A DNA stretch of 64,000 nt from an uncultured Methanobrevibacter sp. (GTDB lineage: Archaea; Methanobacteriota; Methanobacteria; Methanobacteriales; Methanobacteriaceae). The notes beneath the pieces were generated by a model. The model worked only from the letters and a program-made list of their open reading frames with translations. It did no database searches and had not been told where the DNA came from. Positions 1-64,000 of this stretch are shown in pieces. A program made the position numbers and the translations under genes. The DNA lies in contig NZ_CACYJE010000006.1 of NCBI RefSeq assembly GCF_902774605.1, positions 3,818-67,817 of the forward strand. The letters run 5' to 3'. Numbering within the stretch: the first letter of the stretch is position 1; each line of letters starts with the position of its first letter.

Positions 1-326
1 ATTGTTATTTGATTTGAAATCTGAAAAATATTTTTACACCAATCTTTCTCGTTTAAAAACTTAATATAAAATGGATTGTCTTTTCTATCAATGAAAAAGT
101 GATCTCTTAATTTTTTTGCTTTATCAAAAATGGAACCTTGGTCTAAGAATAATAAAATCTTGTTAAATTCTTCATCTGTTAACTCACATTTATTTAATCG
201 TTCCAATTGAATTTTAAAATTAGCAATTAACTCGTCTTCATTTTTAATTTTAATTCTTTCATATCCATTATTTGATAATCTTTTAATCAAATTCTCTTCT
301 AAAACTGCTTCACTTTGAGTTGACAT
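1..326 (-). CDS. hsdR: Type I restriction-modification R subunit (HsdR), N-terminal part; runs off the left edge
   Basis: Manual translation from ATG at 326: MSTQSEAVLEENLIKRLSNNGYERIKIKNEDELIANFKIQLERLNKCELTDEEFNKILLFLDQGSIFDKAKKLRDHFFIDRKDNPFYIKFLNEKDWCKNIFQISNQIT. Resembles the HSDR_N start (SE..LE..LI..L...GY; IF.KAK.LRD; W.KN.FQ..NQ). GGTAAT SD-like sequence upstream. Not in ORF track. Confidence 0.8.
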   Translation of the reverse strand, partial: MSTQSEAVLEENLIKRLSNNGYERIKIKNEDELIANFKIQLERLNKCELTDEEFNKILLFLDQGSIFDKAKKLRDHFFIDRKDNPFYIKFLNEKDWCKNIFQISNQIT

Positions 327-583
327 TTTAATTACCTACAAATAATTAGAAAATATACATATCTTGTTATTAACTATATTTTTCTTCATTAATAACAATT
401 TTGTAAAAGGAATACCATTTATTGGTAAATTTGAAATTTAGAACCCATAATTTAGTAACCCATTAAAAAAGAGTTTTTACAGGTAATTAAAAAAAACAGT
501 GATAATAAAATAATTTTATTTATATCAATACAAAGATTCGTTGAAAACTTAAAAAAAATAGAAAATTAAGGATTAATCAATCC

Positions 584-2506
584 TTACTTAATTTTAATGC
601 TTGATTTTTTCGAAACATCATAATTCTTGCTTTTAGATGTGATCTCCACCTTATGGTTTCCACGTTTCAGCTTCTTAGTGTTCAGCTTGGCGACACCCTT
701 CTTGTCAGTTTTGAGAACGTAAACCTTATACTTCTTGCCGGTGAAGACCTTGACCTTGATTTTGAGCTTAGGAACGATTTTTCCTGAGGCCTTGTTCTTG
801 ACTGTTATCTTGAAGTATTTTGATTTTTTGTACTTTGCAGTCATCTTCTTGGCCTTGACGGTTGTCTTTGCCTTCTTGACTGTCAGGGTGAATGTCTTTT
901 TGGGGAAGGTGGAGTATTTGCTGTTGGGCATTATGACAATCTTGTGCTTTCCGACGGACAAGTCGGAGGTTATCCTGAAGTATGCCTCGGCGCGATTCTC
1001 ATTGTCCGCATTGTAGTAGTAGAGCTTGTATTTCTTTCCTGTGTAGACCTTGAATATTGCCTTAACATGACCCACTGCCCCGTATCCGTCTTCTGTCTTC
1101 TCGCTTATGGTCACCTCGAACCTTTTGCGTGAATCATAGGTTGTGGTGGTGAAGCTGGCATACATTGCCTTGAATGTGAACTTATCGCTCTTCGGCGCTT
1201 GATGGGTTGAGTTAGTTGACTTGAAGTTGGATGCCATGAGATAGATCTGTGAGCCCTTGGAGTCCTTTCTGGTGGTTATGCTAGTGTTTTCGAGGTTGAT
1301 GTTGGTGCATGTGGCATATATTGCGCCTCCCTCGACTGTTGCAACGGAATCAGTGATTGTTGAGTTGACGATGGTGAGGTACTTGTCGATTTTCTCGCCG
1401 CAGCCCACGTACTCGTAATTGTAGATGACGCTTCCCTTCTGGGCAGTGTTTCCTGTGAAGTTTGAGTTTGCAATTGTTGCCTTGCCCAGCGTGTTGAATA
1501 CCGCACCGTTCTTGGCCTGATTGCCTGTAAAGACTGAATTGTTGATGTTGACCTCAGAGTGTGAATCGATTATGCTTTCCTTGTTGGATGCGAATGTGCA
1601 ACCGTCGATGTTGAGGCGAACCGCCCACATCATGAGGAATGTGGTGTGGGTGGAGCCTGTGAATTGCGAGTTGATTACATCAAGCACAGTATTTTCGGTT
1701 ATCTTCCCATCAGGGTTTCCGAAAAATGAGATTTCCCCGTAATTGTTGGCGAACCTGGAATCCCTTATGATGGAATGCTTTTCAGTGTATAGCACAGGCA
1801 CGGTATTGTCCTTGAATGTGCAGTTGTCAAAGCTTGACATTGTATTGTCCAGGTGGATGAGGTCTGCTGGAGATGCCATCTTGGCGTAGTCGAGCTTGTG
1901 GCTTGAAAAGACAGTGTTTTTCGCATCCAATTGACCGTCCTCCACACCTACTGCAAGTGCAATGTTTGCGTTGGTGTTTGAGGTGAATGTTGAGTTGACC
2001 AAGCTCAATTTACCGCCCTGTGCATAGATTCCAGCGTAGTCTGTGTCCGCATCGTAGAGGTATTCGTAAGGGATGTAGGTGAGCTTGCCGCCTCCGTTGG
2101 TGAATGTGCAGTTCACTATTAGAAGTTCAGTGTTCTTTGAAAAGAGCGCAACCCCTTTCGCGTTGGCAAAGTTTATGTCCTTCAGGGTCAATTTCTTGGA
2201 GGTGACCTCCATGATCGAGGATTTCTTTGCGGCGTCGAGCCTTGCGCCTTTTCCATCGATTGTTATTGACTTTGAAACCTTGATCGGTGAGCCGGAGCCT
2301 GTGTAGGTTATCCTGTCAAGTTCCACGGTGTCCCCGTCGTTGGATGAGGAGACCGTCTTTTGAATGTCTGCAAACGTGTTTCCTGAAACGGCAGTATCCA
2401 AGGCATCGCCCTCGCCGGCCATCGTGAGGTTGTCCTCGGCGGACACTGCCCCCACGGCGATGATGAGCAGGATTGCGGATAATGCCATTAATGCTTTGAG
2501 TCTCAT
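584..2506 (-). CDS. Adhesin-like surface protein (signal peptide, beta-helix/pectin-lyase-like repeats, Lys-rich Ig-like C-terminal domains)
   Basis: Likely start MRLKALMALSAILLIIAVGAVSA at 2506 (signal peptide). FxxN-x-A-xxGG-type repeats; C-terminal VFTGKKYK..KT.KKGVA module. Confidence 0.8.
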   Translation of the reverse strand: MRLKALMALSAILLIIAVGAVSAEDNLTMAGEGDALDTAVSGNTFADIQKTVSSSNDGDTVELDRITYTGSGSPIKVSKSITIDGKGARLDAAKKSSIMEVTSKKLTLKDINFANAKGVALFSKNTELLIVNCTFTNGGGKLTYIPYEYLYDADTDYAGIYAQGGKLSLVNSTFTSNTNANIALAVGVEDGQLDAKNTVFSSHKLDYAKMASPADLIHLDNTMSSFDNCTFKDNTVPVLYTEKHSIIRDSRFANNYGEISFFGNPDGKITENTVLDVINSQFTGSTHTTFLMMWAVRLNIDGCTFASNKESIIDSHSEVNINNSVFTGNQAKNGAVFNTLGKATIANSNFTGNTAQKGSVIYNYEYVGCGEKIDKYLTIVNSTITDSVATVEGGAIYATCTNINLENTSITTRKDSKGSQIYLMASNFKSTNSTHQAPKSDKFTFKAMYASFTTTTYDSRKRFEVTISEKTEDGYGAVGHVKAIFKVYTGKKYKLYYYNADNENRAEAYFRITSDLSVGKHKIVIMPNSKYSTFPKKTFTLTVKKAKTTVKAKKMTAKYKKSKYFKITVKNKASGKIVPKLKIKVKVFTGKKYKVYVLKTDKKGVAKLNTKKLKRGNHKVEITSKSKNYDVSKKSSIKIK

Positions 2507-2628
2507 GTAACTTATTATGTACCTTAATGATATAAAAAAGGTATGAAAAAATACTCCATTCAACCGCATTTCATACCTGCAATCGAAAAAAATAAGAAAA
2601 AAAGAAATGAAAAGAAAATTTGATTTCT

Positions 2629-4416
2629 CTAATTTAGGCAATTGTTAACCCAATTGATGAAATTGGTGGTTGAATCACCTGTTCTTTCGGCTTGAGTGTG
2701 ACCCTGTCCCCATACAGTGGAGAATTCCACATTATCAGAGCCGGATTTTGCCAGAACTGCAAGGTAAAGGTTCACGTCAACACATTGGGAAGTGTCCCCC
2801 TGTTCGATGCCGGTGTTTATCCTCCAATATTTTGCCACATCAGAGCTTCCTGCTCCGTCATAGTAATCGCAGAGGTAGTACATTGGATTGTACATGTTAA
2901 CACGAGTTTCCATCGTATTGTTCTCGGAATCTCTTTTAGCCAGGTCTGCACTGTACTGGGTTGCGTACTCATTGGAGTAGTCACTGTATCGTGAGTACTC
3001 ATCAGAGTTGTTTGCAAGCAGACTGCTGACGGTCTTGTCGAAGTGTGCTGAACCGTTGGCGTCAAGGCCTAATAGTCCGTTTTCTGCCTGTGAACGATTC
3101 AGGTCATCGAATGCTGGAACTGATTTGGATGGGCTTTTGCAATGCTTTACAAATGCCTCGAAAGATGTGATTTTAGCAGTGTTTGTGCTTGCATCATACT
3201 TGATCCATGTTTCATTGCCGTTAAGTGAGTCAACGTAATCCTGTGCGGTTTCATAGCTTTCAGAATCATCTGATGAATCTGTTGACATGTCAGCGGTAGG
3301 TGCTTCACCTGATGGTGCTTCTCCACCCATGTCGCCTGAAGGTGCTTCACCTGAAGGCATGCCTCCCATTGCCCCCATGCTTGATGGAGTGTATGGGAAT
3401 GTGGTGTCGTTTAGGAAATTGTTCAATGACTCTTCTGTGACGCTTAACAAGTAGTCATAGTAGCTTCCAGCGGCATATGTTCCTTTTTCGCTTTGCTCAA
3501 GTGTCAAAGTATTGCCGTTTGGATCCTTAAGTCCCAATTCATTTATATAACTCGCGTATTCGCCTGCAAGGTCATTGCTCAATTCACCTGTGAATGAATT
3601 GTTGCTCCTGGCGTATTGGCCCATGTTCCACTCATAGGCGGCATCCGCAGTGTCGAGGCTGGTTATAGGGCACCAGCACATTGCACCTGCGATGGCATTG
3701 GACAGGCCGTTTCCGTTCTTGTCGACCATTGCTGCCTGGATGCTTTCAAGGTATGGATTGTAGAGTTCACTGTTTCCGCTCGCCCCCATTATTGCGGATT
3801 GCGCTCCGCCTCCACTGTGGCCGAATGTGAATATCTTTTCAGCGTTTCCCGGCAGGACATCGCCGTTGAATCGGTAGTATGTGACTGCTGCCTTGAGGTC
3901 TGTGACTCCATCAGGGGCTTCGGCATTGTCTCTTCCACGGCATCCTGCATTCAGGTATATGAATCCTGCGTCAGTGTAGGATTTGACCTCATTGGCATTG
4001 TATGCTGTCGGCGCTGTGCATGATGAGTATCCTGGAGTGTTTACAGGCATCACGATCGGCGCTTCGGATGCAGTGTAGTTTCCAACCTTGGCGTCGCTTT
4101 TAAGTTTGCATGTGTATGTTCCGTTTGCGTTTTTTGTTGCCTCGAAGTATTTTCCAGGCACGTAGATTCCACAGGACTCATAGGCCGTGTCTTCTGGGTT
4201 CATGCAGTATACGAGTCCTATCTGATAGTATATGTCGTTTGTTTCATCATAACTCCAGTTGCTCATGTCAATAGCCAGTTTTTCATTTAATAATGTTGCA
4301 TTATATGATGGGCCGTCGCCTGATGAATGGTTACTGTTTCCCAAGAGGGCGAAGGCACCAGCAATGGCTATTATTATGATTGCAATGATTATGATGATTT
4401 TATACATGTTTTTCAT
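2629..4416 (-). CDS. Subtype B tannase-like alpha/beta hydrolase, N-terminal membrane anchor
   Basis: GHSGGGAQS nucleophile elbow, MPVNTPGY, AGCRGRD, WCPITSLDTADAAYEW, WRINTGIEQGDTS, STVWGQGHTQAER. These motifs resemble TanA-type tannases; hydrophobic N-terminus. Confidence 0.75.
   Translation of the reverse strand: MKNMYKIIIIIAIIIIAIAGAFALLGNSNHSSGDGPSYNATLLNEKLAIDMSNWSYDETNDIYYQIGLVYCMNPEDTAYESCGIYVPGKYFEATKNANGTYTCKLKSDAKVGNYTASEAPIVMPVNTPGYSSCTAPTAYNANEVKSYTDAGFIYLNAGCRGRDNAEAPDGVTDLKAAVTYYRFNGDVLPGNAEKIFTFGHSGGGAQSAIMGASGNSELYNPYLESIQAAMVDKNGNGLSNAIAGAMCWCPITSLDTADAAYEWNMGQYARSNNSFTGELSNDLAGEYASYINELGLKDPNGNTLTLEQSEKGTYAAGSYYDYLLSVTEESLNNFLNDTTFPYTPSSMGAMGGMPSGEAPSGDMGGEAPSGEAPTADMSTDSSDDSESYETAQDYVDSLNGNETWIKYDASTNTAKITSFEAFVKHCKSPSKSVPAFDDLNRSQAENGLLGLDANGSAHFDKTVSSLLANNSDEYSRYSDYSNEYATQYSADLAKRDSENNTMETRVNMYNPMYYLCDYYDGAGSSDVAKYWRINTGIEQGDTSQCVDVNLYLAVLAKSGSDNVEFSTVWGQGHTQAERTGDSTTNFINWVNNCLN
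3298..3380 (-). repeat. In-frame low-complexity repeat (GEAPSG x3) inside the tannase-like gene
   Basis: GGTGCTTCACCTGA-like units recur; protein MGGMPSGEAPSGDMGGEAPSGEAPTAD. Confidence 0.7.
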
Positions 4417-4508
4417 GATTATTCACCATCCAATTTTTATAATCTTAACAACTCCCAAGTAATATTTAATATTTACCCCGATTCCATGAGAGGTTTTCCA
4501 GAATATGA

Positions 4509-5174
4509 ATGTATGAAAAATATTACGTATCTTTTCAGCAGAATAATTCAAAACCCAAACGCCGCAACACTACAAAAGAAAAAATCAAGACAAGCGTCCA
4601 GGCGGATGAAAAGGCCGTGAAGTACAAGAAAAGCTCATACTTTAAAATCAAGCTGCAGGACAAGAACAAGACATTGCTTAAAAACGTGAAACTGAAAGTG
4701 ACCGTCAAATCAGGAAATAAAATTAAAGTATTCAACATCAAAACGAACTCCAAGGGAATCGCCCAATTCAACACTAAAGGCTTGAAAGTCGGCAAGTATT
4801 CTGTAAACATCACTGCCGATGACGACAACTATACCGTGACCAAAACATCAAAGATTTTTGTCGGAAAACAATACTCAGTCCTTGTTCGCTTTTCAAAGAT
4901 TAAAACCCTGAAAAACAAGGATAAAATCAGACTCAAAGTCCTCTATGACAAGGATAAGGGAAAAGAGGTTACAATTGTCTTTAAAAACAAGGAGAAATAC
5001 ACTAAAATCTTAAAGGCGAAATTCATTTTCTACAAGCCATCAACAAGGAAGACCGTTTCAAAAATGGAATACAGCAAATTTAAAAACGGCAAGTGGGAAA
5101 ATCCGGATAAGGACTACACATTCAGATACCAGATATGGAAGGCAAGAGTGTATTACATATCCTATAAGGCATGA
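4509..5174 (+). CDS. Lys-rich Ig-like adhesin-type module protein, no signal peptide (possibly 5'-truncated)
   Basis: KTNSKGIAQFNTKGLKVGKYSVNIT is homologous to the C-terminal module of the 584..2506 adhesin. Confidence 0.55.
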   Translation: MYEKYYVSFQQNNSKPKRRNTTKEKIKTSVQADEKAVKYKKSSYFKIKLQDKNKTLLKNVKLKVTVKSGNKIKVFNIKTNSKGIAQFNTKGLKVGKYSVNITADDDNYTVTKTSKIFVGKQYSVLVRFSKIKTLKNKDKIRLKVLYDKDKGKEVTIVFKNKEKYTKILKAKFIFYKPSTRKTVSKMEYSKFKNGKWENPDKDYTFRYQIWKARVYYISYKA

Positions 5175-5630
5175 CGATATCACTCCCCCCCCCCCACATC
5201 TATTTTTTTTAAGCGTGAAACTTCATTTTGATTGAATTAACCTCATCAATATCAGACATTGTAAAGTGCAACAATCCCTGCTTTAGCGGTTGATGATCAT
5301 CACACTTGCATCGAAACATGTGCAAAATATCGCCCATCCATCATATCAAATCAATGATTGCGGAAAAAACAGCATGTCCAAGAGGGTTGATGCATACGAA
5401 ATTGTCAGAAAAGAAATAATTAAAGTAACTTTCAAAGCAAATAATTAATGAGACCATAATTTAAAGGAATGTGAAAAACAAACCCCCATTCAAAGGGGCT
5501 GTTGATCACATTTTGTCATACGATTTTTTTCGACATTAACCGAAAAATATGTTTTTCCCAAATAAAAAAGGCATATGTCCCACCCGCCTAACCCAAAAAT
5601 ATGAACTGGAAAAGAATAATCATTCCATAT

Positions 5631-8273
5631 TCACTTGAAAATGCACATTGTTTCATCCTTTTTCATGTCATGATAGAATTCCGCCTTATCCTCCTTGAAG
5701 TCGATGACCTGAACCATATCATAAATTTCCTCGGCCAAATCGGGATTAATATCCCTCAGCATATTAGGATACTCATAAATCATGTCCCTGTTAAACTCTA
5801 TCTTCTTGTCGTTTTCAAACAGTGCCCCGTAATAGATTTCCGCTTCCACCAGATCCTGGAACATATGGCTTCCAAAGGACAACTCAGGCATATAGCCGAC
5901 TTCACTGTATGCCTCCTCAAGGATTGCGGTGAAATGGCTGATGTCAGCAAACACCACTGGTATGCCCAATTCCGGGGAGGAGGTTCCTATCCTACCCGGA
6001 ACAATGAGAATGGATGTCCTGCCATTGTCCCTGCAGTATGCGTTCACGTCACTGATTACCCTTGAAAGCGAGCTTTTCCCAGCATACGGGTACTCATAGT
6101 ACCTGTGAGGGTCAACATAACAGATTGTGTCAATCCGGTCTTTCCGGGACATTCCCATTGATGAGTCCTTGATGTGGAAGAACACGTTTGCATCCTCAGG
6201 CATTTCAATATCCTCATCGTTGAGGGAAACCTGAAGCGGTCGGCATTGAAGGAGGTTGATGTTGAATGAATTGTCCTCACCGACATTTACAGTGTATTCA
6301 ATGTCGACCGGGTAATCATAGGCGGTTTGAAGAGTGTTTAAAATATTCTTCATCACACCAATGAACTCCTTATTCCTCACCATGCCCTCACAGTTGACGA
6401 ACACTATCTCCCTTGACTGTCCACGGTCACGGAACATTCTTTCGGCTTCACGGTCATGCTCTATCAATACCCTTTTGGCATGCCTTGGAATCACCTCCAA
6501 TCCCTCATCGACAGGAACGTCATGAAGGGAAATGTTTTTAAGGTCAATGACATCAAGGTAATGCTGGGAATACCTATGCTTCTCCTTGATGTCCTTGGTT
6601 AACGTGACTTCGGGCTTGTCGAGATTGATTATTCTCGGATAGTCCTTCTTGGTCCGGTCCACAGCCTTGGTGCCGAGACCCATCACCAGCCTCAGCATCC
6701 CCTTGCTGTTGTCCATATCAGGCAATGGGGAGTAGGGACTGTAGGAAAATCCGACGCCAGCGGCGGTCGGGAAGAAATAATCATCACAATAGGAGCCTGA
6801 AACCCTCTGAACCAGCAATGCCATCTGCTCATCAGTATCATCCAATCCATTTATCTTACGGTACTCCAGTGCGGAAATGTTCATGGTGCTTGAATATACT
6901 ATCTTGACTGCTTCCTCAAAAGCCTCGAGGCGTTCTTCAAGGCTTCCCCTGTTTACGCAGAACACTGACTCGTACTTCCCTGCGAACGCGTTGCCGTAAC
7001 CGTCCTCAAGAAAACTGCTTGACCTTACGATGATAGGGTTTTGGCCGAAGTAATCCAGTATCTGAATGAAGCCCTTTTTAATCTCATCGGAGAAAACCCC
7101 TTCCTTCAGGGCTTTCTCCAGTTTCGCACCGTACTCATAATACCCTTCCTTGGTTCTCTGATTCACCCTCAAGTCCCAAAGGTCATTTGATACAATGTAA
7201 GTGTAAAACAGGTCAGACCCTATGTAGAATGAATCATCCGGTTCGAAAACCTCCCTGTAGATTTCTGGACTGTTCTTTTCAATGATTTTCCTTGCAAGAA
7301 GCATTCCGCAGGTCTTACCCCCGACCAGTCCGCTTCCCACGCGACGGTCATAGATTGTGAGGTAATCCTCGAAAGTGAAGTATTCCTTGATTTTGGAAAG
7401 CATGCGCTCATCCTTGGTCATCATGAGCTCGCAGATCTTATCGCACTCATCATCAATATCCTTGCCCTCAGCATACTCCCTCCTGACCTGTAGCATGTAG
7501 CGCTCCCAACTGTCGAGTGTCTGGCCGTTCTGGTAGATGTCTGAGTTTATTGTCTTGTAGTAGCGACTCAGATCCTGACCATCCTGCAGAACCTTAACAG
7601 AACCTGTGAGGATGTTGAACTTATGACCCAGAAACATTGTCTGGGAGTATCGGTTCCAAACCTTCAATGGCGAGAAGTAAATCTCCTCAGGAGAGTTTGA
7701 GTACACGTTCAGGAACAATTGCGTGGTCTCCCTGATTTTTGCTATGGCATCATAGGAGTGCCTGCCCCTTATTATCGGGAAATAGGCAATAGTGTCCAAT
7801 TGGAAGAGGAAGGGGCATGTTACCTTGAAGAAGTTGCCCATCATCAAATCAGTTGACCACACCGCCTGCAGATCGCTTAGACAGTCAAAGACATAAAACG
7901 CGTCACGACCCTCCTTTTCAATTATCCTGTGCACTTCCAGGGTGAATGTCTCGAACTGGTTGTATGGATTGACCTTATATATCTTAATCCCGTCACGCTG
8001 TATCATGCAGAACTCATTGTCCTGATTGTTTTCCTCTAGCTCGAGCAACAGATAATCCTCATCAGTCATCTCTATCAACGGTTCATGATTGGCGAACCTG
8101 ATATAGATCAGGTTCCTATTGTCCTTTTTTGCCTGCTTAACGTATGGGTCGACAAAGTAGGAGAACTCATTGAGATTAGTGACATTCCACACTACATTAT
8201 CCCCTAAACGAATATTGTCCAAAGCCGCATCAAGCCCTGGAATTCCTGATTTAGCCCTTTCAAACGCTGCCAT
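5631..8273 (-). CDS. PEP/pyruvate-binding (PPDK_N ATP-grasp) domain protein with degenerate KaiC/RecA-like N-terminus
   Basis: IIVRSSSFLEDGYGNAFAGKYES, MALLVQR, GLGTKAVD, DIEYT, LLQCRP (PPDK_N motifs). N-terminal KSGIPGLD. No C-terminal PEP-binding TIM barrel. Confidence 0.8.
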   Translation of the reverse strand: MAAFERAKSGIPGLDAALDNIRLGDNVVWNVTNLNEFSYFVDPYVKQAKKDNRNLIYIRFANHEPLIEMTDEDYLLLELEENNQDNEFCMIQRDGIKIYKVNPYNQFETFTLEVHRIIEKEGRDAFYVFDCLSDLQAVWSTDLMMGNFFKVTCPFLFQLDTIAYFPIIRGRHSYDAIAKIRETTQLFLNVYSNSPEEIYFSPLKVWNRYSQTMFLGHKFNILTGSVKVLQDGQDLSRYYKTINSDIYQNGQTLDSWERYMLQVRREYAEGKDIDDECDKICELMMTKDERMLSKIKEYFTFEDYLTIYDRRVGSGLVGGKTCGMLLARKIIEKNSPEIYREVFEPDDSFYIGSDLFYTYIVSNDLWDLRVNQRTKEGYYEYGAKLEKALKEGVFSDEIKKGFIQILDYFGQNPIIVRSSSFLEDGYGNAFAGKYESVFCVNRGSLEERLEAFEEAVKIVYSSTMNISALEYRKINGLDDTDEQMALLVQRVSGSYCDDYFFPTAAGVGFSYSPYSPLPDMDNSKGMLRLVMGLGTKAVDRTKKDYPRIINLDKPEVTLTKDIKEKHRYSQHYLDVIDLKNISLHDVPVDEGLEVIPRHAKRVLIEHDREAERMFRDRGQSREIVFVNCEGMVRNKEFIGVMKNILNTLQTAYDYPVDIEYTVNVGEDNSFNINLLQCRPLQVSLNDEDIEMPEDANVFFHIKDSSMGMSRKDRIDTICYVDPHRYYEYPYAGKSSLSRVISDVNAYCRDNGRTSILIVPGRIGTSSPELGIPVVFADISHFTAILEEAYSEVGYMPELSFGSHMFQDLVEAEIYYGALFENDKKIEFNRDMIYEYPNMLRDINPDLAEEIYDMVQVIDFKEDKAEFYHDMKKDETMCIFK

Positions 8274-8304
8274 AAATTATCTCTCCTTAAACTCGATTAA
8301 TCAC

Positions 8305-9792
8305 CTAGTACTGTGTACTCACCATCGGCACGCCAGTCAGCTGTGAAGCCTCCATGGTCAATGATACAAGGTCCTGACGCTCAAGATTTTCAATATCGGT
8401 GTTGCCTGCCTGCTGGGTCAGAGAGGTTACTTCCTGAGTCATTGCCTCAATATAATTGGCGACCTGCTGTCCTTTCCTGATCGGGTCAAGTCTTCTTCTA
8501 AGCACCTTGTCCTGTGTTGCGATTCCTTTCGGACAGATTCCTTCAGAACATGACTGGCAAACCTTGCATCCAATGGATATCAATGCAGAAGTGGCGACAT
8601 AAACCGCATCAGCACCCAGTGCAATGGCCTTAGCCACATCTGCACCGGAGCGAATGCCACCTGCAGCCACGAGACTGACCTCGCTTCTCAGGCTAATCTC
8701 TTTTAGAGCATCATCCGCTCTTACTATTGCCTCTATTGTTGGAATGCCCGCGTGTTCTGTGACAACCTCAGGTCCTGCACCTGTACCTCCCTGCATACCG
8801 TCAACAACTATAATGTCTGCACCGGCCTTTGCGGCGATTTTAACATCCTGCTCCACTCTGCCGGATGCGAACTTAACTATGATTGGGATTTTCCAGTCGG
8901 TGATTTCCCTCAACTGGTCTATTTTCATGCCCAAATCCTCAGGCCCCACAATGTCCATGTGCCTTGCCGGGCTCAATGCGGAGGTTCCCTCAGGGATGTT
9001 GCGCACTCGTGCAACTTCAGCAGTCACCTTGTGTGCGAGCAAATGTCCGCCCATACCTGATTTTGCACCCTGACCAATCTTGATTTCCACCGCTTCAGCA
9101 TTGTTTAGGTACTCTGCGGAAACCCCAAATCTTCCAGAGGCATACTGTGCAATCAATTTATCTGCGTAATGCCTTTCTTCGGGAAGCATTCCTCCTTCAC
9201 CGGTGTTTGTGATTGTGCCTGCCTTGCTGCTTCCAATAGCCAATGCCATTTTAGCCTCCTTGCTCAGTGCACCAAAAGACATTGCCCCGATCATTATTGG
9301 AGTGTTGATTTCAATCGGGTTTTCAGCGAACCTGTCGCCGAGAACGACTGATGTCTTGCAGGTTTCACGATAGGAGTCTATTGGAGGTCTTGAGACTTGT
9401 GCCGGAAGCAGGCTCAAGTCGTCGAATGTCGGTATTTTCCTGGTAAGTCCGCAACCCCTGACCTTGTAGGAGCCGGATTGGCTTTTTCGCTTGATTTCAA
9501 CCATTGTTGAATTTGACCAGATTCCCCTTCCCTCATCGGCAAGAGGCCTTACATATATTGCATGGGTAGGACACATTTCCTCACATATCTTACATCCCAC
9601 ACAATTCTCCTGATGAATTGGCAACGGCTCGTCATTAATCACCTCGTAAACCCCATGAGGACAGTTTGAATAGCAGCTGTAACAGTTCTTACATGCAGCC
9701 CTTTTGGGATTGTCGCATAGATACCAGCAGCATCCTGGCCGATCATTGCTCTGCTTGCATATCTCTATTTTACGCTCAACTGTAAATGACAT
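8305..9792 (-). CDS. gltB2: Glutamate synthase FMN-binding subunit (GltB domain 2) with N-terminal 2x[4Fe-4S]
   Basis: GAMSFGALS, NTGEGG, QYASGRFGV, EIKIGQGAKSGMGGHL, DGMQGGTGA, CKVCQSCSEGICPKGIATQD; ferredoxin CxxCxxCxxxCP x2. Confidence 0.93.
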   Translation of the reverse strand: MSFTVERKIEICKQSNDRPGCCWYLCDNPKRAACKNCYSCYSNCPHGVYEVINDEPLPIHQENCVGCKICEEMCPTHAIYVRPLADEGRGIWSNSTMVEIKRKSQSGSYKVRGCGLTRKIPTFDDLSLLPAQVSRPPIDSYRETCKTSVVLGDRFAENPIEINTPIMIGAMSFGALSKEAKMALAIGSSKAGTITNTGEGGMLPEERHYADKLIAQYASGRFGVSAEYLNNAEAVEIKIGQGAKSGMGGHLLAHKVTAEVARVRNIPEGTSALSPARHMDIVGPEDLGMKIDQLREITDWKIPIIVKFASGRVEQDVKIAAKAGADIIVVDGMQGGTGAGPEVVTEHAGIPTIEAIVRADDALKEISLRSEVSLVAAGGIRSGADVAKAIALGADAVYVATSALISIGCKVCQSCSEGICPKGIATQDKVLRRRLDPIRKGQQVANYIEAMTQEVTSLTQQAGNTDIENLERQDLVSLTMEASQLTGVPMVSTQY

Positions 9793-9794
9793 TC

Positions 9795-10856
9795 TTAATC
9801 AACCTCCCCTAATGCTTTGAAAACCGGACAGACTGAATATTTTGTCCCTCCGGACTTGATGATTTCATCTATGCCTCTTGTAATCTTGGCATATGGCTTC
9901 CATGCCAGGTGATCCTGCTTGTCAACAACCATCGCATCAGTAACTATCTTATTTGTAAGGAGATAGTCAAGCAGAGTGGTGACGATAGAGCCGTCCTGAC
10001 CCTGAGTATGCTTCAATGATTTGACAGTCAATACTTGTTTGAAATCACCAATCGCTTTTGAGTTATCGTTTCTTAACTCCTCCGGCACAAATGTTCTTGG
10101 GCAAACCGCAAAGCATGCATGACAATCCTGTGGGCACTCCCCTTTCATGATTGGCTTGGTGTCCTCAATCCTTATGAGATTGTCTGGACATGCATATTCA
10201 CATGCTCCGCACAATACGCATGCTCCAACATCAATGACATTGGATTTCAAGTCTGTGAAATCGGATTGTGACACTTCAAATGCTATGGAATCATCAGTTT
10301 TTTCCCTTTGATACAGTACCGGCCTGGCAAGGAACTCTCTTCTTTCAACAAACTCCATGTTCCTTTCGATTTTACTTTCAGCAATCCTGTTCAACAAGTC
10401 AAATTGATATTCATTGAATGACTTGGCTTCAATGAATTCCTGCTCGATTGCCCCATTGATGATTTCCTCTCCTTTTTCGCTTCTCACAATCACTGTTGAC
10501 CATCCGTCCTCTGAACCGATGGAGCCTATTGATATGTCAGATGTTTCAGAAGTCAGTTCAACACATATGTTGCAGTTTTTCCTGATTATCCTTTTGGCAA
10601 CGGATAATGGAATTTTTAATGTTTCATTACTCTTCAATAATAGGAATACGAATCCTTTCTCGATTCTGAATTTCTCAATGTCATCCATTTTCAAGTCGTA
10701 TTCTTTTAGAAGGTTTGTAAAGTACTTGTATGAGAAATTCTCCATGCAGAACAATCCCAGTTTGACTTCAATGGGACTGTCAGTATAATATTGTAGTTTG
10801 GATGCCGCCATAATCTCGCATGGTGTTCCAACCATTGCAATTCTGCGTTCACTCAT
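9795..10856 (-). CDS. FrhB/FdhB-family F420-binding subunit, circularly permuted; putative electron-input subunit of glutamate synthase
   Basis: Starts with the FrhB C-domain (IAMVGTPCEI, LGLFCMENF), has a central ferredoxin, and ends with the FrhB N-domain (GQDGSIVTTLL, GGTKYS). Start at 10856 follows a GGTGA SD. Confidence 0.85.
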   Translation of the reverse strand: MSERRIAMVGTPCEIMAASKLQYYTDSPIEVKLGLFCMENFSYKYFTNLLKEYDLKMDDIEKFRIEKGFVFLLLKSNETLKIPLSVAKRIIRKNCNICVELTSETSDISIGSIGSEDGWSTVIVRSEKGEEIINGAIEQEFIEAKSFNEYQFDLLNRIAESKIERNMEFVERREFLARPVLYQREKTDDSIAFEVSQSDFTDLKSNVIDVGACVLCGACEYACPDNLIRIEDTKPIMKGECPQDCHACFAVCPRTFVPEELRNDNSKAIGDFKQVLTVKSLKHTQGQDGSIVTTLLDYLLTNKIVTDAMVVDKQDHLAWKPYAKITRGIDEIIKSGGTKYSVCPVFKALGEVD

Positions 10857-10877
10857 ATTTTTCACCATCCCATTTTA

Positions 10878-11534
10878 TTACATATTAACTATTTTTTTAA
10901 AATTTGAATAATCGTCATCAGACAGGTTGAAACCGTATTCAGTGAGGATTTCCCTTAAATCATCAATATCTTCACTGGTGGCTTCATCCATTACCGCATT
11001 TTTACCCAGGCTTTTCACTTCTCCAAGAACAAATATTGTTCCCCTCATGATTGATTCGCCGACATCATCGGTGACATCCCCTAATATGATCAATCTGCCG
11101 CCCATCATGAGCAGTCCAGTCATGTAGCCGCTGTTCCCACCTATTATTACGGTTCCTCCTTTCATGATTTCCCCTGTTCTTGAACCAGTGTTGCCTTTAA
11201 CTATCACGGTTCCACCGTAGATTCCCTGTCCTGCACCGTCTCCGGCAGTGCCCTCAATTATGAGTTCGCCTTCAGTCATGTTATCCCCAGCGAACCATCC
11301 TGCATTCCCCTTGATATGTATTTTCGGCCCGTTGACCATTGTTCCAACGAAATATCCTGCAGAACCGTTGATTATGATGTCAACTTCCCCAGTCAATCCT
11401 GCGCAGATGTTGTGTTCGGATTCGGGATTGTCGATGATGAGACAATCATGTTCTTTTGCCTGCCTCTTTATTGTGCGGTTCAGTTCCTTCACGTCCATGC
11501 CTTTAGCGTCAATAACATATTCATCCATAGTCAA
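10878..11534 (-). CDS. gltB3: Glutamate synthase GXGXG domain protein (GltB domain 3)
   Basis: Repeated GxAGxxxGxxMxGG beta-helix motifs. Confidence 0.88.
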   Translation of the reverse strand: MTMDEYVIDAKGMDVKELNRTIKRQAKEHDCLIIDNPESEHNICAGLTGEVDIIINGSAGYFVGTMVNGPKIHIKGNAGWFAGDNMTEGELIIEGTAGDGAGQGIYGGTVIVKGNTGSRTGEIMKGGTVIIGGNSGYMTGLLMMGGRLIILGDVTDDVGESIMRGTIFVLGEVKSLGKNAVMDEATSEDIDDLREILTEYGFNLSDDDYSNFKKIVNM

Positions 11535-11542
11535 ACCTCCTC

Positions 11543-12460
11543 CTAGATTGTATATGCCCTTGTCTCTCCCGGTGCAATCTGCTCGATTTCATCTGAATCG
11601 GTGACATCATGCAATGCCATCTCCTCTGATGCCACTGCAAATATCTCATCTGTTTCAACCATCACCCCCGGTCGCAGGCCCAGCTTGTCCTTTGCAATGC
11701 CTATGCCGTTAGGGGTTCCAACCAGTATTGAGAACGGACCATCCAGGTCTATGACAGCCTGGTCAAGTGCCTCCTCGAGCTTGTAGCCCTGGTTCAGCTT
11801 ATCAGCCATGTAGTGGACTATGCATTCAGTGTCGTTGTATGATTCGAAAGTGTGTCCCTTGCGCTCAAGAGGGTCTCTTATTTTCCAGTAGTTGGTGATT
11901 TGACCATTATGCACCACTGTAATGTCCGGTATGATGTAGCTTTGGTATGGATGTGCATGGTAGCGGTCAACACCGCTTTCTGTTGCAAATCGAGTGTGTC
12001 CTATCCCATGAGTCCCCATGCGATTGTAGACGTCGAACCTTTCGGCAATGTCTTTTACCTTGCCGACATCCTTTATCATCTCGAATGAATGTGAACCGTT
12101 GATAACCCTGACATCATCCAGCTCGTCGATTTCCCTTATGCAGGGTTTTAAAAGCGAGTACTCATCCAGTGCTATCTTGCACTTGTACACGTCTGAGTCC
12201 CCAACTGACCTGATCAGTTCCTCTTCAAATATTGGAGTGATTTGACTCAGCAATGATTTTAAATTATCCAGGGTGCCTTTTCTCCTGTTCACTTGAATGT
12301 TTAGTTGATAATAATTTTCTGGGAAATCCAAACTACCGTAAAGAGCATATCCTGCTGAATCCGGACCCCTGTGCTGGAGGGATTCAAGCATTGATGTCAA
12401 TGCCTCCCCAATCGGATGGGATTTCCTGTCCTTGTATATTACACCTGCTATTCCGCACAT
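11543..12460 (-). CDS. gltB1: Class II glutamine amidotransferase (GltB domain 1)
   Basis: MCGIAG N-terminal Cys (start 12460), LQHRGPDSAG, GHTRFAT, HNGQITN, NDTECI. Confidence 0.9.
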   Translation of the reverse strand: MCGIAGVIYKDRKSHPIGEALTSMLESLQHRGPDSAGYALYGSLDFPENYYQLNIQVNRRKGTLDNLKSLLSQITPIFEEELIRSVGDSDVYKCKIALDEYSLLKPCIREIDELDDVRVINGSHSFEMIKDVGKVKDIAERFDVYNRMGTHGIGHTRFATESGVDRYHAHPYQSYIIPDITVVHNGQITNYWKIRDPLERKGHTFESYNDTECIVHYMADKLNQGYKLEEALDQAVIDLDGPFSILVGTPNGIGIAKDKLGLRPGVMVETDEIFAVASEEMALHDVTDSDEIEQIAPGETRAYTI

Positions 12461-12552
12461 TTTTCTCTCCTCCAAAAAATTAATGATTTAGGCGAATATA
12501 CGCATCAGGTTTGATTTTAATGATAATGTGCCTTCTTTAAATATCCTACTTA

Positions 12553-12642
12553 TTACCATATGCCTTTAAAATAATCGTAATAATCGTGAAATTTTATCAT
12601 ATGCCCATATACTCTAAAATTATCATATGCCTTAAAATAATT
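12553..12642. promoter_or_regulatory. Three direct repeats TTAYCATATGCC upstream of the glt operon
   Basis: CATATG cores at 12557, 12598 and 12624; copies 1 and 3 continue with CCT(T)TAAAATAAT. Confidence 0.45.
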
Positions 12643-12769
12643 CTAAGAATTTTAACCTCAAATACATATATTCATCCAGATTTATACATAAGTCTCCAAG
12701 AGTTAAAAAAATGAAAATCAAGTAGCCAATGAATGGCTACTGGCCATATACTCAAATTATAGGGAATGA

Positions 12770-14104
12770 TTAAACGTTCAGGTACTCATCCCTCTCATAA
12801 TCGAAGACCTGTATCCTGTAAGCATCCCATTCAGCCCTCTTGATATTGTAGAACTGATTGAACACTTTTTCTCCAAGAGCGTTCTTGACAACTTCATCCT
12901 CTTCAAGGGCATGGTATGCTTCCCATAAACTGGTTGGAAGGCTGCTGATTCCTTTCTCTGCAATCTCATCCTCAGTGTATGCGAAGAGGTTCTCCTCAGT
13001 CGGTTCACCCGGATCAATCTTATTTTCCATGCCGTCAAGACCGGCCTCAAGCAATACTGCAAATGCAAGGTACGGGTTGCATGACGGGTCAGCTGACCTG
13101 CACTCAATTCTAGTTCCTAATCCACGGGATGCCGGAATCCTCAGCAATGTTGAGCGGTTCTTGAAACCGTATGCAATGTAGCATGGTGCCTCATAACCAG
13201 GCACTAGACGCTTGTAGGAGTTGACTGTTGGAGATAATATTGATGATAAAGCCGGTGCGTGTTTCAATAATCCTCCTATGAAGTACAGTGCATCCTGTGA
13301 TATCTGGGTTTCAGTGTCAGGGTCGTAGAAGATGTTTTCACCATCCTTGAATAGGCTTTGGTTACAGTGCATGCCGCTTCCGTTGATTCCTAGGAATGGC
13401 TTTGGCATGAATGTTGCTTTAAATCCTAACTTATTTACGAGTGCCTTTACTGCTTCCTTGAATGTTATTACTGCATCAGCTGTTTTTAAAGCATCAGCGT
13501 ACTTGAAGTCAACCTCATGCTGTCCTGCTGCCACTTCATGGTGGCTCACTTCAACATTGAAGTCTAGTTTCTCGAGTCCAAGAACTATTTCTCTCCTGAT
13601 GTCTGTACCCTGGTCTAATGGTTCAACGTCAAAGTACTCAGCCTCATCAGCAGGGACGTAGTTTCCCTCATCATCTTCTTTAATGATGAAGAATTCAGGT
13701 TCGGGACCCATGTTGAATTGGTATCCTCTTTTCTCTGCCAGCTGCAATGATTTTTTAAGCACTCCTCTTGGGTCTCCGTCATATGGTTTTCCATCGGTTG
13801 TGAAAATGTCGCATATGAACCTGCTGGTTCCTTTCACTTCCGGTCTCCATGGTATTGTTGAGAATGTGTTGATGTCAGGTTTTGCCAGTAGGTCACTGTC
13901 GTTGATTGATGCCAGTCCTGCCACTGATGATCCGTCGAACAGCAATCCGTCTTTCACTATGTCTTCCACATCATCTGCTTTTTTCAGCGGCACTGCCATG
14001 CTTTTAGGCAATCCGTGTATGTCTGAAAATTCCAGTTTAAGGAATTTTATATCGTTTACTTCTATTGTCTTTATGATTTGGTCTAATGTTTTATCCTTTG
14101 ACAT
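12770..14104 (-). CDS. glnA: Glutamine synthetase type I
   Basis: [70 protein letters not shown]; start MSKDK at 14104. Confidence 0.97.
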
Positions 14105-14200
14105 GTTTTCACATCTTTGAGTATACTTGTCCAATTTTTGAGGGTATCATGGAAAAAATGGAAAACCATTTTTATTGACTATGCAACCTTGGGCACATAG

Positions 14201-14222
14201 TCGGAAGGAAACTTCCTTCCGA
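14201..14222. promoter_or_regulatory. NrpR-type operator: palindrome with two overlapping GGAA-N6-TTCC boxes
   Basis: TCGGAAGGAA-AC-TTCCTTCCGA; lies just downstream of the minus-strand BRE/TATA of glnA. Confidence 0.8.
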
Positions 14223-14242
14223 TATAAAATTATTTATAGAAT

Positions 14243-14260
14243 AATATATAAAAGTTTCGT
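14243..14260 (-). promoter_or_regulatory. glnA promoter BRE/TATA
   Basis: Minus strand reads ACGAAACTTTTATATATT, about 25 nt upstream of the operator. Confidence 0.65.
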
Positions 14261-14426
14261 AAAAAATAAATGATATTTAAAAACAAAAACTAGGATATTA
14301 AAAAAAAATCGCCGTAAAACAAAATAAAATAGTATAAATGACCATTAAAGCCACCTAAACAAAAAATAATAGAATCAACAAAAAAAAATCAATTAATACG
14401 AGAATCAAATGAAGACAATGAATTTC

Positions 14427-14657
14427 TTACACCTCAAGACCCGAAGCCTCATTCATCTCATCCAAAAACTCCTTGGAATGAATGTGTCTGAATTCTTTTT
14501 CACTAATGCTGCCGCTAAAAAGTCCACAGTTTATATAGCCCCAAATCACTTCACCAACAGACACATGCCATTTTTCAGCCTTTTTCTCGACGAGCTTCTT
14601 GAGCTTTTCTGTTGAAACATACGTTAAAACACGATTTAAAACTAAAAATGTAATATG
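14427..14657 (-). pseudogene. Start-less open frame encoding a small helical protein (possible remnant or non-ATG start)
   Basis: Open frame ...YVSTEKLKKLVEKKAEKWHVSVGEVIWGYINCGLFSGSISEKEFRHIHSKEFLDEMNEASGLEV*. Protein-like, but no in-frame ATG or SD after the upstream TGA. Confidence 0.4.
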
Positions 14658-14748
14658 TCAGGTTAAATCGAATGTAAGGGGAAGATATGGTTAAAAGAAT
14701 AGTGAATGGTTAATTAGGATTTTATTTTCTGAAAAATTTTTACAAACT

Positions 14749-15753
14749 CTATTTACCATTTTTGAGTTTGTTTAATTCTTCAGTTAACCTGCTTATTTCC
14801 TGATCTTTTTCTTCAGTTAACCTAGACATTTCCTGATAGTCTTCAGTTATCCTAGATATTTCCCTGTCTTTTTCTTCAGTTAACCTAGATATTTCTTGAT
14901 CTTTTTCTTCAGTTATCCTAGATATTTCCTGGTCTTTTGCATATATTTCTCTTTCATATGAATTCATTCTATCAACTTCCTTGCTTGTGAAATTAATTGT
15001 AATCAAACACAACAGCTCTTTGGCCTTATTTAAATCATCCTGAAAGTGATATAATATCATTTTCTTCAGCACTTGGTGCAAATCAATTTTTAAGTCAGGA
15101 TCAATCTTTGGAAACCTGCTGAAAAGAATAACGATTTTTTCCATTATCTCTTTTGCATCGGTTTTCACAAAGACCGCAATATATGCGAAATTCAAAACCT
15201 CATCTACAGTGAAATCTCGTCTAGTTTCAACTATATCTGTTAATATATTTAACCTTTTTGAGATTTTTTCAGAGGTCACAATGATGTAATGAACCCTCAA
15301 CACATGATTGAAGACCTCATAATCAATTACATCACTTCCAGGGTCTTCGTTGGTTATTATAATAGGCACTGTGGGAAGATTTGTCTCATGAGTCTTAGAT
15401 ATTACATAAAAGAATATTGTTTCGATTTTTAAATCATCTGGAAGCTTGGACTGGTGTTCGGCATCAATTGCGGATTTGACTTTAATGATTCCACCATCGG
15501 GAAGCACCACAGCTCCATGGTCCATTTCCAGATTGCGACCGTCTTCGGTGACTACATTAGTGTCTAGTTTTTTCAGATACTTGCCTGGAAAGCCAAATGT
15601 GGAATGTGAGGGTTTGGCCCATCCTGAAACTGTCAAGCGAAATGATGAGTCTTTCGGATGATGATTGGGTCCTCTCATTATCTGGTCAATTAGCGCCTTT
15701 AGATTTTCCTGGTTTCCGGTTGTCTTCTCATGAATCATTTCCATTTTTTTCAT
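14749..15753 (-). CDS. Rpn/YhgA-like PD-(D/E)xK-fold protein with C-terminal 11-aa repeats (putative)
   Basis: LEMD...IDAEHQS resembles the D...ExQ motif, followed by VPIIIT; helical C-half; tail of EEKDQEISRLT repeats. Confidence 0.55.
   Translation of the reverse strand: MKKMEMIHEKTTGNQENLKALIDQIMRGPNHHPKDSSFRLTVSGWAKPSHSTFGFPGKYLKKLDTNVVTEDGRNLEMDHGAVVLPDGGIIKVKSAIDAEHQSKLPDDLKIETIFFYVISKTHETNLPTVPIIITNEDPGSDVIDYEVFNHVLRVHYIIVTSEKISKRLNILTDIVETRRDFTVDEVLNFAYIAVFVKTDAKEIMEKIVILFSRFPKIDPDLKIDLHQVLKKMILYHFQDDLNKAKELLCLITINFTSKEVDRMNSYEREIYAKDQEISRITEEKDQEISRLTEEKDREISRITEDYQEMSRLTEEKDQEISRLTEELNKLKNGK
14777..14938 (-). repeat. Five in-frame tandem repeats (4x33 nt + 1x30 nt) encoding EEKDQEISRLT variants
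   Basis: TCTTCAGTTAWCCTAGATATTTCCTGRTCTTTT-like units read directly. Confidence 0.9.
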
Positions 15754-16123
15754 GAATAACTCCTCTATGATTAACTCTCAATTTTTGTGGTGTTGTGAAA
15801 ATCAATTTTTCACTATAAATTAAATTGAGGAAAACGTGGTTTAATGTTTATACTAAATCATATATAAATATTTTGATTTATAATTGATTATATGGACTTT
15901 ATTTTTAATATATATAAATGTTAATCTTTTATAAGGTTAAAGCAATATTTTAAGGCGAAATCAATATTGTCTTCTTGAGGCAATTTTCGCCGATGAGATG
16001 ATAATTATAAAATGCACAATATCGTGAAAAAAGTTTTCCTTTAAAAATTTTGATAATCTTATCAGAGGCCCCAACTTCCAAAACCAAATATTAAATAATA
16101 CAATAATAATAACTAATAAGTGT

Positions 16124-16165
16124 AAAAGCACTAAATGCTTTTAAGAATTCGCACTTGAAAAAGTG
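16124..16165 (+). promoter_or_regulatory. Two-hairpin 5' leader, copy 1
   Basis: AAAAGCA-ctaaa-TGCTTTT and CACTT-gaaa-AAGTG; conserved upstream of the paralog at 24105. Confidence 0.55.
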
Positions 16166-16191
16166 AACACAAAAAATTTGGAGGAAAAAAC

Positions 16192-16647
16192 ATGGAGCCT
16201 AATAAAGTATCCGGAATACTATCCATTATCTTAGGATTAATTTTCATTATTTTCCCTATTCTCAGTTCAGGATTAGTATCCGTCATGATTGGAGTCAGTT
16301 TACTGTTCTTAGGTATCGCATCAATACTCACCGAGTTTTCAGCTTTCAACATAATCGTTGGAATCCTGGCAATCATTTTCGGTTTACTGTTCATATTCAA
16401 CATTGATGCATTGTCCTTCCTTTTAGGAATACAATTCTACATTATCGGAATTATAATTATCCTAATAGGTGTTGTAGGTCTATTTTCAGGACCTGGAATG
16501 TCAAAACTTGCTTCAATAGCGATTATAATTTTAGGTATTATCGCATTTGCTCTTGGAGGATTATCACTAACCAATCCGCTGTTTGCAGCAATCCTGATAG
16601 GCGTGACCTTAATCATCCAGGGTGTAAGACTATATGTCGCAGAATAA
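16192..16647 (+). CDS. DUF308/HdeD-like integral membrane protein, paralog 1
   Basis: All-hydrophobic multi-TM protein with G...I..G repeats; GGAGG SD. Confidence 0.7.
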   Translation: MEPNKVSGILSIILGLIFIIFPILSSGLVSVMIGVSLLFLGIASILTEFSAFNIIVGILAIIFGLLFIFNIDALSFLLGIQFYIIGIIIILIGVVGLFSGPGMSKLASIAIIILGIIAFALGGLSLTNPLFAAILIGVTLIIQGVRLYVAE

Positions 16648-16650
16648 AGA

Positions 16651-16673
16651 TAAGCAATCTTCTTGATTGCTTA
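16651..16673 (+). terminator. Hairpin plus T-tract
   Basis: TAAGCAATC-ttctt-GATTGCTTA followed by T-runs; same element after paralog 2. Confidence 0.65.
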
Positions 16674-16802
16674 TAATTTTTTTAAACAAATTTTATATCA
16701 AACCATTCAACCACACTTTAATTATGAAAAAACTATTTTTAAATGGTGATTAAGCAATACGGTAATTTAAAAAAAAAAGAAAAAAGTTATAGCTTAAAAT
16801 AT

Positions 16803-17642
16803 TTAAGCTATATCTGAATATAACAGTCCAACAGCCCTTTGAGTGAAGAACACCAGGTATGGAGTTACAAACACTGAAAGAATTGCAAGGAACGGCACAT
16901 AGCCATAGATAGTTGACAAAATCGCATTAATAATACCTATGATTATGAAAATCAGCAGTATCACTGCTATAACTTTACCTATTCCGATTCTTCTTATGTC
17001 TTTTGCAGCTTCAAAAATGTTTAAGGCCTCGCTTAAGCTGTCGGTATTGGCCAGTCTTGCTTCAGCCATTGTTTGAAGGAATGAGAATATTACAAACACA
17101 ATCACAGCAACGGTTATGGTTACTGTTAAAGACAAGATTAAACCAGCCATTGCCTGGGATATTGCACCCATTGCGACATTGGTGGAGGTTCCCATGACGT
17201 AAACATCCATGACCTGTGTGAAGATCTCTCTAGCGACATTCATGAAATTGCCGACAACGTTTGTAAGGTATCCAACCAGAACGACGATGAAAGCCGGGAT
17301 GACATAATAGACTATTGAGACTATGAAGCTGTTGAATCCTGTGATGAAATTATCCCACCATACAAATTCGGGAGCCTCATCCTCAAGTTCAATACCTGAC
17401 TTAATGACACTGATCATATAACCGGACATTACCCATCCGATTAAGACTGCAATCAATCCCGCAAGTCCTCCCCATAAGAAATATTCAGGGACAACAATTC
17501 CTAACATATACAGCAATGGTCCCATAACAGCAAATGCTCCTGCAACTATTGACAGTATGATGTAAATTAATAGCACCTTAACATTTTTTGATGGGAAAAC
17601 AAATGCATCTTTTATTATTTCAATTATTTCCATTTTTTTCAC
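16803..17642 (-). CDS. DUF4013-family membrane protein
   Basis: EIIKDAFVFP, GYMISVIKSGIE...PEFVWWDNFITG, A.ARLANTDSLSEALN pattern. Confidence 0.7.
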   Translation of the reverse strand: MKKMEIIEIIKDAFVFPSKNVKVLLIYIILSIVAGAFAVMGPLLYMLGIVVPEYFLWGGLAGLIAVLIGWVMSGYMISVIKSGIELEDEAPEFVWWDNFITGFNSFIVSIVYYVIPAFIVVLVGYLTNVVGNFMNVAREIFTQVMDVYVMGTSTNVAMGAISQAMAGLILSLTVTITVAVIVFVIFSFLQTMAEARLANTDSLSEALNIFEAAKDIRRIGIGKVIAVILLIFIIIGIINAILSTIYGYVPFLAILSVFVTPYLVFFTQRAVGLLYSDIA

Positions 17643-17885
17643 CCATTTAACTTATTTTAATTAACTACTCCCCCTATTGAGAGACATTAATTATTTATTT
17701 AAATAATAATATTTAAACTTGTTTAAAATGCCTGAACTTAACTGATGATTTTTTATTTTAATTTAATTTTTATATACGATAAAAGACAATATTTAAATAT
17801 ATGATTGTTTCATTCATGTTTAAGTAAAAAATACATGATTGTTTCAAAAATCACCCGATAATTGAAAAAACATTGAGGTAGATAA

Positions 17886-18584
17886 ATGGATAATAAGAAA
17901 ATGATGATAATCGCAGCAATAATCCTAATCATTGTGGCGGCAATCCTTTTTGTGGCGCTGACTTCCCAGCAGTATGAAAGGATCGAGGTAACTCCTAACG
18001 GAACCAGCATGGACGTCCCATTCAACCAGACCAAGTATGCAGGCGAAGTCGAGAGCGCAAAGATTTGGAACTGGAAAAATGGAATTCTTGTCACATACAA
18101 CAGCTACGAGGACGGCAGCCTCATCAAGGTTGGTGAAATGGGTTTCAACACCCTTAAACAGATTATCGAAAACGGGGAAAAGCAGGACATTGACGGTTAC
18201 ACATGCTATGTGATAAACGCCGATGAAGTGATGAAAATCAGCATATTCGACATAATCAAGGTGAACTACAACGGCAAGTTCTATTGCATACCCCTATCCA
18301 ATCAGACAACCCATGACAATATCCTGATCTGCTGCAACAACAGGGACATTGCAGTCCATATGGCAAAATCAGTGGAATACAAGAACGTATTTCCAAACAA
18401 GGCCGGCTTAAACGATACGCTCGCCAGCATTGAAAACATGACCGGTGAGCTTGAGTCAAAAGCCAATGACCTTGCAAACAACACCAATTTAAGCGAAATC
18501 CAATCAAAAGTGGAGGAAGCCGGAATCAATCTTGATAACGTCAAGTCATCAGTCGAGCAATACAGTGGAAAATTGCCAATATAG
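17886..18584 (+). CDS. Membrane-anchored hypothetical protein
   Basis: N-terminal KK plus hydrophobic helix; 232 aa ORF. Confidence 0.65.
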   Translation: MDNKKMMIIAAIILIIVAAILFVALTSQQYERIEVTPNGTSMDVPFNQTKYAGEVESAKIWNWKNGILVTYNSYEDGSLIKVGEMGFNTLKQIIENGEKQDIDGYTCYVINADEVMKISIFDIIKVNYNGKFYCIPLSNQTTHDNILICCNNRDIAVHMAKSVEYKNVFPNKAGLNDTLASIENMTGELESKANDLANNTNLSEIQSKVEEAGINLDNVKSSVEQYSGKLPI

Positions 18585-18614
18585 ATAATATGAATTCAAG
18601 GATAGTGATTTACA

Positions 18615-20579
18615 ATGGAAATTATTAATGAAAAACAAACACCTAAGAAAAGCTTGAAAAGAAGTTTGATCGTATTTATCGGAAACATCATCGGAATATA
18701 CCTGATAAGCTTTTTAGGATTGGGGGTCGAGGTCAGCCACTCCGGCGACATACTGCTTCTGGTACTGTTCCTCGGTCTGGTCAATGCAATACTCTGGCCA
18801 ATCCTTACAAGAATAGCCATGCCGTTTCTGGTCCTGACCTTCGGAGTGGGGACACTGATACTCAACGGGCTCCTTCTCCAACTGCTCGCTCCAATGTTTG
18901 GAATAGCAATCAAGGGCCCTGCAATAATCCTGGCACCATTAGGAATGGCAGCCGTCACAACCGTACTGTCCTCATTGATAACAATCAACGACGACAGCTC
19001 CTACTACAGGTCTGTTTTAAGGGATGCTGAAAAGAAAAGGAAAGGCAGCGTCAAGGATTATCCTGGAGTCATAATCGTTGAAATCGACGGGCTCGCCCAT
19101 AAGGTTCTCCTTGAAGCCGTTGACAGGGGAGTCATGCCGACCATGAAAGGGATGATTGAAAGCAACGATTACAAACTCAGAATGTGGGAAACCGACCTGT
19201 CATCCCAAACCGGTGCAAGCCAGGCGGGAATCCTTCACGGAAACAATGAAGGCATCGTGGCATTCAGATGGATAGAGAAAAGCAACGGCAACCAGATGAT
19301 GCAATGCTCAGGAATCACCAAGGTCCCTGAACTGGAAAAGAGAATATCCAACGGGGACGGATTGCTCGTCGACAACGGAGCAAGCAGGTCCAACCTGTTT
19401 TCCGGAGACACCGACAATGTGATATTCACATTCAGTAAGATCATGGACTTCGGCAAACTCTACAATAAGGCATGGTACTCAGTATTCTCCAATCCAAGCA
19501 ACTTTGCACGCATAGTCGCGTTGTTCCTTGCCGACATGATTCGGGAGATATGGTCACAGATCACACATTCAATAAGAAACGTCAGGCCAAGGATTAACCG
19601 TGGAATAATGTACATTCCAACCAGGGGCGCCACAAACGTGTTCATGAGGGAAATCAACACTTCAACACTCATCGGGGACATGATGGTCGGGGACATCGAC
19701 GTTGCATACTCAACCTACCTAGGCTACGACGAGATAGCCCACCACTCCGGAGTGAGGGACAGTGACGCATGGATAGCCCTAAAGCAGATGGACGATCAAA
19801 TCAAGCACCTAACCGATGCGAACAAATACTCCCCTAGGGACTACCAGTTCGTGATTCAATCCGACCACGGCCAGACAAACGGAGCCACATTCACCCAGAG
19901 ATACGGGCAAACCTTTGAGGACTTCGTCAAATCCCTGCTTCCGGAAGACATGACAATGTTCGCCAAGATGACATCAAACGATGATCACTTTGTAGGGGAC
20001 TACACTCCATTTGCAAGGAAAAAGAAAAAAATAGAGAATGAGAAAAAGGAAGCCCAGGAATTAAGCGACTCCGAAGTCATCGTGTTGGCTTCAGGAAACC
20101 TTGCAATGATTTACCTGACACAATGGAGCAGAAGACTGACCTACGAGGAGCTTAACGGCTATTTCCCTGAACTGATACCTGGACTCATCAACAATGAGTA
20201 TGTAGGATTCATCCTCGTCAAGTCCCAGGAACACGGAGACATGGCCATTGGAAAGAATGGAACCTACTACCTGGACAGTGACAAGATCGATGGCGAAAAC
20301 CCTCTTGAAGGATTCGGAGACAATATCGCAAGGCACCTGAGAAGAACAAGTTCATTCGAGCATACACCAGACATCCTGGTGAACAGTTTCTATGATGAGG
20401 AGGCCGATGAGGTATGCGCATTCGAGGAATTGGTTGGAAGCCACGGCGGAGCCGGAGGAGACCAGTCAAAACCATTCATACTTTACCCTTCAAGCTGGAA
20501 TGTCAGCGATGATGATATTATCGGTGCGGAAAACATTTATAAACTGTTAAAAGAGAATTTAGCTCAATTGAAAAAATAA
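18615..20579 (+). CDS. 4-TMS phage-holin-like domain fused to alkaline-phosphatase-superfamily (phosphodiesterase) domain
   Basis: LGLVNAILWPIL..LTFG...L..NG (holin superfamily IV pattern); EIDGL, SSQTGASQ, YDEIAHH, SDHG, GSHGG metal ligands. Confidence 0.75.
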   Translation: MEIINEKQTPKKSLKRSLIVFIGNIIGIYLISFLGLGVEVSHSGDILLLVLFLGLVNAILWPILTRIAMPFLVLTFGVGTLILNGLLLQLLAPMFGIAIKGPAIILAPLGMAAVTTVLSSLITINDDSSYYRSVLRDAEKKRKGSVKDYPGVIIVEIDGLAHKVLLEAVDRGVMPTMKGMIESNDYKLRMWETDLSSQTGASQAGILHGNNEGIVAFRWIEKSNGNQMMQCSGITKVPELEKRISNGDGLLVDNGASRSNLFSGDTDNVIFTFSKIMDFGKLYNKAWYSVFSNPSNFARIVALFLADMIREIWSQITHSIRNVRPRINRGIMYIPTRGATNVFMREINTSTLIGDMMVGDIDVAYSTYLGYDEIAHHSGVRDSDAWIALKQMDDQIKHLTDANKYSPRDYQFVIQSDHGQTNGATFTQRYGQTFEDFVKSLLPEDMTMFAKMTSNDDHFVGDYTPFARKKKKIENEKKEAQELSDSEVIVLASGNLAMIYLTQWSRRLTYEELNGYFPELIPGLINNEYVGFILVKSQEHGDMAIGKNGTYYLDSDKIDGENPLEGFGDNIARHLRRTSSFEHTPDILVNSFYDEEADEVCAFEELVGSHGGAGGDQSKPFILYPSSWNVSDDDIIGAENIYKLLKENLAQLKK

Positions 20580-20620
20580 GCAAAGAAAAACAAGAAAAAG
20601 GTATGGAATAAATCCATATC

Positions 20621-21433
20621 TTATTTACTATTTTTTATCAGGGATTCCAATTCATCCAAACGTTCATTCAATTCCCTTTCACGTTTTTGATTATGCCTTA
20701 TCAAGATGGCTGCAGTCAATGTTGCAGTACCTACACCAGATATGATGTAACCGCTCCAAACCAGAACTATACTTGTCAGCTTACCGATTCCGGATTTACC
20801 GAGCACTGCATAACCGTTACTTGTAAATGCATTGGAAACCATTACAGCAGAATTTAAAGGCTCAACGCCTTCAGCGAATAAAGTGATGATGAAGCTGGCG
20901 AAAACTATAGTGAACAATAGGACAATAGTGATTCCAAGACCGTTTGTCTCGGTATACTTCCAGAATTTTGAGAAATACACCTTGATGAAGTATAGATAAA
21001 CGAGAATATGAATTATATAAATCGGCCAGATACTGAGAAAATCACCTGAAACAAGCAAAATTATTGATTCATAAGGCACCAATAGGAAAAACAATATCTT
21101 ATTATACCATTTGCTGTAATCCAGTGTTAAAGCAATATACACTGATAATATGATCTGTAAAACAGCAATAGGAATTATCTCATTTGCCTGAACCATCATG
21201 ATGTACAATATGAACACAAAGAGTATCATCATCATTATCAGGTAGAAAACCTGCCTTAACGTTTCAAGTTCCTCTTCAGGGAAATACTCCTTCGGGTTTA
21301 AAACTCTACTGCCACTATTCGATAATCTTGCATGAATAAATTTTCCAACTGCAAAAATCACTCCAAAAATTAAAATTGGAATGACCAATTCACAGACAAC
21401 TTTCAAAACTTCCATAATAATATAATATATCAA
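20621..21433 (-). CDS. Multi-TM membrane protein with C-terminal Ion_trans_2-like pore region
   Basis: TM-SAVMVSNAFTSNGYA-GKLTSIVLVWSG...G..TATL pattern, then coiled coil. Confidence 0.55.
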   Translation of the reverse strand: MIYYIIMEVLKVVCELVIPILIFGVIFAVGKFIHARLSNSGSRVLNPKEYFPEEELETLRQVFYLIMMMILFVFILYIMMVQANEIIPIAVLQIILSVYIALTLDYSKWYNKILFFLLVPYESIILLVSGDFLSIWPIYIIHILVYLYFIKVYFSKFWKYTETNGLGITIVLLFTIVFASFIITLFAEGVEPLNSAVMVSNAFTSNGYAVLGKSGIGKLTSIVLVWSGYIISGVGTATLTAAILIRHNQKRERELNERLDELESLIKNSK

Positions 21434-21899
21434 AACATATATTTAACCTTGACATTCAACCCATATTAAAAAACATGTTGAAAAACCGCCATTTTAATGA
21501 ATGATTGAGATAAATCTTTAAATATATGACATACAATTCAAAAAAAGTCGATCATGAAAAAGACAACATCACCATGCTTTCTGATTGGAAATGTCCATGA
21601 GTTTCATTAACTGTGAAAATTATTTTTTACTTAAAACACCATCAACTTGCAGGCAATAATGCGACTTGCATTGCCTGCGTATGAATTGCCCTAAAGGAAA
21701 TTACTCATCAAATGCACCATATTAACTTTTAAATAGTAACAGGGACTAAAATAATAAGTGACAACCATTTAAGAATTGTCGAGCCCTTGGTTGAGGTGAA
21801 ATGTCCATGCGCCAATGAATCCTTGCCGAGGATTTCGATGAAATGACGTTGAATTTAAGAATTGATTCCCAAAAGGGAAACCGACAGGAGGCTATTAAA

Positions 21900-22046
21900 A
21901 TGATGGAAAACATGATAATGAATGTTATTAGGATAGCAATAATACTGTTCATAGTATATGCAGTATTCAAAGGCTTGAAAACATTATTGAAGATAGGAAT
22001 AATCATATTCATCATATCTTTAATATTAGGATTCCTAGGATTCTAA
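21900..22046 (+). CDS. 48-aa hydrophobic small membrane protein
   Basis: CAGGAGG SD before ATG at 21900; two hydrophobic segments flanking KGLKTLLK; hairpin plus T-tract downstream. Confidence 0.6.
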   Translation: MMENMIMNVIRIAIILFIVYAVFKGLKTLLKIGIIIFIISLILGFLGF

Positions 22047-22377
22047 ATCCTAACTCCTAAACTTTTTTTTACATTATGCTCTTACCTTAAATTACAACAT
22101 GATTCACCATTAAACCACAATTATTGTTTTAAAAGATTAAAAAACATACTTCCACATTTAGTTTTTACCTTAATCGCCCATAATCCCTTTGATACAAATA
22201 CGAAATAGCAATAAATCAAGCATGAAACATTAACGGTTACTATGATTGTCACAAAAACTATATAAAACAGTAAAAAAAGAAAAAATAATAGGATATAATA
22301 TATCAAACATATCCAAAATGACAAAAAAAGTCTGTTATATGTAAATATTAACAATTATAATTGGAGGATTAAAAAAA

Positions 22378-23901
22378 ATGAACGAAACAGCCCAGGAAAC
22401 ATCTTGGACTCCACTATTAGTAATCGCTTTTGCCGCCTTCATTATAGCTTTGGATGCTACATTCATGAATGTGAGTATCTCTCAGGTTGTTGTAGACCTG
22501 AAAACTGATGTGAGCACAATTCAGTCAATCATGTCATTTTACACTCTCATTACCGCAGCATTCATGCTTTTAAGCGCAAAACTTCAGGACATAGTGGGTA
22601 AGAAGAAACTGTTCCTAATAGGTGCTGCACTTTACGGTGTAGGTACATTCACCGCAGCAGTAAGTGCAAATGCCACAATGCTATTCCTCGGATGGTCATT
22701 GATCGAAGGTGTCGCTGGAGCATTAATGCTTCCTGCTACCGTTTCCCTGATCAGTGGAACATACGTCGGTGAAAAACGTACAGTTGCATTGGCAATTGTG
22801 GGTGTAATGGGTGCAGTTGCAGCAGCTATCGGCCCTCTCTTCGGAGGAATCATGACAACCTATCTCAGTTGGAGATACGGATTTGCAGTTGAATTAGTAA
22901 TCGTATTCCTAATTTTAATATTAAGAAACAGTATACCTGATTTCAAACCTACCGAATCCAGAGACGATTTGGACATTACAGGTGCAATAATCTCATTTAT
23001 AGGCCTTGTCCTGTTAGTTCTAGGTATTTTATCATTAACCAAAGATACCACTAGCAGCATAGTCACAATCATCATAGGATTAGTTGCATTGGCCGCCTTT
23101 GCATACTTTGAAATCAGAAGAAAAAGAAATGGCCAAGTGCCATTGCTTGATATGGACTTATTTAAAGACAGAAACTTGCGTACTGGAACTTTAGTTTTAT
23201 TATTAAGTTACCTTTCAATGGGTGGGGCATTGTTTGCAATTTCCCTGTTCTTGCAAAGCGTACTGAAGTTAAACGCATTCAACACCGGTTTGACTACACT
23301 GCCACTGACTATAGGATTGCTTATTTTCGCAATCATAGCACCTAGTTTAACCGTAAAATTGAATCACAAGACAATCATTGCAATAGGATGTATAATGTCA
23401 ATCATAGGATGTCTGATTTTAAGCTATCAATTCAGACTCGACACAACACTCTTCACCTTAATGCCAGGACTCTTCGTGCTGGGTGCAGGACTCGGTTTCA
23501 TCATGGCATTATGTACAGACATTTCACTGGCCAACGTCCCGGCGGAAAGCCAGAACAATGCATCCGGTATTAATTCAACCGGTCAGTCATTAGGTGAATC
23601 AATGGGTACAGCAATCATCGGAATAATTCTAATCTTAGGAGTTATGGGTGCTATCGGCACTGCTGTCGACACTTATGCGCCTGAACATTCAGGAGATGCA
23701 CAATTCCATCAGGATGTTGCTAATTACTTGCAGAAAGTCGGTAATGTAGACAACCTTCAGGACAACAGTACATTTGTAGATGCAGTGAACCTCATTATCC
23801 AAAATACCATGGCATTCGTGATGCAGGTAACAGCAGTGATAATGGCGATTGTATTTATTCTAACGCTACGGCTGCAGACTATAAAACCCGGGAAAAAATG
23901 A
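22378..23901 (+). CDS. MFS DHA2 (EmrB/QacA-like, 14-TMS) efflux transporter
   Basis: LDATFMNV, D..GKKK motif A, AIGPLFGG, D..GA, PLLDMDLFK.RN. Confidence 0.88.
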   Translation: MNETAQETSWTPLLVIAFAAFIIALDATFMNVSISQVVVDLKTDVSTIQSIMSFYTLITAAFMLLSAKLQDIVGKKKLFLIGAALYGVGTFTAAVSANATMLFLGWSLIEGVAGALMLPATVSLISGTYVGEKRTVALAIVGVMGAVAAAIGPLFGGIMTTYLSWRYGFAVELVIVFLILILRNSIPDFKPTESRDDLDITGAIISFIGLVLLVLGILSLTKDTTSSIVTIIIGLVALAAFAYFEIRRKRNGQVPLLDMDLFKDRNLRTGTLVLLLSYLSMGGALFAISLFLQSVLKLNAFNTGLTTLPLTIGLLIFAIIAPSLTVKLNHKTIIAIGCIMSIIGCLILSYQFRLDTTLFTLMPGLFVLGAGLGFIMALCTDISLANVPAESQNNASGINSTGQSLGESMGTAIIGIILILGVMGAIGTAVDTYAPEHSGDAQFHQDVANYLQKVGNVDNLQDNSTFVDAVNLIIQNTMAFVMQVTAVIMAIVFILTLRLQTIKPGKK

Positions 23902-24028
23902 GAGTTTACCCTCTCATTAACTTCTTTTTTTTTAACTTCTTTTTTTTGTTTGTTTTGAACACCCGGTTTTTTAGAATTTCAAAACATGACAATGATTAAA
24001 TAATCTAAAACATATACATATTAATGTG

Positions 24029-24078
24029 AAAAGCATACTGCTTTTTTTAGTTTTTTAGATTTCACTTGAAAAAGTGAA
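24029..24078 (+). promoter_or_regulatory. Two-hairpin 5' leader, copy 2
   Basis: AAAAGCA-tac-TGCTTTT(TTT) and TTCACTT-gaaa-AAGTGAA. Confidence 0.55.
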
Positions 24079-24104
24079 CGAAACAATTTTTGGGAGGAAA
24101 AAAC

Positions 24105-24560
24105 ATGGAACAAAACCAGGCAGCAGGAATAGTGGCTGTGATTTTAGGATTGATCTTCATCATTTGTCCTATATTCAGTTCAATAGCATTAACTGTTCTT
24201 ATTGGGTTAAGTTTAGTATTCCTAGGTATAGCATTGATACTAAGTGGATTTTCTGCATTAAACATCATTATCGGAATTCTAGCCATAATAGTGGGTGCAG
24301 CGTTCACATTTAATATTGGAGCATTATCCGTCCTTTTAGGATTACAATTCTATGTAATCGGTATCCTGATGATTTTAACAGGTGTTACAGGTCTCATTTC
24401 AGGATCACAAATATCCAAAATCGCTTCAGTATTGATGATCATCTTAGGTATAGTGTCCTTTGCCTTTGGAGGACTTTCAATAGGCCAACCATTATACGCC
24501 CCAATACTCATCGGTATAGGTTTAATCGTCCAAGGTATAAGCTTATATCTTAGCGAATAG
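24105..24560 (+). CDS. DUF308/HdeD-like integral membrane protein, paralog 2
   Basis: Collinear with 16192..16647 (ILGLIFII.PI.SS, GLQFY.IG, FA.GGLS); start MEQNQ after GGGAGG. Confidence 0.7.
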   Translation: MEQNQAAGIVAVILGLIFIICPIFSSIALTVLIGLSLVFLGIALILSGFSALNIIIGILAIIVGAAFTFNIGALSVLLGLQFYVIGILMILTGVTGLISGSQISKIASVLMIILGIVSFAFGGLSIGQPLYAPILIGIGLIVQGISLYLSE

Positions 24561-24568
24561 AATTCAAA

Positions 24569-24589
24569 AAGCAATCTTCATGATTGCTT
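24569..24589 (+). terminator. Hairpin plus T-tract
   Basis: AAGCAATC-ttcat-GATTGCTT. Confidence 0.65.
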
Positions 24590-24669
24590 CAATTATTTTT
24601 TTTACACTATTTTTTTAACCAATATCTCATAAATTAAATGACACACAAACATTACAACAAGGTGGAAAA

Positions 24670-25085
24670 ATGAGGATAATCAAGGTATCAATTCTAATTT
24701 TAACAGCCTGTTGCTAAGCGTTTCTTTCGCATCAGCGGTTGACATATCAGAGTTCAATCCGCCAAAAGGATTTGATGAAGGATTCGGTGAGTCAATGGAT
24801 TATGATGACTATTCCATTGTCATCGAGGATTATGACACCGATTTCGACAAAGACCTGTTTAAAGGAGACAATTTCAACCACATAACCGTCAAGGGCATGA
24901 TGGCTGAGTTCAACGACACTTTCCATGATGAGGTTGGAGCAATGGAGCTCATTAAAATAGGCAAGGAGCACCATGTCGTCAAATGCAAGTACGATGGTGA
25001 TGACGCCTCCAAAATCAGCGATTGTGTCAAATACCTGAAGGAGTTCAACAGGAAAAACAATTTAAACCCTGAAAAGATCAAGTAG
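24670..25085 (+). pseudogene. Secreted hypothetical protein with a 1-nt frameshift in the signal peptide (pseudogene or sequencing error)
   Basis: GGTGG SD + MRIIKVSILILTA (stops after CC), continuing in another frame as LLSVSFASAVDISEF...; one missing base near 24708 restores a complete signal peptide. Confidence 0.6.
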
Positions 25086-25585
25086 GGATGAGGCGGGCAA
25101 AGCCGCTTCGAGATTTAAAATTTCTTTAATGCAGTGAATCTAACCGCATAATTTACAGACATTCAAGTTTTAGAACATCCCAGGTTTGAAAAGCATGAGA
25201 ATTCTTGCACAAAACGATGAAATTCAATCCATCCATTTTAAATATTTGTAAAGCTTCCCACCCAAAATATTTATATACTCAGCAATACTAACTTATCTTA
25301 TGGAAAAAATAACTATTGTTATATAGTTCATGTTTTGAAGGGATTCCATTTTTTCCATGATACTCGGGCAATATTGAAAAAATATAACTTGAAAAGGTCT
25401 TGATATCTAATCTAACCCATTAAAAATTAATAGTCTCCAAAAAATCAAGTTATATGGAAATATTAATGATAAAAACAATAACTCCTTAAACATGAAACAC
25501 GCATTAATATTTTCAATGAAAGGGCATCTATCCGATGCCCTTAAACCTATTTAAATTTCAGAATACAAATAGATTAAATGATAAA

Positions 25586-26590
25586 ATGAATTTGCAAGAC
25601 AAGATCAATATTGTTAAGGACATCCTCAAGGATGAAAAAGTGGCCATCGGCTTTTCAGGCGGTGCCGATTCAACCCTGATTGCATACCTTTCGTCAAAGG
25701 TTGCCCGGGACACCTTGGCAATAACAATCAACAATCACCTATTCCCAACCGGATTTATCGAACATGCCCGAAGGACAGCGAAATCATTTGGGATAAGGCA
25801 TGAGATAATCGACATCGACTTCTACGAGGATGAATCATTCCTCTCAAACGCTCCAAGCAGATGCCACACCTGCAGGAATCTCATGTATTCGGAAATTGAA
25901 AGGCTAGCTAGAAAGGAAGGCTTTGATTTCATCTGCGACGGCAACAACATAAGCGACCTTGTGGCTGACAGGCCTGGAATACTGATAACCTATGCCAAGG
26001 GATTCAAGACACCATTCATTGAAGCCAAGCTGACCTCCAGGGAGATTCATGAGTACCTGGATGCGAACAACGTCCCCTATTCAAGGTCAACCACCTGCCT
26101 TGCAACAAGGATTCCCACAAACACCCCCACAACCCGGGAAAAAATCGACAGAATCAGCCATTGCGAGGACTATATCCTGGCCGGCACATCCTGCGAAATA
26201 GTCAAAGTCCGTGACAATGGGGAAGTTGGTATTGTTGAAGTGGACAACATCAGTGAAATTCTATCTGATGATAAGTTTAATCAAATCAATGATGAATTAA
26301 AAGGACAAGGCTTTAGGAAAGTTGCACTAGATTTGTCGGAAATTGATGATAATGAATACATCAGCATCGACTATGATGAGGGCCGGTTTTCATACCGGCT
26401 GCCATATACGATAAACCTCGAAGACACAGGAAAGCAACTGGAAATTATTAATAAAACCAAAGATAAACTAGAACTAGAAAACATTGACATTCATGAAAAC
26501 GGATTGATCGAAGGCCACGGATTCAATAGCCATGATGAAGCACTGGACGCATTCATGAATGCCCTTAGAAAATTGAGAAGAAACATTTAG
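25586..26590 (+). CDS. LarE-family PP-loop ATP-dependent sulfur transferase
   Basis: GFSGGADS PP-loop, RCHTCR, DGNN.SD...DRPG, TTCLATRIP, VKVR; start MNLQDK. Confidence 0.75.
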   Translation: MNLQDKINIVKDILKDEKVAIGFSGGADSTLIAYLSSKVARDTLAITINNHLFPTGFIEHARRTAKSFGIRHEIIDIDFYEDESFLSNAPSRCHTCRNLMYSEIERLARKEGFDFICDGNNISDLVADRPGILITYAKGFKTPFIEAKLTSREIHEYLDANNVPYSRSTTCLATRIPTNTPTTREKIDRISHCEDYILAGTSCEIVKVRDNGEVGIVEVDNISEILSDDKFNQINDELKGQGFRKVALDLSEIDDNEYISIDYDEGRFSYRLPYTINLEDTGKQLEIINKTKDKLELENIDIHENGLIEGHGFNSHDEALDAFMNALRKLRRNI

Positions 26591-26600
26591 GAGAAAAAAT

Positions 26601-27356
26601 ATGCCAACAAGATACATTGGTGACGGATACTGGGAAATAGCTTCCCGCCAAATGAGTATAGTAACAAGAAGCGAACAGGAAAGATTCAAAGACGCCAAAA
26701 TCACAGTCATCGGCTGCGGAGGAATCGGCGGCGAGACAATTGAAATGCTTGCAAGAATGGGCATCGGCGAACTGGTGCTTGTTGATGAGGACGCATTCGA
26801 CCTGTCCAACCTGAACCGCCAAACACTAGCAAGCCTAAAAGATTTAGGATTATCCAAAAGCGCAGTTGCAGCGGACAAGGTAAGGCTAATCAACCCATAC
26901 GTAAAGGTGACAGCATTCCACGAGCACGTTGACGGCGACAACATCGACATAATCATCGGCGACTCCGATATCGTCATAGACGCATTGGACAATGTCCTTA
27001 CAAGAGTCATAGTGTCACGCAAGGCCCTGGAAAAAGGCATCCCTTATATACATGGTGCGATTCATGGAACATTAGGCCAGATCACAGTGTTCCTGCCGAA
27101 CAGCGACAAGACCTATGAGGAAATGTTCAACCTGCCTTCACAAGGAAAGGAATTGGATGGCGAAACAATAGAAGCGTTGAAGAATGTCACTTCAGGCGTT
27201 CCGCCGGTCATCGGACCCACACCTAACCTAATAGGTTGTCTTGAGGCGATGGAAGCTTATAAAATATTGACTGGAGTCGGCAAGGTCACCGTTGCTCCGA
27301 AAATCTTAACCTTTGACCTGCTTGATTTAGGTTCATTCAGCCTGGATGAACTTTAA
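26601..27356 (+). CDS. ThiF/MoeB/HesA-family adenylyltransferase (E1-like)
   Basis: VIGCGGIGG, DEDAFDLSNLNRQ, VIDALDN, PYIHGA. Confidence 0.88.
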   Translation: MPTRYIGDGYWEIASRQMSIVTRSEQERFKDAKITVIGCGGIGGETIEMLARMGIGELVLVDEDAFDLSNLNRQTLASLKDLGLSKSAVAADKVRLINPYVKVTAFHEHVDGDNIDIIIGDSDIVIDALDNVLTRVIVSRKALEKGIPYIHGAIHGTLGQITVFLPNSDKTYEEMFNLPSQGKELDGETIEALKNVTSGVPPVIGPTPNLIGCLEAMEAYKILTGVGKVTVAPKILTFDLLDLGSFSLDEL

Positions 27357-27364
27357 ATCCATCC

Positions 27365-28195
27365 TTATTTTTTCAGATTAATCCTTTCAGGCGCAGTATA
27401 GACCGTGAAGCGGTTGTCGCGCACAAAACCAATCATCGTAATGTTTCCGGCAGAGGCCACGTCAATTCCTGATGAAGCTGGCGCCGCATTGGAGATTATT
27501 ATCGGCACTCCGACGCGTATCACTTTTATAAGCATGTCCGCAGGCATCCTTCCACTGTATGAAATGTAGCATCGGCTGAAGTCAAGGCCCATCCTTGAGG
27601 CTGCCCCTATCACCTTATCCACTGCGACATGACGGCTCACATCCTCCCGGATGATGATTTCATCCCCGCATTTAAGCTGCGCAACGTGCACCCCTGCGGT
27701 TTTCTGCCAGATTTTGGCCTCATCAGTTAAATGCCTGATGTCTTTAATCACCTGTGTTGCATCGATTGTCAAATCCGAAGTGTTTGGCTCTATGGTCTTC
27801 AGCTCGGACCTTATCCCCCCTGCATTGTCGGAGTTCACTCCCTGGTATTCCAAAAGCCTGCATACGCATGCGTGTTCACAGTTTCCCTTTCTCTCCTGAA
27901 CGATTCCTTCCTGTTCAAGGTCCTCTTCAGGATCATGGGAGAGCTTGGTTGACACCAGCACGTTTGTCCCGTCAAGATTGATTGATTCTATATCGGAGTA
28001 ATCCTTGATCAGTCCTTCACCAAGGCAGTATCCGACTGCAAAGTCCTCAAGGTCCTTTGGGTATGTGGAGAATTTCCTTGGAGGCAGATAGTCGATGAAG
28101 AGGTATGTGTACTCGTCATCGACACTGTTTTCCTTGATTGTTTGATATTCCCCGTCTTTCCATTGTATCACTTCAGTCTGTCTTATGAAATCCAT
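27365..28195 (-). CDS. fdhD: Formate dehydrogenase accessory sulfurtransferase FdhD
   Basis: DLEDFAVGYCLGEG, KTAGVHVA, EDVSRHVAVDKVIG, SGRMPADM, ITMIGFVR. Confidence 0.85.
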   Translation of the reverse strand: MDFIRQTEVIQWKDGEYQTIKENSVDDEYTYLFIDYLPPRKFSTYPKDLEDFAVGYCLGEGLIKDYSDIESINLDGTNVLVSTKLSHDPEEDLEQEGIVQERKGNCEHACVCRLLEYQGVNSDNAGGIRSELKTIEPNTSDLTIDATQVIKDIRHLTDEAKIWQKTAGVHVAQLKCGDEIIIREDVSRHVAVDKVIGAASRMGLDFSRCYISYSGRMPADMLIKVIRVGVPIIISNAAPASSGIDVASAGNITMIGFVRDNRFTVYTAPERINLKK

Positions 28196-28289
28196 ATTTA
28201 TTCACCTTCAATTAATAATATTAACAATTGTTATATTTATATTTTTGACACCGCAAACACTTTAACAAGCAAAAAATAATATACAAACA

Positions 28290-29093
28290 ATGAAAATACT
28301 ATACCTAACCGACCTATACTACAATGCCAAGGGAAGAGACTACTATGAGGAAGACCTCTACATTACCGGAAGGCTGAAAGAAGAATTCGACATTGCCCTA
28401 TGCCATCCCATAAACTCGAAAAGCTTTGAAAAGGAAGCCGACCTGATAGTATTCAGAAACACAGGCCCCGTCAGCGGATTTCGGAAAACATATGATGAAT
28501 TTGTTGAAAGGGTGAAAACAGATAATCTTAAAACATTCAACGAGTTCACCGGAAAGGCAGATATGCAAGGCAAGCAATACCTTCTCGATTTGACAGCAAG
28601 GGACTATCCGGTCATCCCCACAATAGACAGTATTGAAAACCTCAAGCTTCTGGGAGACTTCGAAAAGTATGTGATAAAGCCTAAAGACGGTGCAGACTCC
28701 ATCGGGCTTGAATTCCTTGACAAGAAAGAATTATTGAAAAGAAACCTTGAAAACACTCTAATACAGCCTGCAATTGATTTTGAATATGAAGTGTCATTCT
28801 ACTTCATCAACAATACCCTGGAATATGCCCTATACGCACCGGATAAGGAAAAGCGTTGGGAGCTTGAAAGGTATGATTTCACAAGGAAAGACAAGGAGTT
28901 TGCATTGAAATTCATTGAATGGAACCACATTGAAAAGGGAATACAGAGAGTGGACGCCTGCAGGACACGGGATGGCAAATTATTGCTGGTTGAACTGGAA
29001 GACCTGAATCCTTACCTGTCCCTTTTGGAATTGGACAGAAAAACAAGAGAAAGATTCATGAATGATTTCATGAATGTCTTAAAAAAAATATGA
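28290..29093 (+). CDS. ATP-grasp (RimK/glutathione-synthetase-like) protein
   Basis: VIKPKDGADS, LIQP, EVSFYF, RVDAC, LLVELEDLNPYL. Confidence 0.7.
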   Translation: MKILYLTDLYYNAKGRDYYEEDLYITGRLKEEFDIALCHPINSKSFEKEADLIVFRNTGPVSGFRKTYDEFVERVKTDNLKTFNEFTGKADMQGKQYLLDLTARDYPVIPTIDSIENLKLLGDFEKYVIKPKDGADSIGLEFLDKKELLKRNLENTLIQPAIDFEYEVSFYFINNTLEYALYAPDKEKRWELERYDFTRKDKEFALKFIEWNHIEKGIQRVDACRTRDGKLLLVELEDLNPYLSLLELDRKTRERFMNDFMNVLKKI

Positions 29094-29100
29094 AAAAAAG

Positions 29101-30087
29101 TCATTCAATCAGACAGACACTCTGCTTTTTCCAATAACAGTTATTGCAGGTCTTGCACTCTGATTTGGCATGAGGGTCATCCACCCACTCACTTAAAAAT
29201 CCCGGATTTTTAACAAATGGCCTTTGCATTGAAATGAAATCAATCTCCGTGCTGTTCAAAAGTTCATTGATTTGATCCTGGCCGGATTGGCCCCCTCCCA
29301 AAACCACGGGAATGTCTACACTGCGGGCAACCCTGTCTGCAAAATCAACCAGCATGTTCTGGTTGGATTGTCCCTTACGGAAGTACTGTGGGGACAGGAA
29401 CTTGGTAATCTGCAGGCTGTCTGCACCGTTATCGGCAAGAATCCTGCATATCTCAAGTGAATCATCCTCATCCTGGTACAGGTTAACCTTGCAGTGCACG
29501 TGCAGGTCAGTGGTCTTTTTAATCAGCTGGATAATCTCAACAATCATCCTTACGCGATTGTATGTGCTTCCGCCGTAATCGTCATCCCTTGTGTTTTCAA
29601 ATGGATTCATGACACGTGAGAGGTAGAAATTATTCCCCACGCATAGCTCGACACCATCAAAGCCGGCAAACATTATCTTTTTAGCGGCCACAACATAATC
29701 CGCCTGGATGGTTCGGATGTCCTCGATTGTCAAGTCATTGACTTCCATCATCTGTTTGCCGTTGACATTGCAGTTGACAAAGCCTATTTGGGCAAGAATG
29801 GGAACGTGATGCTCATGGGCGACTTCGGTGACTTCCTTGAAGTCCCTTATGAAGGATGGAGTGTTGATGTAGTGGGTGTAGTCGCTGAACCGGTCATGGT
29901 CATACATTGAAATCAGCTCGGTGACAATCACTCCAACATCGCTTTCAGCCATTTTCTCATAACGGTCATATATTTCCTGTGTCAATCCCTTTGCGGAATC
30001 GTTTTGGGATTCCCACAGTCCGTTTCTAATGATTCTGCTTGAAACCGGCAGGCTTCCAAATTTAGTATGGTCAAATATAGTTTTCAT
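29101..30087 (-). CDS. NADH:flavin oxidoreductase / old yellow enzyme family (divergent)
   Basis: AGFDGVEL, NP.ENTRDDDYGGS..NR.R, GG..S, SMQRPF..NP, C-terminal CKTCNNC. Confidence 0.8.
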   Translation of the reverse strand: MKTIFDHTKFGSLPVSSRIIRNGLWESQNDSAKGLTQEIYDRYEKMAESDVGVIVTELISMYDHDRFSDYTHYINTPSFIRDFKEVTEVAHEHHVPILAQIGFVNCNVNGKQMMEVNDLTIEDIRTIQADYVVAAKKIMFAGFDGVELCVGNNFYLSRVMNPFENTRDDDYGGSTYNRVRMIVEIIQLIKKTTDLHVHCKVNLYQDEDDSLEICRILADNGADSLQITKFLSPQYFRKGQSNQNMLVDFADRVARSVDIPVVLGGGQSGQDQINELLNSTEIDFISMQRPFVKNPGFLSEWVDDPHAKSECKTCNNCYWKKQSVCLIE

Positions 30088-30142
30088 ACTAAAATATTGT
30101 TAAAAAAGAGTATATAAACTGGAAAGTAACTCACAAATTACC

Positions 30143-31261
30143 TTATTCGAAAATGTTGGCTACTTTTTTAAGCTCACGGGATATCTTTAAATGCTGAGGG
30201 CATGTTTGCTCGCACTCTCCGCATTCATTGCAGTCTGAAGCCTTCCCATGTTCCTGACAGATGAGGTCATACTCATCATAATAGCTTGAGTCCAGCCTGT
30301 CGGATTTCTTGTTCAGGTTATACAAGTCAAAGCATTTGGATATTGGAATGTCATTGGGGCAATGGCCCTTGCAGTAATCGCAGGTGGTGCATTGGATTTC
30401 GCCACGATTATCCAACAAATCCCTTGCCTTATTAATGATTCTGACTTCATCCTCGTTCAATTTGTTGAAATTGCGGATGAACTCCATGTTCTCATGCACT
30501 TCCTCTATTGTGCTCATTCCACTCAATATCATCTCGACATTGTCCAGATTCAGCACAAATGACAATGCCCATAATGCCGGCGGCCAATCGTTATGGCTGG
30601 CGAAGACTCTTTTCACATCCCTGTTGACCCTTGCCAGCTGACCTCCCTTGATGGGGCCCATGACAAACACGGGCTTGTTGTGACTGGTGGCGACTTCGTA
30701 GCATTCACGGGACTGGACATATGAGCTGTCCCAGTCCTTGTAGTTTATCTGCAGCAGTACGAACTCGATTTCAAGGTGTTCGGTCAGGATCTTGTCCAGG
30801 ACCTCCGGTGTGTCATGAAGGCTCACTCCGAGCTTTTTGATTCTTCCCTGTCTTTTGAACTCCTTCATCACATTGAAAATGTCAAGTTTCCTGCACAATC
30901 CCTCATAGTAGCGGTCTTCAGGGTCATGAGCCATGTAATAGTCGAAATAATCAACGCCGCACCTTTCAAGCTGCTCCTCGAAAATCTCATAGGGGTCGTC
31001 GCTCATCTTCATGGTGTAGACTGGCATCTTGTCTGATATTATTATTTCATCTCGAGGGTACCTTTCAACGACGCATTTCCTTATGGTTGATTCGCTTTTC
31101 TCGCCGAGGTACTGGTAGGCAGTGTCAAAGAACCTTCCGCCGGATTGAATGTATGCGTCAACCATCTCATTGGTCGCATCCAAGTCAATGTCTCCTCCCT
31201 TATATGGCAGTCTCATGAAGCCGAAGCCGAACCTTCCAATATCATCCATCATAACATTCAC
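30143..31261 (-). CDS. Aldo/keto reductase with C-terminal Fe-S domain
   Basis: GFGFMRLP, FDTAYQY, GVDYFDYYMAH, CTTCDYC...CP, CNECGECEQTCPQ. Confidence 0.88.
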   Translation of the reverse strand: MNVMMDDIGRFGFGFMRLPYKGGDIDLDATNEMVDAYIQSGGRFFDTAYQYLGEKSESTIRKCVVERYPRDEIIISDKMPVYTMKMSDDPYEIFEEQLERCGVDYFDYYMAHDPEDRYYEGLCRKLDIFNVMKEFKRQGRIKKLGVSLHDTPEVLDKILTEHLEIEFVLLQINYKDWDSSYVQSRECYEVATSHNKPVFVMGPIKGGQLARVNRDVKRVFASHNDWPPALWALSFVLNLDNVEMILSGMSTIEEVHENMEFIRNFNKLNEDEVRIINKARDLLDNRGEIQCTTCDYCKGHCPNDIPISKCFDLYNLNKKSDRLDSSYYDEYDLICQEHGKASDCNECGECEQTCPQHLKISRELKKVANIFE

Positions 31262-33723
31262 CCCTTCAATCCCTTTTCAGCCAAGTACTTTCCGGTCAAG
31301 CTGTTTTCAGCATTCATAACATCCTTGAGGGAACCTGAAGCAAGTATATCGCCGCCCCAGTAGTCATCATCTATGCCGATGTCGATGATGTAATCCGCAT
31401 TGGCTATCAAGTCAAGGTCATGCTCGATGACGATGACTGTTGCTCCCTTGCCTATCAGATGGTCGAAGACATCAATCAACACTTTAACGTCCAGCGGGTG
31501 GAGGCCTATTGTCGGCTCATCGAATATGAATATGGAGTTCTTCTGTGACTTGCCTATCTCTGATGCGAGCTTGAGCCTTTGCGCCTCGCCACCGGAAAGG
31601 CTTGGAGTGGCCTCACCCAGTGTCAGATATCCCAATCCCAAATCGGAGAGCTTCTGCAGTTTGCGTGTGACCTTATCCAACTCGAACAGTTCTTCAAGCG
31701 CCTCGTCAATTGTCAATCCCATGATGTCTGCAATGGAGAGGCCGTTATATGTTATATCCTCCACTTTCCTGTCATACCTGAGCCCGTCGCATTCAGGACA
31801 TGTTATCTCCACATCCGGGAGGAACTGAACATCCATTGATACGCTGCCTGTGCCGTTGCAGGTCTCGCATCTCAACTTGCCGGTATTGTATGAGAAGTCA
31901 GCCATCTTGTACTCATCAGTCAATTTGGCAAATTCCCTTCTCAGGTCATCCAATACCTTGGAGTATGTTGCAACGGTACTGCGGACGTTCTTGCCTATCG
32001 GGACGCTGTCAATCAGGTCGATTTTCTTGATGCCATCACAGTCAATGTCCACTATCTCATCTGAGAGTTCCTCCCCATTGATGATTGCCTTTACCGCAGG
32101 GTACAATGCCTCCAACAGGAGCGTGGTCTTACCGCTTCCGGACACTCCACTGACTACCGTGAGCTTACCCTTTGGAATGTTGATGTCCATTGATTTCACA
32201 TTGTGAATCTCATTTGTCCTGATGTTGATGGACCCGTTCTCGAAGACATCCCCTGACTTGTCACGGATTATGACATTCTCAGTGTTTGTTAAGAATGGTG
32301 CAATCTGGGAGTCAGGATTCATTTCAATCTCCTTTAGGCTGCCCTGGGCGATGATGTTTCCGCCATCAGCCCCTGCTTGGGGACCCATTTCAATCATGTA
32401 GTCGGCGATGCTGAGTATTTTAGTGTCATGGTCAACCAATATGATGGAGTTTCCATCCTCAACCAGCTTGCGGATGACACTGATCAATCCGTTTACGTTA
32501 TCGGGGTGCAATCCGATGGACGGCTCATCCAACACATAGAGGACCCCGGTTGTCCTGTTCCTTAAGGTCTTCGCCAGTTGGACACGCTGCAATTCCCCTG
32601 TGGACAATGTGTTTGATGGCCTATCAAGGGAGATGTAGCTCAATCCCAAGTCCAGGAGGATTTTAGCGTCGTTCATGAATTCCTCGGCGATGGACTCGGC
32701 CATCTTTCGAACCTCGCTAGGCAAATTGGAAATGACTTCCGGAATCCACTGCACGAGTTCCTTAAGGTTCAATTCGCATGCCTGGGACAATGTCAAACCG
32801 CCGAGGAGTGTCTGGTTGGCCCTGGCGTTGAGCCTTGTTCCGTGGCAGTCGCTGCAGACCTTGGTGGTTAGGAACTTGTTGATTTTGGTCAAGCCCTTTT
32901 CTGTTTTGGCGTTTCTTAACGCCTCCTCGATTGCCTTGTGGGCGTTTCGATACTCTGCATTCAGCTCGAATAGCTTGCCGTTCTTTGATGGGATGTTAAT
33001 GTATTTCTTGACTGCAGGACCATTGTAGACAATGTCCTTTTCCTCATCGGTCAAGTCCTTGAATGGGACATCCAATCGGACTCCCAGCTCGCCTGCAACA
33101 TGGTACATCCATGATATTCCAAACTGGTTCCATGCGTCAACGGCGCCCTCCTCAAGGGTCTTGGTCTCATCGCCCACAAGGGTGGTGTCGTCCACGTCCC
33201 TGATGTAGCCTGTTCCGCTGCATGTCGGGCATGCACCGTCGGAGTTGAATGCGTATTCCTCAGCACCCAATCCGTAGAATTCCTCTCCGCACTCAGGACA
33301 AACAATAGGGATTTCACGGGCAACATTGAGTGTCGGCTCCTGCAGGTGACCGTTTGGGCAGGTGTAGTTGCCGCATCTTGAGTACAATAATCTCAATGAG
33401 TTCAAAAGCTCAGTGGAGGTTCCGAATGTTGAGCGGATGTTCGGGATGTTCGGCCTTTGGTGCAGTGCCAGTGCGGCCGGCACATACTGTATCAGGTCGA
33501 CCTGAGCCTTGCGGGATTGTGAAATCCTTCTGCGGGTGTAGGTTGACAAGGCATCAAGGTATCTTCTTGACCCCTCTGAGTACAGGACTCCCAGTGCCAA
33601 TGAGGATTTCCCGCTTCCGGACACACCGCTTACGGCCACGATCTTTCCCAGTGGAATGTCCACGTCAATGTTTTTTAAGTTATGAACTTTCGCTCCCCTA
33701 ATGATTATCATGTCTTGGTACAT
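31258..33723 (-). CDS. UvrA-like ABC ATPase (short, class II/DrrC-like)
   Basis: HNLKNIDV, GVSGSGKSS, LSTGELQR, LDEPSIGLH; second GVSGSGKT, LSGGEAQR, FDEPTIGLH; Zn-finger CxxC pairs; 821 aa. Confidence 0.88.
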   Translation of the reverse strand: MYQDMIIIRGAKVHNLKNIDVDIPLGKIVAVSGVSGSGKSSLALGVLYSEGSRRYLDALSTYTRRRISQSRKAQVDLIQYVPAALALHQRPNIPNIRSTFGTSTELLNSLRLLYSRCGNYTCPNGHLQEPTLNVAREIPIVCPECGEEFYGLGAEEYAFNSDGACPTCSGTGYIRDVDDTTLVGDETKTLEEGAVDAWNQFGISWMYHVAGELGVRLDVPFKDLTDEEKDIVYNGPAVKKYINIPSKNGKLFELNAEYRNAHKAIEEALRNAKTEKGLTKINKFLTTKVCSDCHGTRLNARANQTLLGGLTLSQACELNLKELVQWIPEVISNLPSEVRKMAESIAEEFMNDAKILLDLGLSYISLDRPSNTLSTGELQRVQLAKTLRNRTTGVLYVLDEPSIGLHPDNVNGLISVIRKLVEDGNSIILVDHDTKILSIADYMIEMGPQAGADGGNIIAQGSLKEIEMNPDSQIAPFLTNTENVIIRDKSGDVFENGSINIRTNEIHNVKSMDINIPKGKLTVVSGVSGSGKTTLLLEALYPAVKAIINGEELSDEIVDIDCDGIKKIDLIDSVPIGKNVRSTVATYSKVLDDLRREFAKLTDEYKMADFSYNTGKLRCETCNGTGSVSMDVQFLPDVEITCPECDGLRYDRKVEDITYNGLSIADIMGLTIDEALEELFELDKVTRKLQKLSDLGLGYLTLGEATPSLSGGEAQRLKLASEIGKSQKNSIFIFDEPTIGLHPLDVKVLIDVFDHLIGKGATVIVIEHDLDLIANADYIIDIGIDDDYWGGDILASGSLKDVMNAENSLTGKYLAEKGLKG

Positions 33724-33923
33724 AGGATAATATTTAAAGGACTAATGTAATATATTTTAGGAAAAAACCTGATTGCCGGAATATGAATTGGCTAAAAAAA
33801 AAATGAGTTATGGAATGGGCTCACTCAAAGGAGGGCAATGATGCAAAAGCTTCACATGACAATCTTTCAAGATTATCCTACCCCAAGAGCCGGAAACCGC
33901 ATTCCCTAATGTATAAATGCAAA

Positions 33924-35012
33924 TCATTTACAGCTTAATGTCAAGGTAACATCACCTGAGCCGAGAATACTTTTCAATTCAGCTGCAGTGACTTTCTGAA
34001 CCTTGCCTATGCGAGTGTAATCCCATGAGTTTGACTCATAGAACAATGATATCTGATTGCCCTCATAGAGCACAATATCTCCTGCTGAGGTGGATATGTA
34101 CTTGTCGCTTGCAGGAAGTGAGAAGCCCAATCCTCCAACCTTTTCAAAACCGCCGTATTCACGGGCCTTGATTTTAATGTCGCCCTTTTCAAGCCTGTTT
34201 AGAAGTTCCTTAGTTGCCTTATTGTTTTCAAGCCTGACATCCAATGTATGGCCATTGACCTTAAGCTTGATGTGCTTGGCGTTGTCAACTGTCCTGATGC
34301 TGCTTTTCGCAGAAGCCTTCCCTACCTTAGAGGTGGCCTTGACATTGACTGTGACCTTGTGTGTGCCTTTCTTCAGGTTTTTAGTGTTGATGCTTACAAC
34401 CCCATTCTTGTTGGTTTTAAGAGAGTATTTCTTATATTTATTTCCAGTGAAGACTTTCATGAGGACTCGAATCCCCTTCATTGCCTTACCTGATTCCTTG
34501 TTTTTAACTGTTGCCTTGAATTTCTTGTTCTGCTTATAGATGCTTTTAATCTTCGGCGCCGAGATTTTCAGCTTCGCCTTTGACACCTTAACCATGGATG
34601 TCTTTGACTTGGCGGAGTACTGCTTAGTGTCCTTGACATTGACGATGATCTTATGCTTTCCAATGCTTAATTTAGAAGCGGAGTATTTTGCAACACCCTT
34701 GGAATCGGTGGTGACGGACACTTTCTTATGCTTTTTGCCAGTGAATACCTTCAACAGTATTTTGACATTGCCAACTGGCTTTTTTGTCTTGGCATCAACT
34801 GCCTTGACCTTGAAGGCCTTTCCTGAAGCATAAGTGGTTGACAGTTTCGAAGGAGACAATGAAATCGACTGTGGTTCATTAACACCCTCATCCGAAGCGG
34901 ATGAGGATGCAACAGTCGAATTTCCCGCCTCTTCAGCGCAAACTGCTGAAACGGCCAGGAAACATGCCATGATCAACATTAACAGAATAAACTTTTTAAT
35001 TTTCTTGTTCAT
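33924..35012 (-). CDS. Surface protein: signal peptide + Lys-rich Ig-like modules + cyclophilin-like fold domain
   Basis: Signal peptide; two VFTG.K.KK...T...GV modules; C-terminal L.NN.A..L...YGGFEKVG.L...AGDIVLY.GNQI.LFY..NSW.YTRIG. Confidence 0.75.
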   Translation of the reverse strand: MNKKIKKFILLMLIMACFLAVSAVCAEEAGNSTVASSSASDEGVNEPQSISLSPSKLSTTYASGKAFKVKAVDAKTKKPVGNVKILLKVFTGKKHKKVSVTTDSKGVAKYSASKLSIGKHKIIVNVKDTKQYSAKSKTSMVKVSKAKLKISAPKIKSIYKQNKKFKATVKNKESGKAMKGIRVLMKVFTGNKYKKYSLKTNKNGVVSINTKNLKKGTHKVTVNVKATSKVGKASAKSSIRTVDNAKHIKLKVNGHTLDVRLENNKATKELLNRLEKGDIKIKAREYGGFEKVGGLGFSLPASDKYISTSAGDIVLYEGNQISLFYESNSWDYTRIGKVQKVTAAELKSILGSGDVTLTLSCK

Positions 35013-35163
35013 ATAATATATAATTTACATCCGCAACATATAATATTATTCCTGAAACGGTGAAGGTTTTGAACATTAAAACTGGGTTGAATCAAACATT
35101 GGACATTATGTGGTTTGAATTTTCATCATATTATACCAATAAAATTTGGTCAAAAGCCCCCTC

Positions 35164-35337
35164 TTAATATGCATACCAAGGGTATAATGAGTAGGCTGAC
35201 CCTCCCAGTGACGGCTGCATTACGGGAATGCTGTCTACTTCACCGTTTTCGGGATTGGCTTTTTCAATTACATACGGTTCCACTTGGGACACGCTTAAGA
35301 TCTCCTCGACATTTCCAAATATCTTATTCACGTTCAT
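35164..35337 (-). CDS. 57-aa peptide with its own promoter (possible precursor peptide)
   Basis: MNVNKIFGNVEEILSVSQVEPYVIEKANPENGEVDSIPVMQPSLGGSAYSLYPWYAY; GGATGTGA SD; upstream CGAAAA-TATTTATAAA BRE/TATA. Confidence 0.6.
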   Translation of the reverse strand: MNVNKIFGNVEEILSVSQVEPYVIEKANPENGEVDSIPVMQPSLGGSAYSLYPWYAY

Positions 35338-35406
35338 AATTTCACATCCTTTTTTATCAAAACTTGTTTTTAATGTCTGTGAATAGGCATTTATAAATAT
35401 TTTCGA

Positions 35407-35426
35407 GTGCAAGTGCCTACTTGCAC
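35407..35426. promoter_or_regulatory. Perfect inverted repeat just upstream of the peptide-gene BRE
   Basis: GTGCAAGT-gcct-ACTTGCAC. Confidence 0.5.
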
Positions 35427-35579
35427 CATATAACAATCAGATAAAGCTTAAAATTATGAAATAAAAGTGATGAATAATATTTAAGTGAAAATAACATGAA
35501 TTCATTGAATTAAAAATCAATAAGCTTAAAAAAAAAGTGGTTGTTAAAACCCATAATGAACATTATGAGCTTTAAAGAT

Positions 35580-36599
35580 TTATAACAATTCTTTTCTCAA
35601 GTCAATAGTGTCCTTAAGGTCAGGCCCGGTTGAGATAATGGTTACAGGCACACCGGTTTCGGTTTGGATGTCCTCGATGAACGCCTTGGTTTCAGCAGAC
35701 AGTTGATCATAGTCCTGTACACGTGCACAATCGAATAACCTGTCAACACAGGTCAATGCGATTTGTGTTGCACCGTTGATTCTGCATGATTCCTTAGCAA
35801 GTTCCATGTCGAAGTAACCGATTCTTCTACGCCTACCGGTCACTACACCGTATTCCTCAAGGCCTTTGCTTTCAGCTTCCTCCTGAGTCATTTCGGTTGG
35901 GAACGGTCCTTCGCCAACACGGGAAATGTAGGATTTGAATACATTAATGACTTCATCTACTTTAGTTGGTCCAACACCAACGTCTGCTGCGAATGTTGAT
36001 GCTGTGGTGTCTTTACTGGTTACGAACGGGTAGGTTCCATAGTAAAGTGAAAGGGCGAAACCTTGTGATCCCTCGATGAACACTTCCTCGCCATTGTCGA
36101 TAGCCTCGTTGACTGCAACTGACACGTCAGTGATGTAGTCTTCAAGCACTGGTGAGTCCTTTGCCAATCCTATGGTTCTCAGTACACGGTCTGAGTTTGC
36201 AGGTCCGCATCCGGAACCTGTACTACCAATCTTTTTGGCAAGGTGTTCTGAGGCCTTGTCCCTTGACATGTGCTCTTCTGTTATGATTGCGCATCTTGGG
36301 TCAACGCTCATTCTTTCCTTAATGTTGTATTTTTTTAATTTTTCAAATTCGTCGAACAATACATCCGGGTTAACTAATACTCCTGCTCCAATCATGAGTT
36401 TAGCGTCTGTATGCACGAAACCTGATGGGGTTAATCTTAAACCGTATTTTTCACCGTTGAATTCAACGGAGTGCCCTGCATTTGGCCCAACGCCTGCACG
36501 AGCTATTATGTCCGGTTTGTCATTGTCACAGAGGTAGGTGATACATTTTCCTTTACCTTCATCACCCCATGCTCCACCAACTAAAATACTACAAGTCAT
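35580..36599 (-). CDS. purA: Adenylosuccinate synthetase (short archaeal type)
   Basis: [44 protein letters not shown]. Confidence 0.96.
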
Positions 36600-36838
36600 C
36601 TAATAACTCCTTAAATATCAATGTTGAAAATTTTGATAAATTTTCATAACAATATTATTATATCATTTATTATTAAAAAGGTTTTTGAAAATCAGTGAAA
36701 AAAATGAACATGGTAAATTTTAACATCAATCATTAAAATCAAAAATTGCATCATCGATTAATCATGATTGAAAAAAAGAAATTAAAAAACATCCATTGAA
36801 TCATCATGATTAATGGACATTTGAAAAAACAGCGAAAT

Positions 36839-37438
36839 TTATTTTTTAGGATATTTTAACGGATGATTCTCACACATAGGGTCCTTTATGAGATTGCGCT
36901 TCATATGATAGTTCAAGAAGTAAAGCATCCATTCATTGGACAATTCCCTTAGGGAAGCGTCGTCTAACCTTTCGAACGGTGAGAAGAAATCCATCTGATT
37001 GCCCCCTACGACGAATGCAATCTCCTTTGTCTCAACAAGCATGAAAAAATCATTGCGGATATTGTGAATGTCGAAATCATCCATGCTGGAAACTGTCTTG
37101 TCCTTCTTGTAGTTATAGAAGAAAGTGTTCAAGTACTCGAAATCAATGAACTTGATGTCTTTGACTTCAAAGTAGACTTCCTCGCTTAAAAGCTTGTTTT
37201 TGAAATCGTATTTTGACAGGAAATCCACATCCCATATGTTATTGTAAAACGCTGTGAAAAATGAATCCTCAGCAAAGCGTGCAGTCAATGAGAATTCCTC
37301 ATTATTCTTTTTAGGAGTTCCAAGCTCAACATCCTTGAACTCAACGTATATGGAATCATGAGCGATTTCTATGGAAGTCCATTTGCCTGAATTTATTATT
37401 ACATCACGAATTAACTTTAAAGACCTGACATTCATCAT
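36839..37438 (-). CDS. Hypothetical protein
   Basis: 199 aa ORF; start overlaps the upstream gene's stop. Confidence 0.6.
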   Translation of the reverse strand: MMNVRSLKLIRDVIINSGKWTSIEIAHDSIYVEFKDVELGTPKKNNEEFSLTARFAEDSFFTAFYNNIWDVDFLSKYDFKNKLLSEEVYFEVKDIKFIDFEYLNTFFYNYKKDKTVSSMDDFDIHNIRNDFFMLVETKEIAFVVGGNQMDFFSPFERLDDASLRELSNEWMLYFLNYHMKRNLIKDPMCENHPLKYPKK

Positions 37439-38028
37439 AGCACCTTATCCCGTGTGAAGGTTTCATATGCCCCTTCAATTTCATATTCCTTTTCATCATC
37501 GTATGACTTATCCCATTTAAAAGGATTAATCTCTATTTGGTTGTTAACAGTCTCATCCCAGTCAATGGTGAAACCTTCCTCTTTCAAAGTCCCGGCAACT
37601 GTCCTGCCGATTTTTAATGCCTTATCCTCATCATTCTCGAAATCCCCGAAGGTGATTTTGAGCTTGGCATCCCATACGGATTCCTCAACATCCTCGAAGG
37701 TGTAAAAGCAAAAGCCCTCGCAGTGATGCTTGTTGTTGATGAGGTGAACATTCAGCTCAAACGCATCGGCCACACCTTCCTCAATGTCGAATCCACAATT
37801 GTGGATTGCAATGATGTCCTCATCTGCCAATTTGGCAAATGCATTCTCCAATCTGGAGAAGTTCTCGTTTGAGGAATCGGGCAATGAGATATTGTAGCTG
37901 GAAAAGTCAATCTCCTCCTCGATGAACTGGTCCTCCAGTATTTCCACAATCTCATCGGTTGAGAAAAACCCGGATTTAGTTAGAAGCTCAATCAGGTACT
38001 CTATTTCCTCAACCAAATCCTCATCCAT
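37435..38028 (-). CDS. Acidic hypothetical protein (DUF6891-like)
   Basis: RLENAFAKL...IIA.HNCG...G..F..F...ED...L...FG, G..V...L...G....W; start MDEDL after GGTGA. Confidence 0.55.
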   Translation of the reverse strand: MDEDLVEEIEYLIELLTKSGFFSTDEIVEILEDQFIEEEIDFSSYNISLPDSSNENFSRLENAFAKLADEDIIAIHNCGFDIEEGVADAFELNVHLINNKHHCEGFCFYTFEDVEESVWDAKLKITFGDFENDEDKALKIGRTVAGTLKEEGFTIDWDETVNNQIEINPFKWDKSYDDEKEYEIEGAYETFTRDKVL

Positions 38029-38032
38029 GATT

Positions 38033-38725
38033 TCACCTTTCATCGTCACCGAATATCAAAAGCCTTGTGATGTTTCCCCTTTCAGTGTATCCTGCCATGA
38101 CACGGGCTTCACCGATTTTTGCAAGAGCGAAATCATCATGCGGCTTGAAACCATAGCCCTTGAGCTTGGTGTATGATTCGAATGCGATTTTTGGGTAAAT
38201 GTTAAAGTTCTTCTGGAAAGTGTAGAATGTGTCCCTGAATTTTTTAGCGGAGTCGACCTCTTCAATCAGGTCGGATTTGATTAAAACGAAGATATCCAAT
38301 CCATCTTCTGAAATGCCGTAGTAGGCATCCATGTTCAATATGCCTGTGGCAACCATCGCCAATGTGTGGCAGTCATTGAAATCGGCATTGAGAACCGGTG
38401 ATGTGAATTCCTTGACGTCGAATTGCTCACCGATTGACTTGATTTCATTTGCAGCTTCAATCAATTCATTTCCGAAGATGTCCTCATTGTCCCATGCCCA
38501 TGACCATTGGTTGGCGTCCTGCATGTAGAATCCCAGTACCTGAGCTGGAAATTCAATGTCCCCGAAGGTGACGATTCCATTTTCAATGTCCAAGTCACCG
38601 ACTGTTTCTCCGATTAGTTCTGATAGGTTTTCCTGTTTGTCAAGTGCCAATGCACCGTATTTTGATAATATTATTTTAAAAGAGTCCCCTTGTTCTATTT
38701 CAACTGGTTTTTCTATTACTTTCAA
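38033..38725 (-). CDS. Hypothetical protein (DUF6882-like)
   Basis: KQ..L....G....D...G...F, QVLG......WSWAW.N pattern. Confidence 0.55.
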   Translation of the reverse strand: MKVIEKPVEIEQGDSFKIILSKYGALALDKQENLSELIGETVGDLDIENGIVTFGDIEFPAQVLGFYMQDANQWSWAWDNEDIFGNELIEAANEIKSIGEQFDVKEFTSPVLNADFNDCHTLAMVATGILNMDAYYGISEDGLDIFVLIKSDLIEEVDSAKKFRDTFYTFQKNFNIYPKIAFESYTKLKGYGFKPHDDFALAKIGEARVMAGYTERGNITRLLIFGDDER

Positions 38726-38734
38726 TTATAACAC

Positions 38735-39970
38735 CTAAAATTCTAGTTTAGAAATTCTATCCATTGCCTCTTTAGTATTTTCCAATGTATTGAATGCAGT
38801 TAATCTTAAGTATCCTTCACCGCTTGGTCCGAATCCGGAACCTGGAGTTCCAACAACGTTAGCCTCGTTGAGCAGTATGTCAAAGAAGTCCCAGGAGTCC
38901 ATGTCGTTTGGAGTCTTGACCCAAATGTAAGGTGAGCTTATTCCACCGTAGACTTCAAGGCCAATGTCGCTTAGGCTTTCGCGAATGATTTTAGCGTTTT
39001 CCATGTAGTAGTCAACAACTTCCCTGATTTGCTTCTGGCCTTCCGGAGAGTATGTTGCTTCAGCTGCCCTTTGCACAGGATAGGATGCTCCGTTGAACTT
39101 GGTGGTTTGTCTCCTGTTCCATAACGGGTTGATTTCAACTTCGTTTCCTTCACTGTCGAATCCTTTCAATTCCTTAGGAACAACAGTGTATGCGCAACGG
39201 GTACCTGTGAATCCTGCGGTTTTTGAGAAGCTCTTGAATTCAATTGCAACTTCCTTTGCACCTTCAATCTCGTAGATGCTGTGAGGAACATTGTCCTCGT
39301 TGATGAACACTTCATAAGCCGCATCGAACAGTATCACGGCATTGTTTTCCCTTGCATAGTCGACAAATACTTTTAATTGGTCTTTTGTCAAGGTTGTGCC
39401 TGTTGGGTTGTTAGGGTAGCATAAGTAGATTATGTCCACAGGCTCTTCGGGAAGGGCCGGCACGAATCCGTTTTCAGCATTGCATTTGAGGTAGGTCAGG
39501 CCTTCATACATTCCATCATCACCCATTTCACCGGTTCTTCCGGCCATGACGTTGGTGTCTACGTATACTGTGTATACTGGATCGGTGACTGCAATCTTGT
39601 TGTCTATTCCGAAGATTTCCTGAATGTTACCGGTGTCACATTTCGCACCGTCGCTGATGAACACTTCTGAAGTGTCAAGGTCGATGCCGTATTTGTTGTA
39701 ATCATTTTTAATGATAGCCTCTGCTAGGAACCCATAACCTTGTTCAGGACCGTAACCCATGAATGTTTCACCATCTGCCATTTCATCTACCGCTTTTCTG
39801 AATGCATCAACCACTGCAGGCACTAAAGGCTTGGTAACGTCCCCAATACCCATTTTGATAATGTCTGCGTCAGGATTTGCTTTTGAAAATTCTGCTTCTC
39901 TTCTAGCCACTTCCACAAAGAGGTAGCTGCTTTTTAGTTTAAGATAGTTCTCATTAATTTTAACAACCAT
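38735..39970 (-). CDS. dapL: LL-diaminopimelate aminotransferase
   Basis: [53 protein letters not shown]. Confidence 0.95.
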
Positions 39971-40285
39971 GATTAATCCTCATAAATATTAATCTAATTT
40001 ATATTTTATTTTCGCAATATATAAAATAAGTGTTTTAAATATAATCGTTGAAAATTCTTATTTGATTATAGAAAAATATCAACACTCACCAACCGACAGG
40101 ATATGAAAAATCAATTCGTGAATGGATCAAAGGCTTTAAATAATTAAAAAATATCATCAAATAATGAATATTAATCAGCATTGTGGAATTTGAGGGATTG
40201 TGGTGAAAAATTTAAATCCTATAAAAATATTTAAATTAATGAAAATAACATAAATAATATATACAATATAAAGGGTTGGGAAATA

Positions 40286-41767
40286 ATGAATGACATTACC
40301 ATAATACTTTGGATAACTATAGCTCTCATCGCAATCATAGCGATAATAATAGTTAAACTGCACTATAAAGGCGATGAGTTAGAGAAGGATGAAGGATCAA
40401 TACTTCCAAGTACGGAAAGTATAAGCAAGGCATTGAACACTGGCAAAAACACCATCGGTGCAATCAGCAGCAATAAAAATGAAAATCCTTCACGAGAGCG
40501 ACGTAGTTTATCCCCAAGCACATCCCAACAAAGCACAGGCGCCATTTTCGCAAGAACCACTGAAACATCCCCTAAAAACGATGTTTACATTGTGCCTGAA
40601 GTAGAAGTTGAAAACAACAACTTAAAAAGTTTCGAATACGAATCTCAAAATCAAATACTTATAAATTATGATAATAATGTTGAAAAATTTCAAGAACCAA
40701 TTAAACAAAGCCAGATGGATATTATGACTCAAAATAACAAAGACACAACCGAATTAAAAGACCTGTTCACAATCGACGAATTGATTAAGGAATCAAAAAG
40801 AAAAGACAGTGAAAGAGAAAAAGAATCTCAAAAAATTAACAAGGATGAAGAGGACGCTGAATTAAGACAGATTAAGGAAAGCATCAAGAACAAGACTGAA
40901 GAACCATTGATTGAAGAAGTAATCAATGATGAAAAAGAAGAAAAGATCAGTGAAACCATCAAGGAAGAGGAAACCCCTTCACTCGCATCACAAAAGGACA
41001 TTGACGATGCAATCAGCACCGCTTCAAAGGAAAGCGAGGAAAAAGTGGAAAGCATCGCTGAAGAAAAGGACATCACCAACGTCCTGCTTGACCAGGAAAA
41101 CAAGGAGGAAATCTCCGAACCGACACTTAAAACCCCAAGCAAAGTCGATAAAAACAAGGATTACAAGCTAGGAGCATCAATCGATGATGCTGACCTGTTC
41201 GGCGAAGAGAAAGAAGAAGAAGCAGACACCATGGACCTGGATTACAGGAAAGACATTGACAAGTTCACACGCAAAATCAAGGGATCAAAAATCTTCCAGG
41301 AAGTCAAGGACAAATTATCCCCTGAAACCGAAGAAATCCCAGAGATGGACGAGCCGCAGGAATCCTACATTAGAAACGTCAACGAATACGATGAATACGA
41401 GCCTATAATCAACGAAACCCACTTGGACGTTGAAGCAAGCTATGATGAATTACATGACCTCGACTACACCCAAAAGCTAAGGGAAGAGAACACCAGAAGA
41501 GTGTTCAACATGGCTAAAAACTCACCTGAAGTTGAACCTGCACAGGCAGATATCGGCTCAATCAGAAGCAAGCCTGCAAGGGACAATATAAAAATCACAC
41601 TGAACAATAATGAAGTCGTGCTCAAGAAGGGCGATGAAATTATATACAATCACTTAGGCGAAACCTATTCCAGCCAAGTCTATGCAATTAACGGTGATGA
41701 CATCTCTGTTAGGTACAGGCGTAAAGATATTACAATTAAACCAAGTGATGTTAAAAAGATATACTAA
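40286..41767 (+). CDS. Membrane-anchored protein with long acidic disordered linker and small C-terminal beta domain
   Basis: Single N-terminal TM; E/K/D-rich middle; C-terminal ~60-aa beta-strand pattern. Confidence 0.65.
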   Translation: MNDITIILWITIALIAIIAIIIVKLHYKGDELEKDEGSILPSTESISKALNTGKNTIGAISSNKNENPSRERRSLSPSTSQQSTGAIFARTTETSPKNDVYIVPEVEVENNNLKSFEYESQNQILINYDNNVEKFQEPIKQSQMDIMTQNNKDTTELKDLFTIDELIKESKRKDSEREKESQKINKDEEDAELRQIKESIKNKTEEPLIEEVINDEKEEKISETIKEEETPSLASQKDIDDAISTASKESEEKVESIAEEKDITNVLLDQENKEEISEPTLKTPSKVDKNKDYKLGASIDDADLFGEEKEEEADTMDLDYRKDIDKFTRKIKGSKIFQEVKDKLSPETEEIPEMDEPQESYIRNVNEYDEYEPIINETHLDVEASYDELHDLDYTQKLREENTRRVFNMAKNSPEVEPAQADIGSIRSKPARDNIKITLNNNEVVLKKGDEIIYNHLGETYSSQVYAINGDDISVRYRRKDITIKPSDVKKIY

Positions 41768-41800
41768 ATATCTTTTAACAAAACTTTCTTTTTTTTAAAA

Positions 41801-42274
41801 TTATTCATGATTTATTCTGTATTCGCCATTCTCAACAATATACTTCGGTACACTGATTTTCAAAGAGCGAATAATGTTTAAATAGAAATCATCCAATTCC
41901 CTATCAGCATAAGGGTAGGTGAATTCGAAAATGTAGAGGTTGTTGTCCTCCACATACAGGAATTCATTGCGTCTCATCTGGTTTTCACCATCGTTGAATG
42001 ATGATATTATCATATAGTAGATATTGTCGTTGATGACGATGAAATCCGAATTGATCACAGTGATTTTCTCATTGTTCACGACATTCCTCTCGATGTCTGC
42101 GCGAATGTCTGGAAGCCCCACCAGTGTAGGGGTTGTTGAAAACTTGATTGACATTGGGATTTTAGTGTTCACCAGGTAGAGCTCGGTGAATTCGTCCTTG
42201 GCGTTGACCGGCTCGAAGTCCTTAGGCATCTGAAGTGTTGAAAACCCGTTTGTAAACATGGTCATTCTAATCAC
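41801..42274 (-). CDS. Hypothetical protein (possibly PsbP/Mog1p-like fold)
   Basis: 157 aa ORF abutting gltX; F.L.MP.DF start and Y.F.FT end pattern. Confidence 0.5.
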   Translation of the reverse strand: MIRMTMFTNGFSTLQMPKDFEPVNAKDEFTELYLVNTKIPMSIKFSTTPTLVGLPDIRADIERNVVNNEKITVINSDFIVINDNIYYMIISSFNDGENQMRRNEFLYVEDNNLYIFEFTYPYADRELDDFYLNIIRSLKISVPKYIVENGEYRINHE

Positions 42275-43945
42275 CTACTTATGGGCATAGTAGAATACGA
42301 GTTCATCGCCGGCAATCTCGTCGAGACGTGCAAATCCTACTCTTTCAAACTGCACCACGTCGCCGACCTTCAAGTCCTTCAATGCTGATTCTCCCAGACC
42401 TGTCTTGACGGATGCGTCATCCATGACTATTTTTACGTTTACATTCTCATCAACAGGCACCCATTGGATGATTCTTGCCTTGGCTTCACGTGCATCCTCA
42501 AATGAAGTTGAATGGTATGCGACAGCATCCCCATTAATATCAACGTTGACGGCATCCATCAATCTGAACATGCCATCCTTAAGGTCTGATTTGGCAAGGT
42601 ATGCGGTTCCGTCAAACTGCAAGTGCCTGTTTCCACGGTCAAGGTGGTCTGCGTGCAATGGCCTTTCAATGTCCATTTTACCATCAGAGTATCCTTCAAC
42701 AGTTATTTCAACAGGGTCTTCGCAGAAGAAGTACCTGTTTGCAACCGGTTCGAGGAAATTGCGGTTCAATCCGTAGATTTTCTTCCAGCTGATTGCTGAG
42801 TCAGCCATCTTGACGCCTATTTCAGTGATTAGATTGTAGATGGTTCTTGGGTCGATTCCACGCCTTGCAATAGCCCTCAGGGTACCGAGCCTTGGATCAT
42901 CCCATCCGCTGTAGGTTCCATCCTCTATTCCAGCCATCGCCTTTGAAGTACTGAGTGCAATGTCCTCCATTTTCAATCGGCCGTAATGGATGTATTCTGG
43001 AACGTCCCAGCCCATATGGTCATATAGGTATTTCTGCTTTTCGGTGTTTGCAAGATGGTCCTTTCCCCTAAGCACATGTGTCAATCCCATAAGATGGTCA
43101 TCCACAGCCACTGAGAAGTTCATCATAGGGTATATCCTGTACTTGTTGCCCAGCCTTGGATGGGTCTCGTCAACGAGCCTCATTGCAACCCAGTCACGGA
43201 TTGCAGGGTTCTTATGCTCAATGTCAGTCTTTACGCGAAGAACGGCTTCGCCCGCCTGCATGGTGTCGAATTTCTCCCACAGTTCAAGGTTTTCCTCAAC
43301 GGTATTGTCACGGCATGGACATGCCTTGCAGTTGTCCTTCAATTCCTTGAAGTCCCCGCCGTCACATGTGCACATGTAGGCTGCACCCTTCTCGATGAGC
43401 TGGCGTGCGTAATCATAATAGATGTCGAACCTGTAGGACTGATAGATTATCTCATCCGGATTGATTCCAAGCCATTCCAGGTCTTCAGGAATCATCTCAT
43501 ACGCTGGTTCAAAGACCCTTTTAGGGTCAGTGTCCTCTATCCTTAAAATCAGTTTTCCATTGTGCCTTTTAACGTATTCGGCATTAGGCACTGCTGCACG
43601 GGAGTGTCCGATGTGCAGCGGTCCGCTTGGGTTTGGTGCGAATCTCAACACGATGTTTTCATGTGTTCCCGGAAGCTCCTGAAGGCCTTTTTCCTTGGCT
43701 TTCGGTTTTTTCTCTTGAACTTCCACACCCAGCTTTTCCATTTCAGCCTGCTGCTCTTCAGGGCTTAATGCATTGACTTGTGCCACGATTTTACCGGACA
43801 TTGGACCTATTTCCTTTGCCCTGCTTCTGAGTTCAGGTTCGTTTGACATGATTGAACCCATTACAGCACCGGGATTTGCGGATCCCTTATGTTTGGCTGC
43901 ATTGAGTAAAGCATGCCTATAGATAATTTCTTCTAAATCATTCAT
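42275..43945 (-). CDS. gltX: Glutamate--tRNA ligase (archaeal)
   Basis: RFAPNPSGPLHIGH, LRIEDTDP, THVLRGKDH, WDDPRLGT, QFERVGF. Confidence 0.96.
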   Translation of the reverse strand: MNDLEEIIYRHALLNAAKHKGSANPGAVMGSIMSNEPELRSRAKEIGPMSGKIVAQVNALSPEEQQAEMEKLGVEVQEKKPKAKEKGLQELPGTHENIVLRFAPNPSGPLHIGHSRAAVPNAEYVKRHNGKLILRIEDTDPKRVFEPAYEMIPEDLEWLGINPDEIIYQSYRFDIYYDYARQLIEKGAAYMCTCDGGDFKELKDNCKACPCRDNTVEENLELWEKFDTMQAGEAVLRVKTDIEHKNPAIRDWVAMRLVDETHPRLGNKYRIYPMMNFSVAVDDHLMGLTHVLRGKDHLANTEKQKYLYDHMGWDVPEYIHYGRLKMEDIALSTSKAMAGIEDGTYSGWDDPRLGTLRAIARRGIDPRTIYNLITEIGVKMADSAISWKKIYGLNRNFLEPVANRYFFCEDPVEITVEGYSDGKMDIERPLHADHLDRGNRHLQFDGTAYLAKSDLKDGMFRLMDAVNVDINGDAVAYHSTSFEDAREAKARIIQWVPVDENVNVKIVMDDASVKTGLGESALKDLKVGDVVQFERVGFARLDEIAGDELVFYYAHK

Positions 43946-44065
43946 TTAATCATCACAATTTAAATCATTAATAAAATAAGTATTATTATTTATTTAACTA
44001 AAAATATATAAATATAGTGAGAGTATTTTAATTAAGAGTTTAGTTAAAAAAAATAGGATGGTACA

Positions 44066-45076
44066 ATGAGCGAATATGTTGAAACAGCAAAGCAATATAT
44101 TAGTGAAGGTAATGAAAAGGAAGCTCTTAAACTAGCTAGGAAAAGACACGGGAAAGATGATGTTGCATCATACATTGGCATTCTGGACCTGCTGATTGAA
44201 AACGATTACTTGCCTGCTCTTGAGGAGAAGGGAATCTACTACCAGTACTACGACGCCACCCATGACAATGGGGATTACGGCGAGAAGTACTTTGACGAGT
44301 ACCTTGAAAGGCAGCCACGCTCAATCAACGCATTATGCGACAAGGCAATGTCAAGGTTCAACAAGGGCCATATAGATGAGGCCCTGACCTATATGGACAA
44401 GGCACAGGACAGGTATTCATCATACAGCAAGATTGAAAAACCCCGAATATCCAAAAAAGAGCTTATAATGGCAAGGGTGGAGCTTTTAATACAGGCAAAA
44501 AGGTATGATGATGCCCTGAGGGGAGTGAATTCCTATGAGAACCAGTTCGGTTCGGACCAAAAGAGCGACCTGTACAAGGGCCAGATGCTTCAAAAGACCG
44601 GCAAGAACCGTGAAGCCCTCGAATACCTTGAAAAGTCCCTGCTGCAGGAGGACACACTCATCGCATTCAACGCCAAAGGGGATGCGCTGTATGAGTTGAG
44701 GGAGTATAAGGAAGCATTGAAATGCTTCAAGAACTGCATCCAATATGAGGGCAAGCTCAATGATGATGAGCTGGAGCTTAAAACCAACTTCAACTACAAG
44801 GCGGCGTTCTGCTGCGTAAACCTTGGCGATGACCAGGAGGCAGTCAAGTACCTCAACAAGACCATAAGCATGCTTAACGAGCACGGCAGGTTGCCTAACG
44901 ACATTGAAAAGATTTATCAGAAATGCTCCTTTGAAAAGGAAAGAATCATGAAAACCGGAGAGGTCAAGGACAAGGAATTCAAGAGGACAAGATTCTTCTC
45001 CGCCAGAACATCAATCATAATACTGATTATCATACTAATTCTATATGTTATTTTAAAAATGAACGGTTATGGATAA
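44066..45076 (+). CDS. TPR-repeat protein with C-terminal TM anchor
   Basis: Repeated KG..L...G...EAL.Y..K helices; C-terminal IIILIIILILYVIL. Confidence 0.75.
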   Translation: MSEYVETAKQYISEGNEKEALKLARKRHGKDDVASYIGILDLLIENDYLPALEEKGIYYQYYDATHDNGDYGEKYFDEYLERQPRSINALCDKAMSRFNKGHIDEALTYMDKAQDRYSSYSKIEKPRISKKELIMARVELLIQAKRYDDALRGVNSYENQFGSDQKSDLYKGQMLQKTGKNREALEYLEKSLLQEDTLIAFNAKGDALYELREYKEALKCFKNCIQYEGKLNDDELELKTNFNYKAAFCCVNLGDDQEAVKYLNKTISMLNEHGRLPNDIEKIYQKCSFEKERIMKTGEVKDKEFKRTRFFSARTSIIILIIILILYVILKMNGYG

Positions 45077-46088
45077 AGTGAGACTTGGAAAAACAAATTT
45101 GGAAGTGAACAAGATAGGATTCGGCGCACTGCCGATTCAGAGAAGAAACATGGATGACTCCATTGCAATACTGAACAGGGCATACGAGTCAGGAGTCGAC
45201 TTTTACGACACTGCGCGTTTCTACACCGACAGCGAAGAGAAGCTGGGAAGGGCATTCGAAGACGTGAGAAGCAACATTTATCTAGCGTCAAAAACAGCAG
45301 CGGAAACACCTGAGGATTTCTGGAATGACCTGGAAACCACCCTCAAGGAGTTGAGAACAGATTATCTTGACCTGTATCAGCACCACAACATTTCATTCTG
45401 CCCAAAGGAAGGCGATGAGCTTGCAAAAGCAATGGCTGAGGCAAAGGAAGAGGGCCGAATCAGGCACATTGGAATCACCACCCATAAGGTCACATTGGCC
45501 CATGAGGCACTTGACAGCGGATTGTATGAAACCCTGCAGTACCCATTCTCCTATCTAAGCGGAAAGGAGGAGCTGGAACTTGTTGAGAAATGCAGGAAAC
45601 TGGATGTCGGTTTCATTGCAATGAAGGCGATGGGTGGAGGATTGCTTAAGAATGCAAAGGCAAGCTTCGCATTCATGAACCAGTTCAGCAATGTCCTACC
45701 AATCTGGGGAATACAGCATATGAGCGAGCTTGAAGAGTTCCTCTCATACCCTCAGGACATGATTATCGACGATTCACTGAGGCAAGACATAGAGCATGAC
45801 AAGGAAGAGCTTGGAGACAATTTCTGCCGTGGCTGCGGATACTGCATGCCATGCCCTGAAGACATCAACATCAGCCTCTGCGCCAGAATGTCACTATGGA
45901 TCAGGCGCTTTCCAACAGAGCCGAACATGGACGAGAGGACACAGAAGATTATGGAAGGCACTAAGGACTGCATCGAGTGCTACGCATGCGTGGACAAGTG
46001 CCCTTATGAACTGGACATTCCAAGGCTTTTGAAGGAAAACTATGAGGATTACCAGAACGTATTGACCGGGAAAACAATTATAAAATGA
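45069..46088 (+). CDS. Aldo/keto reductase with C-terminal Fe-S domain
   Basis: LGKTNLEV..IGFG, FYDTARFY, LRTDYLDLYQ.H, CRGCGYCMPCP, CIECYACVDKCP. Confidence 0.88.
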   Translation: MDKVRLGKTNLEVNKIGFGALPIQRRNMDDSIAILNRAYESGVDFYDTARFYTDSEEKLGRAFEDVRSNIYLASKTAAETPEDFWNDLETTLKELRTDYLDLYQHHNISFCPKEGDELAKAMAEAKEEGRIRHIGITTHKVTLAHEALDSGLYETLQYPFSYLSGKEELELVEKCRKLDVGFIAMKAMGGGLLKNAKASFAFMNQFSNVLPIWGIQHMSELEEFLSYPQDMIIDDSLRQDIEHDKEELGDNFCRGCGYCMPCPEDINISLCARMSLWIRRFPTEPNMDERTQKIMEGTKDCIECYACVDKCPYELDIPRLLKENYEDYQNVLTGKTIIK

Positions 46089-46531
46089 AGACTGTCGTTA
46101 CTGATGAAAAGGATGAGAGGTTTCTTGAGCTTGTAAGGGAACTGGACAAGGGATACTATCGCCGCATCGGAGATGAACTGTCCAGGTATGATGAGTACAA
46201 CAGCCTTGAAAAGCCCCATGTGGTGATTCTGCTCATTGACTCCAACACCAATGTGGCTTGCGCAAGCTACAGGGTCATGAGTGATGACAGCGTTGAGTTC
46301 AAGAGGGTTTACGTTAAACCGCAATACCGCAGAAGAGGCATCGCATCCGAACTCCTCAAGGAACTGGAGAAGAATGCAAAACAAGAAGGATACAAGCATT
46401 CATTCATCATAACCGGTAAAAATAACCTTCCAGCAATCGGATTATATGAGAAGCTGAATTACCATAAGATTGCAAACATTGAAGGATTTGAAGATGACAA
46501 CACTGTCATTTCAATGAGAAAAGATTTTTAA
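46085..46531 (+). CDS. GNAT N-acetyltransferase
   Basis: EFKRVYVKPQYRRRGIA..LL, N..AI.LYEK. Confidence 0.88.
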   Translation: MKTVVTDEKDERFLELVRELDKGYYRRIGDELSRYDEYNSLEKPHVVILLIDSNTNVACASYRVMSDDSVEFKRVYVKPQYRRRGIASELLKELEKNAKQEGYKHSFIITGKNNLPAIGLYEKLNYHKIANIEGFEDDNTVISMRKDF

Positions 46532-46539
46532 GTGATACC

Positions 46540-47346
46540 ATGAGACAATGTATTGAAAACCCGAATGATGTTGACTGGACTGCATTTTGGGCTGAAAAGC
46601 TTGAAGGCAAAAAGGACAAGGATTGGGATAAGGCGGCGCCTGGATTCTTTAAGCGCACACGCAAGGAGGACTATCAGATAGCATTGTTCGACAAGCTCAT
46701 CCTTGATGAAAACGACACTGTCCTTGATGTGGGCTGCGGCGAAGGGTCAGTGACCATACCTATTGCCAAAAGGGTCAAAAGAGTCATTGGGATTGATTCC
46801 TCCCCTAAAATGCTGGAGTATCTTGAAAAAAGAGCAGGCGAAAATGATATTGACAACATTGAAACCATCCTGAAGCCCATTGAGGAAATCAGTTATGATG
46901 AAATAGGCGATGTTGACGTTGTGGTGTGTTCAAGGTCCCTGAATGGAATCATCCCCATTGAGGAAGTGCTATGTGAATTGGACAAGATAGCCAACAAGTA
47001 TGTTTTCATAACCATTTTCGGGCCGGAAAACAAGAAAATCGAGAAGGATTTCGATAGGGAGCTTGGAATCAAGACCGAGGATTTTCCGGATTACAATTAT
47101 TTCTTCAACATACTCTTCAACATAGGAATCTATGCGAATGTCGAGAGGTTTGATTTGAACAATTATCGGGAATATGAAAGCATTGATGAGGCCATGGACA
47201 ACGGCAAGTTCCGCCTTGACCTGTACAGTGATGAAGAAAAAGAATTATTAAGAGATTATCTGGAAAGGATACTCACTTTTGAAAACGGCAAGTACTTTAA
47301 TGTCAAGGACAAGGCCGATTGGATCATGATTTGGTGGAAGAAATGA
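46540..47346 (+). CDS. Class I SAM-dependent methyltransferase
   Basis: VLDVGCGEG, GIDSS..ML, DVVVCSRS. Confidence 0.85.
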   Translation: MRQCIENPNDVDWTAFWAEKLEGKKDKDWDKAAPGFFKRTRKEDYQIALFDKLILDENDTVLDVGCGEGSVTIPIAKRVKRVIGIDSSPKMLEYLEKRAGENDIDNIETILKPIEEISYDEIGDVDVVVCSRSLNGIIPIEEVLCELDKIANKYVFITIFGPENKKIEKDFDRELGIKTEDFPDYNYFFNILFNIGIYANVERFDLNNYREYESIDEAMDNGKFRLDLYSDEEKELLRDYLERILTFENGKYFNVKDKADWIMIWWKK

Positions 47347-48116
47347 GACAATACATTGTTGATGCATTCACAGGAGAACTGTTTAAGGGCAATCCAGCAG
47401 CGGTCTGCATACTTGACGAGTGGATTAGCGATGAGCTGATGCAGAACATTGCTGTTGAAAACAACTTATCTGAAACCGCCTTTGCAGTTAAAGCTGATGA
47501 TTATTATCATATCCGATGGTTCACTCCTGGAGGCGAGGTTGACCTTTGCGGCCATGCAAGCCTTGCAACTGCTTATGTGATACTCAATTTCTACGAGGAC
47601 ACTCCAAAGGTTCATTTCAAGACAAAAGATGATGTTGATTTAATCATAACAAGAAATGGCGAACTGTATGAAATGGAGTTTCCCGCTTATGAACTTGAGG
47701 AGGTTGAAATCACAGGCAAAATCATTGATGCATTGGGAGTCATGCCCCGGGAGGTTTACAGGTCACGTGACTTGCTGTGCGTTCTTGAGAGTGCTGATGA
47801 TGTTGTCGGTTTCAAGCCGGATTTGGACAAGTTGGAGAAGTTGGACGGATTGCTGGTGCACATTACTGCCAAAGGCGAGAGTCATGATTGTGTTTCAAGG
47901 TCTTTCGCTCCAAGATTGAACATTGCCGAGGATCCGGTTTGCGGTTCGGGGCATTGTCATATTGCACCTTACTGGTCCGGACGGTTAAATAAGAATGAAA
48001 TCATTGCTTATCAGGCTTCCAAGCGTAGTGGAATCCTGTATTGCAGAGTAGTTGACGACAAGGTTTTTCTTGCAGGGAAAGCTGTCCTGTTCAGCACCTG
48101 CGAATTGGAACTATGA
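47343..48116 (+). CDS. PhzF-family epimerase/isomerase
   Basis: VDAFT...GNPAAV, NLSETAF, RWFTP..EVDLCGHA, EDPVCGS; ATGA-coupled start at 47343. Confidence 0.9.
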   Translation: MRQYIVDAFTGELFKGNPAAVCILDEWISDELMQNIAVENNLSETAFAVKADDYYHIRWFTPGGEVDLCGHASLATAYVILNFYEDTPKVHFKTKDDVDLIITRNGELYEMEFPAYELEEVEITGKIIDALGVMPREVYRSRDLLCVLESADDVVGFKPDLDKLEKLDGLLVHITAKGESHDCVSRSFAPRLNIAEDPVCGSGHCHIAPYWSGRLNKNEIIAYQASKRSGILYCRVVDDKVFLAGKAVLFSTCELEL

Positions 48117-48308
48117 AAATTTTGAAAATATCGGACGATTTGAAACCATCATTTACTTAAAATAATGATTAATTATTTTTATGATTATTGTAAAAAACAG
48201 TTAAAATATCAATCATTTTTATTATTAAATAAAAGAAATGATTGAAAAAAGAATATTTTATTTGTGAAATATAGATGAACCGATAATGTTCTGGAAAAAA
48301 TGGTGAAG

Positions 48309-48425
48309 TTAATCTTTAACCTCTTCAAACTGTTCAGGGCCAACGCCACATAACGGGCAAACATAGTCCTCAGGCAATTCATCGCCTTCAAAAATGTAAT
48401 CGCATACAATACAACGCCACGCCAT
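48309..48425 (-). CDS. Small rubredoxin (38 aa), missed by the ORF track
   Basis: MAWRCIVCDYIFEGDELPEDYVCPLCGVGPEQFEEVKD; CxxC...CPxCG; AAGGTGA SD. Confidence 0.9.
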   Translation of the reverse strand: MAWRCIVCDYIFEGDELPEDYVCPLCGVGPEQFEEVKD

Positions 48426-48500
48426 AAAAAAATCACCTTTAAAAAGTAGAAAGTTATTATCGAGTGTGTTTTCACCCGACAATACTCCTTTTAAATGAAT

Positions 48501-48830
48501 TTAATCAGATTTGATCATGGTTAAAATCATTTTATATGGACTGTTCACTGCCTGAAGCGCGTGCGGTTCGTTTGCAGGCATGATGATTATTTCACCTGCC
48601 TTGACAGTGTGCTTAACACCTGAAATTGTTATTTCAGCTTCACCATCGATTATTTGAACCATCGCATCAAAAGGAGCTGAGTGTTCGGACAATCCCTGTC
48701 CTTGATCGAAGGCAAAGAATGTTACTGTACCGAGTTCCTTTTTGATTACTTCACGGCTGACTACAGTGTCGTCCTGATATTCAACTAAAGTTTGGATTTC
48801 TAAAGCTTTTGCTTTAATATCTTCACTCAT
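48501..48830 (-). CDS. Cupin-domain protein
   Basis: FAFDQGQGLSEHSAPFDA, G.II.MPA..PHAL.A. Confidence 0.85.
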   Translation of the reverse strand: MSEDIKAKALEIQTLVEYQDDTVVSREVIKKELGTVTFFAFDQGQGLSEHSAPFDAMVQIIDGEAEITISGVKHTVKAGEIIIMPANEPHALQAVNSPYKMILTMIKSD

Positions 48831-48834
48831 ACGC

Positions 48835-50142
48835 CTATTCTCCCATAATTGTTTTAATGTCAGCTATTGCATCTCCAGTGGTTGGAGTGAGGTTGTAGTT
48901 TTCGACTAAAACACTTATGATGTCATCGTTACACCATGCAGGGAGCACCGGTCCGAGCCACATGTCGGTTTTTCCGAGGTATAATAATGCCCAGAGCACT
49001 GCTGCTGCTTTCTGTTCCATCCAGGAGAGGACGATTGTCAATGGCAATTCGTTCAATTCCATGTCAAATAAGTCGCATAATGCCAGTGCAACATCCACAG
49101 CTACAATAGTGTCGTTACATTGACCTACGTCCAGTAGTCTTGGGATTCCTTCAATGTCTCCAAGGTCAAGGTCGTTGAATTTGTATTTTCCGCATGCGAG
49201 TGTCAGGATGACTGTGTCTTTAGGCAGGTTTTGCACGAATTCCCTGTAGTAGTCGTTGTGTTTTGCTGCCTTGTCACATCCTCCGACTACGAAGAATCTG
49301 GAGATTTTGCCGTCGAGGACAAGTTCCTTGATTTTGTCGGCGTGTTCGACGATTGCTCCTGCACTCCAACCTGTTGTGATAGTGGTCAGTTCTTCAGGTT
49401 CGAGGGATCCGAGGGATTTTGCGCATTCGATTACTTCGGAGAAGTCGTAGTCTTCCACGGTTTTTACGCCTTCGAGTTTTGCTACATCCATTGTGAACAT
49501 TCTTTCCTTGTATGCGTCCAGTGCTGGGAGTACGCAGTTACTGGTTCCAACGATTGCTGCATTGTATTTTTTGAATACGGTTCTTTGGTCGTGCCATGCT
49601 CCTCCTAATTGTCCTGCAAGGTTTTCGTACTTGTTGAGTCCAGGGTATCCGTGTGCTGGCAACATTTCTGAGTGGGTGTAGACTTTGATGTCTGTTCCTT
49701 CAACCTGTTTTAATAATTCTTCCAATGCCTTTAGGTCGTGACCGGTTACGATGATTGCTGGTCCTTCCTGTGCTCCGACTTTAACTTCCACAGGTTGTGG
49801 TTCGCCGTATGCTTCTATGTGTGCGTCCTTGAGCAATCTCATCACGTCAACGCTCACTTTACCTGCTTCGAGTGCGAGTGCCACGAGGTCGTTAACGTCA
49901 AAGTTGACGTTGGTCAGTGTAGTGTATAATCCTTTGGTTAAAAATGCATCGATTTCAGGGTTGAATTTTCCTAAAGCGTTTGCATTGTAGTTGTATGCAC
50001 TTATTCCTTTCATAGTGAAGATTAAGTTATCCTGTAATCTTGCTACGGTTGGTTTCTTACCACAAACTCCACTTACGGTACATCCGGTACCTTTAGCGGT
50101 TTGGGAACATTGATAACAAAACATATCTAATCCGTCTGCCAT
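48835..50142 (-). CDS. hcp: Hybrid cluster protein (hydroxylamine/NO reductase), short form
   Basis: MFCYQCSQT....C.....[46 protein letters not shown]. Confidence 0.93.
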
Positions 50143-50261
50143 AATAATAACCTCTTTAAATAGTTATAATTATAGGTTGATTTGAAGCATATATAAATAT
50201 TTTGTCACTTTGCAAGGGTGAAAAGTAACAAATATATATTGGGAATTACAGAACAAATAGC

Positions 50262-51044
50262 ATGGATGAAAACATATCAGTACTAAAAGGAATCGGGCTC
50301 ACAATGTATGAAGCCCAGGCATACGTCACCCTGACTTCACTAATCTCATCAACAGCAAGCGAAATAGCCGAAGAATCCGGAATCCCAAGAAGCAAAATAT
50401 ATGACGTTTTAAAGGAATTGGCAAAGAAAAACTACATTGACGTGGAGGACGGAAGACCCCTGACATACAATGTCAAGTCACCCGTGGAAGTATTGGGGCG
50501 TGAAAGGGAACGAGTGAACAGTGAGATTGACGACACGATAACAAGGCTGACCTATATTTATGAAAACGGCATGAGCCAGGTGCAGGCACCTATATGGAGA
50601 ATATACGGCGTTGAAAAAATCATAGCCCAGGAACTTGAAATCATTAAAAGGGCGAAAAAGTCAATAAACATGAGAATAGGATTCCTATTCGAAAACGAGG
50701 GAGAATCCCTTGTGAAAGCCTTGAAAAACAGGACAGACCTGAAAATAAACATCCTCGCATCGCCGACATGCTACATCAACAATGAGGAATACGACATCAT
50801 CGGACTGTTTGCGGAAAATGACATAAACATCCAAAAGGCAGACATCCCATTCGTGAAGCTGATAATATCCGACTCAAAAGAGATGATGCACACCTACACC
50901 AAGTTCTCCGAGGACAAGCGAAACGTCATACCTGAAACCGCAATCGGAATCTGGAACAAGTACGAGGACATATCCAGAAACTATGATGAAAGGTTCATGA
51001 ACCAGTTGAAAAAGTTAAAAAAGAAAAAAGAGAAGAAATTATAA
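50262..51044 (+). CDS. TrmB-family transcriptional regulator
   Basis: GLT.YEA.AY..L, A.EIA..SGIPRSKIYDVL..L..K. Confidence 0.88.
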   Translation: MDENISVLKGIGLTMYEAQAYVTLTSLISSTASEIAEESGIPRSKIYDVLKELAKKNYIDVEDGRPLTYNVKSPVEVLGRERERVNSEIDDTITRLTYIYENGMSQVQAPIWRIYGVEKIIAQELEIIKRAKKSINMRIGFLFENEGESLVKALKNRTDLKINILASPTCYINNEEYDIIGLFAENDINIQKADIPFVKLIISDSKEMMHTYTKFSEDKRNVIPETAIGIWNKYEDISRNYDERFMNQLKKLKKKKEKKL

Positions 51045-52556
51045 TTTCTTAAAGTTCAGCAATGCGGACAAGCCCCAACGGAACAATACAACGCCAGCGG
51101 CTCCGCCCTTTTTAGCGTTCTTGGCATCCTTCATCAATGCCTTGTAGGACAGTTTCTTAATGTTTGAATCTGACTTGTAGGTCTGAAGCCCAGCCCAGAT
51201 TTTAGCGCCCTTGGATTTCTTGGCGAACTGCTTGGTAATCTTCTTGATCCACTTGGAGCTGGCATGATAATTGCCCTTATAAATCATCGGGACAAGAACA
51301 TCAAGATGCTTGGACATTGTTGAGATGTCCTGCGCATAGTACTTCTTCATGGAACTAGGCTCCGGCATGACCGCCGAGGAAACAATGATTCCAGGATGAA
51401 CATCCCTTACTGAATGGCTGGCCTTCTCAATGAAGTAATTCACTGCCTTAACGGCATTCTTGTACTTATGAGCATTGCCACCGAATCGGGTGTAATCGAA
51501 ATGTATCCCATCAACTTCCTTGAATCCGGCGTAATACTTGGCCTTCTTGATTATCTTGTTAATATGCTTATAGTTAATGGCTCCCTTCTTGCTGGATGCA
51601 TGAACGAACTTTCCGTTCTTGTAGAAAACGGACATCCAAATGTGAACCTGCATGCCATACTTGTGGGCTTTCTTGATCCATTTCAAGACGGTGTTCTTGC
51701 CGTACTTGTCAAATACTGTGTGAAGCAGGAATATGTGCTTGGTTCCCCTTTTGGAAAGCTTTTTAAGGTTAACCTTCTTCATGGACCATTTGTTGACCCA
51801 GTATCCGTTTCCCTTGGATAGTTTGGACTTGACGACAATGGTCTTGCTGTCGGATGACTCCAGGTATTGTCCATTAGCGTAAAAATAATACTGCAGAGTG
51901 TTTGTCCCCTTCTTAAGTGAAACGTAGAATGTTGCAACGCCCTTTGAATTGGTCTTTGCAGTATAGGTTTTTCCGGCTACCTTGATCCTGACGCTTTTGG
52001 AAGCGACGGGATTGCCGTAAATGTCAACCAGCTTCAATTGGAAAACAGCCAATATGCCTTCACAGTAATTGGTATTCTTATCGATGAGGTTCAGTGAAGT
52101 CTTCAAATCGGATTTCACGGTAAGTGTGGAGGTCCCGTTTGAAGATGTGTAGTTCTCATCACCGTCAAAGAAATATGTGACATTGTAAACTCCGGCCTTA
52201 AGCTTGAATTTAATGCTTACCTGCCCATTTAAATCAGTTGTTTTATTATACTTTTCATCATTCAAAGTGATTATGACTGACTTGTTTGCCAAATCGGTTC
52301 CGTTGGAAGTCAACTTGACTGTGAAGGTGTCCTCATAATCAACATATGACACTTTATCCTCCGCTGAAATCTCGGTTGATGACTTGTTCGCATCAGCATT
52401 GTCTTCAACATCACCGACTGACAGCAATTCCATATCACTGTCCTCATCAGCGGAAGTCAAATTATCGCAAGTTGCATTTTCACTTGCAGATATTGCACAA
52501 ATAGATAAAAATAATGTTAAAAGAATAATAAAACTGAATATTATTCTATTTCTCAT
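51039..52556 (-). CDS. Surface protein with Ig-like domains and C-terminal putative glycoside hydrolase barrel
   Basis: Signal peptide (start MRNRII); L.D..GNP, TNSKGVA modules; DGIHFDYTRF, L.PMIY, W.GLQTY. Confidence 0.7.
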   Translation of the reverse strand: MRNRIIFSFIILLTLFLSICAISASENATCDNLTSADEDSDMELLSVGDVEDNADANKSSTEISAEDKVSYVDYEDTFTVKLTSNGTDLANKSVIITLNDEKYNKTTDLNGQVSIKFKLKAGVYNVTYFFDGDENYTSSNGTSTLTVKSDLKTSLNLIDKNTNYCEGILAVFQLKLVDIYGNPVASKSVRIKVAGKTYTAKTNSKGVATFYVSLKKGTNTLQYYFYANGQYLESSDSKTIVVKSKLSKGNGYWVNKWSMKKVNLKKLSKRGTKHIFLLHTVFDKYGKNTVLKWIKKAHKYGMQVHIWMSVFYKNGKFVHASSKKGAINYKHINKIIKKAKYYAGFKEVDGIHFDYTRFGGNAHKYKNAVKAVNYFIEKASHSVRDVHPGIIVSSAVMPEPSSMKKYYAQDISTMSKHLDVLVPMIYKGNYHASSKWIKKITKQFAKKSKGAKIWAGLQTYKSDSNIKKLSYKALMKDAKNAKKGGAAGVVLFRWGLSALLNFKKL

Positions 52557-52593
52557 ATATTCACTCCATGTTAAACATAGATGTTCAATATAC

Positions 52594-53391
52594 TTAAATG
52601 TTTTGTAACATGAATTTCTCTTCAAATTCCATGAACACGTCCAAAAGGAAATCATCCAGACGCATCACGGATTCCTCCACAATATTTTGAGGAACATCCC
52701 AATATGCAGAGGCAATGCTTCCCGCAATGGCCGCTTGAGTGTCTGCATCACCGCCAAGAGAAACAGTGTTTCTGATAGTGTCTTCATAGTCATCAGCCTC
52801 TAAAAAACATATTATGGACTCAGGGACACTGCCCTGGCATGAAACATCGAAATTGTAGATTGGCCTAATCTCATCTAGAGGAACGGATAAGTTATAGCCG
52901 TATTCCCTTTCGACATGATTTTTAATCTCATCCTTGGTTCCGCCTGCCCTTGCAAGGTAGATTGCATCTGCTGTTGCCAATGCCCCCTTGATTCCTTCGG
53001 GATGATCGTGGGTGACAATGGCGGATAGCCTTGCAAGCTCATGTGCTTCCTCAAATGAGTCGGCAGCCCATACGCATGGTGAAACCCTCATCGCCGAACC
53101 GTTTCCCCAGCTGCCGTATGGCTTTGATGACTCGTCGAAAATCCATTTGATGAATCTTCCGCCGTAGCCTGCATTGGGATATTGATTGCCGAAAAACTTA
53201 AGATTATCTATCAGAACGTCTTTTGAGGTCTTATCCTCGCATAGCCATTTGGCTATTGCAAGTGTCATAACAGTGTCATCAGTGAATTGTGACCGGTTAT
53301 TGAATAAATCAAATTCTTTTGTTTTGATTGAGTGGAATTCATAGGGAGACCCTATAATATCCCCACATATTGCTCCAATTATTCCTTTCAT
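52594..53391 (-). CDS. ADP-ribosylglycohydrolase (DraG/ARH family)
   Basis: GAICGDIIGSPYEF, FTDDT, GNGSAMR, THDHPEG, GGDADT.AAIAG. Confidence 0.9.
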   Translation of the reverse strand: MKGIIGAICGDIIGSPYEFHSIKTKEFDLFNNRSQFTDDTVMTLAIAKWLCEDKTSKDVLIDNLKFFGNQYPNAGYGGRFIKWIFDESSKPYGSWGNGSAMRVSPCVWAADSFEEAHELARLSAIVTHDHPEGIKGALATADAIYLARAGGTKDEIKNHVEREYGYNLSVPLDEIRPIYNFDVSCQGSVPESIICFLEADDYEDTIRNTVSLGGDADTQAAIAGSIASAYWDVPQNIVEESVMRLDDFLLDVFMEFEEKFMLQNI

Positions 53392-53735
53392 GAATATAAA
53401 TTGTGTATAAAACATTTAAATAATTTATTGTTTGGGAGTGAAATATTGTTTTGAGAATGAAAAATTGACCTCAAATCAAAGAAAAATCATAAATAAAAAG
53501 AGTAACATAACAATATTTGATAGTGCTTAGGCATTATCCCAAACACGGAAATTTCTATTTGGCGTTTTCAAAAATTCATCCAAATACTCACTTCTTTGAA
53601 AAAAAACATGTTACTTTAAAAATAGAAATTTCAAATCTCGACTGACATAAAAAGTGTATTAATACCCGAGTTTTTGATTCCATGTTCTGCATGGAATCAC
53701 TAATTTTTTAAAAAAAAGAGAATAAATGAGAGAGT

Positions 53736-54716
53736 TTAGGAACTTCTCCCAAGTACGAAATCAGCAATGTCTGCAAGCACTTGTTTAGACTCATTGTCAG
53801 GCAATATTTCAAGCACTTCTTTAGCCTTGTCAACTGATTCCAAAGCCAAATTGCGAGCATATTCAATGGCTCCGCAATCTGTTAAAAATTGAATGGCCTC
53901 ATCCACTTCTTCGGGTGAATTGTTTTCAGCTTTTAAGATTTCAAGCAATCTTCCGGAATCATCACTGGCCAAACCCTTAATTGCAATGATAGTCATCTTG
54001 CCCTTGCCGATGTCGGAACCGATCGGCTTGCCTAATGTTTCCTCATCGGAGGCAAGGTCAAGGTAATCGTCCTGAATCTGGAATGCAAGACCTATCAATC
54101 TGCCGTATTCATACATTGCATCAATGACTTCATCATCAGCTCCACCCATGATTGCGCCTGCTTTAGTTGCGGCTGCAATAAGTGCACCTGTCTTTTTGAA
54201 AATCATTTCCATGTACTCGTCCTCGGTCACATCGAACCTTTCCTCAAAGCCCATGTCCAATGCCTGACCTTCACAGATTTTAACGCATGCATCAGCAACA
54301 GTGGCCAAAGCCTTGTTGTTCTGCTCTGAACTGGTGTCTTCGGAACGGATGATTATCTCAAAAGCCTTAGAGAATAATGTGTCCCCTGCAAGAATTGCAA
54401 CGTCATCGCCCCAAACCTTGTGGACTGAAGGCATTCCCCTTCTCATGTCATCCTGATCCATGATGTCATCGTGGATAAGTGAAAATGTATGGATCAACTC
54501 GATAGCCGCACCAGCTTTAAGAGCGGATTTGCGTTCTCCTCCAACAGCTTCAGCAGTTATCAATGTTAAACCTGGCCTTAACATTTTTCCCCCAGCTCTT
54601 GTAAGATAAACGGATGCTTCTGCAAGATTATCTGGAGTAATTGCGGATAATTCTTCTTCAATTGTTTTTGTAATGTCGGTTAAATAATTTCCGAGTACTT
54701 CTTTTACATCACTCAT
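53736..54716 (-). CDS. idsA: Geranylgeranyl diphosphate synthase
   Basis: [29 protein letters not shown]. Confidence 0.93.
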
Positions 54717-54728
54717 TATATCCCTCTT

Positions 54729-56072
54729 TTAACTTTTAAAAACTTGTGCTTGAGCATTTCTTAGGATATGAATGTCATATCCGATTCTGTATCCTTCCTC
54801 TTCCGCTAGTTCAGCATAAGCCGCAAGCATTGATAAGTCCCCGTGGGCAGGTATGATATGCTGAGGCTTCAGCATTCTCAGGAATTCCCTGTGGTCTTCC
54901 CTTCCTGCGTGTCCGGAAACGTGAGCATTAGGATAGATTCTTGCACCCTTCAATTTCAATCTCCTCTCCATGATGTGCCTGTTAGCGGCATTTGTAGGGT
55001 TTGGAATGATCGGTGCTGAAATAATGATATTGTCTCCCTTCTTGATGTTGAATGGAGTTCTTCCATTGGCAATCCTTGGAAGCAATGCGTCAGGTTCACC
55101 TTGGTGGCCTGTAGTTACAAGCAGGTAGTTTGCACGGTCCTCATCGGCCTTCATCAAAGCCCTGTTCACTGCCTTTGGAGAGCCGTAGATGCTTGCGTTC
55201 TTAGGCAATTTCAAAATTCCCAATTTCTGTGCAATTCCACAGAACCTTTCCATTGAACGGCCAAGGAAGAATATTTCCCTATGGCTTTTCTTTGCAATGT
55301 CAGCTATGGCCTGCACACGCTCAACGTGAGATGAGAATGTGGTGACAATCATACCGGTCTTCTCATGCAAAGGTCCTCTCATAACATCTTCCAGGATGTT
55401 TCTTGCGATTCTTTCGGAGTGAGTCTTCACCTCACCGTAATTCTTGGCATTGGTTGTTTCAACTATCAATGCAAGCACACCTTTCCTGCCCAATTCCCTT
55501 AGTCTCTTGTAATCAGGCGGCGGTGATACCTTTTGATGATTGTCAAATTTAAAGTCCAATGCATATACTATGACTCCTTCCGGAGTGTGCAATACTGGAA
55601 ATACAGCTTGTGGAATACTGTGTGTTGACTGTACGAATTCCAGTGTTATGTCTTTTGAAAGCTTCACCTTGCTTCCAGGGTTTAAGACTTTAATCGGGTT
55701 GTTTACCTTGAACTTGCGTTCCCCTTTAATCTGCTTTTCAATCAATGCCGCAGTATAAGGAGTTCCGATCAATGGTGCATCATACCTGTGAGCCAATTTG
55801 GCAACCGCACCTATGTGGTCCAAGTGACCGTGAGAGAATACTATTCCTTTAACCTTACCATCGACATCCTTCATCAATGTGTCGTCCGGAATAACTCCCC
55901 TTTCAATCAAGTCTAAACTATGCATTCTGTCGATATCAGTGTCCTCGTGCATGCTAATCCTGTCGAGGTGAATTCCCATATCAAAAATAACAACATCTTC
56001 ACCTATGCGGATAGCAGTCATGTTTTTCCCGACTTCCTGATATCCCCCAATAGCGATAACTTCAACGCTCAT
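54729..56072 (-). CDS. rnj: Ribonuclease J (MBL/beta-CASP)
   Basis: GGYQEVGKNM, SHGHLDHIG, HSIP, HVSGHA, IIPAHG. Confidence 0.9.
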   Translation of the reverse strand: MSVEVIAIGGYQEVGKNMTAIRIGEDVVIFDMGIHLDRISMHEDTDIDRMHSLDLIERGVIPDDTLMKDVDGKVKGIVFSHGHLDHIGAVAKLAHRYDAPLIGTPYTAALIEKQIKGERKFKVNNPIKVLNPGSKVKLSKDITLEFVQSTHSIPQAVFPVLHTPEGVIVYALDFKFDNHQKVSPPPDYKRLRELGRKGVLALIVETTNAKNYGEVKTHSERIARNILEDVMRGPLHEKTGMIVTTFSSHVERVQAIADIAKKSHREIFFLGRSMERFCGIAQKLGILKLPKNASIYGSPKAVNRALMKADEDRANYLLVTTGHQGEPDALLPRIANGRTPFNIKKGDNIIISAPIIPNPTNAANRHIMERRLKLKGARIYPNAHVSGHAGREDHREFLRMLKPQHIIPAHGDLSMLAAYAELAEEEGYRIGYDIHILRNAQAQVFKS

Positions 56073-56075
56073 GTT

Positions 56076-57122
56076 TTATCTCCTTGAATAAACTTTTGTG
56101 TTAATACCTCTCTCATCTAGCCACTCCCTTGTTTTTCCGCGAATGACCAGATTAGATTGTTTCAATTCTTCAATGTTATTTGCTCCAACTAAAAACATAG
56201 CAATTCTTAGTGAGTCATTAAATCTATTAATAAATGTGTTTAATGCTTCCTGAGAAGCGCAATTTTTAAGAAATGGCAATGCCATGCCAACTGCATCAGC
56301 ACCAAGGGCAATAGCCTTGGCGGCTTCAAGACCTGTTCTTATTCCTCCGGATGAAATGACCGGAACATTGACTGCATTGGTTACTTCCACAGTGCTTATC
56401 GCTGTTGGAATTCCCCAATCCCAGAACACTTCACCGAGATACCTGTCATCTGCACGGTATGTTTCAACGGCAGCCCAACTGGTTCCTCCGGCACCTTCAA
56501 TGTCTATAAAGTCAACGCCTGCATCAACCAGTATCTTCGCTGATTCGCCAGATATTCCGCAGCCTGTTTCCTTCGCCAATATTGGAATATCAACGCTTTC
56601 AGTGATTTGATGGACCATGTCAATGTATCCTCTTGCATCCAGGTCCCCTTCAGGCTGAATTGATTCCTGAAGAGGATTCAGATGAATTGCAAGAATATCC
56701 GCATCCAATATCTCCACTGCCTTTTCTGCAAGGTTCAATTGTGGCGCTCCGATATTGCCCACCAGCAAACAGTCCGGTGCGTTTTCACGAACAACAGTGT
56801 AAGTGTCCTCCAATTCAGGATGCTCACAAGCTGCACGTTGAGAGCCAACACCTAAAGCAATGCCATTATTCTCTGCAGCAATAGCCAATTGCTTATTGAC
56901 ATCTTTGGCTGCAGGATGACCGCCAGTGATGGCGGTTATGAATAAAGGTGAGTCTAACTTCTTACCGAAGACTTCGGTTGACAAGTCGATATCGTTCTTG
57001 TCTATTTCAGGAAGGACATTATGAATCAGTTCAATGTCCTCAAAACCGGTAGTCTTGTCCTTAAACTCAACGTCATAATTTTCACAAATTAATAAATGCT
57101 CTAATTTTCTATCTGAAATCAT
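56076..57122 (-). CDS. fni: Type 2 isopentenyl-diphosphate delta-isomerase
   Basis: RKLEHL, AITGG, GSQRA, HLNPLQE..QPEGD, KETGCG, GAGGTSW. Confidence 0.95.
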
Positions 57123-57125
57123 ATA

Positions 57126-57926
57126 TTAATTTCCCCTTGAAATTACAGTTCCTTTAACTTCCTTGTTTTCTAGCACTTTGAAAATATTATCTTCAACTTC
57201 AGCATTTATTATTTTAGATTCAATTCCTAAATCTGCTAAATATAAAAGTTCCTTAATCTTGCCGACCATACCGCCGGTCACATCCACATTGGTAGTTCCT
57301 TCCAAAGTGTCCAAATCCTCAAGTGATGTGAACTTGTCAAAAAATAGCGCATCCTCATGTGTTTTAGGATTCTTGTTGTAAACCCCATCAACATCTGTTC
57401 CCAAAATAACCCTGTCAGGGGTCAAATTAACTGACAGGTACTGGATGATCTGATCGCCTGAAATGACGCAGAACTCCAATTCATCGTCAAGCACAACATC
57501 CCCATAAATGACCGGAATGAAACCCTTGCCTAAGTACCTCTTAAACAAATCAAGATTGCCCTTAGTTATTCTTTTGTCATTGGCGGTTATGAAGCTTGAA
57601 GCGGGAATTGCAATTGTGGGCAAACCTTGCCTGATGAATGCCTCACAGACAAACATGTTCAGCCTTTTGACCTCATTTTGTATTTCACAAAAGCCCAATC
57701 TTTTCTCAGGATATTGTGACTCATCAAAAGCCTCCCCAATCTTGTGTTTCTTAGCTGGGGGATGTCCGAATGAACCTGCACCATGAACAATGATCAGTTC
57801 CTTAGAGGAATTGTCAAAAGACCTTTTTATCTCTGATGCGATTCTTTTAAGGCTTGCGGCATCCACTTCACTTTCAATTGAATCCTTATTGGTCAAGATG
57901 CTTCCGCCAATCTTTAAAATAATCAT
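57126..57926 (-). CDS. ipk: Isopentenyl phosphate kinase
   Basis: LKIGGSILT.K, VHGAGSFGH, SGDQI, DVTGGM.GK. Confidence 0.92.
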   Translation of the reverse strand: MIILKIGGSILTNKDSIESEVDAASLKRIASEIKRSFDNSSKELIIVHGAGSFGHPPAKKHKIGEAFDESQYPEKRLGFCEIQNEVKRLNMFVCEAFIRQGLPTIAIPASSFITANDKRITKGNLDLFKRYLGKGFIPVIYGDVVLDDELEFCVISGDQIIQYLSVNLTPDRVILGTDVDGVYNKNPKTHEDALFFDKFTSLEDLDTLEGTTNVDVTGGMVGKIKELLYLADLGIESKIINAEVEDNIFKVLENKEVKGTVISRGN

Positions 57927-57930
57927 TTAA

Positions 57931-58893
57931 TCACTTGTAAACCCTTGAAGAAACTCCTTTACGTGTAAACCTAATCTTTAAAATATTGTCATCACGACTG
58001 ATTGCCTCTGCAACCTCATCAACCTTGCCCGGGCAAAGCGCAATTATGCTGCCCCCTCCACCTGCACCGGTGGTCTTGGAACCTATTGCACCAGCTTCCC
58101 TTGCATTATAAACCATACGGGACAATTCCAAAGTATTGACCCCTAAAACATCAAGAAAACCATGATTAATATTCATCAATTCACCGATCTTGGCAAAATC
58201 CCTCTTCAAGATTGCCTGCTTGGCATAGTTGGTCAGGTTGCCCATTGAAGTGATGACAGGATTGATAATCTTCGGATTTCTAGTCTTAAGATTCTTGACA
58301 CCCTTAACCATCTTGCCTGTATTTCCGTGTTTGGTAGTGTATCCGACAACAAAAGGCACGTTGAAATTGACGTTGAAATGCTCAACCTTCTTGTTCCTTG
58401 ACAAGTAAACAAGTCCACCATAAGTGGAAACCAAAGTGTCCAGAGGACTTGCAACACCCTGAACGGCCTGTTCAACCATATGCGCGTCATGAGCAAGGGA
58501 TTTCTTATTGAAACGAATATTATGGTAACGGTATAATGCAGCGAGAGTAGCCACGGTAACGGCTGCTGATGAACCCAAACCTGAACCGATAGGAACGTTT
58601 GAATTCAATGTGATGTCGATTGGAGTGTGGTCGTGAACCTTATAAAGAGCTTCTAAAATATATCTAATAATACCTGGTTTTCCTTTCAATAAAATGTATT
58701 TCTTATGTTTTGTCAGCAGTTCCGCTTCAAAACCAATGTCAGGAGCCCTGAAAATAGTTGCATCATTATCTGACGGTTTAACGGTAACATATGCCCTTTT
58801 GTTAACGGCACCTGCAATAGCAGGTTCACCATAAACTACGGAATGTTCACCAAATAATATAGTTTTAGCCGGAGCAGAAGCCTTAGCAATCAT
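57931..58893 (-). CDS. mvk: Mevalonate kinase
   Basis: APAK.ILFGEHSVVYG, PIGSGLGSSAA, KTTGAGGGG. Confidence 0.95.
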   Translation of the reverse strand: MIAKASAPAKTILFGEHSVVYGEPAIAGAVNKRAYVTVKPSDNDATIFRAPDIGFEAELLTKHKKYILLKGKPGIIRYILEALYKVHDHTPIDITLNSNVPIGSGLGSSAAVTVATLAALYRYHNIRFNKKSLAHDAHMVEQAVQGVASPLDTLVSTYGGLVYLSRNKKVEHFNVNFNVPFVVGYTTKHGNTGKMVKGVKNLKTRNPKIINPVITSMGNLTNYAKQAILKRDFAKIGELMNINHGFLDVLGVNTLELSRMVYNAREAGAIGSKTTGAGGGGSIIALCPGKVDEVAEAISRDDNILKIRFTRKGVSSRVYK

Positions 58894-58902
58894 AAATACA
58901 CC

Positions 58903-59751
58903 TTATTTAAAAACACCTGAAGCATAACCAACCACTGAAGTAAAATCACCGGTTACATCCCCACTGGTCCCATAAGCCAAAATCTCAGCATCGGTTTTGC
59001 CACAACGCTTTGAAAGTGAAATTGTGGTCATGACAGGACCATAACCACACATGGTAATATTGTACTGAACAACCTCTTCAAACAGTTTGAACTCATTCAT
59101 TTCACCAATGTCCTCAAGAACAAAACCGTCAACCTTGTTTGCCCTTTCGTGAGTGTTAAAATGAGACAGGTCAGTACTTGCAATAACACAATATGACTTG
59201 TTTAACCTGTTTCCCGCCTCGAAAATCGCATTGGCGAGATCGTTTGAAGTGACAAAATTTTGATTGCCTATTGTTATAGGCACTATCTTAAAATCAGCAG
59301 AAAAATATTGTAGGAAAGGTAGCTGAACTTCAATGCTGTGTTCACGAATATGAGCGGTGAAATCGGCAGAAGCAATGTCTGAAAACTCAATTATGCCTTC
59401 AGCAAATTCCTCATCGACTTCAACACTGCCTAATGGAGTAATCCATTCACCCTCATTAAAGACTGAAATCTCGCTACCGTATCCGGTATGGTTTGGACTT
59501 AAAATTATAAAAACTTCAGGAAAACCATTCTTAACGATTTCACAATAACCTTTTGAGGCTATTGCACCAGAATATTGATAACCTGCATGCGGAACCATAA
59601 CGTTGATAGGATACTCTCTACCTTTAAATGAATTCAATTCAGGAATGTATCCTACGCCTGAATCATCTAAAAAACAGCTTTCAATAAGCCTTTTTAGAGT
59701 TTCAGGGTCTTCTGGATAGAATGCTCCAGCAACAGCAGGTTGTCTTAACAT
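58903..59751 (-). CDS. MEMO1-family protein (AmmeMemoRadiSam protein B)
   Basis: R.PAVAG.FYP, PHAGY.YSG, PNHTG, EHSIEVQLPFLQ, STDLSH, CG.GP. Confidence 0.92.
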   Translation of the reverse strand: MLRQPAVAGAFYPEDPETLKRLIESCFLDDSGVGYIPELNSFKGREYPINVMVPHAGYQYSGAIASKGYCEIVKNGFPEVFIILSPNHTGYGSEISVFNEGEWITPLGSVEVDEEFAEGIIEFSDIASADFTAHIREHSIEVQLPFLQYFSADFKIVPITIGNQNFVTSNDLANAIFEAGNRLNKSYCVIASTDLSHFNTHERANKVDGFVLEDIGEMNEFKLFEEVVQYNITMCGYGPVMTTISLSKRCGKTDAEILAYGTSGDVTGDFTSVVGYASGVFK

Positions 59752-59761
59752 GTTAACTCAC

Positions 59762-60364
59762 TTAGAATTTAAGTTCGAATTCAGTTGCATCAATATCAAG
59801 GTCACCGTCTTCTGGGATGTCTCCTCTTTCTCTTAAGATTTGTCTTGCAAGCAACCAGTAAACTAAAGCGATAGCTTTTCTACCTTTGTTGTTTACAGGC
59901 ACTGCAATGTCAACGAAACTGAGTAAGTTTTCAGTATCACATAATGCAATAACTGGAATACCATTTTGTTTGGATTCTAAGATAGCTTGTGCGTCTGATC
60001 TTGGGTCAGTTACTACAATGATTTTTGGTTCAATGAATTTAGCGTAATTAGGGTTGGTTAAAGTACCAGGGATGAATCTACCAGGAATGGTTTTAGCGCC
60101 GGTTAATTCACCGAATTTTTTAACAGGAGCTTGACCGTATTGACGGGTAGCCACTACTAAAATGTCATCTGGGTCATATTTAGCGAGTAATTTTGCGATT
60201 TGCCTGATTCTTTCATCGGTTTTTTGAATGTCTAATACGTATAAACCGTCAGATCTTACTCTGAATATGTATTTTTCCATGTCACTAGTTTTTTGCTGGG
60301 TACCGATGTGTAATCCAGCAGCTAAATAATTGTCTAAGTCTATTAAAAGTTCTTCATTTACCAT
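59762..60364 (-). CDS. rpsB: 30S ribosomal protein S2 (uS2)
   Basis: [32 protein letters not shown]. Confidence 0.96.
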
Positions 60365-60379
60365 ATTTTCACCTACAAT

Positions 60380-60574
60380 TTAAAAATCATCTTCAATTTT
60401 AATACATTCGTTTGGACAAACGTCCATACATACTTCACAATAACTACATTCTTCAGGATTGTTAATAGTAATCTTATCTCCTTCAAGAACTAATACTTCC
60501 ATTGGGCAAACGTCAGCACATTCTGCGCAGTCAGCACCATCACATTTATCGTAATCAAGAATTACTTTTGACAT
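60380..60574 (-). CDS. 4Fe-4S ferredoxin
   Basis: CDGADCAECADVCP and CSYCEVCMDVCP. Confidence 0.9.
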   Translation of the reverse strand: MSKVILDYDKCDGADCAECADVCPMEVLVLEGDKITINNPEECSYCEVCMDVCPNECIKIEDDF

Positions 60575-60599
60575 AATTTTCAATCTCCAAAACTTTTTT

Positions 60600-61844
60600 T
60601 TAGAATTTACCCATTCTTGAATTTGGAAGTTCTTCCTCTATGCGAATCAACTCATTTAGTTTAGCTATCCTTTCACCACCAATGGCTCCTGTCTTAATCA
60701 TTGGAGAGTTAAATCCAACAGCCAAGTGGGCAATAGTTTCATCAGTAGTTTCACCAGACCTGTGGGAAACAACAGGCACAATACCATTCTCCTTAGCCAG
60801 TTTGACGGTAGCGTGAGTTTCAGATAATGAACCGATTTGATTAGGCTTGATAATGATTGCATTAGCAGCATTCATTTCAATTCCCTTAGCTAAAAGCTCC
60901 TTGTTGGTTACGAACAAATCATCACCACAGATTAGGCATTTATCCCCAACCTTGGAGGTCAATTGAGCGAATCCCTCAAAGTCTGATTCATCAAATGGGT
61001 CTTCTACATAAAACATTTTATAAGTATCAATAATATCTTTTACGAAATCAATCTGGTCGCCAGTGTCTCGCTTGATATCATCCTGAGCATAAACGTATTT
61101 CTGCTCATTCGCATCCCATAATTCGGATGCCGCCATGTCCAAAGCGGGCCTGATTTCAATACCGAGCTCATCGCCAACTTCCTCGCATGCCTGGGATTGA
61201 ATCTCCAAAGCGTCGATGTTGGTGATGTTAGGCACCCATCCGCCCTCATCGCCCTTACCTCCGGTAAAGGCCTTGTCTTTAGACTGGATCAATTCTTTCA
61301 ATTTTTTGTGAATAGAAGCATTTGCAAAAATTCCCTCAACCATATTAGTTGCCCCAATAGGAACAACCAGGAATTCCTGGATATCCGGAGCATTAACACC
61401 TGCATGAGCACCGCCATTCATCATGTTACCTAAAGGATACGGCAATTCATTAACCAAACTGCCTCCAAGATACTGATACAACGGCATGTTGTATGATGCA
61501 GCAGCGGCCTTAGCAACAGCCATGGATATAGCAACAGTGGTGTTGCCGCCAATGGCAGCCAAATTGTCTGTTCCATCAATTTCCCTGAGCACCTCATCAA
61601 TAGTGGCAATATCGCATGCATCCATTCCAATGAGCTCTGAAGTGATTAAATCCTCCATTTCACTCACTACCAGATCCACTCCCCCTTTCGGAAATGATAC
61701 TACTTCTCTTGAACCGGTACTCGCTCCGCTTGGTGCAGCAGCCCTGCCATAACCACCCCAAGTTTTCACATCAACTTCGATGGTAGGATTTCCCCTGCTG
61801 TCCAAAATCTTGCGAACTCGGACGTCTTCTATTATACTATCCAA
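60600..61844 (-). CDS. eno: Enolase
   Basis: [44 protein letters not shown]; likely TTG start at 61844 after GAGGTG. Confidence 0.96.
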
Positions 61845-61975
61845 AAATAACACCTCAGTGTCAATTCAATTTATTACCAATCGACCTATATCTTGAAAAA
61901 ATCAGTAAGTTTCTTTATAGAGCCATATTGGTATTTACTATTTTTTTTAAATAATTAAAGAGAAATAGATAAAAT

Positions 61976-62158
61976 CTATTCATCTCTAATAACATCTAAT
62001 GGTAAAACTCCAGCTTTGAGTTCCTCATATGCTATGTCAATAGGATCCAATGAGTCCTTGATTTCCACTAAGGGCCTAGCACCCATTGAGATTTGAATTG
62101 CCCTAGCACCAAGAAGCCTAGCTCTTTCAAACCTTGTTAATTTTTTATTAACATCCAT
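61976..62158 (-). CDS. rpoK: RNA polymerase subunit Rpo6 (K)
   Basis: [21 protein letters not shown]. Confidence 0.95.
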
Positions 62159-62236
62159 AAATATTACTTCCATTTTTTAGGCATTTATTTTACCAAGATT
62201 ATAGTTTTATCAAAAAATATCCCTACAACATTTAGT

Positions 62237-62407
62237 CTATTCCCAGGTTTCCACATGGGAAATCAACATTCTTCTACAACAGTATCTAGTTAAACCTAAA
62301 TCATCCAAAACATCTTTAGACTTTTCACCAGCAGCTACTCTTTTGTTGTATTCATCAAAGTAGGCTGATACAGGTTTTCCGCAACTTAAGCATCTTATAG
62401 GAATCAT
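62237..62407 (-). CDS. rpoN: RNA polymerase subunit Rpo10 (N), missed by the ORF track
   Basis: [56 protein letters not shown]. Confidence 0.95.
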
Positions 62408-62451
62408 TTATATCATCTTTTTAATTTAAATAAAATTTAAAGGTACAGAAT

Positions 62452-62853
62452 TTATCTGTAACTTTTTTGTTTACGGGCTCTTGCTCCAGGACCACCGTAT
62501 TTTTTAGGTTCTGAACGTCTTGGGTCACCTACTAACATGGTTCTGTCGTAGTGAGTGAATTTATCTTTTAAATCCATATCCTGAGACCATTGTACGAGTC
62601 CTTTTGCAATTACCATACGTGCAGCTTCAGCTTGACCCATTACTCCTCCACCAATAACATGGATGTTGATATCCACTTCATTAGCTAAGTCTCCAGCTAA
62701 GGTTAATGGTTCTTGTAATTTTAAGTTAGCAAGCTCAGGGGAATAAAGTTCTAAAGGAACTTTGTTGATTCTTACTTTACCAGTTCCTTCACGAACAGTA
62801 CCTCTTGCGATAGCTGTTTTACGTTTTCCACTAGTATGAATAACTTTAACCAT
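62452..62853 (-). CDS. rpsI: 30S ribosomal protein S9 (uS9)
   Basis: [36 protein letters not shown]. Confidence 0.97.
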
Positions 62854-62870
62854 AATTACACCTTACTCAT

Positions 62871-63305
62871 CTAAAAGGTAGCTCCTAAAAGTTTGGAGAT
62901 TTCTCCTAATTCGATACCTTTTTTAATATTTTTGTATTCTGCTTCAGGAACTGAAGTGAGTTCAGCATCAGCATATTCAGCAGGCACGCCAACGAAAGCT
63001 TTTAAGCCTTTGAATGCTGTTTTACCTTTGGATTTTTTGAAAGGTAACATTCCTCTTACAGTTCTTCTGAATATGTCGTCCGGCCTTCTTGGGTATTTAG
63101 GACCTAAGTCACGAGGGTTAGAGATACTTGCCCTGTCGACTCTTTGTTTGTATTTAGCATAAGCCCAATCCTTGTTACCGGTTAACATGATCTTTTCAGC
63201 ATTAAGAATTACTACTTCTTCGCCTTCTAAGAGATTTTTACTAGTGATACTAGCTAATCTTCCTAAAACGCATCCTTCTCCGTCTATAATCATCATAACA
63301 CACAT
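62871..63305 (-). CDS. rplM: 50S ribosomal protein L13 (uL13)
   Basis: IIDG....[21 protein letters not shown]; true start probably a few codons downstream. Confidence 0.95.
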
Positions 63306-63308
63306 CCC

Positions 63309-63674
63309 CTATTCCATAATCCTGATGTTTGATCCGCTAGGATTACTTTCCATAATTTCTTCAATTGAGATGCATTCTCCACCAGCACTAGCGATCTTTT
63401 CTTGTGCTTTTGCTGAGAATTTTAATGCTACAACATCTACTTTGTTTTCCAAATCACCATTTGATAAAACTTTACCAGGTACTAAAACAGTTTCGCCTTC
63501 TTCAGCGTATCTTGCGATGTCTGATAAATTTACTTCAGCAGTTCTCCTGTTAGACCTTTCAAGCCTTTGTGCAACATCTTTCCAAATAGCTGCATCTTCA
63601 TTTCTTGATTGTTCATAAAGTTTATTAATAAGTTCAATAAGGTTAGGATTTGTTTTTACTACTTTCTTAACCAT
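63309..63674 (-). CDS. rpl18e: 50S ribosomal protein L18e (eL18)
   Basis: KTNPNL..LI, VNLS.I.R, VLVPGKVL..G, FS..A.EKI..AGG. Confidence 0.95.
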   Translation of the reverse strand: MVKKVVKTNPNLIELINKLYEQSRNEDAAIWKDVAQRLERSNRRTAEVNLSDIARYAEEGETVLVPGKVLSNGDLENKVDVVALKFSAKAQEKIASAGGECISIEEIMESNPSGSNIRIME

Positions 63675-64000
63675 TATTTACTTCCTCCTTCTTCACTAAA
63701 TCTGATAAACTTATCCGCTTTTTCACCTAATACGTCACAAGCTTTTAATAAAACTTCTTTAGGAGGCATTGCACCATCAGTTTCGATTCTGAAAATAAAA
63801 TCGTTTGGACGGAATCCAACATTGATGTATCCGTTGTCTGAAGCCCTTACGCAGCTTTTGCACATGGCGCAGTCTTCAATGTCGAGGATCTTGATCTTTT
63901 TGGATCTCCTGTCTGATTTCAATATGCCTCTTGGACATGCTTGAGCACAATCGTAGTCGATTTCAACATCGTCATTGAATGTTATTTCAGGATATTGTTT
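63674..64000 (-). CDS. rpoD: RNA polymerase subunit Rpo3 (D), C-terminal part; runs off the right edge
   Basis: ...CAQACPRGIL...DCAMCKSC...FIFRIETDGAMPP.EVL..A; position upstream of rpl18e. Confidence 0.92.
   Translation of the reverse strand, partial: KQYPEITFNDDVEIDYDCAQACPRGILKSDRRSKKIKILDIEDCAMCKSCVRASDNGYINVGFRPNDFIFRIETDGAMPPKEVLLKACDVLGEKADKFIRFSEEGGSK

Follow-up and report, generated by a model that had tools for sequence, protein, structure and literature searches.

The gene at positions 2629-4416 of the window (the whole 64,000-nucleotide stretch of methanogen DNA analysed here) raises the question of whether a methanogen displays a tannin-degrading esterase outside its cell, to which tannase subtype that enzyme would belong, and from where the gene was obtained. 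The initial annotation described a surface-anchored, horizontally acquired tannase-like esterase of subtype B. Our analysis indicates that the gene very probably encodes an exported subtype A tannase, bacterial-derived, with galloyl esters as predicted substrate. The enzyme class and its export are well supported. The analysis shows family membership, residue conservation, fold, phylogeny, selection and the lack of synteny directly, and we infer the substrate, the membrane topology, the physiological role and its benefit to the cell.

The gene and its features

The open reading frame is genuine: it runs intact for 595 codons on the minus strand, and its start agrees with the aligned N-termini of orthologues. 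The ATG is also supported as the start codon by a preceding GGTGA with a 6-nt spacer. A scan for sigma-70-type promoters and terminators returned counts close to the shuffled expectation, these bacterial models being uninformative for an archaeal host. The features discussed below are located in the window as follows.

2629-4416, minus strand: coding sequence of the subtype A tannase, 595 amino acids (open reading frame list, NCBIfam tannase_A, Foldseek)
4423-4427, minus strand: Shine-Dalgarno-like GGTGA, 6 nt ahead of the ATG (read from the sequence; putative function)
4339-4398, minus strand: N-terminal hydrophobic segment, residues 7-26, candidate signal-anchor helix or signal-peptide h-region (hydropathy, AlphaFold2)
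3805-3822, minus strand: nucleophile elbow G-H-S201-G-G-G (aligned to the GxSxG of 6yq4, 7q6y and 4j0g)
3667-3675, minus strand: W-C249-P motif, with W248 and P250 invariant and C249 at least 90% conserved in 25 sequences
3265-3381, minus strand: low-complexity insert, residues 346-384, rich in Ser, Gly, Glu, Ala, Pro and Met, with two GEAPSG copies (pLDDT about 22-25)
3082-3126, minus strand: K431 to E445, predicted gallate-hydroxyl binders 14 residues apart, both invariant
2788-2811, minus strand: G-I-E-Q539-G-D541-T-S, with Gln at the triad-acid position and Asp541 a predicted gallate binder (alignment; both invariant)
2698-2712, minus strand: W-G-Q-G-H573, with the predicted catalytic His (aligned to the WGQGH of 6yq4; invariant)

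The elements on which the initial annotation was built were all recovered, namely the GHSGGG motif (residues 199-204), the WGQGH motif (residues 569-573), the N-terminal hydrophobic segment, whose uncharged run reads IIIIIAIIIIAIAGAFALLG, and the GEAPSG repeat, present in two copies at residues 356 and 365 within the low-complexity insert. The observation itself is confirmed.

Family and subtype assignment

The protein scored 830 bits against the NCBIfam equivalog model tannase_A (NF041555), exceeding the cut-off of 550 by 280 bits and covering model positions 41-619. Against tannase_B (NF041556) it reached 225 bits, under the cut-off of 300. In the classification of de las Rivas 2019, which PMC11571031 and PMC8958541 summarise, subtype A tannases have about 600 residues, a signal peptide and an amide (Asn or Gln) replacing the triad Asp, whereas subtype B enzymes are 470-570 residues long, retain the triad Asp and in most cases have no signal peptide. 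The protein agrees with subtype A in its length of 595 residues, in Gln539 at the triad-acid position and in an N-terminal export signal, its single hydrophobic segment, which follows two Lys. The subtype B label was thus wrong, since the protein falls below the cut-off of that model and Gln539 leaves it with no canonical Ser-His-Asp triad. The accompanying label, "TanA-type", is correct, as TanA-type enzymes are subtype A by definition.

Pfam recognised a generic BD-FAE esterase domain at residues 117-220. The fungal tannase/feruloyl esterase family (Pfam Tannase) gave no match, and a search at E≤1 returned BD-FAE and two chance-level matches only. The best sequence matches in the PDB were the Fusobacterium nucleatum tannase 6YQ4 (2e-39), 7Q6Y (3e-30), which is deposited as an alpha/beta hydrolase and is CbTan2 of Clostridium butyricum, and the Lactobacillus plantarum tannase 4J0G (1e-27).

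Predicted fold and the low-complexity insert

An AlphaFold2 model was built from a 25-sequence alignment (mean pLDDT 74, pTM 0.77) and searched against the PDB using Foldseek. The top 14 matches are all tannases, with E-values of 1e-24 to 1e-22 and TM-scores of 0.68-0.74 on the target; the first matches to generic lipases and esterases lie at about 1e-8. No subtype A tannase structure is among the sequence and fold matches found in the PDB. The initial annotation would have been undone had the closest homologues been unrelated lipases or esterases. This is not the case, because the best matches by sequence and by fold are tannases, and its identification of a bacterial-type tannase homologue stands. 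Confidence is low in some active-site loops of the model (428-460, 539-542 and 570-580), probably due to the shallow alignment.

The insert at residues 346-384 lies in a region that varies among orthologues, which have 71-120 residues across query positions 325-410. No tandem repeat was detected at the DNA level behind the GEAPSG copies in that region. CbTan1 of C. butyricum has a large, possibly disordered cap insert, F359-Y426 (PMC8958541, PMC11571031). The insert studied here is probably the flexible "cap" insert of subtype A, with 39 low-complexity residues as against 68 residues in CbTan1, going by the published description of the latter. It would serve as a variable cap near the active site.

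A predicted dyad-like active site

Ser201, His573, Gln539, Asp541, Lys431 and Glu445 are all invariant in the 25-sequence alignment of archaeal and bacterial proteins, and the motifs that hold these six residues are near-invariant across 30 archaeal copies. The motifs picked out initially are therefore beyond chance, as their key residues are kept across archaeal and bacterial relatives. In the HMMER alignments, GIEQGDTS of the query is matched with GAADRDTS of the L. plantarum tannase and GAIDKDTS of 6yq4 from F. nucleatum; this puts Gln539 in the column of the triad acid and identifies Asp541 as the Asp that binds gallate.

The closest characterised counterpart of this arrangement is CbTan1, whose active site comprises Ser216, His611 and Gln577, with Asp579, Lys469 and Glu483 as binders (PMC8958541, PMC11571031). 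The spacings in the query are the same as in CbTan1, with 2 residues from Gln to Asp, 32 from Asp to His and 14 from Lys to Glu. The Lys/Glu pair recurs among characterised enzymes (K469/E483 in CbTan1, K365/E379 in CbTan2; PMC8958541, PMC11571031), and the 32-residue Asp-His spacing is also found in TanALb (D582/H614). The Cys of the W-C-P motif sits beneath the catalytic His in solved tannases, according to the CbTan1 papers (PMC8958541, PMC11571031).

The catalytic chemistry of the triad-acid position in subtype A is debated. The CbTan1 Q577A mutant retains 35% of activity, so that the Gln is helpful and not essential, and the authors describe the catalytic site as intermediate between a dyad and a triad (PMC8958541, PMC11571031). 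For a rumen Lachnospiraceae tannase, by contrast, the Asp located 32 residues ahead of the His has been named as the triad acid. By homology, the nucleophile would be Ser201, with His573 as general base; Gln539, in the place of Asp, would support His573 in a Ser-His dyad-like site comparable to that of CbTan1. Lys431, Glu445 and Asp541 would grip the gallate hydroxyls, and the protein would act as a tannin acyl hydrolase of the alpha/beta-hydrolase type that cuts galloyl ester bonds.

The N-terminus and export

Residues 7-26 form the sole hydropathy peak of the protein, and residues 2-25 are modelled by AlphaFold2 as one helix. An uncharged run of 18-23 residues, preceded by one to three basic residues, recurs in every archaeal copy whose N-terminus is complete (28 of 28). 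In the query, cleavage might occur at AGA|F or AFA|L. The annotated surface anchoring thus holds in part: the segment places the enzyme outside the cytoplasmic membrane, and a retained anchor or a cleaved signal peptide fits equally with what was observed.

A lipobox-like L-[ST]-[GA]-C was found in 51 of 80 bacterial relatives (the best 80 of at least 502), and the other bacterial relatives inspected have classical AxA-type signal peptides. Two archaeal loci from another genus (L005 and L021) carry a classical VSA-type signal peptide and an extra N-terminal domain, and related proteins of 793 amino acids are recorded with an Ig-like Pfam domain. Tethering to the surface is a common theme, given the lipobox of bacterial relatives and the hydrophobic helix of the archaeal copies; from these sequences, archaea and bacteria both seem to keep the tannase on the outer side of the membrane, by different devices. 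The N-terminal helix would route the protein through the Sec pathway, after which it would be either kept as a membrane anchor or cleaved. In either case the catalytic domain would act on the outside of the cytoplasmic membrane, a place in which surface and membrane proteins would otherwise be bound by hydrolysable tannins.

Distribution and probable bacterial origin

The tannase_A cut-off was passed in 42 of 301 Methanobacteriaceae genomes. Across the phylum, 46 of the 329 sampled genomes passed it, and these carriers are restricted to 4 of 30 genera, all of them Methanobacteriaceae. The gene is patchy inside the query's own genus, some genomes having two or three copies, and the copies of two relatives hold an in-frame stop. 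A scan of the genome collection for related loci, with an 8-sequence alignment as query, located relatives in at least 502 bacterial genomes. The 80 best of these all belong to Bacillota, and most are Clostridia metagenome-assembled genomes from the rumen or the gut of herbivores. The nearest named bacterial protein is an Oscillospiraceae tannase, also from a metagenome-assembled genome (56% identity).

A quick LG+G4 maximum-likelihood search on 136 sequences (589 columns) gave a tree that was rooted on long-branched representative sequences. In it, the 30 archaeal copies all group together in a single clade (SH-aLRT 99). This clade is part of a polytomy with an 86-row clade that contains Clostridia (support 99), a Levilactobacillus tannase (P0128) that branches beside it and is 51% identical to the query, and one further representative. 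The gene tree conflicts with genus codes in places. A phylogeny against bacterial TanA had been proposed initially as a check, and the single archaeal clade beside Bacillota clades supports a bacterial origin. The position of the clade next to Clostridia and Levilactobacillus, together with the presence of the gene in at least 502 bacterial genomes and in only 4 of 30 genera of the archaeal phylum, points to a bacterial, Bacillota-like origin. The topology is consistent with the gene having been acquired a single time from gut Bacillota. An ancestor of host-associated Methanobacteriaceae would have taken it up once from this source, and the gene would then have diversified, duplicated and shifted between chromosomal sites within the family.

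Composition, selection and genomic context

The GC content of the gene (46.5%) and its GC3 (48.2%) are at the 87th and 62nd percentiles of the long open reading frames of the genome. Across genomes the GC content of the tannase genes ranges from 31 to 47% and tracks that of the host. A recent transfer that is still visible in composition was rejected on these grounds; as the GC content of the gene follows its host, the transfer is old. The dN/dS ratio is 0.05-0.11 in the seven archaeal pairs with measurable dS, and about 0.09 against the nearest orthologue. The tannase is thus maintained by selection.

Adhesin-like genes surround the tannase in the window. Adjacent to the gene, the same contig carries a glnA-GOGAT-PPDK-like operon that is 80-99% identical to that of same-genus relatives, which identifies the host as a Methanobrevibacter-type methanogen. 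Within 8 kb on either side of the tannase, none of the neighbouring genes of the window recurs in any of the 8 relatives compared, including the one with the nearest orthologue (85% identical), and gene context is common only within sublineages. The DNA past the conserved operon in four relatives is without the type I restriction-modification, adhesin-like and tannase genes of the window. Vertical inheritance at one site with conserved synteny is thus unsupported. The arrangement, together with the conflicts between gene tree and genus codes, suggests that the gene was relocated or exchanged within the family.

A broader history, which we put forward tentatively as possible rather than probable, is that the gene was acquired once from gut Bacillota, refitted for the archaeal surface, duplicated and moved between chromosomal sites or between species, as a mobile, niche-selected accessory trait of host-associated Methanobacteriaceae and not an isolated peculiarity of M. 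millerae. The refit may have consisted in a transmembrane helix replacing the bacterial lipobox and, in one genus, in an Ig-like fusion. If this history is true, the presence or absence of the tannase could predict which methanogen lineages persist under feeding with hydrolysable tannins.

Alternative explanations

The substrate of the methanogen tannase is assigned by homology, and the protein might be an esterase that has the tannase fold but hydrolyses different phenolic esters of plants (such as protocatechuate, chlorogenate or feruloyl esters) or lipids, with no role in tannin detoxification. The subtype A enzyme TanA_Lp also cuts protocatechuate esters, and the substrate preferences of tannases differ widely (PMC8958541, PMC11571031); the only domain that Pfam reports, BD-FAE, is generic to esterases. 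We nevertheless consider this improbable. The residues predicted to bind gallate hydroxyls, Lys431, Glu445 and Asp541, are invariant, the equivalog model is passed by a wide margin, and in the fold search feruloyl esterase and lipase structures score about 14 orders of magnitude more poorly than tannases. A related possibility, to which we give still less weight, accepts a true tannase and assigns its benefit to the community, through the supply of gallate and glucose to H2-producing partners or the relief of tannin-inhibited fermenters. To our knowledge, methanogens are unable to use gallate or glucose themselves, and both the location of the gene among adhesin-like genes and its patchy presence in the genus, which fits a niche-dependent accessory trait, would agree with such a role. 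However, a membrane-proximal site suggests local action at the cell's own surface, and this possibility overlaps with our main explanation, from which it differs only in the beneficiary.

That the gene is a bacterial contaminant of the assembly, or a decaying relic without function, is very unlikely indeed. The genome is a 108-contig draft, the tannase is within 8.3 kb of a contig end, and the copies of two relatives have an in-frame stop, which would all fit such a reading. Yet the host-like glnA-GOGAT operon on the same contig and GC and GC3 values inside the range of the genome led us to reject contamination, and a relic is contradicted by the intact frame, the presence of all catalytic residues and the low dN/dS against the nearest orthologue. 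An exported subtype A tannase of bacterial derivation that acts on galloyl esters thus remains our preferred explanation.

Significance for methane mitigation

Tannin feed additives are under trial for lowering livestock methane. If dominant rumen methanogens bear a tannase on their surface, the action of hydrolysable tannins could be weakened and carriers of the gene favoured. Tannases cleave hydrolysable tannins only, and the enzyme would therefore have limited bearing on mitigation by condensed tannins. Condensed tannins are among those whose anti-methanogen effects Kelly et al. cite (PMC4987999).

Comparison with known systems

The presence of a tannase in Methanobrevibacter, its bacterial origin and a role in tannin tolerance are already known as a proposal published in 2016. 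Kelly et al. identified a tannase gene in each of the two genomes of M. millerae, SM9 (sm9_1028) and ZA-10, predicted a signal peptide, and found the SM9 tannase to be 50% identical to TanA_Lp (PMC4987999). They proposed that the enzyme is extracellular, was obtained from rumen bacteria by horizontal gene transfer, and confers tannin tolerance with a bearing on methane mitigation (PMC4987999); a 2023 review repeats this proposal. The M. millerae tannase and the one described here are from the same genus-level group, belong to the same family and are both predicted to be exported, but they are located at different chromosomal sites. The copy from an M. millerae record (P0011) is 79% identical to the query, whereas the putative SM9 copy (G161) is about 58.5% identical and falls in a separate archaeal subclade. 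NCBI names close homologues "subtype A tannase", a named one being at most 85% identical. We found no assay of any methanogen tannase in the literature.

Among bacterial enzymes, CbTan1 resembles the query in its length of about 600 amino acids, its export and its Ser-His-Gln site; it is biochemically characterised, whereas the query is known from its sequence. The extracellular subtype A tannases TanA_Lp (L. plantarum), TanA_Sl (Staphylococcus lugdunensis) and TanA_Sg (Streptococcus gallolyticus) are in the same NCBIfam equivalog family. They begin with bacterial signal peptides, in contrast to the hydrophobic helix (about 20 residues) of the archaeal copies, and their activity was shown experimentally, while that of the query is predicted from homology. 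The subtype B enzymes TanB_Lp (4J0C and others), F. nucleatum TanB (6YQ4) and CbTan2 (7Q6Y) share the fold, the nucleophile, the His and the gallate-binding residues with the query. Unlike it, they have a triad Asp, 470-570 amino acids, mostly no export signal and a small beta-hairpin cap.

To this prior knowledge, the present analysis adds the corrected subtype, A, with Gln at the triad position, and the measured spread of the gene over 46 of 329 genomes in four genera of one family. It further adds that the 30 archaeal copies analysed group in a single clade and evolve under purifying selection, that the tannase has no fixed chromosomal site, and that a hydrophobic helix takes the place of the bacterial lipobox.

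Genomic neighborhood of the tannase gene

The tannase gene lies between an adhesin-like gene and a short ORF, with a type I restriction-modification cluster on one side and the conserved glnA-GOGAT-PPDK-like operon on the other. The features of this region are as follows.

Contig C6:1-4143, of which window 3-326 forms the end: type I restriction-modification cluster, reaching the contig end
Window 584-2506, (-): right-handed beta-helix protein of adhesin-like type, with signal peptide MRLKALMALSAILLIIAVGAVSA
Window 4509-5174, (+): 221-aa ORF with Big_1/SpaA-like matches
Window 5631-8273, (-): 880-aa PPDK_N-domain protein, occupying one end of the glnA-GOGAT operon

The restriction-modification cluster comprises an HsdR of 908 aa and two ORFs upstream. 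This cluster, the adhesin-like gene and the tannase gene make up one block, which is missing next to the conserved operon in four relatives. The PPDK_N-domain protein shares 86-94% identity with its counterparts in four same-genus relatives; in a fifth the figure is 68%.

The adhesin-like gene is located downstream of the tannase gene on the same strand, and the two are separated by 122 nt. No terminator-like site was found in this gap, using a sigma-70-type scan that is uninformative for an archaeon. Co-transcription of the two genes is possible. On the other side of the tannase gene, the 221-aa ORF, which lacks a signal peptide, is rich in Lys, as are the repeats at the C-terminus of the adhesin-like protein. 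This ORF, placed between the tannase and PPDK-like genes, is probably the remnant of an adhesin-like gene.

The GC content of the window is 41.4%, versus 39.0% for the genome. Homologous regions in same-genus relatives (loci L111-L133) range from 30 to 43% GC despite 80-99% identity among their operon proteins, which reveals wide GC differences inside the genus.

Tannase copies in other genomes

The tannase gene is undergoing duplication and loss. Two other genomes (G263 and G309) each carry three full-length, separate copies, and a further one (G050) carries three, of which one is interrupted by a contig end. Single in-frame stops (TAA and TAG) were observed in the copies on G295:C36 and G013:C4. 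Two copies from another genus, L005 (810 aa, genome G032) and L021 (793 aa, genome G067), harbor a classical signal peptide and an additional N-terminal domain; PF16640 is recorded for related 793-aa proteins. Tannases of the L005/L021 type are fusions with adhesin-type modules.

Comparison with characterized subtype A tannases

Published accounts of subtype A tannases differ on the third catalytic residue. It is an Asp located 32 residues before the His according to PMC8715002, corresponding to D541 in the window tannase, whereas PMC8958541 and PMC11571031 assign this role to a Gln two residues before that Asp, the counterpart of which is Q539.

Follow-up and report, generated by a model that had tools for sequence, protein, structure and literature searches.

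A circularly permuted FrhB-family protein, putative F420H2-oxidising subunit of the split glutamate synthase of Methanobrevibacter

The gene at positions 9795..10856 (minus strand) of the 64,000-nt stretch of Methanobrevibacter DNA analysed in this work (hereafter the window) encodes a circularly permuted FrhB-family FAD/[4Fe-4S] F420 oxidoreductase module, which probably feeds electrons from F420 to the glutamate synthase (GOGAT) encoded by the neighbouring genes; we give this reading a probability of about three in four. The product is the putative F420H2-oxidising subunit of the enzyme, known as FGltS(II)-alpha or 'subunit 4'. The permutation and the hypothesis of an F420-dependent GOGAT were already published in 2011-2013, and the gene of the window is an ortholog of the described protein. 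Kaster (2011) listed MTBMA_c06440/MTH193 as F420-dependent glutamate synthase, with an activity that 'remains to be proven' (PMC3087415). Susanti and Mukhopadhyay (2012) introduced the name FGltS(II) and called the subunit an FdhB homolog (PMC3448663), and the legend to Fig. [quoted passage not shown] What the earlier note on this DNA had presented as a discovery was, hence, already in print. Papers of 2022, 2024 and 2026 still refer to the F420-dependent glutamate synthase as 'putative', and no paper pairing the term 'circular permutation' with FrhB was found in the literature searched.

Ammonia nitrogen enters methanogen biomass through glutamate synthase, for which the electron donor in Methanobacteriales is so far putative. 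Should this donor be F420H2, nitrogen assimilation would be fed directly from the F420 pool of methanogenesis, which would bear on the physiology of rumen and gut Methanobrevibacter and on inhibitor design. The present analysis provides a systematic confirmation of the permuted module and a wider distribution for it.

Gene start and domain order

The longest open reading frame spans positions 9795-10868 (minus strand) and encodes 357 aa from the ATG at 10868; residue numbers below follow this 357-aa numbering. The true start is probably the ATG at 10856-10854, which gives a protein of 353 aa, with the stop codon at 9795-9797. This ATG is preceded at 5 nt by the motif GGTGA (10866-10862), and most orthologs begin with MSE(H/R)(R/K)IAMVGTPC. 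Both features match the start at 10856 that had been proposed in the earlier note. The assignment of the gene was based on the list of open reading frames, the order of the Pfam domains, the start evidence and the AlphaFold (AF2) model described below.

Pfam located the FrhB_FdhB_C domain (PF04432) at residues 8-152 (E 3.9e-44; 150.6 bits, cut-off 23.3), a Fer4 dicluster (2x[4Fe-4S]) at residues 211-259 and the FrhB_FdhB_N domain (PF04422) at residues 288-353 (E 7.9e-17; 61.6 bits, cut-off 22). PF04422 and PF04432 both exceeded their gathering scores, which places the protein in the FrhB family. The domains follow each other in the order C, Fer, N, instead of the canonical order with N before C. 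This is the order (FrhB C-domain, 2x[4Fe-4S], FrhB N-domain) that had been read previously from the letters alone, and it was confirmed by Pfam. The NCBIfam FrhB models likewise matched the protein as two separate segments, the one at its N-terminus corresponding to profile positions 92-279.

The FrhB C-domain (PF04432) is encoded at positions 10413..10847 (minus strand) and contains the four [4Fe-4S] Cys of FrhB, the IEKG turn and the DISIGSIGS loop. The next segment (10239..10412, minus strand) comprises the long helix that forms the old C-terminus of the FrhB core and a new linker of ~25-30 residues (residues ~176-202) leading from this helix to the ferredoxin domain. The FrhB match stops at query residue 184, and in the AF2 model helices were observed across this region at residues 149-175, 188-196 and 200-208. 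The 2x[4Fe-4S] ferredoxin domain (10092..10238, minus strand), identified by the Pfam Fer4 families, contains eight Cys at positions 217, 220, 223, 227, 245, 249, 252 and 256, and its top NCBIfam and PDB ferredoxin matches correspond to the C-terminal ferredoxin part of FrhG. The FrhB N-domain (PF04422; 9810..10007, minus strand), which includes the QDG start of the FAD-pyrophosphate helix and the GTKY loop, aligns to FrhB 5-90.

Circular permutation and predicted fold

Residues 9-184 of the permuted protein were aligned by BLASTP to residues 98-281 of the FrhB of the same genome (33% identity), and residues 273-356 to its residues 5-90 (36% identity). When the PDB was searched with phmmer/HMMER, residues 203-355 matched 8riu_B 8-169, with the ferredoxin and N-domains as a single stretch, and residues 6-174 matched 8riu_B 175-346. 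This two-stretch alignment indicates that the whole permuted protein maps onto a Fer-N-C protein after rotation. Since the two stretches leave a 5-residue gap in 8riu_B, the cut falls in that gap. The FrhB of the same genome has 27 residues between the conserved Tyr of GTKY and the Cys of VGTPC; the permutant has 25, of which 13 follow the Tyr and 12 precede the Cys. By these alignments, the chain is cut inside the segment connecting the N- and C-domains, and almost no residues were lost. The protein fits the published pattern, with ~180 N-terminal residues equivalent to the C-part of FrhB and ~83 C-terminal residues equivalent to its N-part.

Internal controls were available in the same genome, which encodes a canonical FrhB (285 aa, N-C) adjoining FrhG and two FdhB proteins (N-C-Fer) adjoining molybdopterin subunit genes. 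The order Fer-N-C, which the earlier note took as canonical, applies to proteins of the FpoF/FqoF/Fsr-N type, but not to FrhB, which has no ferredoxin domain, nor to FdhB, where the ferredoxin domain is C-terminal.

The AF2 model of the permuted protein, built from an alignment of 36 permuted sequences, reached a pLDDT of 92.2 and a pTM of 0.91. Using VIA-align, residues 1-182 of the model were superposed on FrhB 92-282 (9r51_B; Z 14.5, rmsd 2.1 Å), residues 1-263 on FdhB 84-368 (8rvu_E; Z 13.7, 221 residues, rmsd 4.0 Å), with the ferredoxin domain included, and residues 194-272 on the ferredoxin part of FrhG (4omf_G; Z 4.2). Foldseek and VIA superpose structures sequentially, and these superpositions cover the C-domain alone or the C-domain plus the ferredoxin domain. 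The VIA superposition on FdhB indicates that the part running from the C-domain to the ferredoxin domain is arranged as in FdhB; the part from the ferredoxin domain to the N-domain is colinear with the Fer-N-C proteins. In both Frh and Fsr, the ferredoxin module is found at one and the same place on the FrhB core (preprint 10.1101/2022.04.07.487323), which explains how the ferredoxin domain can bridge the old termini. The permuted module is expected to have the same three-dimensional structure as its Fer-N-C relatives. No PDB chain colinear with the permuted protein over its full length was found by phmmer, Foldseek or VIA. Pfam, BLASTP, phmmer, the AF2 model and its superposition all bear out the natural circular permutant, cut at the N/C junction, that had been deduced from the sequence. 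The subunit represents a clean natural circular permutation with a cofactor domain serving as the new linker.

Organization of the gltB operon

The permuted gene is encoded together with the genes for a split GOGAT (amidotransferase, GXGXG and FMN subunits), as described for FGltS(II)-alpha. Downstream lies gltB2 (8305..9792, minus strand), whose product has an N-terminal 2x[4Fe-4S] domain (Fer4, residues 31-80), an FMN (Glu_synthase) domain (PF01645, E 1.4e-130) and a Cys-rich site, C-x2-C-x2-C-x4-C-P, near its C-terminus. The ATG of gltB2 is located 2 nt past the stop codon of the permuted gene, and a GGAGGT sequence is present inside the 3' end of the latter; by this arrangement, the permuted gene is translationally coupled to gltB2. 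On the other side are gltB3, encoding the GXGXG-motif subunit (10878..11534, minus strand; PF01493, E 1.6e-31), and gltB1, encoding the class-II glutamine amidotransferase subunit (11543..12460, minus strand; Pfam GATase_6/7). The true start of gltB1 is probably the ATG at 12460, which is preceded by GGAGG and gives a protein beginning with MCGIAG, with Cys as the first mature residue.

The glutamine synthetase gene glnA (12770..14134, minus strand; PF00120 and PF03951) is located directly upstream on the same strand, and its synteny with the gltB operon was observed in at least 50 loci. The genes glnA, gltB1, gltB3, the permuted gene, gltB2 and a PPDK_N-like gene are tightly packed on one strand. 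The spacer between glnA and gltB1 contains three copies of the sequence GGCATATG(A/G)TAA (12553..12631, minus strand), 3 matches against 0.01 expected, and none was found elsewhere in the window. In ~21 related Methanobrevibacter loci, the same sequence is likewise confined, within the locus, to the region upstream of gltB1. These repeats are a candidate cis-element of the gltB operon.

The genome from which the window derives is 96% complete. It contains only one true Glu_synthase gene, and no GltD-type gene (PF14691) was found in it.

Distribution in Methanobacteria

Of 301 Methanobacteria genomes sampled, 261 gave as best match to the permuted protein a full-length, colinear one encoded in a single open frame (E <= 1e-83). 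The order gltB1-gltB3-X-gltB2, where X is the permuted gene, was conserved, as far as the contigs reach, in all 80 genome loci (80/80), which were retrieved with a 6-sequence alignment that recovered Methanobacteriaceae alone and which cover Methanobrevibacter, Methanosphaera and Methanobacterium, and also in three loci from other families/orders of the class (L087-L089). The permuted gene was located between the genes of the GXGXG and FMN subunits in each of the 83 Methanobacteria loci that reach far enough (83/83).

One question is whether the swapped domain order might be an artefact, arising from misassembly, from a frameshift in a tandem pair or from pseudogene decay. One in-frame TAA was present in two Methanosphaera-like genomes, and split [C]+[FN] frames were found in a few long-read metagenome loci. 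These split frames (L130, L133 and L158) were rejected as real split forms; the two parts overlap out of phase, as if produced by indel errors. The gene is a single intact frame of 351-378 aa in the 261 genomes, single-contig assemblies included, its cofactor ligands are invariant and the fold prediction is confident. An artefact is refuted by this distribution and conservation, and we consider its probability to be minimal.

The operon-type GltB2 (~437 bits) was absent in the 12 Methanobacteria genomes without the permuted gene that were tested (12/12); ten of them hold only a ~465-aa paralog (313-336 bits) and two hold none. A single deletion can be sufficient to explain this co-absence. Genome G121 has the permuted gene, but an operon-type GltB2 could not be clearly recognized in it. 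Two genera carry the permuted gene unlinked from gltB1-gltB3-gltB2, next to a gene for an M42 peptidase; its distance from the gltB1-gltB3-gltB2 operon is ~200 kb in G051, a complete genome.

The unlinked genes of these two genera, together with the presence elsewhere of the same architecture next to OFOR, PreA-like, Mtd and cytochrome genes (see below), would suit a general F420-linked electron module with other acceptors, whose location in the operon is incidental, with GOGAT being reduced by something else. This explanation seems quite improbable to us. In all 83 loci, from several families, the gene is found between gltB3 and gltB2, translational coupling ties it to gltB2, it is missing together with operon-type GltB2 in 12/12 genomes and no other reductase partner was found in the genome of the window. 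Electron supply to the glutamate synthase is the reading that we favour for the gene of the window.

Cofactor sites and electron donor

In the FrhB of M. marburgensis the cluster ligands are Cys104/134/192/195, the FAD is contacted by the start of helix 26-64 and by Lys75-Tyr76, and the F420 by the turn 163-IGKGK and by S209-V210 (PMC3591093). The core [4Fe-4S] ligands of the permuted protein, aligned to the Cys of FrhB, are C17, C41, C99 and C102, with the spacing PC-X23-C-X57-C-X2-C. These residues, as well as the eight Cys of the ferredoxin domain, are invariant or nearly so in the 36 permuted sequences. At the FAD site, the counterparts in this set are Q291-D292-G293, which is invariant, and K343-Y344 of the GTKY loop, with Y344 nearly invariant. 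At the F420 site, the counterparts are the I69-E-K-G72 turn, where K71-G72 are kept, and the S116-I117 loop, which is also kept. Across the 36 permuted sequences, the turn is conserved as I-x-K-G and the loop as S-[IV]. The turn that reads IGKGK in FrhB reads IEKGF in the permuted protein, and its absent second Lys is the sole residue of the FrhB cofactor motifs that is missing. FrhG and FrhB are encoded in the same genome, which indicates that F420 is in use in the host.

An FrhB fold alone is no proof of F420 use. PF04432 also gave control hits in Synechococcus and Bacteroides, and plant HCAR (5dqr) was recovered as a fold match (Z 9.9). To our knowledge, neither those Synechococcus and Bacteroides nor the plant with HCAR use F420. 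Hence, the subunit might keep the FrhB fold without F420 and accept electrons, like HCAR, from reduced ferredoxin or another protein donor via its Fe-S clusters and FAD; the enzyme would be, in effect, a ferredoxin-dependent GOGAT. [quoted passage not shown] However, every other motif of the FAD and F420 sites of FrhB is retained, a flavin is required only with a two-electron donor, the nearest solved relatives (8riu_B, 8rja_E, Fsr and FrhB; E 1e-33 to 1e-49) are all F420 enzymes and the host is a methanogen with Frh. We therefore regard a donor other than F420 as unlikely, though less so than the general module considered above.

The delivery of electrons from F420H2 to GltB2 is the function best supported by the sequence data, because the cofactor motifs are conserved, the operon position is invariant, no GltD-type partner was found and operon-type GltB2 is absent together with the permuted gene. 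To this extent the F420-dependent GOGAT proposed in the earlier note is supported; F420 binding and activity we infer from these features, and in print the enzyme is still 'putative'. In the literature searched we found neither an assay of the four-subunit complex nor a cofactor analysis or structure of it.

Bacterial GOGAT uses NADPH, whose potential is near that of F420. The potential of F420 is about -350 mV (preprint 10.1101/2022.04.07.487323). In the proposed mechanism, the permuted protein would form a complex with the three GltB subunits, and F420H2 would give a hydride to FAD bound between the N- and C-domains. Electrons would leave the FAD singly via the FrhB cluster (C17/C41/C99/C102) and then cross both clusters of the internal ferredoxin domain. 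From there they would pass to the N-terminal 2x[4Fe-4S] domain of GltB2, to the Cys-rich cluster site near the C-terminus of GltB2 and, finally, to FMN, which would reduce 2-iminoglutarate, the product of 2-oxoglutarate and the ammonia that GltB1 sets free.

Origin of the permutation

Relatives of the permuted protein were collected from a library of 1.8 billion proteins. Among the best 150 representatives, 123 have the order Fer-N-C and 15 the permuted one, with only a few N-C or N-C-Fer proteins. The PDB matches agree with this distribution (E 1.9e-48 for a Fer-N-C protein vs 2.3e-14 for FdhB). According to these comparisons, the nearest relatives of the permuted family are Fer-N-C proteins, which is a new observation of this work.

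A tree was constructed with the concatenated N- and C-domains, including 37 permuted rows. When all 37 rows were held together, the tree scored 31.8 lnL above the free quick tree (p-AU 0.69). Multiple origins, as suggested by the three permuted clades of the free quick tree, were not supported, since the constrained one-clade tree scores better. The permuted family is compatible with a single origin, also new here, and the permutation most likely arose once. The permuted clade of Methanobacteria received 100% support.

The data are compatible with a route in which a Fer-N-C gene would have been duplicated in tandem, followed by the loss of both ends. Tandem Fer-N-C/Fer-N-C gene pairs, 3-22 nt apart or slightly overlapping, were found in 9 metagenome loci, which indicates that the precursor state of this duplication-and-trimming route exists. 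The location of such tandem pairs inside GOGAT operons was considered and rejected; the neighbouring gene encodes a polyferredoxin without a Glu_synthase domain (Pfam).

Permuted genes outside GOGAT operons

The scan of metagenomes also revealed permuted genes outside GOGAT operons. Three of them (L104, L113 and L117) lie directly upstream of complete operons for 2-oxoacid:ferredoxin oxidoreductase (OFOR), made up of the gamma gene, a short delta frame of the 2x[4Fe-4S] type and the alpha and beta genes, in that order. Another one (L092) is located 8 nt before a DHO_dh+Fer4 (PreA-like) gene, a 487-aa permuted form (L101) adjoins mtd, and a further gene (L125) adjoins a multihaem cytochrome gene. 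The permuted genes that are not associated with GOGAT fall outside the well-supported Methanobacteria clade.

A use of the permuted module beyond GOGAT was not found in the literature searched. The permuted genes beside OFOR and PreA-like genes are new here and constitute a gene-neighbourhood lead. They raise the tentative idea that the C-Fer-N module is a portable F420-coupling cassette of single origin, attached by archaea to several ferredoxin-type enzymes and not specific for GOGAT; we hold this to be possible, with the balance of probability somewhat against it. If true, it predicts undescribed F420-linked oxidoreductases of the 2-oxoacid and dihydropyrimidine/dihydroorotate types, and, among the representatives of the cassette, the gene of the window would be the best conserved and the easiest to use for studying how it docks.

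Comparison with known systems

The closest described system is that of Methanothermobacter, where MTBMA_c06440/MTH193 (ADL58239, subunit 4) occupies the same operon position as the gene of the window. Proteins encoded in the loci L087-L089 (same order as Methanothermobacter) are ~45% identical over the full length to the protein of the window and share the same four-gene order. If these loci are equated with Methanothermobacter, the difference from the described protein would be one of species-level divergence only.

The subunit was called an FdhB homolog by Susanti and Mukhopadhyay, whereas in the present analysis the nearest proteins by sequence are the Fer-N-C modules. These include the zeta subunit of the F420-reducing CODH (8RIU_B), the Fwd subunit 8RJA_E, Fsr-N (7NP8/7NPA) and FpoF/FqoF. 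They provide the best PDB matches (E 1.9e-48 to 1.9e-35) and share with the protein of the window a continuous Fer+N stretch, the cluster ligands and the FAD motifs. They differ in the order of the chain, which is C-Fer-N in the window, and in the partner enzyme.

The FrhB of the F420-reducing [NiFe] hydrogenase (3ZFS/4OMF, 6QGR, 9R51) has the same core fold, with 33-36% identity in both halves, but its order is N-C and it lacks a ferredoxin domain of its own, which is supplied by FrhG. The FdhB of the F420-dependent formate dehydrogenase (8RVU_E, 7BKB_E) is colinear with the permuted protein from the C-domain to the ferredoxin domain and superposes on it; however, its sequence match is much weaker and its N-domain is located at the N-terminus, whereas that of the window's protein is at the C-terminus. 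FdhB-type proteins combine the order N-C-Fer with a position beside FdhA, and the permuted gene has no FdhA neighbour.

Compared with the bacterial NADPH-GOGAT (GltB + GltD), none of the amidotransferase, FMN and GXGXG functions is missing. Unlike in the bacterial enzyme, no GltD was found, these functions are split over three polypeptides and the module for electron input comes from a family of unrelated proteins.

Permuted FrhB genes beside other enzyme genes

Three metagenome loci carry a complete 2-oxoacid:ferredoxin oxidoreductase (OFOR) operon directly downstream of a C-Fer-N FrhB gene (L104:1588-4656, L113:470-4469 and L117:5998-10058). These operons comprise gamma, a small delta-like frame with 2x[4Fe-4S], alpha and beta, and in two of the three loci the permuted gene overlaps the OFOR genes. 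This arrangement suggests an F420-linked OFOR. Other genes were found beside permuted genes at three further loci. At L092 (5953-8251), a PreA-like gene (DHO_dh plus Fer4_21) starts 8 nt past the permuted gene, and upstream is a divergent carbon-nitrogen hydrolase gene. The permuted form at L101 (5923-8204) is 487 aa long, has a C-terminal extension and adjoins mtd, the gene of the F420-dependent methylene-H4MPT dehydrogenase. A multihaem cytochrome gene is the neighbour at L125 (6136-8663).

The permuted gene was also found apart from the GOGAT operon. In two Methanobacteriaceae genera it is adjoined by an M42 peptidase gene (loci L090, L091, L172 and L173, and genome G051). In G051, ~200 kb separate the permuted gene (G051:C1:879989-881056) from the GOGAT operon (at G051:C1:1083591-1084580), and in this genome and G152, both of one of those genera, the operon reads gltB1-gltB3-gltB2 and does not contain the permuted gene. 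One in-frame TAA was detected inside the permuted gene of two genus g8 genomes (G108:C1:1599047-1600108 and G151:C74:5733-6797); these two gene copies may be pseudogenes, or the stop codons may be sequencing errors.

In Methanobacteria genomes lacking the permuted subunit, the sole PF01645 gene encodes a ~465-aa Glu_synthase-domain paralog (G030:C3:313877-314809, G064:C81:12230-13192, G077:C6:44110-45075 and others), scoring 313-336 bits versus ~437 for the operon type.

Candidate regulatory elements and neighbouring genes

Three copies of GGCATATG(A/G)TAA are present in the glnA-gltB1 spacer (12553-12631, minus strand), versus 0.01 expected, and scanning the whole window revealed no further copy outside this spacer. 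In ~21 related Methanobrevibacter loci this 12-mer is likewise found ahead of gltB1 and is absent from the rest of the ~13-kb locus. It is a candidate cis-element of the gltB operon, either an operator or part of the promoter. Two overlapping GGAA-N6-TTCC boxes were located upstream of glnA (14203-14220); the window holds five such boxes versus 1.6 expected. In the C-terminal part of a separate 334-aa ORF (14749-15753, minus strand), near-identical 'EEKDQEISRLTEE'-type repeats follow one another. Downstream of gltB2, an 880-aa PPDK_N-domain protein is encoded (5631-8273, minus strand); ~49 of the 80 related genome loci likewise have such a gene after gltB2, in the same orientation.

Canonical relatives and a possible route to the permutation

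Among the closest relatives of canonical type in the protein library, P0129 (517 aa) is an FrhG-FrhB fusion (Oxidored_q6, Fer4, FrhB_N and FrhB_C), and P0128 (473 aa) bears an IclR-type HTH at its N-terminus, followed by Fer-N-C. Tandem pairs of Fer-N-C FrhB-like genes, without GOGAT linkage, occur at nine loci (L123, L124, L128, L129, L131, L132, L137, L146 and L170), the first gene encoding ~500 aa and the second ~375 aa, with a gap of 3-22 nt or a slight overlap. Fusion and trimming of such a pair could give rise to a C-Fer-N permutant.
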